Part shown: positions 1 through 50,545 of the stretch, piece by piece
How positions within the stretch are numbered: position 1 is the first letter of the stretch
Layout of the letters: each line of letters begins with the position of its first letter
Assembly: GCA_000934665.2 (NCBI GenBank)
Contig: JYFJ02000726.1
Span: 62,001-112,545, forward strand
Length of the DNA stretch: 50,545 nt
Direction: 5' to 3'
Source of the DNA: Catajapyx aquilonaris
Lineage: Eukaryota
The notes under the pieces: generated by a model
Seen by the model: the letters and a program-made list of their open reading frames with translations, nothing else
Told to the model about the DNA's origin: nothing
Databases searched by the model: none
Position numbers and translations under genes: made by a program

Positions 1-2
1 AA

Positions 3-743
<741 letters not shown>

Positions 744-745
744 AG

Positions 746-928
746 ATGGATAAAGGCATGAGGAAACTCCCGTCGTGGATTACGGAGAAGGCGAAAGAAG
801 AGGTGAAGCCAGAGGCACAGAAAGAGTGTGTCCCGGTTAAAGTACGGAAGGTCCAGTATGTGATGAGTCCTGACGAGCTGGGGCAAGCTGCTAGACTAGC
901 GCTGGAAACTAGTAAGAAGGCTGAGTGA
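746..928 (+). CDS. CYREN: CYREN/MRI (C7orf49)-like microprotein, 60 aa, with Ku-binding motif
   Basis: MDKGMRKLPSWITEK...VRKVQYVMSPDELGQAARLALETSKKAE. RKLPSW fits the R-x-L-P-x-W Ku-binding motif. VQYVMSPDELGQAARLALE aligns with recalled human TVYCMNEAEIVDVALGILIE. ATG lies 2 nt after the FAM89 stop. Confidence 0.72.
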   Translation: MDKGMRKLPSWITEKAKEEVKPEAQKECVPVKVRKVQYVMSPDELGQAARLALETSKKAE

Positions 929-1946
929 TTGTAACTGTGATGGTGAATTACATTCCTGGAAGTTTTAGCAACATATCAATGGTTTGAGAATGTGTGAGGC
1001 AGCTGAACAATTTAAGAAAGTAGCATTATGGCTGTGGAATCAAGGATGTCTTCAATATTGATGTGTCTGTGTGTGAGTTAATTGGCGTTAATGATGCCAA
1101 TGCATGTGATGACAGTGGACAGTTTATAATGTTTATGATTTTTTTACAAGATGTTGCAGATATTAGTTTAATCATTCCAGATAGATACATTGCATGTAAT
1201 TTACATAATTATTATCACTCACACTCTGCTCACACTAGTGCACATATTATAAAAGTTTACACACCACCAGTGTGACCATTATGCGAATCCGTATATTTGT
1301 CATAGTCATCCCATGTGAGTAGAACAGTGTTCAAACTGTCTGAAGAAATGTGTTTTCTCTCGTGTGTATGTGGTTGGTTGCTTATGTGCAAAGCATACTC
1401 AAGAAGTGCATATAAGTGTAATGGAGTAGTGCTAGGATCTAGCGTGAATGCAGATTTACTGGCATTAAATAATGGCTCGTAACAAGGTGCAAGCAGCCAG
1501 CCACATACGAGAACTTGTTCTAAACTGTATTAATTAATGCAGGTAATTAATGTTAGATCCTGGTAAAGGCAGTTTTGTGGGGGAAGACCTTGAAAACCAC
1601 ACATTCGCAGTCCGATTACAGAGGTGTGCCATGCAACGTACTGTAAATACTGCCCACATGCTCAGTTTTTTCCCACCCACTAGGGTCCTTCAATACTCAA
1701 CAAAAGGTATGGGCCATCCATTTTATATGCAAGTTTTAAAGGCACCATATCAATCACTAGTGACTGTTCAAGTTATGAACACTGTGTAATTGTCTTTAAA
1801 TGTACTGATGTGTGCATGTGATCTTCAGTGTTCGGTTGTTGTCATAGCTCAATATCTGGTTTCTGCTATTATTTTCTAATGAGCTGTTAAGGTCAACGAA
1901 GTTATTAGCATCCCATTAAATTTGTCGGAGAAACCAAGCTGTAGAT

Positions 1947-2095
1947 CAGCGTTTCTCAACCTTTATACCCTTGGAAGACATATTCATGTCTCAGGGAACC
2001 CCTACATAAAATGTCAATCAATGTCTCAAATGAATAACATGTTATCACTATTTCTAGCGGAACCCCCTGACAATTGCCCTGGTTGAGAAACATTG
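1947..2095. mobile_element. hAT (Charlie-like) MITE
   Basis: TIRs cagcgtttctcaacc / ggttgagaaacattg. Flanking 8-mers ctgtagat and ctttagag match 6/8 and resemble the NTCTAGAN target. Confidence 0.65.
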
Positions 2096-3159
2096 CTTTA
2101 GAGTTTAGATAAATGGTTCCACAGGTCTTCTTGAGACGTAACATGGGAAGCAGAAATCCCGTGACGGAGGAGCCAATGTTACTTCTCAAGCGAGATAATG
2201 CACATCGATCACATTTCTATATGTTTATGAATCACGACAATAACATTGGTTTTGAGCCACAGTTGTTTTAATTTCTCCCTCATTATTCCAGCTGCGTTGG
2301 TCCCAGGGACACATGATCATTTATTGTTCGCCAGGTGATCCAACCGGAGCAGCAAATTCTAGTGTGTCCATCCATGCAAATGTGTTATTTTTTTCCTTCA
2401 TTGTTTGTCCAACATTTCCAGATGACGACTTCTACCCCCACCACCACCATCTTCAACTCCCTCACATGACACAGATCCGAAGTCCGTTATGGCCCGATGG
2501 GTAGTCCGGTTGACCCCAAAAAAGAACCATCCATCCATCCAGTTCAATTCCATCAAAGGTCCTTGACCTCTCCCTATACATAGTGGACATCCTCTCTTTT
2601 CATATGATAAGGGAACGACAAAAAGCGAGTGGTCTCCACCCCCATGACGTTTTCCAGGTAAATCTTTTTTTAACGTATATAAAATCCACCGCTGGGCGTG
2701 TGTGTGTATGTGTGTGCAAGCCTCGCATACCACATTCCTGCGGCCGGAAGGAATTTGCCCTCAGGCAGCTTTTTCATTCCCCCCAACAACCTCACCCTCT
2801 TTTTTTCCCCCCCCCATCCAAACCAGTGAGCATCACAAGCCCCTCGAAGGACTCGGGCAGGTGTTGTTGACACACTTTTTTAATATACATATAATCCTGA
2901 TGGAGGGCTTCTAGAGACCCGGGGCCAAACCCACGTTCGAAATCTGTTGGCAACACTGGGGGACGGCCATCACCAATTTTTTTGACCCCTTCTTGGAGTG
3001 AAAGTTTGGTGCGTAGTTTTGTTCTGATTTTGGCGGTGGCTTCAGGGGATCTGTTGTGGTCCAGCCAGCAAGGTCGAGGTGTCACCAGTTCACCTCCATT
3101 GTCATTTTGGTGAATAGTAGGTGTCACTAGAGGTTGGCTCCACTGCTGACTTGTTGTAC

Positions 3160-3945
3160 GCTACTAACTAGTAGTTACTAGTACTTACAAGTGGTGCACT
3201 ACTTACTAGTGCAGGTGCTAGTACAGGTGGTACACTACTTTAGTGCAGGTGCTAGTACAGGTGGTACACTACATATACTAGTATACTTACTTGTTAGTGG
3301 TATGCTACTTACTAGCAGTTACTAGTACTTAGTGGTATGCTATTTACTAGCAGTTACTAGTACTTCGTGGTACGCTATTTACTAGCAGTTACTAGTACTT
3401 AGTGGTACGCTACTTACTAGCAGTCACTCGTACTTAATGGTACGCTAGTTAGTGGTACGCTACTTACTAGTAGTTACTAGTACCACTAGTACTAGTGGTA
3501 TGCTACTTACAAGTAGTTACTAGTACTAGTGGTATGCTACTTACTAGTAGTTACTAGTACTTAGTGGTATGCTACTTACTAGCAGTTACTAGTACTTAGT
3601 GGTACGCTATTTACTAGCAGTTACTAGTACTTAGTGGTACGCTATTTACTAGCAGTTACTAGTACTTAGTGGTACGCTACTTACTAGCAGTTACTAGTAC
3701 TTAGTGGTACGCTACTTACTAGCAGTCACTAGTACTTAGTGGTATGCTACTTACTAGCAGTTACTAGTACTTAGTGGTATGCTACTTACTAGCAGTCACT
3801 AGTACTTAGTGGTACACTAGTTAGTGGTATGCTACTTACTAGTAGTTACTAAGTGGTATGCTAGTTAGTGGTATGCTACTTACTAGTAGTTACTAAGTGG
3901 TATGCTACTTACTAGTAGTTACAAGTACTTAGTGGTACACCACAA
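3160..3945. repeat. 35-bp tandem minisatellite (gctacttactagcagttactagtacttagtggta[c/t])
   Basis: About 20 head-to-tail units, most regular at 3570-3815, rich in ACTAGT/AGTACT palindromes, with no unique spacers. Confidence 0.95.
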
Positions 3946-3988
3946 GTGATGGTGCTACTTTTGCAGGGATGATGACTAGTTGGAAGCA

Positions 3989-5863
<1,875 letters not shown>

Positions 5864-6304
5864 AACATATAAAAGCGCAACACCATTATTGTTAGCATTC
5901 ATATACATACATTCCATCCATTGGATTACCTGGCAGCCGTCCAATTTTTATAATAATTATATTTTGTGTATTAAGCATTGTTTTTGATCCGTCCATATTT
6001 TTGGTCTTCCAGATCTCGCTTTTTGATCATCTTGTTGACTCAATAAATAGCACTATTTTTGTACGACACACAAAATCAGCATTATTATTATTATTATTCC
6101 AGGTGTCACAGCCTCATTATGACAAAACCGCAGACGATTCATCTACATTTTCATAAATTAATTCCGTCATATATGATTTGCCCTCTTTTTAATTTTTAAA
6201 CTTTTTTTAACCTGACACATTTTTTTTCAATTATTTTCCTGCAAATGAAGCATATTGTGCGTTACCAATTAATTGCCAATTTTTTTTGTGGCAAATTACG
6301 AAAA

Positions 6305-6355
6305 TCCCGCCAAAAAGTATCGATATTTTCAGTTACGATAATCAAAGATGGCAGC
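6305..6355 (+). promoter_or_regulatory. Host-type housekeeping promoter of the Harbinger-derived gene (E2F + DRE + YY1-like)
   Basis: tcccgccaaaa (E2F-like, 6305-6315), perfect DRE TATCGATA (6318-6325) and aagatggc (about 6345). A non-coding exon follows, with donor ag|gtaag at 6446 and acceptor tag| at 6543. Confidence 0.55.
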
Positions 6356-6545
6356 CTCCAGTTGAACCCAAATGTTTGACAATTAATTGAATTCGAGCTC
6401 AAATTAACAGATTTAACAAGTAGCTGCGTGCAATTACAGCTTCAGGTAAGATCAATGTGCTTGTTCTGTAATTTAGCATATGTAGCAACAATATTGGTAT
6501 GTATAATTATCAAAAAAAATGAGCTGAAGTCTTACTCACATAGAA

Positions 6546-8107
6546 ATGGACGAAGACCACCTGAATCTTCTGCAGAACATGGCAGCTAATGGAATGGATC
6601 ACAGTGCACTGCATCATTTACCTGAAGCCATCATGAGCATCCAGCATGACTCTTCAGACCGCAGGAGGAAGGTACTGGGCGCACTGATCATTCTTTTGGC
6701 AAACATGCAGAGACAGCATCAGCAAATGATGATGATGATGGCACACCAAAGAGTGGCACTGATCACCGCTCTTTTACTGAGAAGAAGGCGCCGGAGAATG
6801 ATGGCAGACAGCAGGAAGTCCAACCGCGATGTGGAGCGTCAAAGGTGGCTACGGGGTATCAGAAGGAAAAGAATGTAAGTTTCAGATGCCATTAAATAGT
6901 ACGCCGTACCGTTGAAAATGTTTGTGTTGCAGCTCATCGAGTAAGGATCTGGACGTGCGGGTGCCCAAATTCCGTATGTCTTTTCTTAAAGACAGATCGT
7001 TCGACCTGCCTTCTGTCCTGGGCGTCCCTCATCATGTCTTCTGGTTACTTATCCAGATGTGCGCCACAAACCCAAAGCCAAAGTCGCACCACCTGTCTCA
7101 AGACGTGGAGCTTGCATTGTTCCTATACTGGCTCTACACTGGTGCACCTCTGTGGCACGTGGGGTATGCATTTGGAGTTGGTTGTGCCTTAGCCGATGCG
7201 GTTGTCATGAGGACGCTGCGACATTTGTACCTTCTGGTGGACAAACATGTCCACTTTCCATCTGAGCAGCAAGCAAGACGCATTGGGGCTGGATTTGCAT
7301 CGTCTGCTGGAAGCCGTGCATTTGGGACAAGTGCTGGTGCGCTTGTCGTCACAGAGGTGAAGTGGTGTAGAAAAAACTCTGATTATCTATTGTGACATTA
7401 ATCTAATTCTTCTGGTGCAGGTTGGGTACCGCACGGGCTCCGACGTAATGATGCAGCAATTGCTGGTTGACCACCGCAGCCGAATACTGAATTCTTTTAC
7501 CACCCTGACCCGTAGCAATTGCAAGATGATCCTGAGGAGTAGTCCTTTGTACAAGAGATGTGCGTACTCACCATCAGGGAAGGTGATTTTAGCCTCGAGG
7601 AATTTCCCATGCTTATCATCGCCCCTGCACATTTTGCCACCTTACTCAGAAACCTCACTAGCTCTTACCTCCCCTGAAGCCATCATGTTTAACATACATC
7701 ACTCGCTGGCAATGGCACCAGCTAAACGAGCACTTAGGTTGCTAAGGACTCGGTGGCCTGCTGTGTACACTAGGTGGGTAACATTTAATTAGACATGTAC
7801 AGAATGTGACATGATTTATTTTACTGGCAGGCCATTGGGAGTGTCCCCGCATATAGTTCCGATGGTTTTGTCCGTTTGTACTCTTCTCCACAACGTGTGC
7901 CTTCAGATGGGATGGGAGGAGCCACATGGTGGTGACCCGTCAGATGAAGAGGATGAGGACGGGGCAGTCGATCTGAAGAAGGGGGAGAAGGACGGGGAAG
8001 AGCTCCGCAGGAAAGTGGCTGACCAGTTGTTGAGCAGGGAGGACGGTGATTACAACAGTGCACTTCAGGAAATGGGACATGATCACGATTATGCCATGTC
8101 CCCATGA
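6546..8107 (+). CDS. PIF/Harbinger transposase-derived (HARBI1/ALP1-like) protein, about 460 aa, catalytically dead; exons 6546-6874, 6933-7356, 7421-7773, 7831-8107
   Basis: Spliced CDS is 1383 nt, open, with phase-compatible GT-AG introns. It has the HTH-like LFLYWLYTGAPLWHVGYAFGV, FAxxAGSRAF, ILRSSPLY, FNIHHS..RTRW and VCTLLHNVCL blocks of Harbinger transposases. Confidence 0.85.
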
Positions 8108-8126
8108 CCAATTAAACGGTGTTCCC

Positions 8127-9448
8127 TTAATGCTCGTTTATGATCGCTTGTGTTAACCTGTTGATGGCACCCAAGAGTGCATCGTTGTTCTTGATGAAGC
8201 TCTGCTGCATCTGAACCATCAGCCTGTTACTCTCTTCCAGGTGACGCAACAATGCTGCCTCCACCTCAGGGATGTTTGGCTGCTTTGCGCTACGTGGCCG
8301 CTTTGGAGGTGCCACTGTCTCACTATCTTCCACCTCACTCTCTGCCTCATCCGGGTCCATCAACCTCTGTGTGCTTCTCAAAGACCGCTTACGGAGTTGC
8401 CTGGAATCACATTATCTGTAGTACAGCATTGAACAGCGATTAATGCGACACTGACATTGTCGGCTCAGGAATGTCTGCCGCATCATCAACGTTCCCTTTC
8501 TGATCCTTCTCTCCCATTATCTGCTCCATCAGATCATAAAACATCCATGTGTTTTGGCTAAAAGACTGCCGATTGGACGTCTTGATATCCTGCAACACCG
8601 CAATTTTATCAGCAACATGCTCAAAACGATTCAACCAAACTTGCCTTGTAATGTTGGCACAAGTTGGACCACTTCTTCCGGCACTGGTCCGCCATAATCA
8701 GGCCATCAATCCCAAGCTCTTGCATAATCCCCCTTTAAAAAAGGAGATTCTCATTAAGTCGCTGCGAGTACACTACAAGTACTCGTACTCACTCCCATGC
8801 AGTCTTGGCCGAATTCCGCTTCCCCGTGAAATCGAAGCGACGTTCATACCGCAGCTGGATGAAGCGCCTGGTCAGTTCATCAGTCCCTTCGTACATTAAC
8901 GAGTTATTAATTAACTAGCAAGAAGCCTGTTTCACAGCAACAATCGCTGTTGATATCATAGCAACCTGTTGCCATGGACATTGTATAAAAAGGGTTGCCA
9001 TGGACAAACTTTCTCTTACATATGTAACAAAGTTTGTCCATGGGAACTGGTTATTAATCTTGTTATATCCTTTTTATACTTGAGAAAGTTTGTCCATGAC
9101 AACCCTTTTTTATACTATGTCCATGGCAACTGGTTGCTATGATATATGAGTGTAAAATATCATGGTAACCAGTTCCCATGGCGTCCCCGCTGTCATGGAC
9201 AAACAAGCAAACAAACTTTCTCTTATATGCAGGTAAGATATAACTGGTTGCCATGTTGACCCCACTGCCATGGACGCACAAACAAGCAAACAAACTTTAC
9301 CTTATATATGCTGTTTAGCCTATGTACCATATGTAAGATTAATTAATTACAGCCGAGTTCTACCCTGATAATTAGCATAATTGTGTGACCTACATTTAAA
9401 CTGCAATCCGAGTATATCTTCTGGAGGGCAAGGGTCATTTGAGGTCAT
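8127..9448 (-). CDS. Myb/SANT (trihelix-like) DNA-binding protein of Harbinger ORF1 type, 214 aa; exons 9448-9394, 8886-8793, 8732-8645, 8589-8456, 8400-8127
   Basis: Spliced CDS is 645 nt: MTSNDPCPPEDILGLQFKWTDELTRRFIQLRYERRFDFTGKRNSAKTAWEGIMQELGIDGLIMADQCRKKWSNLCQHYKDIK...TWMFYDLMEQIMG, then a C-terminal coiled coil. The three Trp of the SANT/trihelix are present. One intron is GC-AG. The ORF track shows only fragments of this gene. Confidence 0.85.
8953..9145. repeat. Inverted repeat (foldback/MITE-like) in intron 1 of the Myb/SANT gene; partial copies continue to about 9305
   Basis: atatcatagcaacctgttgccatggacattgtataaaaagggttgccatggacaaactttctc is mirrored by gagaaagtttgtccatgacaaccc...gttgctatgatat. 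Confidence 0.8.
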
Positions 9449-9901
9449 ATCCTTTCGTACCTCCCGCCCCTGGGCAGAAGAAAATATTCCAAGCAGTCTA
9501 AAGAGGTCACACAAGTGACCTTGCGAGGCACCCAGACGACCTTTAGCCTCGCTTGCCCTGCAGATGCGTCCGTTCGAGTCCTAGGCTGCAACCAGAGTAG
9601 TACGAGGATGTAGGGGTTCAGTGGGGTCAAGAGGTCACCGCAAATCTACGGGGCAAAGTCGACACAGAAGGTCACTCCTTGCAAGACCGCACCCCAAAAT
9701 GGAATAGCGGTTTACATGCGCCAGGAGCTTCAAAGTGCGCGTGCGTCAGTGGTAATGCAAGTCCGCTATTGGTCGGAAGATGTGTCTGGTGACGGATGGT
9801 TTCAGATGTAAACAGTTGCCTACGGAGACAGCATTTGGAACGTTCTACACTTGGTTCTGAACAGTTCTGAACAGGTTCTAAACGTCGTGTCTGCTGAAGT
9901 C

Positions 9902-10398
9902 ATGGCCGCCTCCTCCGGCTGCCCTCCACTGGCCGACATAGCCTTCGAGGTAATATCACAATATTGTAGAGTCCAAGCACATTACGCTGTATGGCTCCGG
10001 TATGGCTGTTATTAGTAGACTACAATGTTGCATCACATTTCAGGCTACGTTGCTGTCCTGGCTGAAAGGTAATGAGTCTGCCAAGCAATACCTGGAAAGC
10101 ACGCTGCAGTGGAAGTTGCTGCTTCGGATGTACGACTACCTGCAGGGTGGGGCTACACAGGCACAGATTGACGCCTGCAGGGTACGTTGTTATTGTACGC
10201 TCAACTGCTGAGTGATTTACCCCTTATTATTGGGCCACACCGAGTAAGAAACGGATTGTTCCGCAGGCGGAGACGACTGTTGCAATCGCGCAGTATGTGA
10301 GGGACCACCCAAGAGCCTCGCCGCAGCAGATGGAGACGGAGATTCAACGTCAGGTGGCTGCGTTCTCCGCCCGCCTGCAGAACCTCAATCTTGTCTAA
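9902..10398 (+). CDS. Uncharacterised 105-aa helical protein; exons 9902-9949, 10044-10181, 10267-10398
   Basis: gtcATGG start, two phase-0 GT-AG introns, open frame MAASSGCPPLADIAFE-ATLLSWLKG...IDACR-AETTVAIAQYVRDHPRAS...LNLV*, and AATAAA at about 10525. Family not recognised. Confidence 0.7.
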
Positions 10399-11014
10399 AC
10401 GGTATCAAACGACGTGATCATACCTGTGCATTTATGCCCGCATTGTTTGAATCGCCATCATTAAGAGGAGCAACCCATCATTACGAGGAGCAACGTTTCC
10501 TATATATTTGTGCATTATTAATGTAATAAAATTCCTGTCCTGTAATGAATCCAATGTTGATCATTGTTACGTGAGTTGTGCAATCCTCGCTCAGCTGAAA
10601 ACGAATCGATGATCTGCGACGTCATCGTCACACAACAATGTGAGTAAACAGTGTCAACGAAAATGAACATTGTTTTACTCCCTATTGTAGCATGAGAACA
10701 AAATGATGGCGTCGGATCGTCGTTTCCTTCCCCGCATCATTCGATCGGTCGGGATATAATTTATTTCCACTGGTTTGTGCCGCCTGATATTCATTTGTGG
10801 CAGTGAATCACACACACATTAACTAGCTCATGTATTTTTAAAATTCATTTAATTCGTATTACTCAAATCGCTGTACAGAATCGACCGTATTTCAGTTTAC
10901 AGTATCGAACTCCCAATGTGACGTCATCCAGTGTTGCCAGATGAGTGAGGTTGCCAGGTTGTGCACAAAAACAAAAACAAAAAAACATTCTTTTGTTTTC
11001 GAACATTCGGAAAG

Positions 11015-11566
11015 ATGGCGGCTAATGGAAGTAAGTTGATTCCTTCGTCTCTTACAGCCTCGAAAACTCTGTCTCCTGTTGAACATTTGGAAACTTAAAA
11101 ACTGATCAACAGGGTCGCAATTAACCGTGGGTGTAATTAGTAGGAGTAATGAAATGACGTCCATTATTAGTACTGCATTTTTCAGACCCTTCTGGTACGC
11201 CCGCAGATCCGGCGAGTGGTTCGAACAACGGGCTGGCCTCCCTCTTATCCGATGCTGCTCAGGTAATGGAATGGCTAGAAGCGTACAGTACCGTTGGCAC
11301 ATCATAAATTGTGTGCTACTCCACAGAGGGCCATCAAGACCGACAAGGACCGTGACACTGCCCCTGGGCAGAAGGCGAAGAACCGTGTGGACCTGCACTC
11401 CCTTCCGACCCGGCAGTACTTGGACCAGACGGTCGTACCCATCCTGCTGATGGCCATGTCCGCACTGGCCAAGGAACGGCCGCCTGAGCCTATTGACTAC
11501 CTGGCCGCTTACTTGCTGAAGAACAAGGCGCAGTACGACTCATCCAACGGTGCTGGCAGGCCCTGA
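11015..11566 (+). CDS. DPY30: Dpy-30 homolog (COMPASS/SET1 subunit); exons 11015-11030, 11186-11262, 11327-11566
   Basis: [48 protein letters not shown] is the Dpy-30 motif. YY1-like aagATGGCGGC at the start. AATAAA at about 11600. Confidence 0.95.
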
Positions 11567-11712
11567 TTTTTTGTCGTGTGTTTCCACTTGATGCATGTAA
11601 ATAAAACACTACACGTTTAAGGATATGCATTTTCTTAGTGGTACTGAGGGGTTGGTCACTTACAAAGGCCTTCGTACACCAAGGCTGAAGTCCATCGTAC
11701 ACTTGTATCTCT

Positions 11713-12100
11713 GCCTTGAAGTGGCGGGTGGGCTTGTCATTCTCCCATGACCATGAGAGCTATGCCGGCAGTAACTTCGTCTACTGGCAGGGCATCCTAA
11801 AGGCCGGTATCGACGTGCGAGTCTTCTTACGCGAGAAATCTTGTACGTCAAGACGGACTCTTTGTCGCCTCAGGGCTCCTCTTGTCCCTCGAAAAGGGGA
11901 TTAAAGTTGAAAATTTCTAACATTTCCTCGTATCCGGGCATGCGCAGTTGGCTCCTCGTATGCGAGAAACCTCGTACGTGGATACCGGCCTTAAGTTCGC
12001 TCCTTTTTCTCTTAGTTTTTATCTCCATCTGTCCCACCTTTGCAGCATCTTATAGCCTGATAGTTTGCCTTCGCTCCTTCCTAATAAACCTAAACCAAAG
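11713..12100 (+). mobile_element. Dispersed repeat resembling the 5' end of RTE/BovB-like retroelements, interrupted by a MITE
   Basis: Shares tctccc.tgacc...gagctatgccgg...cagggc and ctcctt(t)cctaataaac(c)taaaccaa with a second copy at 28250-28372. Confidence 0.5.
11801..11991. mobile_element. Tourist-type (PIF/Harbinger) MITE, 191 bp
   Basis: TIRs aggccggtatc(g/c)acgt(g/a)cgag and a TAA target-site duplication at 11798-11800 and 11992-11994. Confidence 0.85.
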
Positions 12101-13844
12101 ACTGAAGTCCGGACGGCATCCGGTCAAAGTCCGTCGTATCAAACGACCAAAGTGGTACGCCACTGAAATGTACGCCAAGGGATAAAATGAAGACAGCGTT
12201 ATCCTGTGCCTGAACCTCTTTTACTGCGCATGTGCAGTGAAGACATCCACACAAAAGGGGGAAGGAATGCGTGCCCACACTATCCACTAACGAGTCCACT
12301 CCACAGCACACTTTCCGGAACCATAGTATTTTTTTTGTGGCATTTTCAATAGTCGTACCAAGAGTGGATTTGGGGGATTGGGTGAGGGGAGGGTAGGTAA
12401 ACAACAACAGGCTTTTTGCATGATATATCATCGAAGCAACTTTTTTTAGCAAGCAGAACTTTGTGTGTTGCGAAGGATCCTCCCAACACCGGGAGATCCT
12501 TACATGTATTTTCTGAGCAGGGTCGTTGCTACATGACAGTCACTAGTGATGAATTTACATTTAACTTCTCTTACTGACCGAAAAAGGTAAGCTGTGATAA
12601 TACTGGGGTTAAGTTAGAATCACTTTTTTTTGTGAATCTAGACAGAGCTAGTCTTTCCTCTTTTACAATAAAGGTGTAGTAAACATAGTTAAAAAAATTG
12701 GAATGTAAATTGCAAGTTATCTAATGTGCAACCTTTCTTGCCAGTAAGAAATGCATGTAGCAGACCATTTGTATGATTTTTTTTTTCAACTTTTCTTGTT
12801 CGTTTTTTTTTCTTTCTTCTTCAAGTCAGCGACTGCCACTTCACCGAAAACATTGAATGACCGAAGACGGCAGCACCTGAATACTAACTACAGTGTTACT
12901 GTACACATATCGCAGACACCACGTGTAAACATGCGTCTACTCTCACTCTAACAAATCAATACCATCTTTTCCGTTGGGATAGTCCTGCGATTTCCTCTCA
13001 TTTTTTTTTTTTAACTTTATATTTTTTTTACATTTGCCCAACTCCTATCTACAGATACAGCTCCATCCATATCTTTTAAACTTCCAAGTGATTATGTATA
13101 ACAAACATTGTTCTAAGGCAATAAAAATGACTTCTGTTTTAAGCTCTGCCATTTGAAACCTTTCGGGACATCAATTAACCAAAATTGTCATGCAAGAATA
13201 TATATTGTGAGCTATGACAGGTGACAGGTGACCTAACACATTGGTCGAACCTTACTCTGAGTAAAGGTGACTTGTAGCATAACACTCTGATATGCTTACA
13301 ACATATTTGTGAAATTCAACACATGCAAACTGCTCAAGAGCAACAATTGGTCATGGTTTAAAGTACTAAACATCTCTCGCCTGTTTCGACTACCAACTCT
13401 CTTCGTGACTCGTTTCCAAAGTGCAAATTAAAAAATTCCCTATTTAGCAAGTGACTGTCCAAGCGTTTCCTTATTGCTCAGGTTCATTAAGGCCGTAAAT
13501 GAAAAGATCATCGCAAGTAGTAGAATTTGTGGGCTTGAATCCCAGAATCCAGCTCAGAAATGTTTACGAAAGAAACCACGACTTTTTTAAGGCAGGGTTT
13601 CATGCATTTATTGCATCTCTCTTTTGCAAATTAAATCCTGCGTTTTTTTAAAACCCCCCCCCCCCCTCCCACACTCTGTACAAATAAGAAATTAGAGAGG
13701 AATTTCAAAAAAAAAAAAGGAAACTTTTGTTTTTTGAACCCCTGGAGCTGCACCTGCGCAGTGGGCAAAAAAAAACATGAAAATGATGCGCACACACCCC
13801 CACAACTGTTAACATTAACTTCTCCAAATTAGCACCACTGTCGC

Positions 13845-16800
13845 TCACAAGGGCACCTCGAAGCTGGTTGTAACCTGCTGATGCTGTGAGACAGCCGGAG
13901 TCACAAACGGATTGGTTGCGTTTTGTCGGGCAGCCAAAGCGGCCCACTCAACATCAAATGGATCGCCAGGCCCTCCGCCGCCGCCTAGGAATGCCTCGGC
14001 CGCCCCCAGGCTCTGAGACCTTAGATGCGAGATGTGTGGTGCCCTCCTAACTGGGGGTGGATGGCCACCGCTCATGGCAGCAGCACTGCTCGACACACTA
14101 CCCAACCACTGCTCTGGCCGGGGAAGGCCTGCGGTCGGTGGCACTGGGGTGGCAGTAGTGGTGGATGCGACTTGGGGAGCACGGGGCGTAGAGGATATGG
14201 GTCCCATGTGCCAGATGGCTGCTGGATTGGTCCAGCTGCCATCCCAAGGGGTGGTGGAGATGTTGTTGTTGTTATTTGCAACAGTCGTTGTTCTTGTGAT
14301 GGGCTCCGAGGTGGGGCCCAGTGGAGGTGATGAAGCATCCAGGGAGGAAGTCGACATCAGATCCGGTTGAGATCCTGACAACTGCCCCTGGAACGCATGA
14401 CAAATCATATGAAACAAAATCGCAATAACACTCCATAAAGAATTAAACACTCTAATCGGACCAATATCGTCCCCTGGTAGAACATTCATTGCACTATTGA
14501 ACCCAGTCAGGCGTATCAGTCTGATTAAATTCAATTGCAGCATACCTGAGAGGTCTCATCGGAGGCTGAACTGAGCAAATTGAGGCCCCGAGTAACCTGC
14601 ATGCAGAGGGCGCTCACAGCATCAGCAGGTCTCTCAGCAGGGGGGCTGAGGGTGCGGAGATTAGTCCCTCCCCCACTGGAAGGCGGGTGGGCAAGGGGTG
14701 CGTGGGGGTTGCCGTTTGGAGCGGCCGACCCCAGGCTCATAGCCCTTTGACGCTGGAGGTTGGAGGGCAGCTCGCCCAGGCGGAGTGACAGCTGCCGCTT
14801 GAAAGGTGAGGCCGCACCCAGGGCTGAGAAGGCCCTGAAGGAACCTTGCCTCTGCAGCATCAGAGGCGTGGCGTGAGGCCTTTCAATGGCATACGGATTC
14901 TGCGCAGAGCGGTTGCCAGTGGCGGGTGGAGGGGGTGGGGGTGGGGGCGGTGCTGGTTTGCACTCCTGAGGATCTTGCCTGTGGAACGAACATGGAAATC
15001 AGTGGCGTAATCAAGGAATCCAGCTGCCTGACATAAGAAATGCAAGGCGCACATGCTGGAATTAGTTGAAAATGACCGCAGCAATACTTGTTAGAAAATT
15101 TACCATATTTGACTGCATATAACACGCATGGACATGTAAGACGCACCCTCATTTCAGCATATCATATTCAGTAAAAATAGTTTTTAGCGTATTTTCGCAT
15201 ATAAGACGCAATGCAATTTATGGAGCCATTTTTTTTTGAGAAAAAAGGGTGTCCAATACGCAAATTATGGCAGATATTGTCTTCTACGACATATTTTTTT
15301 TCCTTCTCCACTACAAGGTATTTTTCAAAGTGAGTCCCCAGTTTTAAAAAACTGCAATCATTAATGATTTTCTTCACCGAAGTGACAACACCGAAACCAC
15401 ATAACACGGCAACATACGGCAAAAGCCTGACTGCACAGTACAGGTAAATATGTATAATTACTCAAGCAAGCATGCGCAATAATTAGATTTGTCCCTTTTC
15501 CCCTCCTCACACAAGAACAGGCAAATGATGAGGGAGTTCTATTAAACATGTACTGTACAACATATTCTGCAGCATTTAATGTGTAAGTCAAATTTATTTT
15601 AGCTGCTTCAGGAACAAAATATTGTGGACAAGCTGAAACATTTGATTTCAAAGCCCACGGAATAATTTTGATGCATCTCTTGGCCATGCGTACAATATTG
15701 AACAGCCACATAAAAATTTATTTGAACACAAGCACCCCGCTAATTGCTAACTTGTTTGCCTGCTGCTCAATTAATAAACTGGGCACTTTCCCAATCACGT
15801 ACAGTAACTAATGATCGAGAGCCACCGTGATGAAGCTCCCTGCCTTGAAAATTATTACAGTTACTTCATCCCATTACTGAGGGTTTAGCAGAGAAACCAA
15901 CCCACACTTCCACTATAATTAAATTATCGACAGGAATCCTTGTACATGCTACATAGAGCTCTTTCATGCATCAAAACTTTGTACTGAATTAGGTACATCT
16001 ACTAAGCACAGACATTCAAAACAGATCAAAGGTGCTTTATACTTACGCTGGTATTGAATAGTCAGGGTGGCTGAGAAGAAGAGAAAATAGCAACTTGGAG
16101 TACAGAGCTATCATTACACAATCCTAATTGCATGATGCAAAATGTAATTTGACACTTTTAAGTAAGATTGGCAGTCAAGTGTTAACATATCAATCTGCAA
16201 CAGTTTCTCATGTAATGATAAATTCTGCAAAACCTGTTCTCCCTTTTGCATCCGAAACGTTTGATTCTATGAGTGTATGGAAGCATTTGGTGCACTTGGA
16301 AGCCAATACGTGCACAAACACGTTGAGGTGCAAGTGAATTACTTAAGTCAGAATTGGCAGCTACGATACAACTGTGACAGAATTAACTGCAATAATTTTG
16401 CCACGTGACAAAGTACACATTCTGTATATTTAAACGAATGTAACAGTGCGCACAGTACAAGCTGCACGTTTTCAATAATATTGAATATACCTGCGCTCTG
16501 GAAGTGAGGCTTGTCGGAAGGATCCCAGTCTGGCAAAGGAGCCCTGGGTGGGATCGAAGTTGAGGGTTACTCCACATTCCTTATCACGCCTCTGCTTGCG
16601 CTCCAAGCAGGCAGCAAATGCACATCCCACCGCATGGCTCAGTCGCTCGCCCTGGGAGGGGAGAAGTACGTCAGCAACTCCAATTCATAGGTTGGAAATT
16701 TTGAGAATAACTAACCGACTCCTTGAGGGCAAGAAACCCATGGCACATCCACCTCCTTGTGGTCCCATCCCGACAAATGTAGGAGAACCCCTTTTCATGG

Positions 16801-19800
16801 TTGCGGTCCGGAGCACAGAAGGACACCTTCTCAATAGTCTGGTCCACTATCAGACCCTATTAAAATTACACCAGGGTGTTACTCGCTGCCAAATTCAAAC
16901 ACAAACCATGAGATCCAACCTTAGTCTCATCCTCCACTACTCGTAATCCATCTCCTGAGACGTAAAGAATCGCTTTCACTGGGCGTCGTCTCGAGTTCTG
17001 TAAAAGATTTCAGTTCATTCACATCTGCTCGACTTTCACACGTAATGGTAACATGTAATGCTCACCCTTAGTGCTTTCAGTGCATCTTCACACACTGGCA
17101 TTCCTCTGGACTCGTACACTTCCACACACCCCATGTACTGTAATGGTAGAAATGCACACATGTCACATTGGCATATAGGGCACAATGAATAGTCATTGAG
17201 AGACTATCTGCAAGGAAATTTACATCACCAATCTTGAATATCAGAACACACCTTAACATGGAAGGAGCAGGTCCCAGCCCGAACAGACGACTCATCTGAT
17301 TGCCACTGGTGAGGTTTCGAAGCCTCTGGAACATGCTCCCTTTTCTTTCGGAAGGAGTCACGGAAGCTGCGTCGCAACCGGTCCATTTTCCGGAGAGGTC
17401 GCTCACCACCTCGCTGAAATGAAATGTTAATGAACAATCTGCAAGACGAATCATTACCCTGCTTTCTTAATCAATACCTCGAGACATCAACCTGGCATGC
17501 AGTCACACTTGATAGTCACACTAGCAATATACTGCAATTTCCTTCCTGGCACGGAGATGAGTTCAAGGTTGTTCCTCCAACATTTTCACACTTCACCAAA
17601 TGGAAATGAGGTGAATGTCCACTTATTCTGACCAGTATCATTTCACAAGGTTTCTGAGTCAACAGTTAGTGGTCCTTGCACCATTTCATATGCAAATGAG
17701 ATTGCCTCCTGTTTGAGGAGGGGGCTTGAACCCCCTCTGCTTTGATGCCATGCATCAGATGGCTCAGTTTATGTTTCGGCTTTATCCCAGAGATTACACA
17801 CACAGCTTCATGGGCTTTATTTTGCTCGCTTAATTTCCAAAAGCCTCCTTTTCCCGTCAAAAGCTGTTGACGCTGCAGGAAACATGGAACACTTACAGAG
17901 CAACTCCCTGCCATTACTGGACAACACGGTAACAAAGGAAATTCGTAGCTAGTGCATCACATGCATAAGAATTATGTCAGGCAGAAACTTACGTTACGGT
18001 CTGACGATGACACAATGTGGCCTATTCATGCATTAACCAATGGCAATAAAATATTTCATTCCAAAGGCAAAATTGATTTTTATGAACGGCTCTTGCCATG
18101 GTGATCAAAGTTGCATTAGGATAAAACTGCCTTTTTATAGTACCAGGGTTTGGCTGAAAGGATGGCGTTTGGCAATAAAATGTTTCATAAAAAAACATTT
18201 CCATCACAATGCAAGTGTATTGCATATGCAATATATACTCCATGATACTTTGATGCTGCAGACTTTTTGAGCTTAGGTATCTTATGGGGAAGTGACGTCT
18301 GCTTGTTCAAATTGGTGCTCTTCGTGAAATGCCACCATTTCTATGATATAAACATGCAAATTTTACAACTTTTGGAAATGCATTTTCACACTACACAATG
18401 CAGACAACCTGCCAAACCATACAAAAAAATATTACAGATTCGATAGACTAAAGTGTGGGCTTCTAGTACCAGATTTACATGTCCTAAAAGAGGAGCAGTT
18501 TTTCATACCCCAATCTGCAAACCACACGTTAAACAAATGCCAGTAAAGCCACTTTTTTCAGGTTAGAATGACACCAAACCTGCAGTGAAGGCCATGAGAA
18601 AGAGGCTTCGTAATGGCATTGAAACTTGCTTACTGGCATTGCACTGTCAGTAATTACTTTCAACAATAAAACAGTAGGCATAAGGTCATGCCACTAGCCA
18701 AAGTAACGTAAAATCACTTGAAACAGTTCTGTTCCTGACTTGTTCTTTAGGCCCACGTTTCTACTAATGCGCTTTGTTAAGACTTGTCTGCCCAGGGCCG
18801 CAACAAAACGGAGTAATTCAAGAGAGTCCTAATTACTTCACTACTCTGGATTAGTTACTCCCTGAGGTATCATCCCTCATGCATATGTCACGGAATTACA
18901 TTCAAGTTACAAAGGAGTGCGCTAAACCGGACGTTAAGATTTGCCGGGAATTTGGGTTTCACTGTACGTTCCGACTACCTTACATTATATACGCTTACAG
19001 TAATCTAATTATGTTGATTGAAATGCATCTGGCAAAAGGTCTTAGCCAGTGTGTCCGTACTGCAGTCTGTGATGATTCATCAATTACACATGCCATTTGC
19101 TCACTTCCTCATTAAGAGTTCATACATTCTAATTTATCAGAGGCCTCTAAATTCCACAGCAATATCAGATGTTGCCTTCCTGGAGCAGTTACTTACTAGG
19201 TTATAAATACGAAATGTGCCTGTGCAAGACAAAACTGACCTTCAATGGCATGACAGCATTGTCCTTCACACATCGAAGTACTCATTCATGTGCCACATGC
19301 ATCGCTCATGGCATAAAACAGCTAACAGTACAAACACACTCCTTTCATATTTACACCCCTCATTTATCTATCATTTTAGCGATAAAATGGCAATAAATAG
19401 GCCAGAGTGCATTATCCTTACGATTATGTGTCACCCAGAGTCACATACATATGCATACAATGATAATATCTCAGTTAACTTTATTCAGGTGAAACTTATT
19501 CACACTGAAATGCACTCGACGCAAGAGACGTTACCCGAAAGTGGTCGGCATTGTTAACAGGACATGCAAACTTGTGTTTTTAATGCCAAACCACTTGCCT
19601 TTACTCAGCCACCGGCTATGCCACAAACAGTACAGTTCATAACCGAATCATTACTGTTTAGTCAACATGTTTTATCACTTCACAAGGACTTTGCTCGCTC
19701 GCAGGCTTGCTGGTACTACAGGTGTACAATGATAAGGAGCCATTGGACCTAGCCTAAGCTCCAAATTTCCCTCTTTACCCGGCAAACCGCAAGTTTGGTC

Positions 19801-21522
19801 AAATTTCTATCACGAGCCCCTCCAGAAAAATTTTCATGCAAAAAAATTCATAATTGTAACAACATATCCTTATTCGCGCTTAAACAAGGAAATTACACCT
19901 CGAAACATGTCGTAATTCACTTTACAGACGTTGTGCATGACTTACTTATAGCTCGTCATATAAATTAGATTTACTAATTTTCCTGCTGTAAATGGAAACA
20001 GTACAAATTAGTTTCAACGTCAAATTGTCCTTAACCACAGTTTAAAACCAAGAGTCAGCTACGAATCAGTTACACACCACAAAGAATGTGATAACAAGTA
20101 TCGCACTTTTACGACTGTGCTACCCCAGCACTTGCTGCGCTGTTGAGAATGGGCCTGTTGCTTGTGTCATATCACAAGTGCATTCCAGATGCTTCTTGTT
20201 CATACCATGCTCCCTCAGACTTCTAATCTTATCATAACTGTGTTAGTGTGCCCCTGTCAATATTCTTCCCTGCAAGGACGTTGGTTCCTTTCTGATTCTA
20301 CCAACCACCCACATTTTTGGACTGGTGGTTGGCCACTTCCTACTCCGACTACTTGGAGTAACTCTATTAGCTGCGAGTGTGTTCCTGCCAACATCAATTT
20401 CATAAACACAACTGGTGGGCATGATAGTCTCATCAAAAATTACCAAAATTACAGCATGTGTTAGGTTAGTGACAGTCCCAATCGCCTATTGATATCAGCC
20501 TAAGCATACTACAAATATTCCAAAATCCACTTTCTTCACTTCACATGTCATGAGAATTAATGAAAAAACTCCCCTGCTGCAGCATGAAGCCTCAACCATT
20601 TCCTACTGGAACATTCTGCATATGTAGAGTACGCAGGAATGTGCCTCGGACAGCTGCAACCGGAGATCTAAGAAGTAACGCTTCAACCAAATGTCCTAAA
20701 CTGCCTTATGGGAAAAGTCATCGCATTCATTTTGCCATTTATAAGTTCACAGTACCGATGAAGACTTTTGCCCAGGAAGTCCACATGATCATAACCCAAT
20801 ACTGAATATCTCAAACTACGTTTATCATGTACATACCACAGCACCAGGGTCATTGCAACCGCCATGTTTTGTACACATATTCCCCCACATAGCTGGACAC
20901 CGACATCCTACATGCCGCTGATTCAGGAACAGTCAGAAAACTGCACTTTTTTGAGTACCCAAAATTGATGTTTTTTTAAATCGTTTATCATCTGCGGCTC
21001 TTACTTGCGCTAGTACAGCACATACATGATACATCAATTTTGAGACAATTATTAGTTTTGGTGTCATAACCACCTAAAATACGCAATCACACATAGCAAT
21101 ATGTCGGCCTATCTGAAGTTATACAGGGTGACTCTAAAGGCCGGTTGCATAGGTAATTGTATTGCACTGTTGGTTGCCAACTGGCACACTGTAAGCGGCA
21201 AAATGTTCTTTTTACCATGTGCCGCATTACATGGTGTTGCCCCCATCCAATCCAAAATGGCCCCTCTATTATTATACCTAGTGTACCATCAGGGGGGGCC
21301 TTTGAACCTTCCCAATAGTGTAAACCCGAGCGACGCGCCCAACATTCCATCCGGATGACGCCATGTGGGCCTCTCATCCGCCCCCACCTTGGACTTTCGA
21401 TGCTCCTTGTTCCTTCCATCGCCCACACTGTTGCTGCTGGTGTTGGTCGCTGCCCCTGGCTCGCCCTGGGGTTGCTGTGCTGGCCCCCGGTCCAGAGGCT
21501 CGTGCGATGTAGCCGTGCCCAT
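13845..21522 (-). CDS. numb: Numb (PTB-domain endocytic adaptor); exons approx. 21522-21388, 17413-17252, 17137-17066, 16997-16920, 16857-16717, 16651-16491, [16070-16047], 14978-14546, 14387-13845
   Basis: [26 protein letters not shown] domain ([30 protein letters not shown]), RQGSF and [10 protein letters not shown]-terminal DPF and NPF motifs. Upstream exon [13 protein letters not shown] resembles the Drosophila long-isoform N-terminus. A short isoform can start at 17386. Confidence 0.95.
15101..15300. mobile_element. pogo/Tigger-like DNA transposon end fragment (related copy at about 40978-41110)
   Basis: taccatatttgactgcatataa..acgcaccc.catttcagca.atcatatt occurs in both copies. The TACCG/ATA...TAAGACGCAC terminus is typical of this group. 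Confidence 0.5.
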
Positions 21523-22479
21523 ACCCACTCTCGAGAGAGAGAGAGACCTCTGACCCCCCTTCCCTTATTTCCTCTCCCCTCCACTCGGCTGCCCTGGCCA
21601 CACTTCACTGCCACCCACTACTATTCAACCGAGCAGGCTGGCCAACATTTCATTCTGCAACCCTATGCTAGCTATACACACACAGCAGGTACACACGGTG
21701 GTGGTCATACACGGTGCGAAAGTTCGTACTTTTTTATTCTCAGTACGTGTACTCCACTACCGGATGAGTAGTCACAATCAGTGCATATACTCAAGGTCAC
21801 ATATTGGTTGGTGCCCCTGCTTGGTATACCCATCCCTATGGGGGGAAACCAGGTGTCCTTGCCTCACCTAAGCCCCGTCATCAAAATCAACCAATCAAAA
21901 TACACAACACTTTGTTTTTTTTGACCAAAAAAAAATTGGCGAAAAATACTGCGCGAATAAATTATCGGATGTGTACCAAACTTTTTTAATGGCTTCCCCT
22001 TGGAATTAGTGTGGTAATCGAAGCGCAGAAAGTTTGGATGGACCGCCTTTTTCCCATATATTATGCTAGGAGGTCATGCCGAGTGCTCATCTTTAAATTC
22101 GGTCCGACGCGACGGCGGGGTCGAGCCTCATCAACAGATATTCCCCGTGGGAAGTAAAACGTGCGACATGTGCAATGACACCAAAAGGTCACACGCAAAA
22201 ATTACGGTGGACATAATTTGCATGAAAAGTGAAACTCGACTTCAAATTTGTGAAAATATATGGAGTGAAAGTCGCGGATTTTCATAATACAGTAATTTTA
22301 CTGTTTAAAAAAAATTGAAGTCAACTAGTTGTCACAATTTGGCAACACTGCCCTGCCCGCCTCTTTGGACGTAATACGATTATGCCACTACCTGTTGGCG
22401 CATAGGCTCCTCCCACTTCACGTGGCAACTGTGTAGGGACAAAGTCACGCCAAGCCAATTCTACATGTGATTTTGAATA

Positions 22480-23020
22480 TTTAATTTAAATTTAGAATAC
22501 CGTACCGGTAACAAAACTAAATATTAATAAATTTAATAAAATACAATTATTATGTCGATATTAAAATTAAAAATATCATTGAAATTCAGATTAATTGCAT
22601 TACAATTAAAATAAATAATGATATTACCCTTAAAAATAAAACATAAATAAAATTAAATAAATACGAATTGAATGAATAAAATTGAAATTAAATAAACAAC
22701 TAAAATTAATGGCTGGCATTTAAATCAATAATTTGAAATAAAATTACAAGAAATAAATGAAAAGACGTAGGCAAATAAAATTAATTACATTGACATTAAA
22801 ATAGATAAGTAAAATTGAATTGAATTAAAATTAATTACATTGACAGTAAAATAGATAAGTAAAATTGAATTGAATTAAAATTAATTACTAGTACATTAGC
22901 ATTAAAATACAAATAATTACAAATGAAAATATAAAAAATTACCTAATATATTAAAATTGACATTAAACTAAAATTTCAATTCCGTTAAAATTAAAATACT
23001 TAATCGTCATTATATTTTGA
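22480..23020. repeat. Very AT-rich low-complexity tract with a local ~50-bp tandem duplication
   Basis: aaaattaattacattgaca.taaaatagataagtaaaattgaattgaatt is repeated at about 22777-22890. Confidence 0.7.
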
Positions 23021-26000
23021 ATGGCAGCGTCTATTGTGAGGGTCCAAATAGCGCGTGCACCACTTCATAGCGTGGTCATTATGATGCTTTTCTACAAGAC
23101 GACAATAATAGCTGTCCATTGGAGCGTGAAATGTGGAGATAAGCGAACTCAGTTTCACGTTCCGCGCAACGCTGCCAGATCACAAACAAAAACGACCCCA
23201 AAGATTGCCTTCTATGTAATCTCTACAACTTCTTTGCACTTCACGCTCATCAACCCCGCGACCAAACTGACCGAGGCTCGGAACGAAGTTTGCTCTAGTT
23301 GAAATCAACACACATGTAGCATGTGCGATGACGTCACATGTGAAAACAAGCCATTGCAGATGGCCCTGTTGGAAGAATATTCCAACTCATATAGTGGCGC
23401 CCAATATGGTTTCGGAAATTGGGACAAAACGGCTGCCTTTATTGGAGCCATCTGTTATTTATTGCTAGCCAATCGATCTTGTCATGTTTGCAAATTTAAT
23501 TGTGTCACCTGCCTCGTCATTACTGAGTGCCACTTTCGTTATATGGGGGCATGTAATTATGTAATGAACAAATAACTGCTGCTTCGCCTATTTTATATTT
23601 AGAATCAGATTCCAGAAGAAATCATCATCATAATGACTACTATAGTCTACTACATTATGCTGTACAAGAGCATGGCGAAATTCACATCTGCAATTTTACG
23701 ACTTATTTTGATTGATACTGTATCATTTTTTGCTGAGTTAAATGTCCTCTGCTTTTAACCCACCAAGAGATGTTTTTTTTTTCATTCCCTTTTTATCCGA
23801 ACGACAATAATTGCCATTTAATGAGCCGTCCTATCTAAAAATTTACTGATAATAATTAAATCTGACATATTTGTCCTGTGATTAACTTACTATCAAGAAT
23901 GATTATTTTGTACAATGTCTTTCTTATGTTAAAAATTCTGCACTGTCTCCTTCCAAAAAAAATTAATGTCTCTCGTGATATCAGTAATAATAATAGACCT
24001 ATTTGTTGTTATTATTACAGTATTACATCTCCCTGAGATTACTGGCAGACAGCCACCTGGATGATCTCAGACTAATCTACAGAACATCCTAGAGTTGACG
24101 TCACTTTGAATAATATCATGTGACTACCAAGCTGTTTTGTCAAGAGGTCGTCGACCCAACTTATAAACACTCAGTTTCCTTCACCCACAAAAAAATATTT
24201 GACAATTCGTAAAAAAACCCAAAGGGCCAAAGACCACCCCCAAAAAACTGAGTCGCTTATTGTTAGTCTCCCAGCCCCTTCACGTGAGAAATTACAGGTG
24301 TTGAAACATGCAGGCGAATCAATCGATTCAATTTCCTCTGTGGTTTTTTTTTGGAGGACAGCTAACACAACGTCCGCAAACAATTTTTAAATGGTGTTCC
24401 CCCACCGCAAAAACCATTCCAACCGAGGGAGTTAAGTGGCAAAAAAAAAATACTATCGCAGAAAATCTAATCAACTTTTTTTTTTCAATCTCCCAGCTAT
24501 ACATTTACGTACATTCAGCAGATAACCCATCTTGAATACAACAGCAGCCCTCCATCAAAATTCGCCAATATTTGCAATGTGCCTCTGGGGGTATTAACGT
24601 ATGCCAAAAAGATGTTCCTCTTCTGGTAGCAAAAAAACCAATTTTTGCTCGCAAATTCGGTTATCTCACACAACAAAGGGGGCGTAACCTGAGATGTAAC
24701 AACAAATGCTTATCATCCCAGATATTATCTTCATAACAATTGTGCGATTGTTGTTGTCCATAAAAAAATCACATCCAGGAACCTTCGATCGACTTTTTCC
24801 CCCCTTGCAAAAATAAAGTTAGGCGAGAAATAGGTGGCTAGATCGTGCCTCTCAGACACTATTACATAACAGCGACCTTTAGCACTGTCATTCAGCAGGT
24901 AGTCCACAAGAGTCCGATTTAAAAAAAAAAATCGGTGCCGACTAATGAGAATTAAAATAACATCAGTTGCCACTCGGAGCAAATATTATGTTGATGACAT
25001 ATACATTCACCTTGACCTCACCTTGGGAATGCCCTTTCCTCTTAAGGTCCAATGTCAACCCCCCCAAAAATGCTACTAATTGTTTAAATTGTTGAGTCCA
25101 ATTTAACACCTGAATTCATCGTCTGCCTATATATGGCACAAATCTGGACAAACAAACAAACGCAATTTCTTTAGTATGAAACATGGAGGGCATAGAAGCT
25201 GTGCCTAGATCCCCCGATCGATTGTGCTTTCCAGGTGAGGCGCGTGGGCGGAAAAGTAGGACCAACCCTCGAATTTTGGGAGAGGTATATATGGACCTGG
25301 ATGAGTCCTGCAAAAATACGGGCCAAATCAATGACGATTCTATACTAAACATGTCTCATTATAATTTTGACCTAAGCCTGTCCTCACCTGAACCGTGACC
25401 TTATGCAAATTACAAATCAATGCTCTTTTGCAATATTTAGTCGGCAAAAAGCCTGGACGGGTGATTCAGTAGTGACGTCACAATAATAATAGATTAAGGG
25501 CTAGATCGCTTCCTGCCGTGAGGGACTCGTGTGCTCTACTTATTCACACATGAATGCATACGTAGCCCCCATAGTGCACACTGGCACAATCAATCACTGC
25601 CGGACTTCATTGCGAAACATTTTTCCATTGTCTGGATGACGTAACTGGGGTTGTCACACACTGTAACGCAAAATTTGGCATATAATCAGTGAGATGGCCC
25701 GCCGATTTACCACGTAGTAGTATTCGTAACTTATAGACGGCGCACCATCTACCTGCACTCCTGCCATCTTCAGGTCGATAGTGATACTATCAGGTCGGAC
25801 AAACTTTAGACACAAATTAGTTTCCCATGTCAAAAACCAGCCGGATGCCACCCACACCCCAGCTATAATTACCCCCCAATGTAACCTATAATAATATTAG
25901 CCGCTCCATAGAACCGTGAACATAATATCAAACCGGAAGTTACCGAACCTCCAAACCACTTCCTCGCAAAACGTATCAGCAGCACCTACACTATTTTAGC

Positions 26001-26991
26001 AAAAATATTGCATAACGATTTTTGGCGCGTTTTCTCAGCTTATTGCAAATATTAAAGATGCGAGACAAGCCGGCTTCCTCATTTGCATGCGATATGAATA
26101 CATGGGGCGGTTCCATGTTTATGGTAATGTGCTCAAAAAGTGTGACAAGACCTGCCCGTACTTTGGCGCCACATACAGCCATACAGTACAGTAAGGATTA
26201 TCACAAAAAAAATCAGGTCATGCAGATGGTTTTGTATGATGACAAAATAATAGGCATGACACCTGTCATCTCGTCAGCTTCCTCATCCTTTCGATGAATT
26301 TTTACGAACGCAACCGAGTGCGCACCCATATTCGCGCAGCTCCATGATCCAACGCGACATGTACTGTTTGTTTTAAAAAGTCAGTACTTTATGGACTACT
26401 AACTGGGCGATAATGAATATCGCACTTTCTTTTACTTTCTTATGCGAAGGGCGTCGCAACCTTGCGGTTTTATATGGGCATCATAAATGGGGACAATGAA
26501 CTGCCGGAATTTCCAAGTACTCATCATATGATTATTGCGTTTCTTTGATGGGACGGAAATGTCTGGAGGGAAGATCCATTCAGGAAATTCAATTTCCAAT
26601 CGAAAATTGGGTTCATATCCTGAATTGATTCGTTGCAAAAATGTGGGTGAATCCAGGGTTTCAATTGCAAAAATCACAGTTGTCTTACTCCATTGAAACG
26701 CACGTCGATAATGTAAACATTGCCATAATATGCCTGAATAATTGTTTAATTTTTAATAAGCAAATGAACTAACATTTGACAAGTGTCATATATAATTATA
26801 GGACGCTAGACATACAGCTGGTTAAAATGACACTCATTACCATATATGCACCATATATTGTATATACACGTCAATATTGTAAACAAGCCTTGTACGGTTA
26901 CATTTTGTCATGTTTGTTCATTTGTTCATTAAAAATTATATTTCTTTTTTTTTTAAAATACGGCATATCCATATGCACCATATATTTTGTA

Positions 26992-27295
26992 TAAAAAATG
27001 GACAATAATTCACACGTAATTAGCGACTTTTGGGTTGTCATTTTAAGCCTGATATGCCTGTCGTCCTACATATATGACACTTGTCACGTTAGTTTGCTTA
27101 TTAAAAATTAGCAAATTAAACAATAATTCTGGGATATCAGGGCACATCGATATTGTAAATATGTGCCCTGATATCACATAATTTATTTGTCTTTTTAATG
27201 AGCAAACGAACATGACAAGTGTCCTATATATAGGACGGTAGACATCAGCCTTAAATTTACAACCCAATTACGTGTGAATTACTGTCAATTTTTTC
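26992..27295. repeat. ~300-bp imperfect palindrome (foldback element) with extra arm fragments at 26745-26935
   Basis: gacaataattcacacgtaatt...gatatcagggcacat / atgtgccctgatatc...aattacgtgtgaattactgtc, centred near 27155. Confidence 0.8.
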
Positions 27296-28249
27296 CCCCA
27301 TTTATGATTGCACAATAACAATACCGTTACGTGCCACATGCAATAGTATTGCCAAGTCTCAACTTTCTATAATATACACAGTGATGAATAGCCAGGAAAA
27401 ATGTCAATGTTTAGTTCGGCGCCATCCCCCCCCTACGTCACAAACGTTCACAAAAAAAGCAGACGACGCATTGTGCATGTCATACTGTGTTTCAGTGGTG
27501 CATCCGGTCTACTGATCTAGGTCTTGACCACGGTCTTGACAGTCATCCACATTAATTGAACCGGAAGTACTGTCGGAAGCGGGTACCTGTCAAAGTGTCC
27601 TATCCCGTAGTTCTGCTCCTGGAGAGTGTCCTGCGTGTCGTACTACCCAGCCGGCATGGTGCCTCCATCGTCCTCTATATGTACCTGCAATCCCTTTTCC
27701 GCACCCACACACCGCACCTAGACGCCGCACCGACACCAGACACCGCGATACAACTGCACAAGTGCACAGTGCACCCCCCTACAGCAGCCCCCTTTCGTAT
27801 CACTCTCTCCAAGCAGCATGAGACATCTTGCGGTGGACAACCCGCAACTACGGAATACGATCGATTACGATGATCGCGGTTCGATAATTTCCAGAGGGGG
27901 CGGGCGGGGGGGCAGAGGGACGTGTCTCTCCAGTCGTGAAATGGGCTTGGCACACCGCCGGAAGGGGATTGTGCTTGTCGCAATTACCTGCTGATGACTT
28001 ACTGGCTACTTGTAGCCGACTCATTAACGAGACGAACCCTTTGGCCGTCATGAGCTGACAGTACAATATGACAAAAATATTAATATTGTGAATAGCAGAG
28101 AGCAATCAAGCTGATGCTGATATACGTATCATTAATTGTGCCCTCATGTTCAGAAAAATTTTCATTACGAAGATGTCACAGCAGCGCTCCAATAGTCCCG
28201 CAGCCAATTACAGATGTGTTTACTATAATTAAAATGTCAGGTCGCAAGC

Positions 28250-28372
28250 TTCTCCCGTGACCTCACGAGCTATGCCGGTGGTACTATCAGGGCCTCCCAA
28301 GTCGGACAGGTCTTCTCGCCGTTTCCATCTCAACTAGCCATTGGCTCCTTTCCTAATAAACTAAACCAATCA
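28250..28372 (+). mobile_element. Second copy of the RTE/BovB-like 5'-end repeat
   Basis: gagctatgccgg...cagggcctcccaagtcggacaggtc resembles the recalled RTE/BovB 5' motif GAGCTATGCCG..AGGGCCACCCAAGACGGACAGGTC and matches 11741-12100. Confidence 0.5.
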
Positions 28373-28808
28373 GGTCGTGATTGTAGAGCAATCCCATTTG
28401 GGTACTCTAGAGAGCGAGGGTTTGTGCTCATCAAGAGCACTCATTTTTGTTTGCACGATGGGGTAATTGGAATGGGTCGCGACATTGCCAAATCGCATGG
28501 GGACAAATTGGGAGTTACCTAATAAAAACTGCATCTTGTTGATTGGCTTACGTCGCAAGTTTTGACTAGCTTTTACTATAGAAGTGTCCTAATCCTGGAA
28601 TGGTACAGTGAAACTTTCACTGTTGTGAAAGTAAATTGCACTCTGAATCACAGTGTTTATATGCAGGTTCAGGCTCGTATATGTTGACTAGTAAATAATG
28701 GAAAAATATAATCGTACTTTTGTAATGACTTGAAAAGTACGTGGTGGAATAACCCACTGGACGGAACAAGTTGGGAATAGCTGATTAGAGCAATTAAGAC
28801 TTGGAGCT

Positions 28809-30985
28809 TCAATCGTCAGTTACGTCTGGACCGGCCATATTCCTCTGATGCTTATGCTCTAGTTCCATTCTGTACCTTTGAAGTTCCTGCCAAGGGAAAG
28901 AGAGTTTGTGTCATCACTGTTGAAATGTCATTCGTCATTTGACGGTGATGAACAGCCATACCTCGTCTTTCATTGTTCTTAATTTGTCAACTTGGGGTTC
29001 TCGATATGTCAAGTCCTTTGCAGGGTCTTCAGGCAGAGCACCGTATGATGGGTTAGCAACTTCCTTTTCAGTGCCCTTAGGAAACACCCCATAAAAAACT
29101 TGCTTCCATTGCTCTAGGGCTCCTTGGCCTGAAGGACCTCCGATCAGTTCAAATGAATCAGCCCCAGCCGGAATCAGCAGTGGCTTGTTGTAATCTTGTG
29201 ACAAAACCTTCCTGAAATAAACACTGCTCGTATAGTATCGCTCAGAATAAAAATTGCATTGGTCATATCAGATCTACCGAGCAACACCGAGCTCTAAGCA
29301 ATGGCACTGTTTCAGTATACATACCCAGGCGGACCATGAAAGGCATGGTGCGTTAGAATTTCTTTTGCTCGCTTCACCAATCCCATGTCCTTCGCACTGT
29401 AGAACTGCAGAGTAGCTCCACTTGCATGTGAATAGTAGCGCAACACTCTGCAAACAACTTTTTTGACCTCCGGTTCCAGTTCTTGAAACATATCATACTT
29501 TCCTCCCAGTATGACCAGCGGTATCGGAAGTGGGTCAACATCCTTGCGATCCTGTACCGAAAACAAAACAGCCAAATCATTAGATAAATTCTACAAGGTT
29601 CGAAATACGAGTTGTGTGCAGCAACATGTGAGACTTTGAGGGGCACGGTGATTGCAGTTATCAAGTACACGAAATTGAGCATGACTCGTTACTTTATTTC
29701 TTGTACAGTAGAATCCCGATTATCCAACCTCGGGTTATCCGACCATCCTGCTCCGGCAATAAATCTACGTTTTCTCATGAAATACAGGTACTGTAAAGAT
29801 GCGTTTACACGTGAGCAATTTGACGAGCGAAATCTTCCAGTAGGTTATGTAACCCAAGTAACCAATATTGTTTGAGACGAAATTTCGCTCAGCTTCACTC
29901 ATCAATTTGCTCACATGTAAACACACCTTAATGGTCTACACATTTGTTTTTTCTTAGTTAAATGGTAAATACAGTACAGTAGAGTGTGTGTAAATACGGT
30001 ACGTCACTATTTCTTAGAAAACCATAATATTGTAAGCTATTTCCTGTTTTCAGGAGGTGTATACTCATGCAGGTCACTCACAATCGACAAAGTCGATTGA
30101 CGTCAAAATGACGTCGCCAATGATGACCAGGGCAGGGCGAGGAGAACTGGCGACATCATTTTGACGTCAAACGACTTTGTCGATTGCAAGTGACCTGGAT
30201 GAGTATATGCCTCCATATGTCTTTTCTTGTCTTTCATTAAAGGTTTTTACTCTGATTATCATCGTAACTTTTCTGTTATCTGGTCCCACGAGTGACGGAT
30301 AATCGGGGTTCTACTGTATCTTTCTCATTAATTTGATAACTGAACCTGCTTTACCGGATGGTCCTTCCCAATCCTCTGCTGGGTCTGCTCCTTCAAAATA
30401 TGCGACAGAGACTTTCTCTCCTCCTTATCACGCACGGATTCAATGCTCTTTGTCACCGATGTCCTCAGAGCAGTGACCAGCTTGTGCAGGGTTGTCCACA
30501 CGGCCGTGGGTTTGGACAGATCCACCATGAGGACGGCTGTCAGGTTCTTGAGCCTCTCTGGCGAGGTTGGTGTCGAAAGGAGTGAGTCGCTATGGAGCGT
30601 GCCGCCACCCAGCTCCCAAATGTGGCACACCTCCTTAGCCAGTATGCTCTTGTTCAGCTTGCGGCCAAAGGTGTAGTCCAGCGCCAAGGTTGGTTTGGCA
30701 GCCTCATCCCGCTCCAGGAAGCGGTGGATCAGAGTCGTCTTGCCCTGCGTAAAATGGTGTGAACCGCAAGTGCCGAGCAAACCGTATGAACTTACCACTC
30801 CTGAGCTTCCAAGGAAAAGAAGAGTGGTCTCAGGTGTCCAGCGGTATCCTCCCAAAGGCCCCTCTTGCTGCCTGGCCTGTTCCAAGGCCATGTCGCACAA
30901 GGAAGGACCATTGCTGCTGGAAAATTGCAAGTGTCAAATCAGCCCAATAAACCACCAATAAAATACACCAGTACCTCTGCGGCAT
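28809..30985 (-). CDS. DYNC2LI1: Cytoplasmic dynein 2 light intermediate chain 1 (IFT dynein)
   Basis: P-loop-like [53 protein letters not shown] and DYNKPLLIPAGADSF. Six exons with canonical joins. ATG at 30985, TGA at 28811-28809. Confidence 0.93.
29797..29928. mobile_element. Tourist-type MITE (family shared with 39753-39876)
   Basis: TIRs agatgcgtttacacgtgagcaa / ttgctcacatgtaaacacacct with a TAA TSD. Confidence 0.75.
30053..30214. mobile_element. Palindromic MITE-like element
   Basis: ~67-bp arms ggaggtgtatactcatgcaggtcact...gtcgcca / tggcgac...agtgacctggatgagtatatgcctcc. Confidence 0.75.
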
Positions 30986-31096
30986 TATTTTTGGCTACAA
31001 GTTAGGACCTCCAAAAGAACGGGAAAATATTCTCAAAAGAAAAGACACAGAGCAACACAAAATAATCAATTCGCCGCCATTATGGATAGTCTCAGG

Positions 31097-31110
31097 GTTG
31101 CTAGATGAAC
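31097..31110 (-). promoter_or_regulatory. Candidate RFX X-box upstream of DYNC2LI1
   Basis: gttcatctagcaac on the minus strand about 110 nt upstream of the ATG. Its RGYAAC half-site is intact, and ciliary IFT genes are typical RFX targets. Confidence 0.4.
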
Positions 31111-32094
31111 TGTGTCATCAGTGTTGCCAGGTGGATTTGTATGTACAGTACTGTACTTGTACTTGTACTTATTAATTATGTATTGTACTAGTCAATACAG
31201 CAATTACAGTTTGTGACTAACATTAATTAGATACATTTACAACATTTATTTCTGATTGATTTAGTATGAATTCGGAAGGTGTCCGCTACTTGGCAGCACT
31301 TCCCACTAACTTAAAGTGCTTGTAAATTTACACGACAGATGGACTCAAAATGTGAAAGTGAACAAATGTGTTTGCAAAAAAAATTATGCAAAAATTATGC
31401 AAATTTTTTTGCATTGTTCTTGCGAATCTAGGTCAATGCACCGGCAAATGCACCGTGAAAGAAATTAAAAGTGTCTGCTTTTTTTCGCCAATAACTACAT
31501 TCGAATAAGTAGTTGTGCAAATAATTTCCAAACAAATTTTTAGCGAATATTGTATTTAAAAACTGCAACGATATACAGTACGTTATAAAAGTACATTTTA
31601 TCTTTGAAATTTCGGTGCCTATTAATGTGCAAAAAAAATAAATCGCGCGCCAATCCGCCATTTTTTCGCGACACACCTACATTATTGCGAATGCGCGAAC
31701 TCCGCGCGAACTTATTTATCCCCATTATTCCAAACAATTCACGCAAACAAACAAAAAACAATTTATTTAATCAATAATTATTTTGCATAGTTACCAATAA
31801 CCTTGCATCTGTTACGCCATGAAATAATTGTTGTATTGCCAACTCTGTCAAAATTCCAAGGACTCGCCAAAAAAAAAGAGTGACAGTTGACCTTGCCCAA
31901 CATTAGACTGATTATTCGAGCTTCGTCGAGGCATTGTTGCAGTACAAGTGTACAACCAATGTGGTATGACCACATGACAAGACCTGCAAGTGCACAACAA
32001 TAAGTGGGAGATGAGCCGTTGTTGAACAGCTGGTAAATTCCGCAACTGTTGCATGTCGTTGAGTCCATAATAAACCGCAGTTACTTGCAGAGCG

Positions 32095-33729
32095 ATGCCA
32101 CGACTGAAGCGTCCATCGTCGCTGTACTACCAGTGCCTGCACAGCATTGTCCTGCGCGTGATCGACAAGTGCCGAAGGAAACCTGGCGAGTGCAAGACGT
32201 CGCTGAGTGAGCTGCGTCGACACCGTTTGGCAGAGTACATCGAGAGCATTCCCAACTATGCGGCCAACGAGTACACGGCCGAGGTGCTCCGTCAGCTGGC
32301 GGACATCGATCCGTCTGAAGTGTGGGTCCACTGGCTGCTGCATCCGGGAACCACTCAGCTGCAGGCCACCCAGAGCTGGAAGATTCTGGACGCCCTTCAG
32401 AAACACTGGGTCGCAATCGTTACGCATTTGCCCGCAATGACGCGTCTGCAGCAGCTGAACCTGGATTTCTGCGGGGCCGGAGTTGCGTCTAAAGATGATG
32501 CAGGGGCTTTCCGTAAGTTTCACGAGAGCCTGGGTCGCTTGCATTGGTTAACGTCTGTGGAACTATCGCATGTGTGTACATCGGAGATACTGCATACCAT
32601 AGCGAACGGATGCCCCCTGTTGAAGAAAGTTGTAGCGGAGGACTGTGCATTGAAATCGCAGGACATACGGGTGTTGCTTCAATGCCGGCACCTCTTACGT
32701 GTGCAAATCGAAAGCTACGACGATCCTGTAACGCCTGAGGATATTGCATACCTTGTTAAAGGCCTTCCGAAGTTGCAGTTCATACTAATCGACGGTGTGA
32801 ATGCACTGATTGACATACTAGCGTCCGACACACCAGATGGTACGACCTACCCAATTCGGACGCTGGGAGTCATCAACGAGACATTAGATTCCGACCACCT
32901 GGATCAAATGTGCCGGATTTTCCCGCATCTAGACCGCCTGCAGTATTTGAGCCCGACGCTTGATGTGTTGTGTACGCTCCGTCGCTTTCCGAAACTGAAA
33001 GAACTGAACATGAAAATCACTGCCAGATCGCACCTTCAAGATCTAGTCGCTTCCGCCACGCTGCAGCCACTTGAAATATTAGGGCTGTTCTTTCCCGAGG
33101 GCAACTCTCCATCGATGTCGACGCTAGGGTACCTCCCGAACCTGACATACTTGGACTTGTTCGCTGCAAGGGACATCGACATTGCTTCAGTCGCCAACTC
33201 CTGCCCATCTCTGAAGGATCTGGTGCTCCGGGATTGTTCGTACATTCCCGTCCGCTCAACCGGATCGCTCCCAAAGCTAAACCAGCTTATGATAACAGGT
33301 GGTTACAACCGTGAGGTGCTATACTACCTTCTGTCCCGGTGTCCTGAAGTCGAGACGCTCATATTGGGCGAGAGTGATTTGGCCCAGGAGACATTCCCAA
33401 TATCGGACCGGTTGTGGCGAAAGGCAGTCCGACACAACCCGATGAATTCTCTCAAAATATTGCAGGTCTGCAGCGGCCGTCTTACACGTGATTTTATATC
33501 AATGGTCCTGAGATCACATCCCTGCCTGACGCGCCTCATTCTGGTCGGAGATCAGTGGAATTCGCAGCTTCCGGAGTCGGCCTTTCCTCAGCTTAATGAA
33601 TCGCTACGGAAATTCGACATGACTGTAACCGTGACAGGTGCTGGGACACACTTTTATTGCTACTCCGACACATCAGTTGAAGCCAACAGCGACTGGGAAG
33701 CACTTGAAGTCATTGGCTCGATATCCTAA
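32095..33729 (+). CDS. Intronless RNI-like leucine-rich-repeat protein with N-terminal BC-box, 544 aa
   Basis: Long open frame after acceptor ttgcag (32090). Repeated CPxLKxLxL / LPxLxxLxL units, N-terminal SLYYQCLHSI, and AATAAA at about 33927 and 33951. Confidence 0.8.
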   Translation: MPRLKRPSSLYYQCLHSIVLRVIDKCRRKPGECKTSLSELRRHRLAEYIESIPNYAANEYTAEVLRQLADIDPSEVWVHWLLHPGTTQLQATQSWKILDALQKHWVAIVTHLPAMTRLQQLNLDFCGAGVASKDDAGAFRKFHESLGRLHWLTSVELSHVCTSEILHTIANGCPLLKKVVAEDCALKSQDIRVLLQCRHLLRVQIESYDDPVTPEDIAYLVKGLPKLQFILIDGVNALIDILASDTPDGTTYPIRTLGVINETLDSDHLDQMCRIFPHLDRLQYLSPTLDVLCTLRRFPKLKELNMKITARSHLQDLVASATLQPLEILGLFFPEGNSPSMSTLGYLPNLTYLDLFAARDIDIASVANSCPSLKDLVLRDCSYIPVRSTGSLPKLNQLMITGGYNREVLYYLLSRCPEVETLILGESDLAQETFPISDRLWRKAVRHNPMNSLKILQVCSGRLTRDFISMVLRSHPCLTRLILVGDQWNSQLPESAFPQLNESLRKFDMTVTVTGAGTHFYCYSDTSVEANSDWEALEVIGSIS

Positions 33730-34089
33730 CCCTCTCTACTGTTATTTGTTTACAAAGACAGTATTCGCTGTTCATCAACTACTTAACTTGTTAAAATATG
33801 TGCTAAAATTGTTGGGTCTAGTCTGAACGTCACTGATGTTTTGAACTACTGAATGTTTCATGCGTAATGTATGTCCATGTCGTTCAGTCGGATCTAACTG
33901 TACTTCTACTAACCCCCCGCAATTCTAATAAATACTCAAAACTGTGCAACAATAAATTTACTTTTTAATCAACCACAAAAGCATTGGAGAACATCGTTAC
34001 CGAGATAAGTGTAGAAAACATAATCTTAGGAATTTCCTTTTCCATATTTAAAAAAAAAACAATGCAGGAACCTCTAATGGAGTGTTGAG

Positions 34090-35382
34090 TCACGTGTCAT
34101 CCCAATGGTTAACCATGTCTTCTTCCAACAAGGGGCTCCAGTTGGGAGACTGGCACTGCGTCGCTGGCCATCCAAAGTCGTCCACACACATCCACCTCTG
34201 GGTGGCCGTCTGCAGATCCAGTCCGCTGCTGGCGGCATCCTCCTCAATCTTGGGGTACCTCCATGTGTTAGGCGCAAATCGGATCCCAGTGCTGTTCTCC
34301 ATCACCGTTCGGCTGGTCACCGCCACGTACATGTCGCAGTTATGTGAAGAATGGATCCGTATCTGTAAATAGGTCGGATGTTACATGTGGTTCTCCCAGC
34401 GCACTGTGCCTCCTACAATATCCAACACCTACTCCTTCATTATGAGCAGGAAGTACAGCAGCCAGACCATCATTTAAATAAGTGGTCATCACCGCAAATA
34501 GATTACAAGGCAAGGCGCCGGCAAGTTTCCTTACACAATTAAGTCAATCTTTGTAATCTGCCGCACTGCACGCTCGTATTTGGCCAAAATTTAACAACTA
34601 AAATCGCATGACTTCTGTTAACGTACCTGGTGTGCAGCAATGGACATGGTGCAACCGCTACACGCCTCCACCATGATGGATGAGGCGACTGGCCCGCACA
34701 GAATGTGGCAATCGACCAGGCTCACGGCTTGAACGGCAGCGGGAACACCTTCCATCACCACCGTGCATCCGACCAGCTCGTGCAGCAGTACGTCTTGGCC
34801 CATTAGCTCCTTCCTGGACAGCCTGACCGTCTCCCCCTTACGGGCCCTTACCATCACCGACGCTTCAAGTGAATTATCCGGCTTCTCTCCATCAGGAAGC
34901 TGCTCTAACACCGCTGAATCCTTGCTTATCTGTTTCTGTTCCTCTGCCTGTATCTCTCTAAGTGGCTTTGACAATGCTCGTGAACGGAATCCAAATCGCT
35001 TCTTAGGTCGTACCCTGGCTTCGGTCGAGTCTCGAATCCGTTGCAGTTGTGCTAAGGTCTCCTGTGAGCGTCGTAAGTCATATGCGGGCAGGAAATGGGA
35101 AGCATCCAACAACGCCTTCTGCATTCGCTGTAAAATCGTGCAAGCCTCGTCCACCTCCACTCCGGACTGTGCCTTCTCAAGTCGTGACTCAACATCCTTG
35201 CGTAGGTCATTGAAACGGGCGTAAAACTGTGCTGGTGTCTCCTCCAGCTGGTCCATGGTTGGCATCTTCTGCTTGGTCAGGAGCCTGTGGCGTTCCTCCA
35301 GGCGCCCTATCACATCTCGGTGGCGGTCAGTGGGGGTGAAGGGTCCACCACCCACAATGCCATTCTCCTCCATCACTTTCAT
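34090..35382 (-). CDS. TBCC: Tubulin-specific chaperone C; exons 35382-34627 and 34362-34090
   Basis: DASHFLPAYDLRRSQ, VRPKKRFGFR, C-CAP/cofactor C domain LCGPVASSIMVEACSGC..AHQ-IRIH..RFAP..VDDFGW..SPNW. Confidence 0.93.
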
Positions 35383-35966
35383 GGCTTAAGTTTTCCCTCA
35401 GCCACCCACACCGTCAAGTCTTGATCACGGGCTTTGTAGTTGCTGTCTGCAAATTCACCAACCTTGTAGAAACCTGCGGAGAATATGAGGAGTTAATCAC
35501 AAGAGCCTTGGTTATTATCATTAGACGATTAATTAGTAGGGTACGGCATTATAAAACACAAATTTCTCACAGTCACATGCTTTCCTTTCACATTAAAGAT
35601 ACTCTTCCAAGCACATGTCTTGCCAGACTGTTATTGCTAAAATTAGCCGGACAGTCACATCACATTTTTTGAACAGCTGCCAGTTTTCCCGTGGCAGTTT
35701 ACTTGCGGTGATTCAACTATTTGAATTCTACACCTTTCCAACTAGAAACTTCAATATTATCGGATCATTACAAGGTTCCAAATGAAAGGTTTTAACTGAC
35801 CGTCCAACACCCAGTTGTAGTTGTTGTGCATGTACAACCTAAAGTCTCGAGATCTGTTCATACGATGCCAGAGACAAAAGGTGGCAAGGAAGGCACCAGC
35901 CTCAATCGCCAGGATGCCTTTGATTGAAGAGCGAAGTAAACGACGCTTCGGCTCCTTATGAAGCAT
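35379..35966 (-). CDS. CEBPZOS: CEBPZOS-like small membrane/mitochondrial protein, 86 aa; exons 35966-35801 and 35473-35379
   Basis: IKGILAIEAGAFLATFCLWHRMNRSRDFRLYMHNNYNWVLDG-FYKVGE...RDQDLTVW matches recalled CEBPZOS (FKGVLVAE..KMHTSQDFR..ILEVYYK..RELDQKTW). Phase-1 GT-AG intron. Its TGA overlaps the TBCC ATG. Confidence 0.85.
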
Positions 35967-36638
35967 ATTACGCCCGGCCTACGTCAAGAAAGCAAAAGTG
36001 AAAGCCACCCATTCAAAACCACGCAAGAGATGAACATATTGTGATTAAATTGCCAATGTGAACTACCTGTGAGTATATCAACTGGCATGGTTCTGGCAAC
36101 AGAGGTCCAAACAATACGTTAATAATTAGAAAAAGTTGGAAAGGAAATGGTGAAACTTGGGAAACAGGCGGCAATTTCCCTGCGAGAAGTGGAACTGGTC
36201 AGGGAACATTTGAAGAAACCAAATGAGGTCAAAACTAGTGAAAACTACTGCCATGTGCGCCAGATCACCTCAGAAAATGTGATACCTACAACTTGCTACA
36301 ACTAATTACATTCAACCTTAAACTAATTCTAGTCATTTCCCCTAATTTCCTTTTACCTGGACTTGCAGGTCAACAAGGTAACCTACCGGTAAAAATCAAA
36401 TTCCCTGAACCTTCACATGAATTAATCACCATTGACACAAAATGTAGCACAATTATTACCTTCCATCCCAAACAACTAATTTTCCTTAAACTCATATTCC
36501 ACTTATCATTACCACGGTTAACCTAGTTGCTCCTAGCGACTTCAACAGTTAACATGTCGACAACGTACATTCTGGTTATCTCCATACCGTTACTACTCTT
36601 TGACCCTTGATAAGACCCAACCGTTCTGAACCAGGCTC

Positions 36639-36814
36639 ATTCGAAAACTTGCTATCAACTGATCCGAACCGTGATTAGAACACTTGCCATCAACTGATTC
36701 GAACCGTGATTCGAACACTTGCCATGAACTGATTCGAACCGTGATTCGAACACTTGCCATCAACTGATTCGAACTGTGATTCGAACACTTGCCATGAACT
36801 GATTCGAACACTTG
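36639..36814. repeat. 35-bp tandem repeat (gattcgaaccgtgattcgaacacttgccat[c/g]aact), about 5 units
   Basis: Head-to-tail units are directly visible. Confidence 0.9.
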
Positions 36815-37559
36815 GAACAATGAATGGCTCCAACCAGTGTGAGGAGAAGTGTCTTCCCCAAGTAGGTCAGCCAGGCATGGACGGACTGGCTGGGCGAATG
36901 GGATGGGGGATGGACAGGCTTCCATATAAGGGTCGGGAAAGGCTTTAACTGTGCGTGGGTAGGACCCGTCGTGGGACGTGGTGCTCACCTTCCCTTCCGC
37001 CCACGGCCGAACACTGCGGAGCACACGGTGCGGAACGAAGAGAATATCAAACCAGAAGAAGAAGAAGAAGCAAGATGACGGAAGATAAATGGAAACACTT
37101 CCTCCGCCCCTCCTCCTGTGCGATGTGTAGCCAACAGGAAATGAGGTGGTGGCAACACTGCCTCGTCTTTAATGCGCATGCGACGTGGGATTCCCGGAGA
37201 GTCGCCATTGGTCCAATGTGAGGTCACTCCAACGCTGATTGGCTGCACCGTATTAATCCGGGATTACATGTGACAACAGTTTGATTGGGCCACCTCCAGC
37301 TGGGGGGTTTGATGATTTTGGGGATGATTTTTTTACTGGCTGGGGATTTATGGCAGAATGACTTCTTTTACAGGGGGTCATGGATGATGACTCCATCGGA
37401 TGACTCATTGGAGGGCGATGGTGGCGCCGACTGTTGGCCCAGTTATTCATGTAGGTCTAATAATAGAGATGCGCGAATCTATAAAAATGCTGGATGGATC
37501 AATACCTGTGGAGTCTTGACGTGGCTGCTTTGCTATCAATGCAGGGATCTAACAAAACG

Positions 37560-38340
37560 TATATAAATAATTCATAAGTAATGGATAACCCCTATTAATC
37601 TCCCATTAAAATTTATAATACGAAATTAACTATTAAGTAAAATATAATGCACATTATTTCAATATGAATGAATATAAGTAATGAATGGCAATTATTTTCA
37701 TCGGTAAAAATAATACAAAATAAACTAATATATTAAAATAAAACCAATGTAATGCATACTTCAATAATATAAATGATAATGTAATGAATAGAAATTTTCA
37801 TTGGTAAAATGTATAATACAAAATAAACTCTAACCATCACGACATTTCCCTATAAGGAATAATATTATTTCAATTTTAATATAAAATAAATAATGAACAA
37901 TTATTTTCATCGGTAAAAATAGTACAAAATAAACTATAGAATAAAATGTAATGCATATTTCAATAATATATAAATGTACATAGAATTATTGCTTTTAATA
38001 TAATTTATAAAATATATTATGTACTACCAACAATATTATTCCATTAACACTAAAATAACAAAATGAAAATAAAATATGTATTACTGGTACTTATTTCAGT
38101 GTAATAAAATGCAACAAGTAATCCCTAGTATAAGTGAAATCTACAGTAATAAAAAAAAAGTAAGTAAACGACACAATGAGAAGCGATGATAGCAAGTTTT
38201 GCTACACTTTTTTTATTATTTCAGGGGGAAGAAAAGAATTTTATCGAATAAATAAAAAATAATACAGGTTGTAAGTAATTAAGCCTCTATTATAATATTT
38301 TTTCAAAAGTTTTTTTTCTCTTACTTTATTATTCTACTAA
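37560..38340. repeat. AT-rich low-complexity tract with degenerate ~110-230 bp duplications
   Basis: attttcat(c/t)ggtaaaa recurs at about 37695, 37794 and 37903. Confidence 0.6.
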
Positions 38341-39166
38341 CAAAAAAAAACCAATCCTTCGGGAGGGGCTATGTAATATTATCATTTCAAACGCAACTCA
38401 TCATCCACCTAAAAAAAAATTGTGGGTGTAAAGGGGGAAAAATTGGCATATTTTAATATTTTATAAAGGTTGGGGCTAGGGGATGGGGGGGAGTGGAAAG
38501 GAGAGGGGGAGGGGAAAAGCTTGGGAGCAATAAAAACTTGTGTACAAAAAATCACTCACATATTGAACTTTTTCAAAAGGGGGGTGCGGCATAATGCTGT
38601 TCGTGTCACGTTTTGGTCTGAACTGTGACGGATTTTTTACACTCTCCCACACCCAAACGGGGTGTATGCAAAGGGAGACCCCCTCATGAAATAAAAAATA
38701 TTTATGAATATATAGAGCCATACCGTATTTTTTAATAGAATAAACCCAAGGCAGGTATGGGGGAGCCAGGATGGGGAAAGGAAGGAGGGGGAGCGGGGGA
38801 GGAAAAAAGCCAGGCTTTGATTCCAAACTACCATACACTTTTTTTTTTCGCATGCAAGAGGGAGCCAGTAAACATCCCCTTTTCTTTCCTACGACCCTAC
38901 ATAAAAATCAATCTAAATCAATCCCTCCTGCCACCCCAACCTTTCCCTTTACGTGTCCGCAGCCGCTTCCCCCCACCTCCGCCAGTCTTCCTCCTCCTTT
39001 TCCTCCCCCTCCTCCAGCTCCTCCTCCGCTCCCATGGCCCACCTGTGTCACGAGATGGGTCAAATGGTTCCGTTGCTTGCAGTCCCATTTGTCACCGGGT
39101 CTGCGGAGAGATTTTCGCATGTTACATGCCGTACCTAACTGAAACGGAAGTCTTGACGCTTCCGAT

Positions 39167-42100
39167 TCAAGCAACAACCAATTTTTTACCATTGCTGCAA
39201 TGCAAGGAACCGCCGGTAGTGGAGGATGCGGCCCCACCTTTGCGAAACTGTTCAGATGGACCCCAAACACGTACGGTCCCATCATCTGACACGGAGGCCA
39301 GCATCTGGGGAAATGTGGGGTTCCACGTCACACAGTTCACGGTGCGGCTGTGGCCCGCAAGTGTGGCGATTGGGTGCTCCCGTCTCACGTGCCAGATGTA
39401 CACCTTGTTGTCTGCAGGCAAGAGGGTTTCAGGATTCACTACTACGAGGCAGAGGCGTTGTACGTGCCAAATTCCCATTACAGCTACTCATGCAACTTCC
39501 ACCGTAACATGCACACTAGGTGCAACTACATGGAAAATATTCTTAGGCCGGATTACACTGGCTCCCGGAAAATTTGACTGGCTGAAGAAGAGCCCGGTTA
39601 GTTTGTTATTCATTGTTGTTCACAATTCGGTCAACAATGGATAACAAACCATCTCGGCTCTTCTTCGGCCAGACAAATTTTCCGGGAGCCGGTGCAATCC
39701 GGCCTTAGCCTGGAATAAGTCCAGAGCCATAGAGTCAATAGTGCAGTCTTTAAGCCGCGTTTACACACGAGCCATTAGTTCAGCGATGAATCAAATCGAT
39801 TGTTAGCATGATTGTTACTTTCACCCCAAACAACTGGATTCATCGCTCGGCAAATTGCTCACATGTAAAGGCGGCTTTCCATCTTCCCAGATGTCAAACA
39901 CAAAACACATGCTAATACTACAGATCTGCCCTTGTTTGGATACTGGCAGGAATAATGACAGAATAAGCACCTTCGCTGCCACTGGCGACAAAGTCCTGGT
40001 TCACACCTCCAAAGCAGCTATGAATGGTGTAGAAGCCCTGGGTAACGCCCTGGAACTTGCGCACCAGGCAGCGGTCACGTAAGTCCCACAGGTGGACCCC
40101 TTGAGTGGCAACGTTCAAGAGGGCTAGGCGGTCAGCATCATTCACAGTAAATGACATTATGGCATGGCCCTCCTGCAATCTGAAGTCCACGGACAAAAAA
40201 AAGCTATTGTTATTCACATGTAAAAGTAATACCAACAAAATTATCAGGACAAGTCAGTACTACGGCTGCATAGCAAGAATTCAGGTGTGAAATTAATAAT
40301 TGAAGTTCCATGCATGCTCCAATTGTCTCGAAAGAGCCCTGTCCTTGTGTGCTCTCAGAAGTCTAAGTACTTATTTTACTGCAATTTAAACGAAATGGTA
40401 CTGCTTCCTTCCAATATTGTAACTCACATATTGGCATCTGTAAGCTCCTCAAAGTTGTATGAGCGTATCCGGTGGTGAGTATCTGCTGCAAGAACGGTCT
40501 TCCCATCAGCACGGTACCACAGGCACTGCACACGTACGCCTTCCCAAGAATCAAGCACGTTACCCTCCAGGTCCTGAAACAAACATTTTTGAAGTTCAAA
40601 TCTGCATTTATTTGAAATGTACGCTTGGTGACTAGGGAAGTTACTTACACATTGGTAAAACTGTCCCCTGGTACCTCCTGCCACAAATTTCTTCCCATCC
40701 CTGTGCCATGCACAGCAGGTCAGGGAGTCCTCTGGGGATGGGGAGATCTTGTTCCTTAGTTCCCCAGTCTGTGCATTCCACAGCCACAGTTCTGGGCAGT
40801 CATCAGGGCCGCACGCTATCAGGTGGCTCGAGTCAGGGCTCCAGGCAAGGTAAGCCACGCCGTAGTTGTGACCCTCCAAAGTGCGACGATGGTTGCAGGT
40901 CAAGGTCTCCTGCAGGGAAAGAAACAATAACATCTAAATCTCTCCACATTTCAACATAAGATTTTCTGCAGCATGATGTACCATAATTGACTGCATATAA
41001 GACACACCCCCATTTCAGCAGATCATATTTAGGAGGAAAAGGCATTTAGTGTAGTACATACGTATACAAGATGCAGGGCGATTTTTTGAGCAATTTTTGG
41101 GGAAAATTGTGTTTTATATGCCATCAAATGCAGTACCTGGACAAAATAAGAGTTTGACATTTTCAATCATGACGACAACATATCGATGTTGACACCTGAA
41201 AAATGCAGAACTTACAGGATCGACATCCCATATGACAATGGTGGTGTCTTTCGATCCAGTTGCAAGCTTCATCCCATCCGGTGAGAAGCGGCAGAACCAC
41301 ACTTCATCGCAATGTTCTTTCAGGACTTGCACTGTTTCACTGGGGAACTGCTCTCTGAAATGATGCAAGCGGGTGTAATGAATGAATTCTTTGGCGCAAA
41401 AACCAATCTTAACTCTTTACCTGTTGCAGACGTGGTCCACCAGAAGAGAGACATCAAGCCCACCGTCAGATTTGGTATTGTGATATGGACACCTCTTCTT
41501 TTGTAGCTCAACAGCCTGACACAACAATGAGTGTAACCTGCAACAGTTAAGGAAAAGGTTAAACATCAAATCTCTCATACCAGTGTGAATATCTTAACTC
41601 TGTCTTCAACAGTTCTTCGCAACTATGCAGCATCTACTCATTTCTAATCACGGGACAATTCATCTGAGAAATACCAGCTTTATTGATCCACTGGTGCCTC
41701 GTACTTATTTCGTTTCTGGAGGTTGTTTGGAAGAGCAAATGTTAAAACTATAATTAGGAGACATGAACACTTCATACAGGTGAAGCTTCATGTGCAAATT
41801 GCATTGATCAGTTATTTTTCAAAATTTCAACCACCCTAAATCTGTTTTAGAGGCCATCAATTTTTACACAAATCATTGCTGCATTGAATGACCGGGTCTG
41901 TCATCTTAAGAGTATCTATATTATTTTGAATTGGAACACACACAGAGAACCTTCTGGGTGGCAACATGATGGAAGGGGGTAGGAATTCTTGAAGCTTCTC
42001 CATCAGATGGACCCTGGAAGCAGATCCCTTTCCCTCCCATCCTGTCAGCCGACAGAGCTCTTCTTGTCCACTACACATCATGAAGCTGCAGAAAGAGAGC

Positions 42101-45100
42101 AAGGATTAATAAGAACCCTTCACAATCAAAATGTATAAAGCATTTTACCTGCTGAGCTCATGGACCCGTGCAGTGTTGTGCTTGAGTGGAGTTAGCTCAA
42201 AGCGAAGAACATGAAGAGCGTCCAGAACACGACCCTCCTCCAGGGACTCCAGGTACTTTTGTTCCAGCAAGTGAAACTTCATTTCCTGTCGAGGGCATAA
42301 AATTAATCAAAAAGGTACTGTACTTTACAATAAGATCAACTCACCATTAGATTCTGAGGGCTGTCAAGAAGTGAGCTTAGCTCTGTCAAGTCACTCTCAG
42401 CCTGAAATAATTAGCAGTAATCATCACATTATGTCACCAGCTTCTTTCTTAAATGATTTACCTTGCTCCAGTCTCCCTCCATTACATGCTGGCGGAACTT
42501 GGCAGCCACTGGATGATCTAGCCTGCACCCAGACTCTTGCATAAGCAGATCGGCAGTTCGACTAAAGTGAAAAATGTAATGATTTCAAAATCAATTGGAC
42601 TACCAATGTCAAGTTAGGTGTGGGCACAACAATTCAATTCTGACAGAGAAACACAAAAGTATCGTGATAAATTATTAAAATTTTAGCATCCAAAACATCT
42701 TATATTGTGTGAATGTCAACTATCCACTCTATACCAAAATGCATTCCTCACAGATACCTCTGAGAAAATGAAGTTAAACGAGAATATGTGGCACGTACTT
42801 GAGTCCAATGCTCTTGAGGTGCTGACCGATGAGTCTGACAAGCTCTTGGTTGGTCTTGTCAATAGGCTTGGGACGGATGACCTCCCCGTTGAGCTCAGAC
42901 GTTGAAGCTGAATCCCCAGCACCCAGCCCATTTGCTGCATGCTGCCTCTGCTGCACTCCATCTTCCTCTTCCTCTCCTATCGCACACCCTGACGCTCCAT
43001 TGTGCTGAGAACAACCATTTCTCACCATCTGGAAATTCAGTCACCTGCTGTTAGTTTTCAGAAGCATAAAATTGTGCCTGTAAGGTCATACAATTTTAGA
43101 CAATAACTTATTAGTGAATTATTGAATGGTTTCTCATACAAGGCTGATAAAATGTGATCCACGTAGTAATGGTGTGGATCAGTTGGAACAAGTTGTAGCC
43201 AACAAATACTCCACATTTCATTATGAAATACCCTGTCAATGACAATAGCGCGCTTACACCACAGGATTGAACATTAATCATGGCATGCATTATACAGGGT
43301 GTTTCAACTTTTTTGTCCGAACAGTTATCGGAAATATTGCACTATAAGCTACTACTTTGTAAGCAGTGACTTGCAACCGGTTTGTCGGAGGAATGGGAAA
43401 TATTCCCTACGAATCTTAGGTTGAAGTCGCATACACTGCTCACAAAGTAGCAGCTTAATGCAATATTTCCAATAACTGTTCGGACAATAAAGTTTAAACA
43501 CCCTGTATTATCTCATTTGAATATCAGAGCCTTTCAAGGAATGAACTCTGTGGCACTTCACAGCTCTATTCAATGTCTACCTGGCATAATAAAAGAATGA
43601 CACGGACATCACAATACATTCTGAGAAACAAAAGGTGATTCATACTCCCTAAGTGCGATCACCTTGAAGAATGTGCAATATGAGGATAATTGAGAGTGCT
43701 CGGAATTGTTACTATTGCCCGTTAAATATCCTTGAAGTAGCAATCAAGATAACGTGACATTTTGCCTGGCACACTTCAGACAAGGCTTTATTCTAGTGCT
43801 TTCCATACCCTGGCTCCTACTTAAGAAAAAGAGATCCGAGTAATAAGGACACAAGTCAGGCAAACACTATTGGTCTATGCACATTGCACATCCCATCCCC
43901 AATAATAATTTACGCTGACATTCATTACTCTCGGTGAACCATTGGCACCACTTTGGGCAACACAGTGGCATCCATGCTCACCAACAGATGGAAGAAACCT
44001 GATGCGTCATATCTTATATTGCCATACGACTTGCAGTTGTGCAAATTCTTCACTACAAACTTTGGCACAGCATTTGCAGCAATGTCTGCTGACATAAACA
44101 TGCTTTAAACTGTTTAAAGGATCCATACGTTTTGATAAGAATAGCTGCACCTGCTCTACAACCATTAGCACAGCATTCCATGTGTTGGTTTTCAATTACA
44201 ATCATTACACAATCAGCAAGAAGTAGAGGTCATAGTCTAATGCAGAGTAAGGAACTGCAATAATTGTAAAGTGACACTCCAACACTAACTATGACTGTAC
44301 AATTTTCAGGTATCCTGTAACACAACACTGCACTGAGAATGTTACCAGTGATGCCCTCATTAATGATACAACCACCATGCTCTTGCTCCATAGTAATTAT
44401 TGGAGATAGAAAGACAAGGGTACCCAGGTAGGTACCACGTACCTGGACCCTAATTACATGAATATCATTCCTAACACAAGCAATCACATGATTGTTTGGT
44501 TCTACCAAAACAATGCAGGCCAGTCAAGAGGGCAAAAACATGAATCAATATCATGACCATCAACTGGCAATTAATGAAGCAGTCCATGCTTATGAGGTAA
44601 CAATTTCAATTAACATGTTGCAAATGAGAGCTTGCATTCCAAACCAAATGCAAACGGTTTTTTTCTCCACGACACAACACTGTGCTATGAGTGGCTACAA
44701 GAGGCCAATTTTAGCTGTCACCTGCAGTGACCATTAGTCCCTCGCTTATAGTCATGTTTGTACCGGATCAACAATTATTTTTCAAGGGCACAGAGTATGA
44801 CTTCTGCAATACGGTAATGGCCATAATTTTGTCCCGAGTTGTTTGTGTTTGAAGGGCTGGGGTGACTTAAAAATACATTTGCACCTGTTCGTCTGATTTC
44901 AGCACTGCCTGTGAAAATAACCTGCTAAACCTGTACAGTTTCTCATTGTCACATGAGATTTGAACTCAGCTAAACATGAGCCCATCACTCAATGGTAATT
45001 ATCCTGATATACTTGCCATAGTGGAAATTGTTTGTCACAGTGTTTTCCAAGCAAATAGCTGGGATATTGTCTAAAATAAATGACAGACTCCAGCTTCCCG

Positions 45101-47329
45101 AAATACAATACTCAAGAACAGCAGAATTCTATCATCATCATTGTTCTAGTCATTGTTTAGATTATGACAAAATAAGGCAACAAGCATGTGTTTTCTTTCA
45201 TGCAACTTGTTATGTTTGGGACGTGAGGTTGGGAGGATGTCCAAAATATACATAGGCAGTTGAGCAGGTGAGTCAGCAAAAACCATATCCTTTCTTCATG
45301 CTGACAATAGAAGTATTTTGCTTTCTAGTGGTTATTGGCGATTAATATAAGATGCATTTGCTTATAAGGACAGAGGTTGTAACAGTTCAATCCGGTCAAC
45401 TATTTCACTCAATATCTGCTTTTTAAAAAGGTTCCTTCGTTGATGCAATATTTCCTGCACAAAAAACACAGTGATATGTAAAATTTGTGGTTGGCAAAAT
45501 GGTGGCCATAGAATTTATTTACTAATTTCAGTAATTTTTAATAATATTTAGTCAGGTTAATATTAGTCAATGTAGAAATATTTTGCTTCATTTCGTAATT
45601 TACTTTCCTTTTTTATTGCATGAAATTTCTTCTAGAGTACCGGTATAGCTAGACACACATCCTCCAATTCTCATTATTTTGCAACGTAGTGCATATAGCA
45701 TAATTTCTGTCATCCTAAATAAATTACCATTTTGCCAAATATGCGTTGTTGAAAAAACCTAAGATATAGTTTTTGATGCTATTGAAGTCCAATTTAATCA
45801 CATTCTATATTCGCACGGTGCTGCTGCTTATAAGTAAACAACACGGAGTAGAACAAAGAAGCAAAAATAATGTGCAAGGTCAGATTAACAAAAAAAAAAA
45901 AACAATCTAGTGAATTGTTTAATGTGGCCAAGCTCATGAATAACTAATTGCACATATCCTCAGGGACAGGATCACAGCTGCTCTTGAAATCCTAGTCAAT
46001 TTTTCTACTCCCTTGACACTCTAACTAGGTCTAACTTTTGATATAAAAATATATTCATGAGTTTTCAATAAATATGATCATCTTGGATGCAAAACATTGG
46101 CTCATATTAAAGGATGTCTAATTTCAACACCTGCTTATGAAATGGTGTCATCTGCAGATCAGCAGCTGTTGGTAAACTTCCTTAATAAAAGGACATGCAC
46201 TTCCTTTACAACCAGCAATGCCAACCAGCGAAAGTTATAGTCTTGCACGTATATGATCTATAAGTCATACTCCATCAATAATAGAGTATCTATTCCTTTC
46301 TGTCACATCCCACGCATGGAGATTAAATAGTAACGTGGCATCACCGGCCAAGTTTTTCAAAGCCTAACATAAAACTACCATTTTGCTTCCATTTAATTTG
46401 GACCCTAACTGATGTCAGCATAGAAAGTAGCTGTACCTGTGAAGCAGACTTGGTATCCAGCTTAGAAGAAATGTAATTGAAACAAGACAATAAGCTCACC
46501 TAACCTTGGCCTTTCTTCTGAACTATTACTTTGCAAACATCACTGACCTGTGAATAGTAAATACTGAGGGATCAAGGCCACTCAGTGACACAGGGAAAGA
46601 TGCAAACACCTGACTGTGGGGTTATTATGTGATGACTTGACTTGCTCTAATCCAGCAGTCTTCAGCCTATGTACCAGAAGCCTATCTGAAGAGTTCTAGA
46701 ACAGTACATGGGGAAATGGCTGATCTGATTAATCAGATGTCCATTTTAATCATTTACAACTGATAGTTTTTTTCTGGCCCATTATTATTACGCCCGAGAC
46801 GCAGAAACTGAAGTGGGCCACCTGCTCGCGAGAACAGGTGTTTTTGAGCAAATTCGAGCCATTTCAAGCACGCATGAGAAGTCAACGAATGAATGTTGCT
46901 GGAGAATACTGTCAGTGTTCTAGCAAAGTTATCGAAAGCGTCCAGTGGCTGTAACATTGACGACAGCTGCTCTAATCTGATTAAGGCCCATTTACACGAT
47001 GACGGTCGTGACGGAAGTAGGAACAGGCAGCTCCCTGCTGCTACTTTCTTGCAGAGAACGATGACGTTAGGACCGTCATCGTGCAACACTTGCTGCGACG
47101 CCCTCCCTGTATGAAAAATGTAATGGGGACGTACCGCATTCTGCGAGTGCGACGTGGCAGTGATGGCAGTGACGACCGAGGCGGTGTTATTGGCCCCCCC
47201 TCCGCCCCCCCCTCCTGGCGACGCACCCCCTCCAGGTGAAGCCAGACCTGGAGCGGTGGGCTGTTGCTGCTGAGACGCAGTGCTGCTTCCACCCGACTGC
47301 TGCCCTTGCCCTTGCTGTGGCTGGGGCAT
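39167..47329 (-). CDS. WDR26: WD repeat-containing protein 26 (CTLH/GID complex subunit), about 12 exons; AUG-initiated form
   Basis: LisH/CTLH ([26 protein letters not shown]), [53 protein letters not shown] and [14 protein letters not shown]. Exon 1 (47329-47135) joins 43028 in phase 0. Confidence 0.96.
39546..39704. mobile_element. Tourist-type MITE in the last WDR26 intron
   Basis: ~50-bp TIRs ggccggattacactggctcccggaaaatttg.ctggc.gaagaagagcc with a TTA TSD at 39543-39545 and 39705-39707. Confidence 0.85.
39753..39876. mobile_element. Tourist-type MITE related to 29797-29928
   Basis: TIRs agccgcgtttacacacgagc / gctcacatgtaaaggcggct, with tta/ttc flanks. Confidence 0.7.
43295..43505. mobile_element. 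Tc1/mariner-type MITE
   Basis: Long TIRs cagggtgtttcaactttt.tgtccgaacagttat.ggaaatattgca with a TA TSD. Confidence 0.85.
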
Positions 47330-47914
47330 GGTTCCTCTCAGTGGTGGCGGGGACGGGGGGACAGAGGGGGCTGCTGCGCTGCTACTGCTTCTGCTGGTGC
47401 TGCTGCTACTAGTACCGGCTGCGGCGGCGTTGGCAGTGCTTCCACGGCTGCTGCTACTCCCTCCCCTGGACGAAGCGCGGGCCTTCTTGCGCGGTGGCGG
47501 ATCAAGCCCACCGTCGTCCGACTCCCCACTGGAGGCCAGGCTTGCCACTAACTCGCCGTGGTTGGGAGTAGGGTGCGGTGCAGCGGACGGGCGGCGGCGA
47601 CACAGCAGGCCAGCGACACCGCCCGCAGCACCACAGGCCGCCACCAGTCACCACCCAAACCACTACTCTACCCAACCCTACACGACATTATACCTCTCCT
47701 AACAATACTAGGCCTAGGGCAGCCTCCAACAATATTTAAAAAAAAGCAGCCTAGGCTTCCTTCTGGATGATGCTTTGTTGCAATGTTGGGCTGCTGCACC
47801 TTCCCCTTTTCCTTTTTTCCTTCCTCCTGCTAGCTGCTGGCTGCTGGCCACCCCCCACAGGATTTGACCTCTCTTTTGCCCCCTCACTCCCTCAGCTGAC
47901 CGATGTTTTGGTGG

Positions 47915-48078
47915 TGACGTCACGGCCCCAGGATTTTGGACGAGTAGACTCGCCCACCTGCAGCTTCAAGGCCAGCTTCTCCCTGACTTAGCTTCAGAGC
48001 GAGTCTTCGATTGGAAGGGTGGGTGCGTTCGAAAGTGGGTGCGTGCGTCGCGCCCTCTGGTGACGTCACTCACGTCAC
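47915..48078. promoter_or_regulatory. WDR26 promoter region with CRE sites
   Basis: Perfect TGACGTCA at 47915-47922 and 48061-48068, plus a half-site cacgtca, upstream of the GC-rich exon 1. Confidence 0.5.
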
Positions 48079-50545
48079 TCTGTTGATGAAACAAAAAAAA
48101 AAAAACTTGCGATGGGAATAGGCACGTAAACATTATTTAATCGGTATCGATTCGATGCGCACTCGGGAGGAAAAGCACACTGGATTGATTTTTAACCCCT
48201 ACTGTCGAATATGGTGCGACTCATGCCAGCCACACACGAACATGTGTCATATGTTACCATGTGAAATGCGACAGACATTATTACTAGAGAATTCAGAGAA
48301 AACCGACGCGAGCACGGAGAGAACTCATCGCCACTGTTTCTATATAAGAAATATGTGTGTCCCATCCGGGGGATTGAACTCTGAACCTCCGAGCTTGAAT
48401 GCGGTCAGCATCAAAAGGAATCGTAATGAATTATTCTGGAAGAAATCGGTTATAAACTGGGACAATGGATCAATAGTTTTCTCGAGTCAGACTGCCCGTT
48501 GCATGCACTCAAAAAAGCCTTATTCCGCATACTGTACTTAATATAATCATAATAATGTTTCTCTACGTAAGTGTGAGTTTGCCTGGCCTGTGCTTCTCAC
48601 GCTTTTGCATGCTGGCGTGTATACAAGTATACATTTAAAAAAAAACGCACACTGCATTGATTACCCTACCAGGCATGGAAGTTGGACCATCCCACGTCAA
48701 TAAATGGCTAATGCAATATTTAGCTTACCACTTTCTGGTCACGCATTCGGAGCAGTATATAGGCTACTCACATAATTTGATCCTGCATAGCAACAATGCA
48801 TCATTGGATCAGCAATATTGGCAAATGTTACTGCAAAAACATACCATAATCGTTTCATTGATGCCTATATTTATGACAACTCCTATATGATAATAATCAT
48901 CATCGCTGAATGAATTAATTAATTAATTAATCAAGGTTATAGCAAAATTTATTGCCAACAACCTCCATATAAAGAATGCCGAACACGTTGGATTGTGATG
49001 TACCTACCAAGAAAGGGGATTGGATTGTAATATACAGGGAAATGAGCCAAGGATATAGTCTTGTTATTCTTGTATGCTTTTGTTGTCCGACCTTCGTCCC
49101 ACCCATTTATATTTTTGCCGTCGTTTCCTGATAGAGGATATTTCAGTGTCAGTGTTGGACAGTAGAAGCTGCTGGAGAGTGTGTACCAACAGATGGCAGG
49201 TCTGTGTTGCTTCGGTGTTATCAGTGGTCAACACGGCGGTGTTTTCGAAATAATCGGTGTTAATGGTCAGTCCGATAACCACTTGGTTTATCGGTTTCAC
49301 CTTACTTATTTTTTTGACTGAGAACAGGCATGTGTCACTTCAATGCGCATGTTGACACGTGCACATTTTAAAGTTATTGGTCACTGCAATGGAAGGCGCC
49401 CAAATCCTATTTTCCTCTAAAAGTCTAACCGCTGCTAATCCTTTGTCAACATGCATTATCGGGTAAATGAAGCAACCAGTAAATACATTCAAGCCCTGTC
49501 ATTGTCACTATACCGATATGAGCTACCGGTATGACGCTCACTGCAATGCGTGCGATAAGATATGACAATGATTAACCTGCTCTTGCATAATTATGATATA
49601 TATATATGACACTTGGCTTGAAACGTAATATTGCCAGTTGGAATTATGATCAGACCACAATATTTTTATTGCATGAATATTTTTAACTATTATTTTACGC
49701 CATCTGGCCATACTGAGCCAATTACGGCTCTAATGAGAGATTATCGTACATAAATGCATTTTGTGCAAATTTTTGCAAGCTTTGCAAACGAGTAGTTCTT
49801 ACCGTGCATCAGCCTTGAACTGGTAGACTCATTGTTGACATTGTGTCGCGTCGACAGATTGTGCCTTTTGCAGCTATAAACACCAAAGTTATGTGCCCTT
49901 ATGTTTCACACACCTTGCTCATTTCCTGCTAACAAAAATTTTAACAATTAAAATAAATTAGTCAGCCCAATTAACCATATATGAATCATACATATTTCCA
50001 CGACGATTGTGAACTCAAACAAAGGTATCAGCCCCATGGCCACTCAGAAAGGCAACAAAAAAAAAGGGTGGGGGGGAGGGGGGGGGGAGAAAAATTCCTC
50101 CGGTTTGTACAGAGGGCAGATTAGCCCCCCCTCTTCTTCTGAAAAGAAAGTATGCGGGTGTCATGGCATGCGTCCTGGGTTCGTCTCCCTCCCTATCTCG
50201 AGGGGCCACCTGGCAATTGCGCATTCCTTTCCCTCCCCACCCACCCCCTGGCACCCTCTATTCCACCTGCCCTCCCATCAGAGCCTACCCCTGCGTAACA
50301 CTAGGAGCAAGAAGACCACGTGGCAACATAGCGGCAAAAGGCCTCCACCCTAACCATCATCATCATCATCATCATCATCATCGGACGATGCATTTTTTGG
50401 CCCCGGGGAGGACCCCCGGACACCCTCTACCTACTGCATATGTGACACCACAGGCCTTGGCATGATTCGACGAACACTTTGTGCGTATGTCACTGTACGT
50501 GAAAGTATGCGGCGGATCCGTGACCTAATAAGTGTGGAAACAATG

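What the first reader, a model, noticed from the sequence alone, without database searches (positions are those of the whole stretch)
6305..9448. Candidate co-domesticated Harbinger module: catalytically dead transposase plus convergent Myb/SANT partner
Seen: two intact, intron-containing genes (about 460 aa on +, 214 aa on -) lie tail-to-tail between the host genes CCDC85 and DPY30. They have no frameshifts or premature stops, and I found no flanking TIR/TAA pair. Established: autonomous PIF/Harbinger elements encode exactly this pair, and domesticated pairs act in chromatin regulation (HARBI1/NAIF1 in vertebrates, ALP1/ALP2 and HDP1/HDP2 in Arabidopsis, DPLG/DPM genes in Drosophila). Inference: this is a lineage-specific domestication that kept both genes in their ancestral arrangement, with the SANT protein targeting DNA and the dead transposase serving as a scaffold.
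Basis: partly seen in the sequence, partly recalled or inferred. Interest (0 to 1): 0.85.

Follow-up and report, generated by a model that had tools for sequence, protein, structure and literature searches.

The report
Domesticated dead transposase with Myb partner
Two neighbouring, spliced and expressed animal genes descend from the two genes of one Harbinger jumping element; the cutting enzyme has lost its active site, which is a known way for hosts to gain regulators.

Summary
A 460-aa gene on + (four coding exons, 6546-8107) and a 199-aa gene on - (four coding exons, 8896-8127) lie tail to tail, with stop codons 19 nt apart. Intron-less contigs of an independent public run bridge six of their seven introns exactly where predicted; the seventh has only a 9-letter overhang.

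The + protein is a full-length PIF/Harbinger transposase homologue. All three catalytic residues are replaced (V248, S310, K353), and about 12 residues are missing beside the first. The - protein is Myb/SANT-like, on exon-level evidence only.

I found no TIRs, no second copy in the window and no near-identical copy in the source DNA run. No protein among 1.84 billion representatives exceeds about 40% identity.

Co-domestication of one Harbinger insertion is the best reading (0.7). Conservation in relatives, dN/dS and genome-wide copy number could not be tested, because no genome is held and the host is an unidentified metazoan.

Adjacent co-domesticated pairs are already described in insects, so this is a new member of a known kind. 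One lead: two tick proteins share the deletion and the triad loss.

The parts
6358..6445 (+). 5'UTR exon of the transposase-derived gene. Its left edge is only the end of a contig, not a mapped start. It holds a 4-codon uORF (ATG at 6372).
   Evidence: the first 88 letters of X5 contig record 10 are joined 6445->6544 (GT..AG). Sequence read.
6546..6874 (+). Coding exon 1 (residues 1-109 plus 2 nt): N-terminal helical and Arg-rich region.
   Evidence: translation and splice sites. (joint 6874/6933). (this piece was used in the complex test).
6933..7356 (+). Coding exon 2: helix-turn-helix region of Harbinger transposases. It ends at the first catalytic position, which is now Val248 (GALVVTE in place of GAIDGCH).
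7421..7773 (+). Coding exon 3: core of the DDE_Tnp_4 domain. The second Asp is now Ser310 (ASRNFP for GDGGYP) and the Glu is now Lys353 (AKRALR for VERAFG). About 12 residues are missing after the first catalytic position.
   Evidence: PF13359, 28.7 bits, above the cut-off of 24.8, E 1.1e-6.. (joints).
7831..8107 (+). Coding exon 4, with the LHNVCL motif, an acidic tail, the C-terminal DHDY motif shared with relatives, and the stop at 8105-8107. An ATTAAA lies at 8111-8116.
8108..8126 (.). The 19 nt between the two stop codons. The two mRNAs overlap here.
   Evidence: one 1999-nt X5 contig carries the + gene spliced in the + sense and exons 4-2 of the - gene spliced in the - sense. That requires overlapping 3' ends (inference from the assembly).
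8127..8400 (-). Myb-like gene, coding exon 4 (90 aa): acidic stretch, PPKRPRSAK (NLS-like, by eye), C-terminal helix, and the stop at 8129-8127.
   Evidence: (Atlas leads to trihelix/Myb-like clusters, weak)..
8456..8589 (-). Myb-like gene, coding exon 3: third helix of the Myb/SANT-like domain (NTWMFYDLM).
   Evidence: joints 8400/8456 and 8589/8645. (the 10 best named Atlas clusters with a family all share one family or clan, Myb/SANT-like; score 0.80; a lead only).
8645..8732 (-). Myb-like gene, coding exon 2 (29 aa, QCRKKWSNL), followed by a GC-AG intron.
   Evidence: PF13837 Myb_DNA-bind_4, E 0.0035, 18.2 bits, below the cut-off of 27..
8793..8896 (-). Myb-like gene, coding exon 1 (ATG at 8896, with an in-frame stop upstream in the genomic sequence).
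   Evidence: (a 9-letter overhang at 8732 matches 8793 onward).
8950..9310 (.). Palindromic, dispersed repeat just upstream of the Myb-like ATG, with 7 copies of a TTGCCATGGACAAAC-like motif. Whether it belongs to the pair (promoter, or relic of a transposon end) or is a later insertion is open.
   Evidence: arms 8953-8994 / 9104-9145, 93%. (9 matches in the window, 7 of them here; 0 of 100 shuffles reach 9). (hairpin -91.4 kcal/mol, z -11.2). (31-33-nt pieces also lie on other DNA contigs).

Best explanation
One PIF/Harbinger transposon insertion has been turned into two host genes.

The + gene encodes a full-length transposase-like protein. It keeps the Harbinger fold motifs and the C-terminal DHDY motif, but none of the three catalytic acids, so it cannot cut DNA.

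The - gene encodes the element's Myb/SANT-like partner, with an NLS-like basic patch and a C-terminal helix.

Both genes are single-copy at this locus, have host-like short introns, are spliced and transcribed, and converge so closely that their mRNA 3' ends overlap.

Inferred mechanism, by analogy with Harbinger3_DR, HARBI1/NAIF1 and ALP1/ALP2: the Myb-like protein binds DNA and carries or recruits the dead transposase into the nucleus. There the pair acts as a non-catalytic DNA-bound adaptor in transcription or chromatin regulation. Contact may run between the transposase N-terminus and the Myb-like C-terminal helix.

Shown: ancestry of the + gene, loss of the triad, intact frames, splicing, and absence of TIRs and of near-identical copies. 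Inferred: selection, binding, nuclear import and chromatin role.
For: - Family. Exon 3 matches DDE_Tnp_4 above Pfam's cut-off. An exhaustive search of 1.84 billion representatives found 68 relatives (E <= 1e-3), the best at 33-39% identity. Of 28 looked up, 17 carry an organism name: 13 teleost, 3 tick and 1 mayfly, labelled HARBI1, ALP1-like or uncharacterised.
- Collinearity. The spliced protein aligns collinearly with 11 relatives from the HTH to the C-terminal DHDY motif. It keeps 35 of 64 columns that are >=90% conserved among them. It has V, S and K at the three catalytic positions and a ~12-residue gap after the first.
- Partner. Exon 2 of the - gene hits Myb_DNA-bind_4 (E 0.0035, sub-threshold, 29 aa). 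Exon 3 gives only Myb/SANT-like named clusters in the Atlas (the 10 best with a family share one family or clan, score 0.80, a lead).
- Expression and splicing. Intron-less X5 contigs bridge 6 of the 7 introns of the pair at canonical sites. The seventh is supported by a 9-letter overhang only. Four neighbour-gene introns are bridged as well. X5 comes from another sample and study than the DNA runs.
- Not a mobile copy. There are no TIRs and no second copy in 50.5 kb. One unbranched DNA contig of 6345 nt spans 5000-10222 at word depth 31.7, within the 28.9-36.5 of four of the six other X1 contigs listed there (30.9, 36.5, 28.9, 31.2, 33.4 and 29.4 for records 2-7; record 8 at the 10193 repeat reads 89.9). 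X1 may be the run the window was assembled from.
- Against neutral decay. Take 659 codons with 5.0% of non-synonymous changes being nonsense. The joint likelihood of 3 of 3 catalytic codons replaced with no nonsense codon anywhere is at most 3.3e-5 (my rough model, indels ignored).
- Host-like gene structure. Introns are 55-98 nt and GC3 is 0.56 and 0.63, against 0.54-0.73 for six host coding stretches.
- Binding. ESMFold2 complex test of transposase residues 1-109 with the Myb-like C-terminal 90 aa: 'weak support', score 0.54 (runs 0.54, 0.54, 0.53), best of 3 controls 0.04. The runs agree in >=71% of contacts and partner pLDDT is >=63. The mark was reached by 51 of 78 solved complexes and 2 of 108 mismatched pairs. 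At 0.60 or under, only 5 of those 78 reached it, as did all 4 mismatches that passed (of 180). On eukaryotes it was reached by 39 of 65 solved pairs and 2 of 126 unrelated pairs.
- Literature (passages read). Harbinger Myb-like proteins bind the transposase and import it, and HARBI1/NAIF1 interact (PMC9392472). ALP1 has DGA for DDE, and one triad mutation cripples Ping (PMC4671723). Adjacent co-domesticated pairs without TIRs are known in insects (PMC9710019).
Against: - No orthologue, and so no synteny or dN/dS. Nothing above about 40% identity was found in 1.84 billion representatives, and nothing in two metagenome scans.
- No genome is held. Copies below 95% identity elsewhere in the genome are therefore not excluded.
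- Expression rests on contigs of one run whose type is not on record. That it is RNA is my inference from its intron-less contigs.
- The Myb assignment rests on short exons: one sub-threshold Pfam hit plus Atlas leads.
- The end branch of the protein is 2.7-2.8 changes per site against a median of 0.6. This fits either fast evolution after co-option or relaxed constraint.
- The complex pass is in the weak band and was made on fragments without alignments.
- The neutral-decay figure assumes that the catalytic changes arose in this copy.
Confidence: 0.7

Rival explanations
1. An old, immobile relic of a Harbinger insertion. It is still transcribed from nearby host promoters, and both frames have stayed open without selection.
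For: No conservation data could be obtained. The terminal branch is very long (2.7-2.8 against a median of 0.6). The helix-turn-helix recognition helix and many active-site neighbours are changed.
Against: Both frames are intact over 659 codons, and seven introns have working splice sites, six bridged by transcripts and one supported by an overhang only. 35 of 64 highly conserved fold columns are kept while 3 of 3 catalytic ones are lost. The joint neutral likelihood is <= 3.3e-5 in a rough model.
Confidence: 0.12
2. A member of a low-copy, diverged and still mobilisable Harbinger family. Its ends are too short or too degenerate to be seen here, and it is moved in trans by an active relative.
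For: Copy number below 95% identity is untested (one search was run at min_likeness 95). A dispersed palindromic repeat lies at one end, 8950-9310.
Against: No inverted match longer than 9 nt exists between the flanks. The repeat lies on one side only. The locus is packed between host transcripts: the left neighbour's contig ends at 6071 and the pair's first exon begins at about 6358. The DNA contig across the locus does not branch.
Confidence: 0.05
3. Only one of the two genes is a working host gene, for example the Myb-like DNA binder. The other is carried along because its transcript overlaps and is not yet disabled.
For: Myb-like genes of Harbingers have often been domesticated alone, as with the MSANTD1-4 genes (PMC9392472, passages read). 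The transposase-like protein shows the more extreme divergence.
Against: The 460-codon frame is the longer target and is intact. It keeps the family's C-terminal DHDY and LHNVCL motifs. The weak complex pass links the two proteins (0.54 against a best control of 0.04, a band in which passes are more often wrong than right unless the pairing was likely beforehand).
Confidence: 0.1

Closest known systems
Adjacent co-domesticated PIF/Harbinger pairs of insects: DPLG7/DPM7 (Drosophila), APLG1/APM1 and APLG2/APM2 (Anopheles), LPLG2/LPM2 (Lepidoptera). Source: PMC9710019, passages read.
   Same: Both genes of one insertion are kept side by side. Frames are intact, each gene is single-copy, and there are no TIRs or TSDs. 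RNA support exists, and the pairs are tens to hundreds of bp apart and not always in the same orientation.
   Different: Those pairs are shown to be conserved, syntenic and under purifying selection across species, which could not be tested here. The host here is an unidentified, probably non-insect metazoan. The partner here matches Myb_DNA-bind_4 rather than being described as MADF. The 3' ends overlap convergently, whereas APLG1/APM1 is reported as a dicistronic transcript.
HARBI1 / NAIF1 of vertebrates.
   Same: A Harbinger transposase-derived protein plus a Myb-like-derived protein. They interact, and the Myb-like partner gives nuclear import (PMC9392472, passages citing Sinzelle 2008, which I could not read).
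   Different: From recall, not checked here: HARBI1 keeps its DDE triad, and the two genes are unlinked. The window protein is at most 39% identical to any hit labelled HARBI1. Those labels sit on teleost transposon-like copies. No orthology test with true HARBI1 was possible.
ALP1/ALP2 and HDP1/HDP2 of Arabidopsis.
   Same: A catalytically dead Harbinger transposase (ALP1: DGA for DDE) that works with a Myb-like partner inside chromatin complexes (PMC4671723 and PMC9392472, passages read). This is the closest functional analogy.
   Different: These are plant lineages of independent origin, and to my knowledge (recalled) the genes are not adjacent. All three triad residues are lost here, against two in ALP1.
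Active two-gene Harbinger transposons of animals. The nearest sequence relatives are teleost, tick and mayfly copies.
   Same: The same domain order (N-terminal basic helix, HTH, DDE_Tnp_4, acidic tail, DHDY) and the same kind of partner gene.
   Different: Here there are no TIRs or TSD, no further copy was seen, the triad is lost, there is a ~12-residue deletion next to the first Asp, and the branch is 4-5 times longer than the median.
Tick proteins P0052 (Ixodes hexagonus) and P0058 (Rhipicephalus microplus), unnamed in their records.
   Same: They share the same gap after the first catalytic Asp, loss of the second Asp and the Glu, the PCL(S/T)xP...PP(F/Y) motif and an N-terminal helical extension. 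A tree holding the three together is not rejected and scores 1.67 lnL higher than the free tree (p-AU 0.645).
   Different: They are only 26-27% identical to the window protein, no closer than transposon copies at 27-32%. They keep the first Asp. Long-branch attraction could explain the tree. Their loci and any partner gene could not be inspected.

Membership tests
PIF/Harbinger transposase (Pfam DDE_Tnp_4, PF13359) | Sequence match to the DDE_Tnp_4 domain above the curated threshold. | tested here: met
   exon 3 alone scores 28.7 bits against a cut-off of 24.8, E 1.1e-6; 68 relatives at E <= 1e-3.
PIF/Harbinger transposase (Pfam DDE_Tnp_4, PF13359) | Collinear architecture: N-terminal region, HTH, then the RNase-H-like core. 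| tested here: met
   full-length MAFFT alignments with 11 and with 6 relatives; 35 of 64 highly conserved columns are kept.
PIF/Harbinger transposase (Pfam DDE_Tnp_4, PF13359) | Intact catalytic D-D-E triad. | tested here: not met
   V248, S310 and K353 at the three positions, with no acidic residue adjacent at the second and third. It is therefore a derivative and not an active transposase.
Autonomous Harbinger transposon | Terminal inverted repeats and a 3-bp TWA target-site duplication around the two genes. | tested here: not met
   none of 18 inverted pairs brackets the pair; the best flank-to-flank inverted match is 9 nt, E = 2.
Autonomous Harbinger transposon | Several related copies in the genome. 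| tested here: inconclusive
   no other copy in the 50.5-kb window; an unbranched DNA contig at single-copy word depth, but only matches of >=95% were laid; no genome is held.
Harbinger Myb/SANT/trihelix-like partner (Myb_DNA-bind_4, PF13837) | Match to the Myb/SANT-like domain. | tested here: inconclusive
   The domain is split over three short exons, and spliced sequence could not be handed to the library tools; exon 2 (29 aa) gives E 0.0035 and 18.2 bits, below the cut-off of 27; exons 1 and 3 give nothing; for exon 3, the 10 best named Atlas clusters with a family all share one family or clan (Myb/SANT-like), at 0.80; for exon 4, weak trihelix/Myb-like leads.
Harbinger Myb/SANT/trihelix-like partner (Myb_DNA-bind_4, PF13837) | Regularly spaced bulky aromatic residues of the three helices. 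| tested here: met
   Read from the spliced translation: Y2, W34 (TAWE), W55 (KKWSNL) and W78/F80/Y81 (NTWMFYDL). The pattern was judged by eye against a recalled consensus.
Co-domesticated Harbinger gene pair (criteria of PMC9710019) | Intact coding regions, no TIR/TSD, and adjacency of the two genes. | tested here: met
   The stop codons are 19 nt apart.
Co-domesticated Harbinger gene pair (criteria of PMC9710019) | Transcription with a conserved or valid exon-intron structure. | tested here: met
   contigs of X5, from an independent sample and study, bridge six of the seven introns. The seventh is supported by a 9-letter overhang.
Co-domesticated Harbinger gene pair (criteria of PMC9710019) | Single-copy orthologues at the syntenic site in several species, with dN/dS well below 1. 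| not testable with these tools
   no genome is held; no close relative was found. The tick proteins are only a lead.
Co-domesticated Harbinger gene pair (criteria of PMC9710019) | Physical interaction of the two proteins. | tested here: inconclusive
   'weak support', score 0.54 against a best control of 0.04. At 0.60 or under, the mark was reached by 5 of 78 solved complexes and by all 4 passing mismatches of 180. The test used fragments only, without alignments.
HARBI1 orthologue | Orthology to vertebrate HARBI1, with a conserved triad. | tested here: not met
   The triad is absent. The best identity to any protein labelled HARBI1 is 33-39%.

The most novel reading that the evidence does not exclude
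The dead transposase may be old rather than a private invention of this lineage. On this reading it belongs to one catalytically dead Harbinger-derived gene family shared with ticks. The shared characters are the same ~12-residue deletion beside the first catalytic Asp, loss of the second Asp and the Glu, the PP(F/Y) motif and an N-terminal helix. Here the family would still be kept with its Myb-like partner as a convergent, 3'-overlapping gene pair. The palindromic TTGCCATGGACAAAC repeats next to the partner's start might then be a relic of the transposon's subterminal binding sites, now used for regulation.
Probability: 0.15. Interest if true: 0.7.

Novelty: new member of a known kind. Interest (0 to 1): 0.45.

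Why it matters
Harbinger transposons have repeatedly given hosts a ready-made two-protein module, a DNA binder plus a partner. Examples are HARBI1/NAIF1, ALP1/ALP2, HDP1/HDP2 and the insect PLG/PM pairs. What the animal modules do is largely unknown.

This locus would add a clean animal case outside insects and vertebrates. Both halves are still together, the enzyme is unambiguously dead at all three catalytic residues, and the two mRNAs overlap tail to tail. That makes it a convenient system for two questions. One is whether the non-catalytic transposase acts as an adaptor for the Myb-like protein. The other is whether convergent overlap couples the expression of the two genes.

If the tick proteins prove to be kin, the domestication would be ancient and widespread in a large animal group. 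As it stands, the locus is a well-supported but ordinary example of a known process, and it lacks the comparative evidence that would make it firm.

Tried and rejected
- Whole-genome search. No genome is held for this window, so copy number rests on DNA contigs at >=95% likeness only.
- The search for homologous proteins (3 of 3 used). Transposase exon 2, longer proteins: none. CCDC85 exon: 2 unnamed hits at 40-42%. TBCC-like ORF: none. The host taxon therefore stayed unresolved.
- Host placement by PDB comparison. These searches show a metazoan. By eye from the printed alignments, the WDR26 exon (E 1.7e-60) and the DPY30 ORF (E 5.5e-23) are roughly 80% identical to the PDB chains titled WD repeat-containing protein 26 and Protein dpy-30 homolog, whose species the tool does not give. 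The TBCC ORF (8.2e-29) and the DYNC2LI1 exon (1.6e-25) are more distant.
- Metagenome scans with transposase exons 2 and 3: no relative.
- Earlier scan notes. None for this genome or for look-alikes. A word search gave one unrelated algal Harbinger-XPG element, which I did not use.
- Rfam on the whole window: 0 matches.
- PDB by sequence with transposase exon 3: 0 matches at E <= 1.
- Sequencing runs. No RNA holder is listed. X5's type is not on record. X5 contigs give no cover over 6104-6287, 8864-9415 and 9600-9783, so the 5' end and promoter of the Myb-like gene are unknown. Whether a 154-nt X5 contig at 9433-9586 is its 5'UTR exon was not settled.
- TIR hypothesis. Pair I12 (6454-6470 / 9967-9983, 17 nt, 82%) was rejected because its right arm lies inside the next gene's first intron.
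- The palindromic repeat as a Harbinger/Tourist MITE. I saw no TAA/TTA duplication at the palindrome's edges. The TTAATTAA strings at 8907 and 9340 are themselves palindromic. This is left open.
- Gene orientation in ancestral Harbingers. I found no statement in PMC9179366, PMC9710019 or PMC13668399, nor through searches. Sinzelle 2008 and the coelacanth paper are not held.
- Placement in a tree. The window protein joins another long branch (P0046) with weak support, or stays unplaced when P0046 is left out. The careful search did not finish, so quick trees were used.
- Pfam on Myb-like exons 1, 3 and 4, and on transposase exons 1, 2 and 4: nothing meaningful.
- Spliced proteins could not be given to Pfam, structure prediction or the database searches. 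The whole-protein Pfam score, fold and fold search were therefore not obtained.


Full report
WHAT IS THERE

Reading 5800-10000 and listing frames gave two multi-exon genes.

The + gene has coding exons 6546-6874, 6933-7356, 7421-7773 and 7831-8107. Each is bounded by GT..AG, and the gene translates to 460 aa without a stop.

The - gene has coding exons 8896-8793, 8732-8645, 8589-8456 and 8400-8127, giving 199 aa. My first guess for the third donor (8450) was wrong and was corrected by transcript evidence.

The stop codons (8105-8107 and 8129-8127) are 19 nt apart.

TRANSCRIPT AND COPY EVIDENCE

A search for public runs found four DNA runs of one sample, which may be the source of the window. 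It also found a fifth run, X5, from another sample and study, whose type is not on record. No holder is listed as RNA.

Laying X5 and X1 on 5000-10500 showed the following:
- X5 contigs skip 6445/6544 (a 5'UTR intron), 6874/6933, 7356/7421 and 7773/7831 with GT..AG.
- X5 contigs skip 8400/8456 with CT..AC.
- X5 contigs skip 8589/8645. Within its 3-nt ambiguity this joint can be read canonically only as a GC-AG intron (GCAAGT...CAG).
- A 9-letter overhang at 8732 matches exon 1 at 8793.
- Four introns of the two neighbouring genes are skipped as well.

From this I infer that X5 is cDNA-derived.

A single 1999-nt contig holds the + mRNA spliced in the + sense, followed by exons 4-2 of the - gene spliced in the - sense. 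No single RNA could be spliced this way. It therefore reflects two convergent mRNAs whose 3' ends overlap enough for the assembler to join them (inference).

In the DNA run, one unbranched 6345-nt contig spans 5000-10222 with no differences, at word depth 31.7. The other X1 contigs listed there read 28.9-36.5, apart from one at 89.9 on the 10193 repeat. Other DNA contigs touch the locus only in 31-33-nt pieces of the repeat at 8948-9310 and of a repeat near 10193. So no copy at >=95% identity is evident. Lower-identity copies were not tested, and no genome is held.

WHAT THE + PROTEIN IS

Exon 3 alone passes Pfam's threshold for DDE_Tnp_4 (28.7 against 24.8 bits).

An exhaustive HMMER search of 1.84 billion representatives with exon 3 gave 68 hits at E <= 1e-3 and 3 at <= 1e-10. 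The leading hits are 33-39% identical, and none is close.

I looked up 28 of these hits. Of those, 17 carry an organism name: 13 teleost, 3 tick and 1 mayfly. They are auto-named 'putative nuclease HARBI1', 'ALP1-like' or uncharacterised.

I spliced the protein inside scripts and aligned it with 11 relatives. It is collinear from the helix-turn-helix (LALFLYWLYTG...) through the core to LHNVCL and the C-terminal DHDY motif that many relatives end with.

At the three catalytic positions the window protein differs from its relatives:
- Relatives have GAIDGCH; the window has GALVVTE (V248).
- Relatives have GDGGYP; the window has ASRNFP (S310).
- Relatives have VERAFG; the window has AKRALR (K353).

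About 12 residues after the first position are missing.

Of 64 columns that are >=90% conserved among the relatives, 35 are kept. The fold-defining motifs are thus largely retained while the active site is gone.

According to passages of PMC4671723, a single triad mutation drastically reduces transposition of Ping, and ALP1 (DGA) is regarded as inactive. By the same reasoning, this protein is catalytically dead.

WHAT THE - PROTEIN IS

The Myb/SANT-like domain is split over three short exons. Joined sequence could not be handed to the libraries, so the evidence is at exon level:
- Exon 2 (29 aa) hits Myb_DNA-bind_4 at E 0.0035, below threshold.
- Exon 3 (44 aa) has as nearest named Atlas clusters only Myb/SANT-like families. 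The 10 best with a family all share one family or clan, at score 0.80, which is a lead only.
- The C-terminal exon gives weak trihelix/Myb-like leads.

The translation shows the spaced aromatic residues (Y2, W34, W55, W78), a PPKRPRSAK basic patch and a C-terminal helix. These were judged by eye.

The gene's position next to a Harbinger transposase gene is what that family predicts (PMC9710019 and PMC9392472, passages read).

IS IT A TRANSPOSON OR A PAIR OF HOST GENES?

- No TIRs. None of 18 inverted pairs brackets the genes. A direct search of the left flank (5864-6545) against the right flank (8897-9902) gave at best 9 nt, E = 2.
- No other copy exists in the window.
- The locus is tightly packed. 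The left neighbour's transcript contig ends at 6071, and the pair's first exon begins by 6358.
- Gene structure is host-like. Introns are 55-98 nt, and GC3 is 0.56 and 0.63, against 0.54-0.73 for six host coding stretches.
- A rough calculation argues against neutral decay. Take 659 codons, with 5.0% of non-synonymous changes being nonsense. The joint likelihood that all three catalytic codons were replaced while no nonsense codon arose is at most 3.3e-5, before counting indels and splice sites. This assumes the catalytic changes happened in this copy.

These points together favour domestication.

What is missing is the comparative proof. No orthologue turned up in any searchable collection. 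The host is an unidentified metazoan whose proteins are distant from those in the databases.

The protein's terminal branch is 2.7-2.8 changes per site against a median of about 0.6. That fits fast change after co-option but also weaker constraint.

HOW IT PROBABLY WORKS

Established for the family (PMC9392472 passages summarising Sinzelle 2008, which I could not read): the Myb-like protein binds DNA and the transposase, and brings the transposase into the nucleus. HARBI1 and NAIF1 keep that interaction. ALP1/ALP2 and HDP1/HDP2 act in chromatin complexes.

By analogy, I propose that the Myb-like protein targets DNA and recruits the dead transposase-like protein as a non-catalytic adaptor.

I ran one test, a complex prediction of transposase residues 1-109 with the partner's last 90 residues. 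It returned 'weak support':
- The score was 0.54 (runs 0.54, 0.54 and 0.53), and the best of 3 controls was 0.04.
- The runs agree in >=71% of contacts, and partner pLDDT is >=63.
- The mark was reached by 51 of 78 solved complexes and 2 of 108 mismatches.
- At 0.60 or under, only 5 of those 78 reached it, as did all 4 mismatches that passed (of 180).
- On eukaryotes, 39 of 65 solved pairs and 2 of 126 unrelated pairs reached it.

Binding was likely beforehand for this family, so this nudges the odds up, and no more than that.

The overlapping 3' ends could couple the expression of the two genes. That is speculation.

COMPARISON WITH KNOWN CASES AND NOVELTY

Side-by-side co-domestication of both genes of one PIF/Harbinger insertion, without TIRs or TSDs, is described for several pairs:
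- Drosophila DPLG7/DPM7.
- Anopheles APLG1/APM1 (97 bp apart) and APLG2/APM2.
- Lepidoptera LPLG2/LPM2.

Orientation is not always the same in those pairs (PMC9710019, passages read).

The present pair meets the structural criteria used there. It cannot be tested for the evolutionary ones.

It is not HARBI1. The triad is absent, and identity to anything so labelled is <=39%.

I therefore file it as a new member of a known kind. Because the host taxon is unknown, I cannot say whether this very pair is in print. Searches showed such pairs only for insects, vertebrates and plants.

A LEAD ON AGE

Two hits, from Ixodes hexagonus and Rhipicephalus microplus, are 57.6% identical to each other. Both lack the second Asp and the Glu.

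They share several characters with the window protein:
- the same gap after the first catalytic Asp;
- the PCL(S/T)xP...PP(F/Y) motif;
- an N-terminal helical extension.

Against kinship, they are only 26-27% identical to the window protein, no closer than transposon copies.

A quick tree left the window protein unplaced. Forcing the three together gave a slightly better likelihood (+1.67) and p-AU 0.645. This does not reject a clade, but it is open to long-branch attraction.

If real, this would make the domestication old and not lineage-specific.

- The partner is 199 aa, not 214.
- A small spliced 105-aa gene without a Pfam match (9902-10398) lies between the pair and DPY30 (Dpy-30 motif at 11279-11563).

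VERDICT

Domestication is the best explanation (0.7). It is of moderate interest because the kind is known and the comparative evidence is lacking.

Noticed in passing
window 8950-9310: A palindromic, dispersed repeat lies directly upstream of the Myb-like ATG. Its arms are 8953-8994 / 9104-9145 (93%). It holds 7 copies of a TTGCCATGGACAAAC-like motif in both orientations. The DNA hairpin is -91.4 kcal/mol (z -11.2). TTAATTAA strings flank it at about 8907 and 9340. Pieces of 31-33 nt also occur on other genomic contigs. It looks MITE-like, and its relation to the gene pair is unknown.
   Followed up: partly
proteins P0052 and P0058: Two tick proteins (Ixodes hexagonus and Rhipicephalus microplus) are 57.6% identical to each other. 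They are Harbinger transposase homologues lacking the second Asp and the Glu of the triad, which looks like a conserved dead transposase in ticks. They share a deletion and motifs with the window protein.
   Followed up: partly
protein P0027 and its cluster: A mormyrid-fish 'HARBI1/ALP1-like' protein (Brienomyrus, with cluster members in Paramormyrops) also has the second Asp and the Glu replaced (GEEEYP, GVLQAFG). It is possibly another domesticated copy.
   Followed up: no
window 9902-10398 (+): A small three-exon gene (9902-9949, 10044-10181, 10267-10398; 105 aa) is bridged by X5 contigs. Its exons have no Pfam match. It lies between the pair and DPY30.
   Followed up: partly
window 10192-10225: A short stretch inside the small gene's second intron is shared with several other DNA contigs. 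One of these, a 506-nt contig, has word depth 89.9, and the summed depth in the bin 10152-10335 is 301. Loose ends lie on both sides. This is a high-copy repeat boundary.
   Followed up: no
window 6372-6386 (+): A four-codon upstream ORF (ATG TTT GAC AAT TAA) lies in the 5'UTR exon of the transposase-derived gene.
   Followed up: no
window 30331-30933 (-), 34621-35385 (-), 40427-40933 (-), 32074-33729 (+): The window is gene-dense. It holds a DYNC2LI1-like exon, a TBCC-like ORF, a WDR26-like exon (interrupted in the PDB alignment by an in-frame stretch of about 25 codons that looks like a short intron) and a 551-aa single-exon ORF that looks leucine-rich by eye (not scanned). The word-index protein search found no relative for the TBCC-like ORF, although PDB phmmer matches the chain titled Tubulin-specific chaperone C at 8.2e-29.
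   Followed up: partly

Follow-up and report, generated by a model that had tools for sequence, protein, structure and literature searches.

The locus described here raises the question of whether a transposase-like protein that seems to have lost its active site is a decaying remnant or is kept by its host for something other than DNA cleavage. In the stretch of DNA analysed (the window, 50,545 nt), the initial annotation, made from the sequence by eye, had recognised such a protein, reported all three catalytic DDE positions as substituted, and taken the pattern as a sign of selection for the fold rather than for nuclease activity. We therefore examined the structure of the gene, its catalytic sites and predicted fold, and its surroundings, including a second gene on the opposite strand.

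Gene structure, copy number and relatives

Annotation of the plus strand revealed a five-exon gene at 6356–8107, of which four exons are coding, and its product of 460 aa is a relative of PIF/Harbinger transposases (Pfam DDE_Tnp_4). The 5' untranslated exon (6356–6445, plus strand, like all following features of this gene) begins where an RNA-type contig of run X5 begins, so that the true 5' end possibly lies further upstream, and it is followed by an intron at 6446–6543 (98 nt skipped in X5; GT..AG when the cut is read two places rightward). Coding exon 1 (6544–6874; ATG at 6546) encodes residues 1–109/110, a helical, arginine-rich N-terminal region, and coding exon 2 (6933–7356) encodes the helix-turn-helix (HTH) region with a degenerate recognition helix and ends in G-A-L-V-V-T-E, in which V248 (codon 7345–7347) stands at the place of the first catalytic D. 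Coding exon 3 (7421–7773) harbors the DDE_Tnp_4 core with a shortened loop, T-R-S-N-C for G-S-V-H-D, and the residues S310 and K353, and in coding exon 4 (7831–8107) the core is completed by its last helix (CTLLHNVCL); an acidic tail and the D-H-D-Y motif, which is conserved at the C-terminus, are encoded there too. The stop codon is located at 8105–8107, and the 3' UTR extends into the neighbouring gene on the minus strand.

All four introns of the gene are supported by one spliced X5 contig (1999 nt, second sample), which skips 6446–6543, 6875–6932, 7357–7420 and 7774–7830, each with GT..AG ends, and shows no base difference from the window. The joined form of the gene was absent from the DNA run X1. 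Though the X5 record itself does not say RNA, the GT-AG skips on both strands suggest that this run is RNA, and the spliced contig is the sole ground on which the gene is regarded as expressed. As had been noted from the sequence, the reading frame is kept, with the 460-codon frame open and the four GT-AG introns intact. The codon usage (RSCU) of the gene correlated with that of the pooled neighbouring ORFs at 0.57, compared with 0.41 and −0.06 for out-of-frame controls, which is too weak to count. An Rfam scan of the whole window resulted in no RNA families.

A search for transposon hallmarks revealed no inverted-repeat pair bracketing 6000–9400, where diverged or very short terminal inverted repeats (TIRs) could escape detection; the sole inverted pair spanning the locus had 17-nt arms of 82% identity, which is at chance level. 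Likewise, TIRs of 25–50 bp combined with a 3-bp target-site duplication (TSD) were not found around the two genes. Run X1 (DNA) contains only a single contig matching the gene at 90% identity or more, and no further near-identical copy was present in it; this count covers copies of at least 90% identity, so that more diverged ones are possible. Within the 50-kb window, no other copy of the gene was found. The gene is thus coding, intact, spliced and without transposon hallmarks, with its expression read from X5, as would be expected of a domesticated Harbinger gene. Palindromic MITE-like repeats adjoin the gene pair and recur elsewhere in the DNA run.

With regard to family membership, the exon at 7421–7771 alone matched PF13359 (DDE_Tnp_4) with an E-value of 1.1e-6 and 28.7 bits (cut-off 24.8; profile positions 33–133 of 158), and the N-terminal, HTH and C-terminal exons had no meaningful match in Pfam. 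A search against 1.84 billion representative proteins resulted in 68 relatives at E ≤ 1e-3 (best 1.2e-11), the closest of which showed 43% identity over one exon. Comparison of the whole spliced protein with the relatives aligned about 290 residues at 27–31% identity, with E-values down to 7e-39, and several of the database matches, about 30% identical to the window protein, were automatically named "putative nuclease HARBI1". A word-index search with the exon at 7421–7771 against longer proteins gave no match at E ≤ 0.001, a PDB sequence search with the same exon gave a chance match alone (E 1.3), and no related loci were found by scanning metagenome contigs. Neither an orthologue nor a paralogue of the gene was detected in the protein collections and metagenome contigs searched.

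In a tree with its relatives, the window protein forms a long isolated branch without close kin (end branch of 1.91 vs. a median of 0.63) and groups with no arthropod match. The locus lies between a CCDC85 gene and LRR/TBCC genes, and two of these neighbours were searched as well: the best match of the CCDC85 gene was a fish protein (46% identity over 67% of the query), followed by many arthropod proteins matching in the conserved core only, and the TBCC gene used as a query against the protein collections resulted in no match at E ≤ 1e-10. Since the host has no near relative in these collections, the distance to known transposases overstates the distance to the Harbinger families of its own genome.

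Catalytic sites and predicted fold

The protein spliced from the window was compared with its relatives in two successive MAFFT L-INS-i alignments, one with 23 and one with 61 of them; seven of the 68 matches, which had matched in several repetitive stretches, were left out beforehand. In the alignment with 61 relatives, all three DDE positions proved to be substituted, as the initial annotation had stated, the triad being represented by V248, S310 and K353, and the codon coordinates it had given (7345, 7595 and 7724) were all exact. At the first site, GAIDG has become GALVV, and V248 (codon 7345–7347) stands in a column in which the relatives carry D in 34 of 44 filled cells. The GSVHD motif is lost as well, with P-G-S-V-H-D aligned to T-R-S-(gap)-N-C, where relatives carry H in 49/58 and D in 51/59 cases. 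At the second site, I-L-[AG]-D-G-G-Y-P-C of the family corresponds to I-L-A-S-R-N-F-P-C, so that S310 (codon 7595) occupies the second D position (D in 56/61 relatives), and at the third, I-I-E-R-A-F-G..K-T-R-W corresponds to P-A-K-R-A-L-R..R-T-R-W, with K353 (codon 7724) in the place of E (51/58 relatives).

Further features that had been described from the sequence could also be recovered in the alignment. The loop is shortened, the distance from the first catalytic position to the next conserved Q being 15 residues vs. 27–28 in 27 of 40 relatives, the HTH recognition helix is degenerate (one of seven majority-residue columns kept), and the blocks ILRSSPLY, FN.HHS, RTRW and CTLLHNVCL align with their family counterparts. 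No acidic residue was found at any triad position, and the register is fixed by flanking anchors: since GA[IL], [YF]PC and RA[FL]..RTRW touch each triad site, no other register offers an acidic residue. Alternative splicing does not bring back the first motif either. A G-A-I-D-G-like string is absent from every plus-strand frame of 6300–8200, the junction seen in the single spliced contig is ..VVTE|VGYR.., and no exon restores the motif. Judged from these alignments, the predicted loss of nuclease chemistry is firmly supported. Among the 41 relatives with all three triad columns filled, 26 had an intact triad, 11 had lost one residue, four had lost two, and none had lost three.

For the fold, a predicted model of exon 3 alone, in which the first strand is missing, reached a pLDDT of 87. 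Comparison with 48,161 chains using VIA-align placed retroviral integrase cores first (Z 6.6 with an rmsd of 3.4 and 94 aligned, followed by 6.1 and 5.8), and the next matches were IstA, Tn5, TnsB, Mu, Hermes, piggyBac, Sleeping Beauty and Mos1 (Z 4.7–3.3), every match of this one-exon model lying below the caution line of Z 8. A Foldseek search of the exon model against the PDB resulted in no match at E ≤ 0.001. With the exon passing the DDE_Tnp_4 cut-off and the model matching RNase H-like cores at middling Z, retention of an RNase H-like fold is supported at the level of the predicted model.

The convergent candidate gene on the minus strand

The locus makes sense with a second gene, which was absent from the initial annotation. 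Minus-sense joints in the same X5 contig led to a convergent candidate partner gene of 199 aa, putatively Myb/SANT-like (trihelix), at 8127–8896 on the minus strand. Based on splice ends and the open frame, its coding exons are located at 8896–8793, 8732–8645, 8589–8456 and 8400–8127, and the X5 contig delimits three introns at 8733–8792 (GT-AG), 8590–8644 (GC-AG) and 8401–8455 (GT-AG). Its stop codon (8129–8127) lies 19 nt from that of the transposase-derived gene, with the spacer between the two stop codons at 8108–8126. A single contig spans the two genes, which requires their transcripts to overlap at this spacer; we infer this 3' overlap from a contig apparently assembled out of opposite-sense spliced RNAs. 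The tail-to-tail arrangement of the two genes is the two-gene layout of Harbinger elements.

In a comparison with Pfam, the partner exon at 8645–8731 (29 aa) matched PF13837 (Myb_DNA-bind_4) with an E-value of 0.0035 and 18.2 bits, below the cut-off of 27, and the remaining three exon pieces gave no match. Tryptophans are found at residues 34, 56 and 79. The sub-threshold match of one exon and the three spaced tryptophans weakly point to a Myb/SANT-like protein.

Complex prediction, performed with fragments and without alignments, gave a score of 0.54 for the N-terminal exon of the transposase-derived protein combined with the C-terminal exon of the partner, vs. 0.04 for the best of three controls; contacts agreed between the runs to at least 71%, and the pLDDT of the partner was at least 63. 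The mark applied was passed in 51 of 78 solved complexes and in 2 of 108 mismatched pairs. At scores of 0.60 or lower, however, it was passed in only 5 of the 78 solved complexes and in all four passing mismatches of 180, so that the predicted binding receives weak support.

Origin and possible role of the gene pair

A gene that has lost its cutting residues but stays intact, spliced and expressed beside its former DNA-binding partner gene is what a transposon tamed by its host usually looks like. We favour, as the probable explanation, an immobilised and co-domesticated Harbinger pair in which the dead transposase partners the Myb-like protein in a non-catalytic way. The host would keep an immobilised PIF/Harbinger transposon as two genes. 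In the 460-aa protein, the RNase H-like DDE_Tnp_4 scaffold would be kept and catalytic metal coordination would be gone, because D, D and E have become V248, S310 and K353, and the 199-aa partner would be the Myb/SANT-like DNA-binding protein of the element, convergent and with overlapping 3' ends. The dead transposase may serve as a non-enzymatic subunit whose N-terminal helical region binds its Myb-like counterpart at the C-terminal helical region, and the Myb-like protein, with its three tryptophans kept, would supply nuclear import and DNA targeting. The Harbinger3_DR transposase and its Myb-like partner work together in this way, as do HARBI1 and NAIF1 and also ALP1 and ALP2. By analogy with ALP1/ALP2 and HDP1/HDP2, the most likely role of the pair would be that of a chromatin or transcription adaptor.

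In Arabidopsis, the partners of ALP1/ALP2 and of HDP1/HDP2 are not known to be adjacent in the genome. Both plant pairs have conserved orthologues, and their complexes are known (PRC2 and a histone acetyltransferase complex), whereas no orthologue was found here. Further differences are that all three triad residues are replaced in the window protein, that the pair is arranged tail-to-tail, and that the partner keeps its three tryptophans, while ALP2 lost its own. As here, the transposase-derived members of the Arabidopsis pairs are reported to have lost triad residues (PMC4671723, PMC7282668, PMC5339849), with DGA in place of DDE described for ALP1 (PMC4671723) and loss of the triad described for both HDP1 and ALP1 (PMC7282668). 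ALP1 and HDP1 are reported to act by direct binding to their Myb-derived partners rather than by catalysis (PMC4671723, PMC7282668, PMC5339849), a mode of action that is proposed here.

Adjacent, co-domesticated pairs of transposase and MADF genes without TIRs have been described for Anopheles and Lepidoptera (PMC9710019). APLG/APM (Anopheles), LPLG2/LPM2 (Lepidoptera) and DPLG7/DPM7 (Drosophila) are characterised there as lying side by side, being single-copy and having no TIRs or TSDs, as was found here (PMC9710019). While these insect PIF transposase/MADF pairs rest on cross-species synteny and a reported dN/dS of 0.04–0.18 (PMC9710019), the window pair rests on its own sequence.

Like the autonomous Harbingers of animals, e.g., the fish elements behind the best matches, the locus has two genes (the second putatively Myb/SANT-like) with introns, and its transposase-derived protein has a DDE_Tnp_4 core, an HTH region and the C-terminal D-H-D-Y motif. 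Unlike them, the window gene has no detected TIRs or TSD, is single-copy at 90% identity or more, retains neither the triad nor the H-D motif nor the loop, and sits on a very long branch. HARBI1 keeps an intact DDE triad, and its gene is not known to be linked to that of NAIF1. An orthologue of HARBI1 is not what the window protein represents, given its lost triad, its isolated long branch and neighbouring genes without close vertebrate orthologues. In jawed vertebrates, to which HARBI1 is reported to be restricted (PMC9392472), HARBI1 and NAIF1 are likewise Harbinger-derived and Myb-like-derived proteins that bind each other, with nuclear import ascribed to the Myb partner (PMC9392472).

Altogether, this kind of system is already known from ALP1/ALP2, HDP1/HDP2 and the adjacent insect pairs, and the locus is an added case rather than a new principle. 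Domestication of Harbinger transposases has led to chromatin regulators in plants and to several uncharacterised genes in animals. The locus offers a clean snapshot of it: the two genes of a single insertion have stayed where they were, the cutting site is fully erased, and the partner- and DNA-binding parts are apparently kept. It is suited to testing whether selection preserves the transposase–Myb interaction, and its value grows only with orthologues or function.

A further reading, to which we assign a small chance, sees the pair as a fast-evolving co-domestication restricted to this lineage. The tail-to-tail layout of the original transposon would itself be functional, antisense 3' pairing would couple the dosage of the two genes, and the complex would serve either as a chromatin adaptor targeted to particular sequences or to repress the Harbinger/Tourist elements remaining in the genome. 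On this reading, the locus would represent an animal counterpart of ALP1/ALP2 with all three catalytic residues gone. The 12-residue deletion in the loop and the H-D loss are shared by two tick proteins, and under the functional-layout reading this likeness would point to convergent remodelling of a dead active site. Kinship of the window protein with these tick proteins (P0054 and P0060) was considered and rejected, as they were not joined in the tree and were no closer by BLAST (27% identity).

Similarly unlikely in our view is a dominant-negative repressor, in which the dead transposase, alone or together with the Myb partner, would poison or titrate active Harbinger complexes of the same genome, as truncated or mutant transposases of other families do. 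The dead site, the kept scaffold, the kept N-terminal partner-binding region and the partner tryptophans fit such a repressor equally well, but an active Harbinger of this lineage was not seen within the window. A protein that assembles with the Myb protein and transposon ends and is unable to cut would indeed inhibit; the HTH recognition helix of this transposase, however, is degenerate. In addition, the MITE-like palindromic repeats near the pair indicate mobile DNA in this genome, though they show no link to Harbinger ends.

We regard it as rather improbable that the gene is a neutrally drifting relic, i.e., a defunct member of a Harbinger family specific to this lineage, which by chance is still transcribed and has an open frame. 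The relatives, of which many are probably decayed copies, often show triad losses (one or two residues in 15 of 41), and no orthologue is known, both of which are consistent with such a fate. The overall divergence of the window protein, which has lost 36 of 76 columns conserved at 70% or more, would also fit: arithmetic from this loss gives a probability of about 0.1 for losing exactly the three triad columns on that background, so that the triple loss is biologically decisive, yet by itself not statistically extreme.

Several results argue against such a relic. Of the 48 columns conserved at 80% or more, 28 are kept and 20 lost, the lowest value of 62 rows, although the consensus is dominated by fish elements and some of these 20 columns may never have existed in the ancestor of the lineage. 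When neutral substitution was simulated to 42% replaced residues, which matches this observed loss, the 460-codon frame stayed open in none of 2000 runs, and at 30% replaced residues in 2 of 2000, in simulations that used substitutions alone and ignored indels and splice-site loss. Moreover, four plus-strand and three minus-strand introns are still spliced, both genes are intact, the TIRs are gone, and the GC3 of the transposase-derived gene (0.56) lies within the range of neighbouring host ORFs (0.48–0.67), with its introns at 0.30–0.40 GC. Purifying selection may have held the frame open after catalysis was lost. The initial proposal of selection for the fold rather than the nuclease is partly supported: it stands as far as nuclease loss, the predicted fold and the open frame are concerned, and it is selection itself that we infer. 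With no orthologue found, selection is read from the open frame, the intact introns, the expression and the simulations; dN/dS and cross-species synteny are the criteria applied in published domestication studies (PMC9710019).

Finally, it is barely credible that the protein is still a nuclease using other acidic residues for metal binding, e.g., E251, three residues past the first site (T-E after V-V), or D268, since the second and third sites lie in stretches without any acidic residue (A-S-R-N-F and A-P-A-K-R-A-L-R-L-L-R), the third being a lysine, a single triad mutation in rice Ping is reported to cut transposition drastically (PMC4671723), and the neighbouring H-D motif is lost too.

Gene structure and convergent partner gene

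Positions 7336–7729 proved to belong to a + strand eukaryotic gene with several exons. Exons predicted from reading frames and splice signals were compared over 6000–9000 with contigs of two public runs, a DNA run (X1) and a run from another sample and study than the window's probable source (X5), and were confirmed by them. An X5 contig of 1999 nt revealed zero base differences to the window and skipped four GT..AG introns of the + strand (6446–6543, 6875–6932, 7357–7420, and 7774–7830); in X1, a single contig carried the unspliced form and none the joined one. The spliced coding sequence (+ strand, 6546–6874, 6933–7356, 7421–7773, and 7831–8107) comprises 1383 nt with 460 codons and a sole, terminal stop.

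The same X5 contig continues past this stop codon into minus-sense exons, skipping introns at 8401–8455 and 8733–8792 (both CT..AC on the + strand) as well as 8590–8644 (CT..GC on the + strand, i.e., a GC-AG intron supported by the spliced contig, its junction being ambiguous by 3 nt). When spliced, the minus-strand partner gene stays open for 199 codons between its ATG (8896) and its stop (8129–8127), so that 19 nt separate the stop codons of the two genes. Since introns of both + and minus sense are skipped, we take X5 to be RNA, though it is not recorded as such, and the contig to be an assembly of two overlapping, opposite-sense spliced RNAs. From this we infer expression of both genes and an overlap of their 3′ ends. 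A retrocopy was ruled out as the origin of the contig, as introns of both senses are missing.

The second partner exon (29 aa) matched Pfam Myb_DNA-bind_4 (PF13837) with an E value of 0.0035 and 18.2 bits, under the cut-off of 27, and the other partner exon pieces gave no Pfam match. Its tryptophans at 34, 56, and 79 follow the Myb/SANT trihelix spacing, and Harbinger elements are described as defined by two genes, one for the transposase and one, next to it, for a Myb-like protein (PMC9179366, PMC9710019). Judged by sequence, the partner is probably a Myb-like protein.

Family relationship, catalytic motifs, and fold

Exon 7421–7771 alone matched Pfam DDE_Tnp_4 (PF13359; E 1.1e-6, 28.7 bits, cut-off 24.8) over profile positions 33–133 of 158, and the remaining exon pieces of the transposase-derived protein gave no meaningful Pfam match. 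A HMMER search with this exon against 1.84 billion representative proteins (E ≤ 1e-3) resulted in 68 matches (best E 1.2e-11, identity 27–43%), with neither a self match nor a near relative among these representatives. Names were looked up for ten matches, five of which came from fish, two from ticks, and one from a mayfly, the other two being unnamed metagenome proteins; four of the fish proteins bear automatic names ("putative nuclease HARBI1", "protein ALP1-like", or "uncharacterized protein"), and the fifth is again an "uncharacterized protein". Locally aligned, the whole spliced protein shared 27–31% identity with the matches over c. 290 residues (E down to 7e-39). Its end branch in a tree of relatives was 1.91 versus a median of 0.63; its divergence is very fast.

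The spliced protein was aligned with 23 relatives and, in a second round, with 61, 7 of the 68 matches being excluded as they matched in multiple repetitive stretches. The initial annotation had all three catalytic DDE positions substituted, and the alignment bore this out with every codon coordinate exact. The first D, present in 34 of 44 filled cells of the relatives, is replaced by V248 (codon 7345; G-A-L-V-V-T-E versus G-A-I-D-G-C-H), the second (56 of 61 relatives) by S310 (codon 7595; I-L-A-S-R-N-F-P-C versus I-L-[AG]-D-G-G-Y-P-C), and the E (51 of 58) by K353 (codon 7724; P-A-K-R-A-L-R-L-L-R-T-R-W versus I-I-E-R-A-F-G-x-x-K-T-R-W). Since conserved anchors adjoin each position, a shifted register cannot supply an acidic triad residue. 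The reported loss of GSVHD was likewise seen against the 61 relatives, T-R-S-gap-N-C standing for P-G-S-V-H-D and N284-C285 for the H-D (H kept by 49 of 58 relatives, D by 51 of 59). Behind the first strand, the loop is indeed shortened, with 15 residues versus 27–28 in 27 of 40 relatives, the HTH recognition helix, described as degenerate, retains one of seven majority columns, and the structural blocks cited as retained line up with their counterparts in the family. No alignment placed acidic residues at the triad and no splicing restored GAIDG: a G-A-I-D-G-like motif was found in no + frame of 6300–8200, and the intron after V-V-T-E, if retained, leads to a stop 12 codons on.

Of the relatives, 41 have every triad column filled; 26 of them carry D-D-E, 11 lack one residue, 4 lack two, and none lacks three. 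The transposase-derived protein is the most diverged row overall, keeping 28 of 48 columns conserved at 80% or more and 40 of 76 at 70% or more; arithmetic on this overall column loss gives a chance of c. 0.1 that three given columns are all among the lost ones. The triple loss is thus decisive for the chemistry, yet alone no statistical oddity. Losses cluster around what was the catalytic site (D-G-x-H, D-x-x-x-G-x-P-G-S-x-H-D, G-D-G-G-Y, and E-R-x-x-G-x-x-K-x-R-x-R), and scaffold prolines, aromatics, and buried hydrophobic residues are retained.

Modelled with a 55-row alignment, exon 7421–7771 gave a model with mean pLDDT 87.2 and pTM 0.76. Foldseek against the PDB returned nothing at E ≤ 0.001. 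In VIA-align against 48,161 representative chains, the top ranks went to catalytic cores of retroviral integrases (SIV, Z 6.6, rmsd 3.4, 94 aligned; PFV, Z 6.1; ASV, Z 5.8), with IstA, Tn5, TnsB, Mu, Hermes, piggyBac, Sleeping Beauty, and Mos1 at Z 4.7–3.3, all under the caution line of Z 8. The exon model omits the first strand, which the previous exon encodes; these model-based matches are consistent with a kept RNase H-like core, short of proof.

Two tick proteins of different genera (P0054 and P0060) share the shortened 15-residue loop. In both, the first D remains and the H-D motif, the second D, and the E are gone. The tree joins the two with good support on a long stem, and the pair looks like a tick gene of its own, Harbinger-derived, domesticated, and catalytically dead. 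To the transposase-derived protein, the two are no closer than fish elements are.

Domesticated pair, repressor, or relic

Taken as a whole, the locus is somewhat more likely than not a domesticated pair. The dead transposase would then be a non-catalytic subunit, which the Myb-like neighbour would tether to DNA. For Harbinger3_DR and HARBI1/NAIF1, the Myb-like protein is reported to bind the N-terminal end of the transposase, import it into the nucleus, and bind DNA (PMC9392472), and ALP2 is described as binding ALP1 and recruiting it to PRC2. A predicted complex of the N-terminal exon (109 aa) and the partner's C-terminal exon (90 aa) scored 0.54 versus 0.04 for the best of three controls, with at least 71% of contacts shared between runs and a partner pLDDT of at least 63. 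Of 78 solved complexes, 51 passed the mark applied, as did 2 of 108 mismatched pairs, and scores of 0.60 or less comprised only 5 of the 78 solved complexes and all 4 passing mismatches of 180; the prediction lends weak support to binding between the two exons.

Plants are known to have catalytically dead Harbinger-derived proteins with Myb-derived partners (ALP1/ALP2, HDP1/HDP2), insects to have adjacent pairs that were domesticated together and lack TIRs (PMC9710019), and HARBI1/NAIF1 is described as the vertebrate case. The locus would be a further member of such Harbinger-derived pairs, from an animal lineage, and differs in the replacement of all three triad residues, a tail-to-tail layout kept with overlapping transcripts, and very fast divergence.

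A transposition repressor still in the service of transposon biology is an unlikely alternative reading of the dead transposase, and a neutral relic a slightly less likely one. Five kinds of evidence (frame, splicing, absent inverted repeats, single copy, and GC3) count against a relic under drift. Random substitutions on the coding sequence (transition bias 2, without indels, 2000 runs per level) left the frame open in 221 runs at 10% of residues replaced, 28 at 20%, 2 at 30%, and none at 42%. The last level was taken as the decay because an active ancestor must have had the near-invariant family residues, of which 20 of 48 (42%) are lost; some divergence may predate immobility and go back to a transposon lineage that differed from the fish-dominated consensus. 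The X5 contig shows continued splicing of all four + strand introns, no inverted repeats were found bracketing both genes, a single X1 contig was at least 90% alike to the locus, and the 50-kb window revealed no further copy. GC3 (0.56) lies inside the range of neighbouring host ORFs (0.48–0.67), with introns at 0.30–0.40 GC, which is weak evidence. Published domestication studies use synteny and dN/dS as criteria (PMC9710019); neither orthologue nor paralogue was found in protein collections or metagenome contigs. A nuclease with relocated catalytic residues is highly improbable, D and E both being absent from the second and third triad stretches.

Neighbouring genes and repeats

The domesticated pair, as we read it, lies among ORFs of animal families, namely LURAP (3–743), CCDC85 (4518–5863), a DLIC-like P-loop piece (30331–30933), an LRR protein (32074–33726; 551 aa, single exon), and TBCC (34621–35385). 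CCDC85 shows two overlapping frames and thus an intron or frame change near 5084–5117. In protein collections, TBCC had no relative at E ≤ 1e-10 and the best CCDC85 match reached 46% identity over 67% of the query, so the host has no close relative there.

Just upstream of the partner start, a nested palindromic repeat cluster (8953–9340) contains arms at 8953–8994/9104–9145 (42 nt, 93%) and 8987–9015/9082–9110 (29 nt, 97%), the unit around GTTGCCATGGACAAAC recurring at c. 9191 and c. 9266. Short additional X1 contigs match 8942–8991 only, and the unit is therefore repeated elsewhere in the genome. Either a MITE-like element or a promoter palindrome could account for the cluster, which nothing ties to Harbinger ends.

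Within the coding sequence, a 32-nt direct repeat (6621–6652/7673–7704; 75% identical, first 15 nt identical) encodes P-E-A-I-M twice, in the N-terminal region and directly ahead of the F-N-x-H-H-S block, and may reflect chance or a small internal duplication. Behind a variable acidic tail, the extreme C-terminus carries D-H-D-Y (8078–8104), a candidate short binding motif common to this protein and many relatives from fish, ticks, and mayfly.

What the first reader, a model, noticed from the sequence alone, without database searches (positions are those of the whole stretch)
47330..47647. AUG-free N-terminal extension of WDR26 with a conserved-looking PPPRKKARAS motif
Seen: the frame stays open for 106 codons upstream of the first ATG (47329), up to an in-frame TGA at 47650-47648. 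It encodes ...ELVASLASSGESDDGGLDPPPRKKARASS.... A CTG at 47539-47537 has strong context (agcCTGg), and there are CTG/GTG codons at 47647/47644. From recall, vertebrate WDR26 has a non-AUG-initiated extension containing a similar LASASSSSDSDTGGASPPPRKKPRAS segment. Inference: an ancient non-AUG isoform adds an NLS-like motif to this CTLH subunit.
Basis: partly seen in the sequence, partly recalled or inferred. Interest (0 to 1): 0.72.

Follow-up and report, generated by a model that had tools for sequence, protein, structure and literature searches.

The report
Conserved CUG-started extension of WDR26
The stretch in front of the first ATG of this animal's WDR26 gene is very probably translated from a conserved CUG codon, adding an ancient acidic-plus-basic, nuclear-signal-like motif that arthropods and vertebrates share and that gene annotations usually miss.

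Summary
Observation confirmed. On the minus strand the WDR26 frame is open for 106 codons between TGA 47650-47648 and the first ATG 47329-47327, with no in-frame ATG. Openness alone is not unusual: 2539 of 20000 shuffles stay open.

The weight lies in conservation. The core SLASSGESDDGGL-DPPPRKKAR (47542-47477) recurs upstream of the start Met in WDR26 of insects, crustaceans and fish. Arthropod and vertebrate cores align by hhalign at 97.1% probability.

In five DNA lineages the frame is open and ATG-free from an upstream stop to the Met. AGC-CTG-GCC (window CTG 47539, A at -3, G at +4) is identical at every base. Substitutions change at this CTG, from evenly spread upstream to third-position-biased downstream: 1/3/15 variable sites, p=1.2e-4. 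A spliced transcript assembly covers the leader collinearly to 47893.

Best reading: a CUG-initiated 70-codon extension. It carries the only K(K/R)X(K/R) match in arthropod WDR26.

The vertebrate extension was published in 2011. The arthropod homology, against that paper's independent-origin view, appears new in my searches. NLS function and translation in this organism are inferred, not shown.

The parts
47648..47650 (-). In-frame TGA that closes the WDR26 frame upstream
   Evidence: It lies inside the transcribed leader, so no AUG further upstream can feed this frame without splicing.
47330..47647 (-). AUG-free open leader of 106 codons in the WDR26 frame
47537..47539 (-). Proposed CUG start codon, context gcaAGCCTGgcc (A at -3, G at +4)
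   Evidence: AGC-CTG-GCC has 0 variable sites in 5 of 5 DNA lineages. It is the only near-cognate codon upstream of the motif in L009. The substitution pattern switches here.
47477..47542 (-). Conserved core SLASSGESDDGGLDPPPRKKAR: acidic Ser-rich patch, GG, PPP, basic K-K-x-R
   Evidence: tblastn with insect proteins hits 47584-47483 at 71-85% identity. A contig of a relative (X1) matches 47575-47477 with 6 of 99 bases different and unlike flanks.
47330..47476 (-). Low-complexity Ser/Ala/Gly/Pro spacer of 49 codons between the motif and the first ATG; insect-like loci have 5-7 codons here
   Evidence: No ATG in any frame between the CTG and the ATG.
47327..47329 (-). First in-frame ATG (MPQPQQ...), the start a conventional annotation would take
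   Evidence: It appears to correspond to the MQQ... Met of relatives (compare L010, MQQPQQPQQQ).
47135..47326 (-). Remainder of exon 1 (Gln/Gly/Ser-rich); GT donor at 47134-47133
   Evidence: The X2 contig ends its match at 47135 and continues with the start of exon 2.
42804..43028 (-). Exon 2 ([11 protein letters not shown]...[15 protein letters not shown], the LisH region)
39203..42566 (-). Remaining WDR26 exons (CTLH/CRA region and WD40 propeller)
   Evidence: tblastn with P0017; WD40 Pfam matches; human WDR26 8qbn is the best solved-structure match.
47668..47688 (-). The only upstream ATG in 48100-47330: a 6-codon out-of-frame uORF (MSCRVG, stop TAG)
47219..47893 (-). Stretch covered collinearly by a 671-base contig of run X2, which also holds the exon1-exon2 spliced contig
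   Evidence: table 8. All differences from the window lie upstream of the TGA (47682, 47736, 47737).

Best explanation
The window carries the first exon of an arthropod-type WDR26 gene (CTLH/GID E3 ligase subunit). Its mRNA leader is translated in the WDR26 frame from a near-cognate codon. The most likely start is the CUG at 47539-47537, which sits in an optimal Kozak context. This would give a long proteoform, 70 codons longer than the AUG-initiated one. Ribosomes that scan past the CUG would start at AUG 47329 and make the short form; no ATG in any frame lies between the two codons.

If the start is this CUG, the extension begins Met-ASSGESDDGGLDPPPRKKAR. That is an acidic, Ser-rich patch, followed after GG-L-D-PPP by a basic K-K-x-R element.

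Shown here:
- The open, AUG-free frame.
- Its transcription without splicing.
- Protein-level purifying selection on the motif.
- Base-level invariance of the CUG and its context.
- Homology with the published non-AUG extension of vertebrate WDR26.

Inferred:
- The CUG is the start used.
- The basic element is a monopartite nuclear localisation signal, perhaps tuned by phosphorylation of the acidic Ser patch. Start-codon choice would then set how much WDR26 is nuclear. In arthropods the AUG form has no other match to that consensus.
For: 1. Frame. There are 106 open codons with no in-frame ATG between TGA 47650 and ATG 47329.

2. Transcript. Run X2 has one contig that joins exon 1 (ending at 47135) to exon 2. 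A second contig is collinear with 47219-47893. There is no cover on the intron side, 46900-47134.

3. Relatives, protein level.
- A profile search of 1.84 billion representatives gave 178 hits at E<=1e-3.
- By my count, 49 of the 150 listed representatives carry the motif upstream of the Met.
- Named carriers are Ephemera danica, Coptotermes formosanus, Homalodisca vitripennis, Trichogramma brassicae, Trinorchestia longiramus, Penaeus indicus and the fish Aldrovandia affinis.

4. Relatives, DNA level.
- All 10 loci have an upstream in-frame stop. They comprise 4 lineages, because L001-L007 are near-identical.
- Their leaders run 44-78 ATG-free codons, then the motif, then the Met.
- L009 is an intronless full-length ORF, so it looks like mRNA. 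Its in-frame TAA lies within that contig, and it has no ATG at all upstream of the Met.

5. Start codon.
- AGC-CTG-GCC is invariant in 5 of 5 lineages, although Ser and Leu have six codons each and Ala four.
- Among the other 18 columns with an invariant residue of at least four-fold degeneracy, in the motif and in the LisH control, only 1 has an invariant codon.
- In L009 this CTG is the only near-cognate codon upstream of the motif.

6. Coding signature.
- In the 19 codons after the context, variable sites at codon positions 1/2/3 number 1/3/15 (chi-square p=1.2e-4).
- In the 6 codons before it they number 2/4/5.
- All 10 pairwise comparisons show the same switch.

7. Homology with vertebrates. 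hhalign of arthropod core A1 against vertebrate core A4 gives probability 97.1%, E 6.6e-11, over 29 columns.

8. Basic element. K[KR]x[KR] is matched in 75 of 77 carriers. It is the only such match in three full-length insect WDR26 proteins and in all window exons; the AUG-start model P0017 has none.

9. Literature.
- Ivanov et al. 2011 (PMC3105428, passages read) report an ACG/CUG-initiated WDR26 extension from human to fish, with two bands on a vendor western blot.
- PMC5834625 (passage read) reports one human peptide with 4 PSMs from the WDR26 5' leader.
Against: - There are no ribosome-profiling, peptide or true 5'-end data for this organism. No run on record as RNA was listed. X2's nature as RNA is inferred from its spliced contig, and contigs cannot show a transcript start.
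- The open frame alone is unremarkable: 12.7% of shuffles stay open.
- The ATG-free gap between CTG and ATG is also unremarkable: 1.46 ATGs are expected, so P(0)=0.23.
- Protein-database hits are ORF calls. Lineages in which the frame is broken would not have been found, which is an ascertainment bias.
- Only five DNA lineages were available, three of them insect-like, so the invariance statistics rest on few and related samples.
- Some residues upstream of the CTG (H-G-[DE]) recur in arthropods. The relative X1 is also conserved for 36 bases upstream of the CTG. An additional or alternative start further upstream (CTG 47608, CTG 47605, GTG 47644, CTG 47647) is therefore not excluded.
- hhalign's ungapped alignment puts the vertebrate Leu of TLAS three residues away from the arthropod CTG-Leu. 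Identity of the start position in the two phyla is therefore not shown.
- NLS function is consensus matching only. In human WDR26 a different basic cluster (aa 111-121) was the one identified by NLS prediction and removed in the delta-NLS deletion mutant (PMC7561725).
Confidence: 0.72

Rival explanations
1. The extension is translated, but from a near-cognate codon upstream of the motif rather than CTG 47539, or from several sites. The candidates are CTG 47608, CTG 47605, GTG 47644 and CTG 47647. The product would then be up to 106 codons longer than the AUG form.
For: - Those codons exist in frame.
- H-G-[DE] recurs 5-7 codons upstream of the CTG in the window and the insect-like loci.
- The X1 relative is conserved from 47575, and its flank reads on in frame with a CTG a few codons further up.
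- Fish sequences share LLTTAALGEE upstream of TLAS.
- Ivanov et al. report an AUU start in Drosophila, and termite-like and mayfly-like loci share an in-frame ATT.
Against: - Their contexts are weaker: -3 is T, C, G or C.
- None of these codons is shared by the five lineages.
- L009 has no near-cognate codon upstream of the motif other than the shared CTG.
- Substitutions upstream of the CTG are spread evenly over codon positions.
- One conserved upstream block carries a 1-base indel in L009, so the frame is not kept there.
Confidence: 0.15
2. The region is a conserved non-coding element (5'UTR, promoter-proximal DNA or an RNA structure) and is not translated. The open frame and the peptide-like conservation would be by-products.
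For: - The leader is G+C-rich, and openness is not significant.
- Blocks of perfect nucleotide identity without third-position drift do exist just upstream of the CTG.
- There is no direct translation evidence in this organism.
Against: - Downstream of the CTG, variable sites are 1/3/15 by codon position while the residues stay invariant.
- The motif stays in frame with the Met across spacers of 5 to about 54 codons in different phyla, without stops.
- Fold energies of the region are ordinary: z from -1.07 to +0.57 in 5 of 5 sequences. The covariation term is -0.2 kcal/mol.
- A human peptide from the homologous leader is reported (PMC5834625).
Confidence: 0.06
3. The long form is made from an upstream AUG in an alternative first exon that splices into the leader, not by non-AUG initiation.
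For: - Several annotated models start with Met upstream of the motif (Ephemera, Homalodisca, Trinorchestia, Penaeus, Aldrovandia).
- A C-rich tract followed by AG lies just upstream of the motif in the window (read).
Against: - The X2 contig is collinear with the genome from 47219 to 47893, across the in-frame TGA, with no joint reported.
- L009, an intronless mRNA-like ORF, carries its in-frame stop and no ATG in its own leader.
- All 10 genomic loci have the stop in the same exon as the motif.
Confidence: 0.04
4. The extension is translated, but the acidic-plus-basic module is not primarily an NLS. It could be an intramolecular pseudo-substrate that occupies WDR26's own basic-degron site, as the YPEL5 N-terminus does, or a docking site for another partner.
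For: - Human WDR26's propeller binds an internal basic motif of NMNAT1 that doubles as an NLS, and YPEL5's N-terminus mimics it (PMC7616709, summary and passages read).
- The motif is far more strictly conserved (GG, PPP, spacing) than a plain NLS would need.
Against: There is no direct evidence. Replacing the NMNAT1 basic motif with a conventional NLS abolished ubiquitylation, so a generic K-K-x-R need not fit that site.
Confidence: 0.15

Closest known systems
ACG/CUG-initiated N-terminal extension of vertebrate WDR26 (Ivanov et al. 2011, NAR 39:4220, PMC3105428)
   Same: It is the same gene, in the same position upstream of the conserved MQ..NG Met, and has no in-frame AUG. The core ([ST]LAS, Ser/Asp-rich patch, GG, PPPRKKxR) is homologous: hhalign 97.1%. 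Fish sequences were retrieved by an arthropod profile.
   Different: - The spacer from motif to Met is 30-54 residues in the vertebrate-like sequences and 49 in the window, but only 5-7 in insects.
- Vertebrates have three more residues in the Ser run.
- Vertebrates have an extra basic cluster (KKKKR) just before LisH that arthropods lack: 8 of 70 sequences, all vertebrate-like.
- The paper names ACG as the human start. I could not see vertebrate DNA or the paper's supplementary dataset, so whether the start codons coincide is open.
AUU-initiated extension of Drosophila WDR26, stated by Ivanov et al. 2011 to have arisen independently of the vertebrate one
   Same: An arthropod WDR26 with a non-AUG extension.
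   Different: The window and the insect-like loci share the vertebrate motif, which argues for common descent rather than independent origin, at least for these arthropods. I had no named dipteran sequence, so the Drosophila case itself was not tested. Termite-like and mayfly-like loci do have an in-frame ATT upstream, but the substitution pattern there is not coding-like.
Dual-localisation proteoforms made by CUG initiation, such as the high-molecular-weight FGF2 isoforms (recalled, not checked here)
   Same: The principle is the same: an upstream near-cognate start adds an N-terminal segment with a nuclear-targeting element, while the AUG form lacks it.
   Different: The gene and sequence are unrelated. 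For WDR26 the localisation effect is a hypothesis only.
Basic-degron recognition by the WDR26 propeller and mimicry by the YPEL5 N-terminus (Gottemukkala et al. 2024, PMC7616709)
   Same: A short basic motif that is also NLS-like acts on WDR26-CTLH.
   Different: Those motifs lie in other proteins. Nothing here shows that WDR26's own extension binds its propeller.

Membership tests
WDR26 / Gid7-type CTLH E3 subunit | N-terminal LisH-CTLH-CRA module followed by a WD40 propeller, orthologous to named WDR26 | tested here: met
   - Ischnura elegans WDR26 (P0017), residues 1-581 of 587, is collinear with window 43034-39203 in 7 segments at 47-84% identity.
- WD40 Pfam matches were found in 2 exon ORFs.
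- The best solved-structure hit is human WDR26 8qbn, E 1.7e-60; the next family scores 4e-39.
- Pfam found no LisH or CTLH model on the single short exons: 0 families for 6 pieces. That part therefore rests on collinearity.
Conserved non-AUG-initiated N-terminal extension (criteria of Ivanov et al. 2011) | In-frame stop upstream and no in-frame AUG between it and the annotated AUG | tested here: met
   Met in the window and in 10 of 10 related loci.
Conserved non-AUG-initiated N-terminal extension (criteria of Ivanov et al. 2011) | Extension evolves under protein-level purifying selection | tested here: met
   Variable sites by codon position are 1/3/15 in the 19 codons after the CTG context (p=1.2e-4). 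All 10 pairwise comparisons are third-position biased downstream only.
Conserved non-AUG-initiated N-terminal extension (criteria of Ivanov et al. 2011) | Conserved near-cognate codon in good context at the 5' edge of conservation | tested here: met
   gcaAGCCTGgcc is invariant in 5 of 5 lineages, with A at -3 and G at +4.
Conserved non-AUG-initiated N-terminal extension (criteria of Ivanov et al. 2011) | Leader present in mature mRNA with no upstream AUG exon | tested here: inconclusive
   The X2 contigs (one spliced at the exon 1 donor, one collinear to 47893) and the mRNA-like L009 support it. Contigs cannot exclude minor isoforms or define the transcript start.
Conserved non-AUG-initiated N-terminal extension (criteria of Ivanov et al. 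2011) | Direct evidence of translation (footprints, peptides, second band) | not testable with these tools
   Evidence exists for human only: a vendor western blot cited in PMC3105428, and 1 peptide with 4 PSMs in PMC5834625.
Homologue of the vertebrate WDR26 extension | Significant sequence similarity of the extension itself, apart from the rest of the protein | tested here: met
   - hhalign of the extension-only alignments A1 and A4: 97.1%, E 6.6e-11, 29 columns, 62% identity.
- BLASTP of the window leader against P0086: 12 of 18 identical, E 2e-4.
Classical monopartite NLS | K-(K/R)-X-(K/R) consensus (consensus recalled) | tested here: met
   KKAR is at residues 54-57 of the leader. The consensus is matched in 75 of 77 carriers. 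It is the only match in the window's WDR26 exons and in 3 full-length insect proteins.
Classical monopartite NLS | Importin-dependent nuclear import conferred by the motif | not testable with these tools
   Needs localisation experiments.
Kinase-tuned NLS (CK2 site next to an NLS, as in SV40 large T; recalled) | Ser with an acidic residue at +3, about 10-15 residues upstream of the basic cluster, and phosphorylated | not tested
   The sequence shows S-S-G-E-S-D-D 11-15 residues before K-K. The consensus is recalled. No predictor or phosphoproteome was available.

The most novel reading that the evidence does not exclude
The CUG-initiated long form is a bilaterian-wide second proteoform of WDR26. 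Its near-invariant module (acidic Ser patch, GG, PPPRKKxR) would be a built-in regulator of the CTLH ligase. It could act as a phospho-switchable nuclear signal that also works as a pseudo-substrate, plugging WDR26's own basic-degron pocket as YPEL5 does. If so, the published structures and assays I could check, which use WDR26 without the extension, lack a conserved control element.
Probability: 0.1. Interest if true: 0.8.

Novelty: new member of a known kind. Interest (0 to 1): 0.55.

Why it matters
**Annotation.** Arthropod gene models mostly start WDR26 at the AUG (for example P0017), or invent upstream starts or fusions. A 70-codon conserved coding stretch is then missed or garbled.

**Evolution of non-AUG initiation.** The 2011 survey concluded that the WDR26 extension is vertebrate-wide and arose separately in flies. 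The shared motif, and a CUG in optimal context that is invariant across the five arthropod-type DNA lineages seen here, point to one origin before arthropods and vertebrates split. That would make it one of the older conserved non-AUG starts.

**CTLH biology.** The solved WDR26 chains (645 residues) match the arthropod N-terminal profile only from the LisH region on, so they do not contain the motif. In arthropods the extension holds the only match to the monopartite NLS consensus. Start-codon choice could therefore set nuclear versus cytoplasmic WDR26. That is a directly testable idea for a ligase whose localisation matters in published human work (PMC7561725).

**Human genetics.** If the human 5' leader is coding, variants there would need to be read as coding changes.

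Tried and rejected
- **RNA structure near the CTG.** The RNAalifold consensus had a covariation term of -0.2 kcal/mol and 1 compensatory pair out of 19. Single-sequence folds of 68 bases had z-scores of +0.57, -0.57, -1.07, -0.81 and -0.48. There is no support for a special hairpin.
- **Complex prediction.** The Coptotermes extension (P0009 residues 1-45) was tested against the rest of the protein (46-633). Result: no verdict, score 0.01, controls not run. This says nothing either way.
- **RNA runs.** No RNA holder was listed. Only two runs were served, one of them holding a small share of the words.
- **First protein search.** The whole leader as query was swamped by low-complexity candidates: 2 hits among 7999 scored. 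Restricting the query to the core solved this.
- **Exon 2 search for close relatives.** It gave 1 hit, Ischnura at 51% identity. The window's species or genus is therefore not in that collection for this region. The taxon stays 'arthropod, closest to insects among the named comparators'.
- **Earlier findings of this scan.** Nothing for this genome. The one WDR26 mention was irrelevant.
- **Cluster look-ups.** They named only 4 of the 30 clusters by organism. Most non-arthropod, non-vertebrate carriers of the motif remain without a taxon, so I make no claim about other phyla.
- **Pfam on the leader.** 0 families.
- **Ivanov et al. supplement.** The files (.doc.pdf) could not be read. They may give the exact vertebrate start codon and alignment, and may bear on whether the start positions coincide.
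- **Chance openness and the ATG-free gap.** Neither is significant.
- **Literature searches.** The queries were WDR26 with 'non-AUG', 'N-terminal extension', 'nuclear localization signal' and 'near-cognate'; CG7611 alone; and CG7611 with 'non-AUG'. From the listings, none of the returned papers deals with arthropod-vertebrate homology of the extension. I read passages in five of them. The library lacks many subscription journals.
Full report
**What is in the window.**

On the minus strand the window holds a complete WDR26 orthologue.
- The named Ischnura elegans WDR26 (P0017), residues 1-581 of 587, aligns collinearly with 43034-39203 in seven segments.
- Two exon ORFs match Pfam WD40.
- The best solved-structure match of the exon at 40909-40427 is human WDR26 (8qbn, E 1.7e-60). 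The next, a generic WD40 protein, scores 4e-39.
- Among the named comparators I had, the gene is closest to insects. Mean tblastn identity is about 60% with insects, 37% with an amphipod and 46% with a fish fragment.
- No close relative turned up, so I call the organism only 'arthropod-type'.

**The observation.**

All coordinates hold.
- The first ATG is at 47329-47327 and the in-frame TGA at 47650-47648.
- Between them are 106 sense codons, none of them ATG.
- The CTG at 47539-47537 has the context gcaagcCTGgcc.
- CTG 47647 and GTG 47644 lie directly after the stop.
- Between 48100 and 47330 the only other ATG is at 47688, a 6-codon out-of-frame uORF.
- The open frame by itself is not remarkable at 70% G+C: 2539 of 20000 shuffles stay open.

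**Transcription.**

Only two runs were served, and neither is on record as RNA.

Run X2 behaves as RNA.
- One 2675-base contig ends its match at 47135 and continues with letters that are the start of exon 2 at 43028.
- A 671-base contig is collinear with 47219-47893.
- Nothing covers the intron side, 46900-47134.

The leader, including the in-frame TGA, is therefore present unspliced in assembled transcripts at least up to 47893. X2's few differences from the window (47682, 47736, 47737) all lie upstream of the TGA.

The second run, X1, comes from another organism. It holds a 452-base contig that matches only 47575-47477, with 6 of 99 bases different and unlike flanks. The printed flank letters read on in the same frame without a stop.

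**Conservation of the peptide.**

A search with the core alone found the motif SLASSGESDDGGL[AV]PPPRKK upstream of the Met in insect WDR26:
- Ephemera danica;
- Coptotermes formosanus (a partial model that starts inside the leader);
- Homalodisca vitripennis;
- a Trichogramma fusion model;
- several unnamed ORFs.

A profile of these, run against 1.84 billion representatives, gave 178 hits at E<=1e-3.
- By my count from the rows, 49 of the 150 listed representatives carry the motif upstream of the Met.
- Most of the others begin at the Met, at profile position 57 or later.
- Over all 192 proteins stored by then, 77 carry it. That figure includes redundant cluster members and the window's own translation.

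Named carriers outside insects are the amphipod Trinorchestia longiramus, the shrimp Penaeus indicus and the fish Aldrovandia affinis. The two crustaceans have the variant TLASW[EQ]DP.YGGVSPPPRKK.

The fish and five unnamed vertebrate-like ORFs read TLASASSSSDSDTGGASPPPRKK[HRS]RAS or a close variant.

Extension-only alignments of arthropods (A1) and vertebrates (A4) match by hhalign with probability 97.1%, E 6.6e-11, over 29 columns.

**DNA of relatives.**

A scan of metagenome contigs returned 10 loci.
- Seven (L001-L007) are near-identical and termite-like.
- L008 is mayfly-like.
- L009 is leafhopper-like.
- L010 is of unknown affinity.

In 10 of 10 loci the frame runs from an upstream in-frame stop, through 44-78 codons that include the motif, to the first in-frame ATG.

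L009 is an intronless ORF of 632 codons ending at a stop, so it looks like mRNA or its copy. Its leader has the in-frame TAA and no ATG in any frame before the Met.

**Where translation starts.**

Three observations point to the CTG of S-L-A-S.
1. AGC-CTG-GCC is identical at every base in the window, L001, L008, L009 and L010. Ser and Leu have six codons each and Ala four. Among the other 18 columns with an invariant residue of at least four-fold degeneracy, in the motif and in the LisH control, only one (CCA) has an invariant codon.
2. In L009 this CTG is the only near-cognate codon upstream of the motif.
3. The substitution pattern changes here.
   - Over the five lineages the 19 codons after the context have 1, 3 and 15 variable sites at positions 1, 2 and 3 (chi-square p=1.2e-4). 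The six codons before it have 2, 4 and 5.
   - All ten pairwise comparisons show the same switch, for example 5/8/6 upstream against 0/0/5 downstream.
   - Upstream of the CTG the insect-like loci share blocks of perfect base identity. One of these blocks has a 1-base indel in L009, which breaks the frame. This is non-coding-type conservation.

The context, A at -3 and G at +4, is the best of all in-frame near-cognate codons in the window's leader.

I therefore place the start at 47539, which gives a 70-codon extension. I leave about 15% for additional or alternative starts further upstream, for two reasons: H-G-[DE] recurs a few codons upstream in arthropods, and X1 is conserved for 36 bases upstream of the CTG.

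**What the extension adds.**

From the CTG the product reads Met-ASSGESDDGGLDPPPRKKAR. A 49-codon Ser/Ala/Gly/Pro-rich spacer follows before the Met at 47329.

Across carriers the constant features are [ST]-L-A-S, a Ser/Asp/Glu patch, GG, two or three Pro, and K-[KR]-x-[KR], the last in 75 of 77 carriers.

- That four-residue pattern occurs nowhere else in three full-length insect WDR26 proteins or in the window's exons. The AUG-start model of Ischnura has none.
- Vertebrate-like sequences have a second basic cluster right before LisH (8 of 70).
- In human WDR26 that second cluster is the element identified by NLS prediction and removed in the delta-NLS deletion mutant used in the paper's interactome and rescue experiments (PMC7561725, methods and results passages).

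This gives the working model.
- The long form carries a nuclear signal.
- The short form, made by leaky scanning past the CUG, does not.
- No ATG in any frame intervenes between the CUG and the AUG, although that is expected by chance 23% of the time.
- The acidic Ser patch 11-15 residues upstream resembles kinase-tuned nuclear signals. This rests on recall and was not tested.

**Rivals.**
- *A purely non-coding conserved element* fits poorly with the third-position pattern and with the frame being kept over spacers of very different length. It also fits poorly with the ordinary fold energies.
- *An upstream AUG exon* is not seen in X2 or L009.
- *A different function of the motif* is possible. 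One candidate is a pseudo-substrate for WDR26's own basic-degron site, by analogy with NMNAT1 and YPEL5 (PMC7616709). I could not test it: the complex prediction gave no verdict.

**Comparison with what is known.**

Ivanov et al. 2011 (PMC3105428; passages read, supplement unreadable) described an ACG/CUG-initiated WDR26 extension conserved from human to fish. They looked at non-vertebrate metazoans and reported only an AUU-initiated extension in flies. [quoted passage not shown]

A later survey lists WDR26 among the genes that remained without an annotated near-cognate-initiated proteoform or intact extension. A proteogenomics study reports one human peptide from the leader.

The kind of feature is therefore known, and so is the vertebrate case. 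What appears new in the searches I ran is threefold:
- arthropods carry the homologous extension;
- in the arthropod-type DNA lineages available, its 5' edge is a base-invariant CUG in optimal context;
- in arthropods it holds the protein's only match to the monopartite NLS consensus.

Whether the vertebrate ACG/CUG sits at the T-L of TLAS is plausible, but I could not check it without vertebrate DNA.

**Verdict.**

This is a new member of a known kind that extends its phylogenetic depth. It is of moderate interest to researchers on translation initiation and on the CTLH ligase.

Noticed in passing
L001:2959-3030, L008:219-290, L009:54-125 (upstream of the shared CTG): The insect-like loci share blocks of perfect nucleotide identity upstream of the CTG ('aacaaaatttc' and 'aaatttcatcacggcgac'), with no third-position drift. 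One block carries a 1-base indel in L009. These look like conserved non-coding 5'UTR or promoter elements of unknown role.
   Followed up: partly
window 47668-47688 (-): A 6-codon uORF (MSCRVG) is the only upstream ATG in the leader. The X2 transcript contig lacks 3 bases at 47682, inside this uORF. It also differs at 47736 and 47737.
   Followed up: no
window 48061-48068 and 47915-47922: Two TGACGTCA palindromes lie upstream of the leader, near the 5' end of the transcript contig at 47893. They resemble CRE/ATF sites (name recalled) and are possible promoter elements.
   Followed up: no
window 47135-47476 (-) and the intron 47134-43029: Compared with the insect-like loci, the window has large low-complexity insertions. 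A 49-codon Ser/Ala/Gly/Pro-rich spacer lies before the ATG, and a Gln/Gly/Ser-rich stretch after it. The window also has a 4.1-kb intron between the motif exon and the LisH exon. In L001-L008 and L010 the motif, the Met and LisH lie in one exon.
   Followed up: partly
window 34621-35385 (-): A neighbouring gene encodes a tubulin-specific chaperone C homologue (Pfam TBCC_N, E 7.8e-16; TBCC, E 2.8e-11).
   Followed up: partly
P0015, P0195, P0003, P0013, P0080, P0086 (database proteins): Annotated models that include the motif do so through upstream Met starts, or through fusions. The Trichogramma brassicae model joins ankyrin repeats to the WDR26 leader. The Penaeus indicus model is an 'uncharacterized protein' that appears to run on past the exon end after LisH. 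Some may be real AUG gains and others gene-model artefacts.
   Followed up: no
PDB WDR26 chains (8qbn, 8qe8, 9rsc, 9rsd): The solved WDR26 chains (645 residues) match the N-terminal profile only from the LisH region on (profile positions 76-126). The structures therefore do not include the conserved extension.
   Followed up: partly
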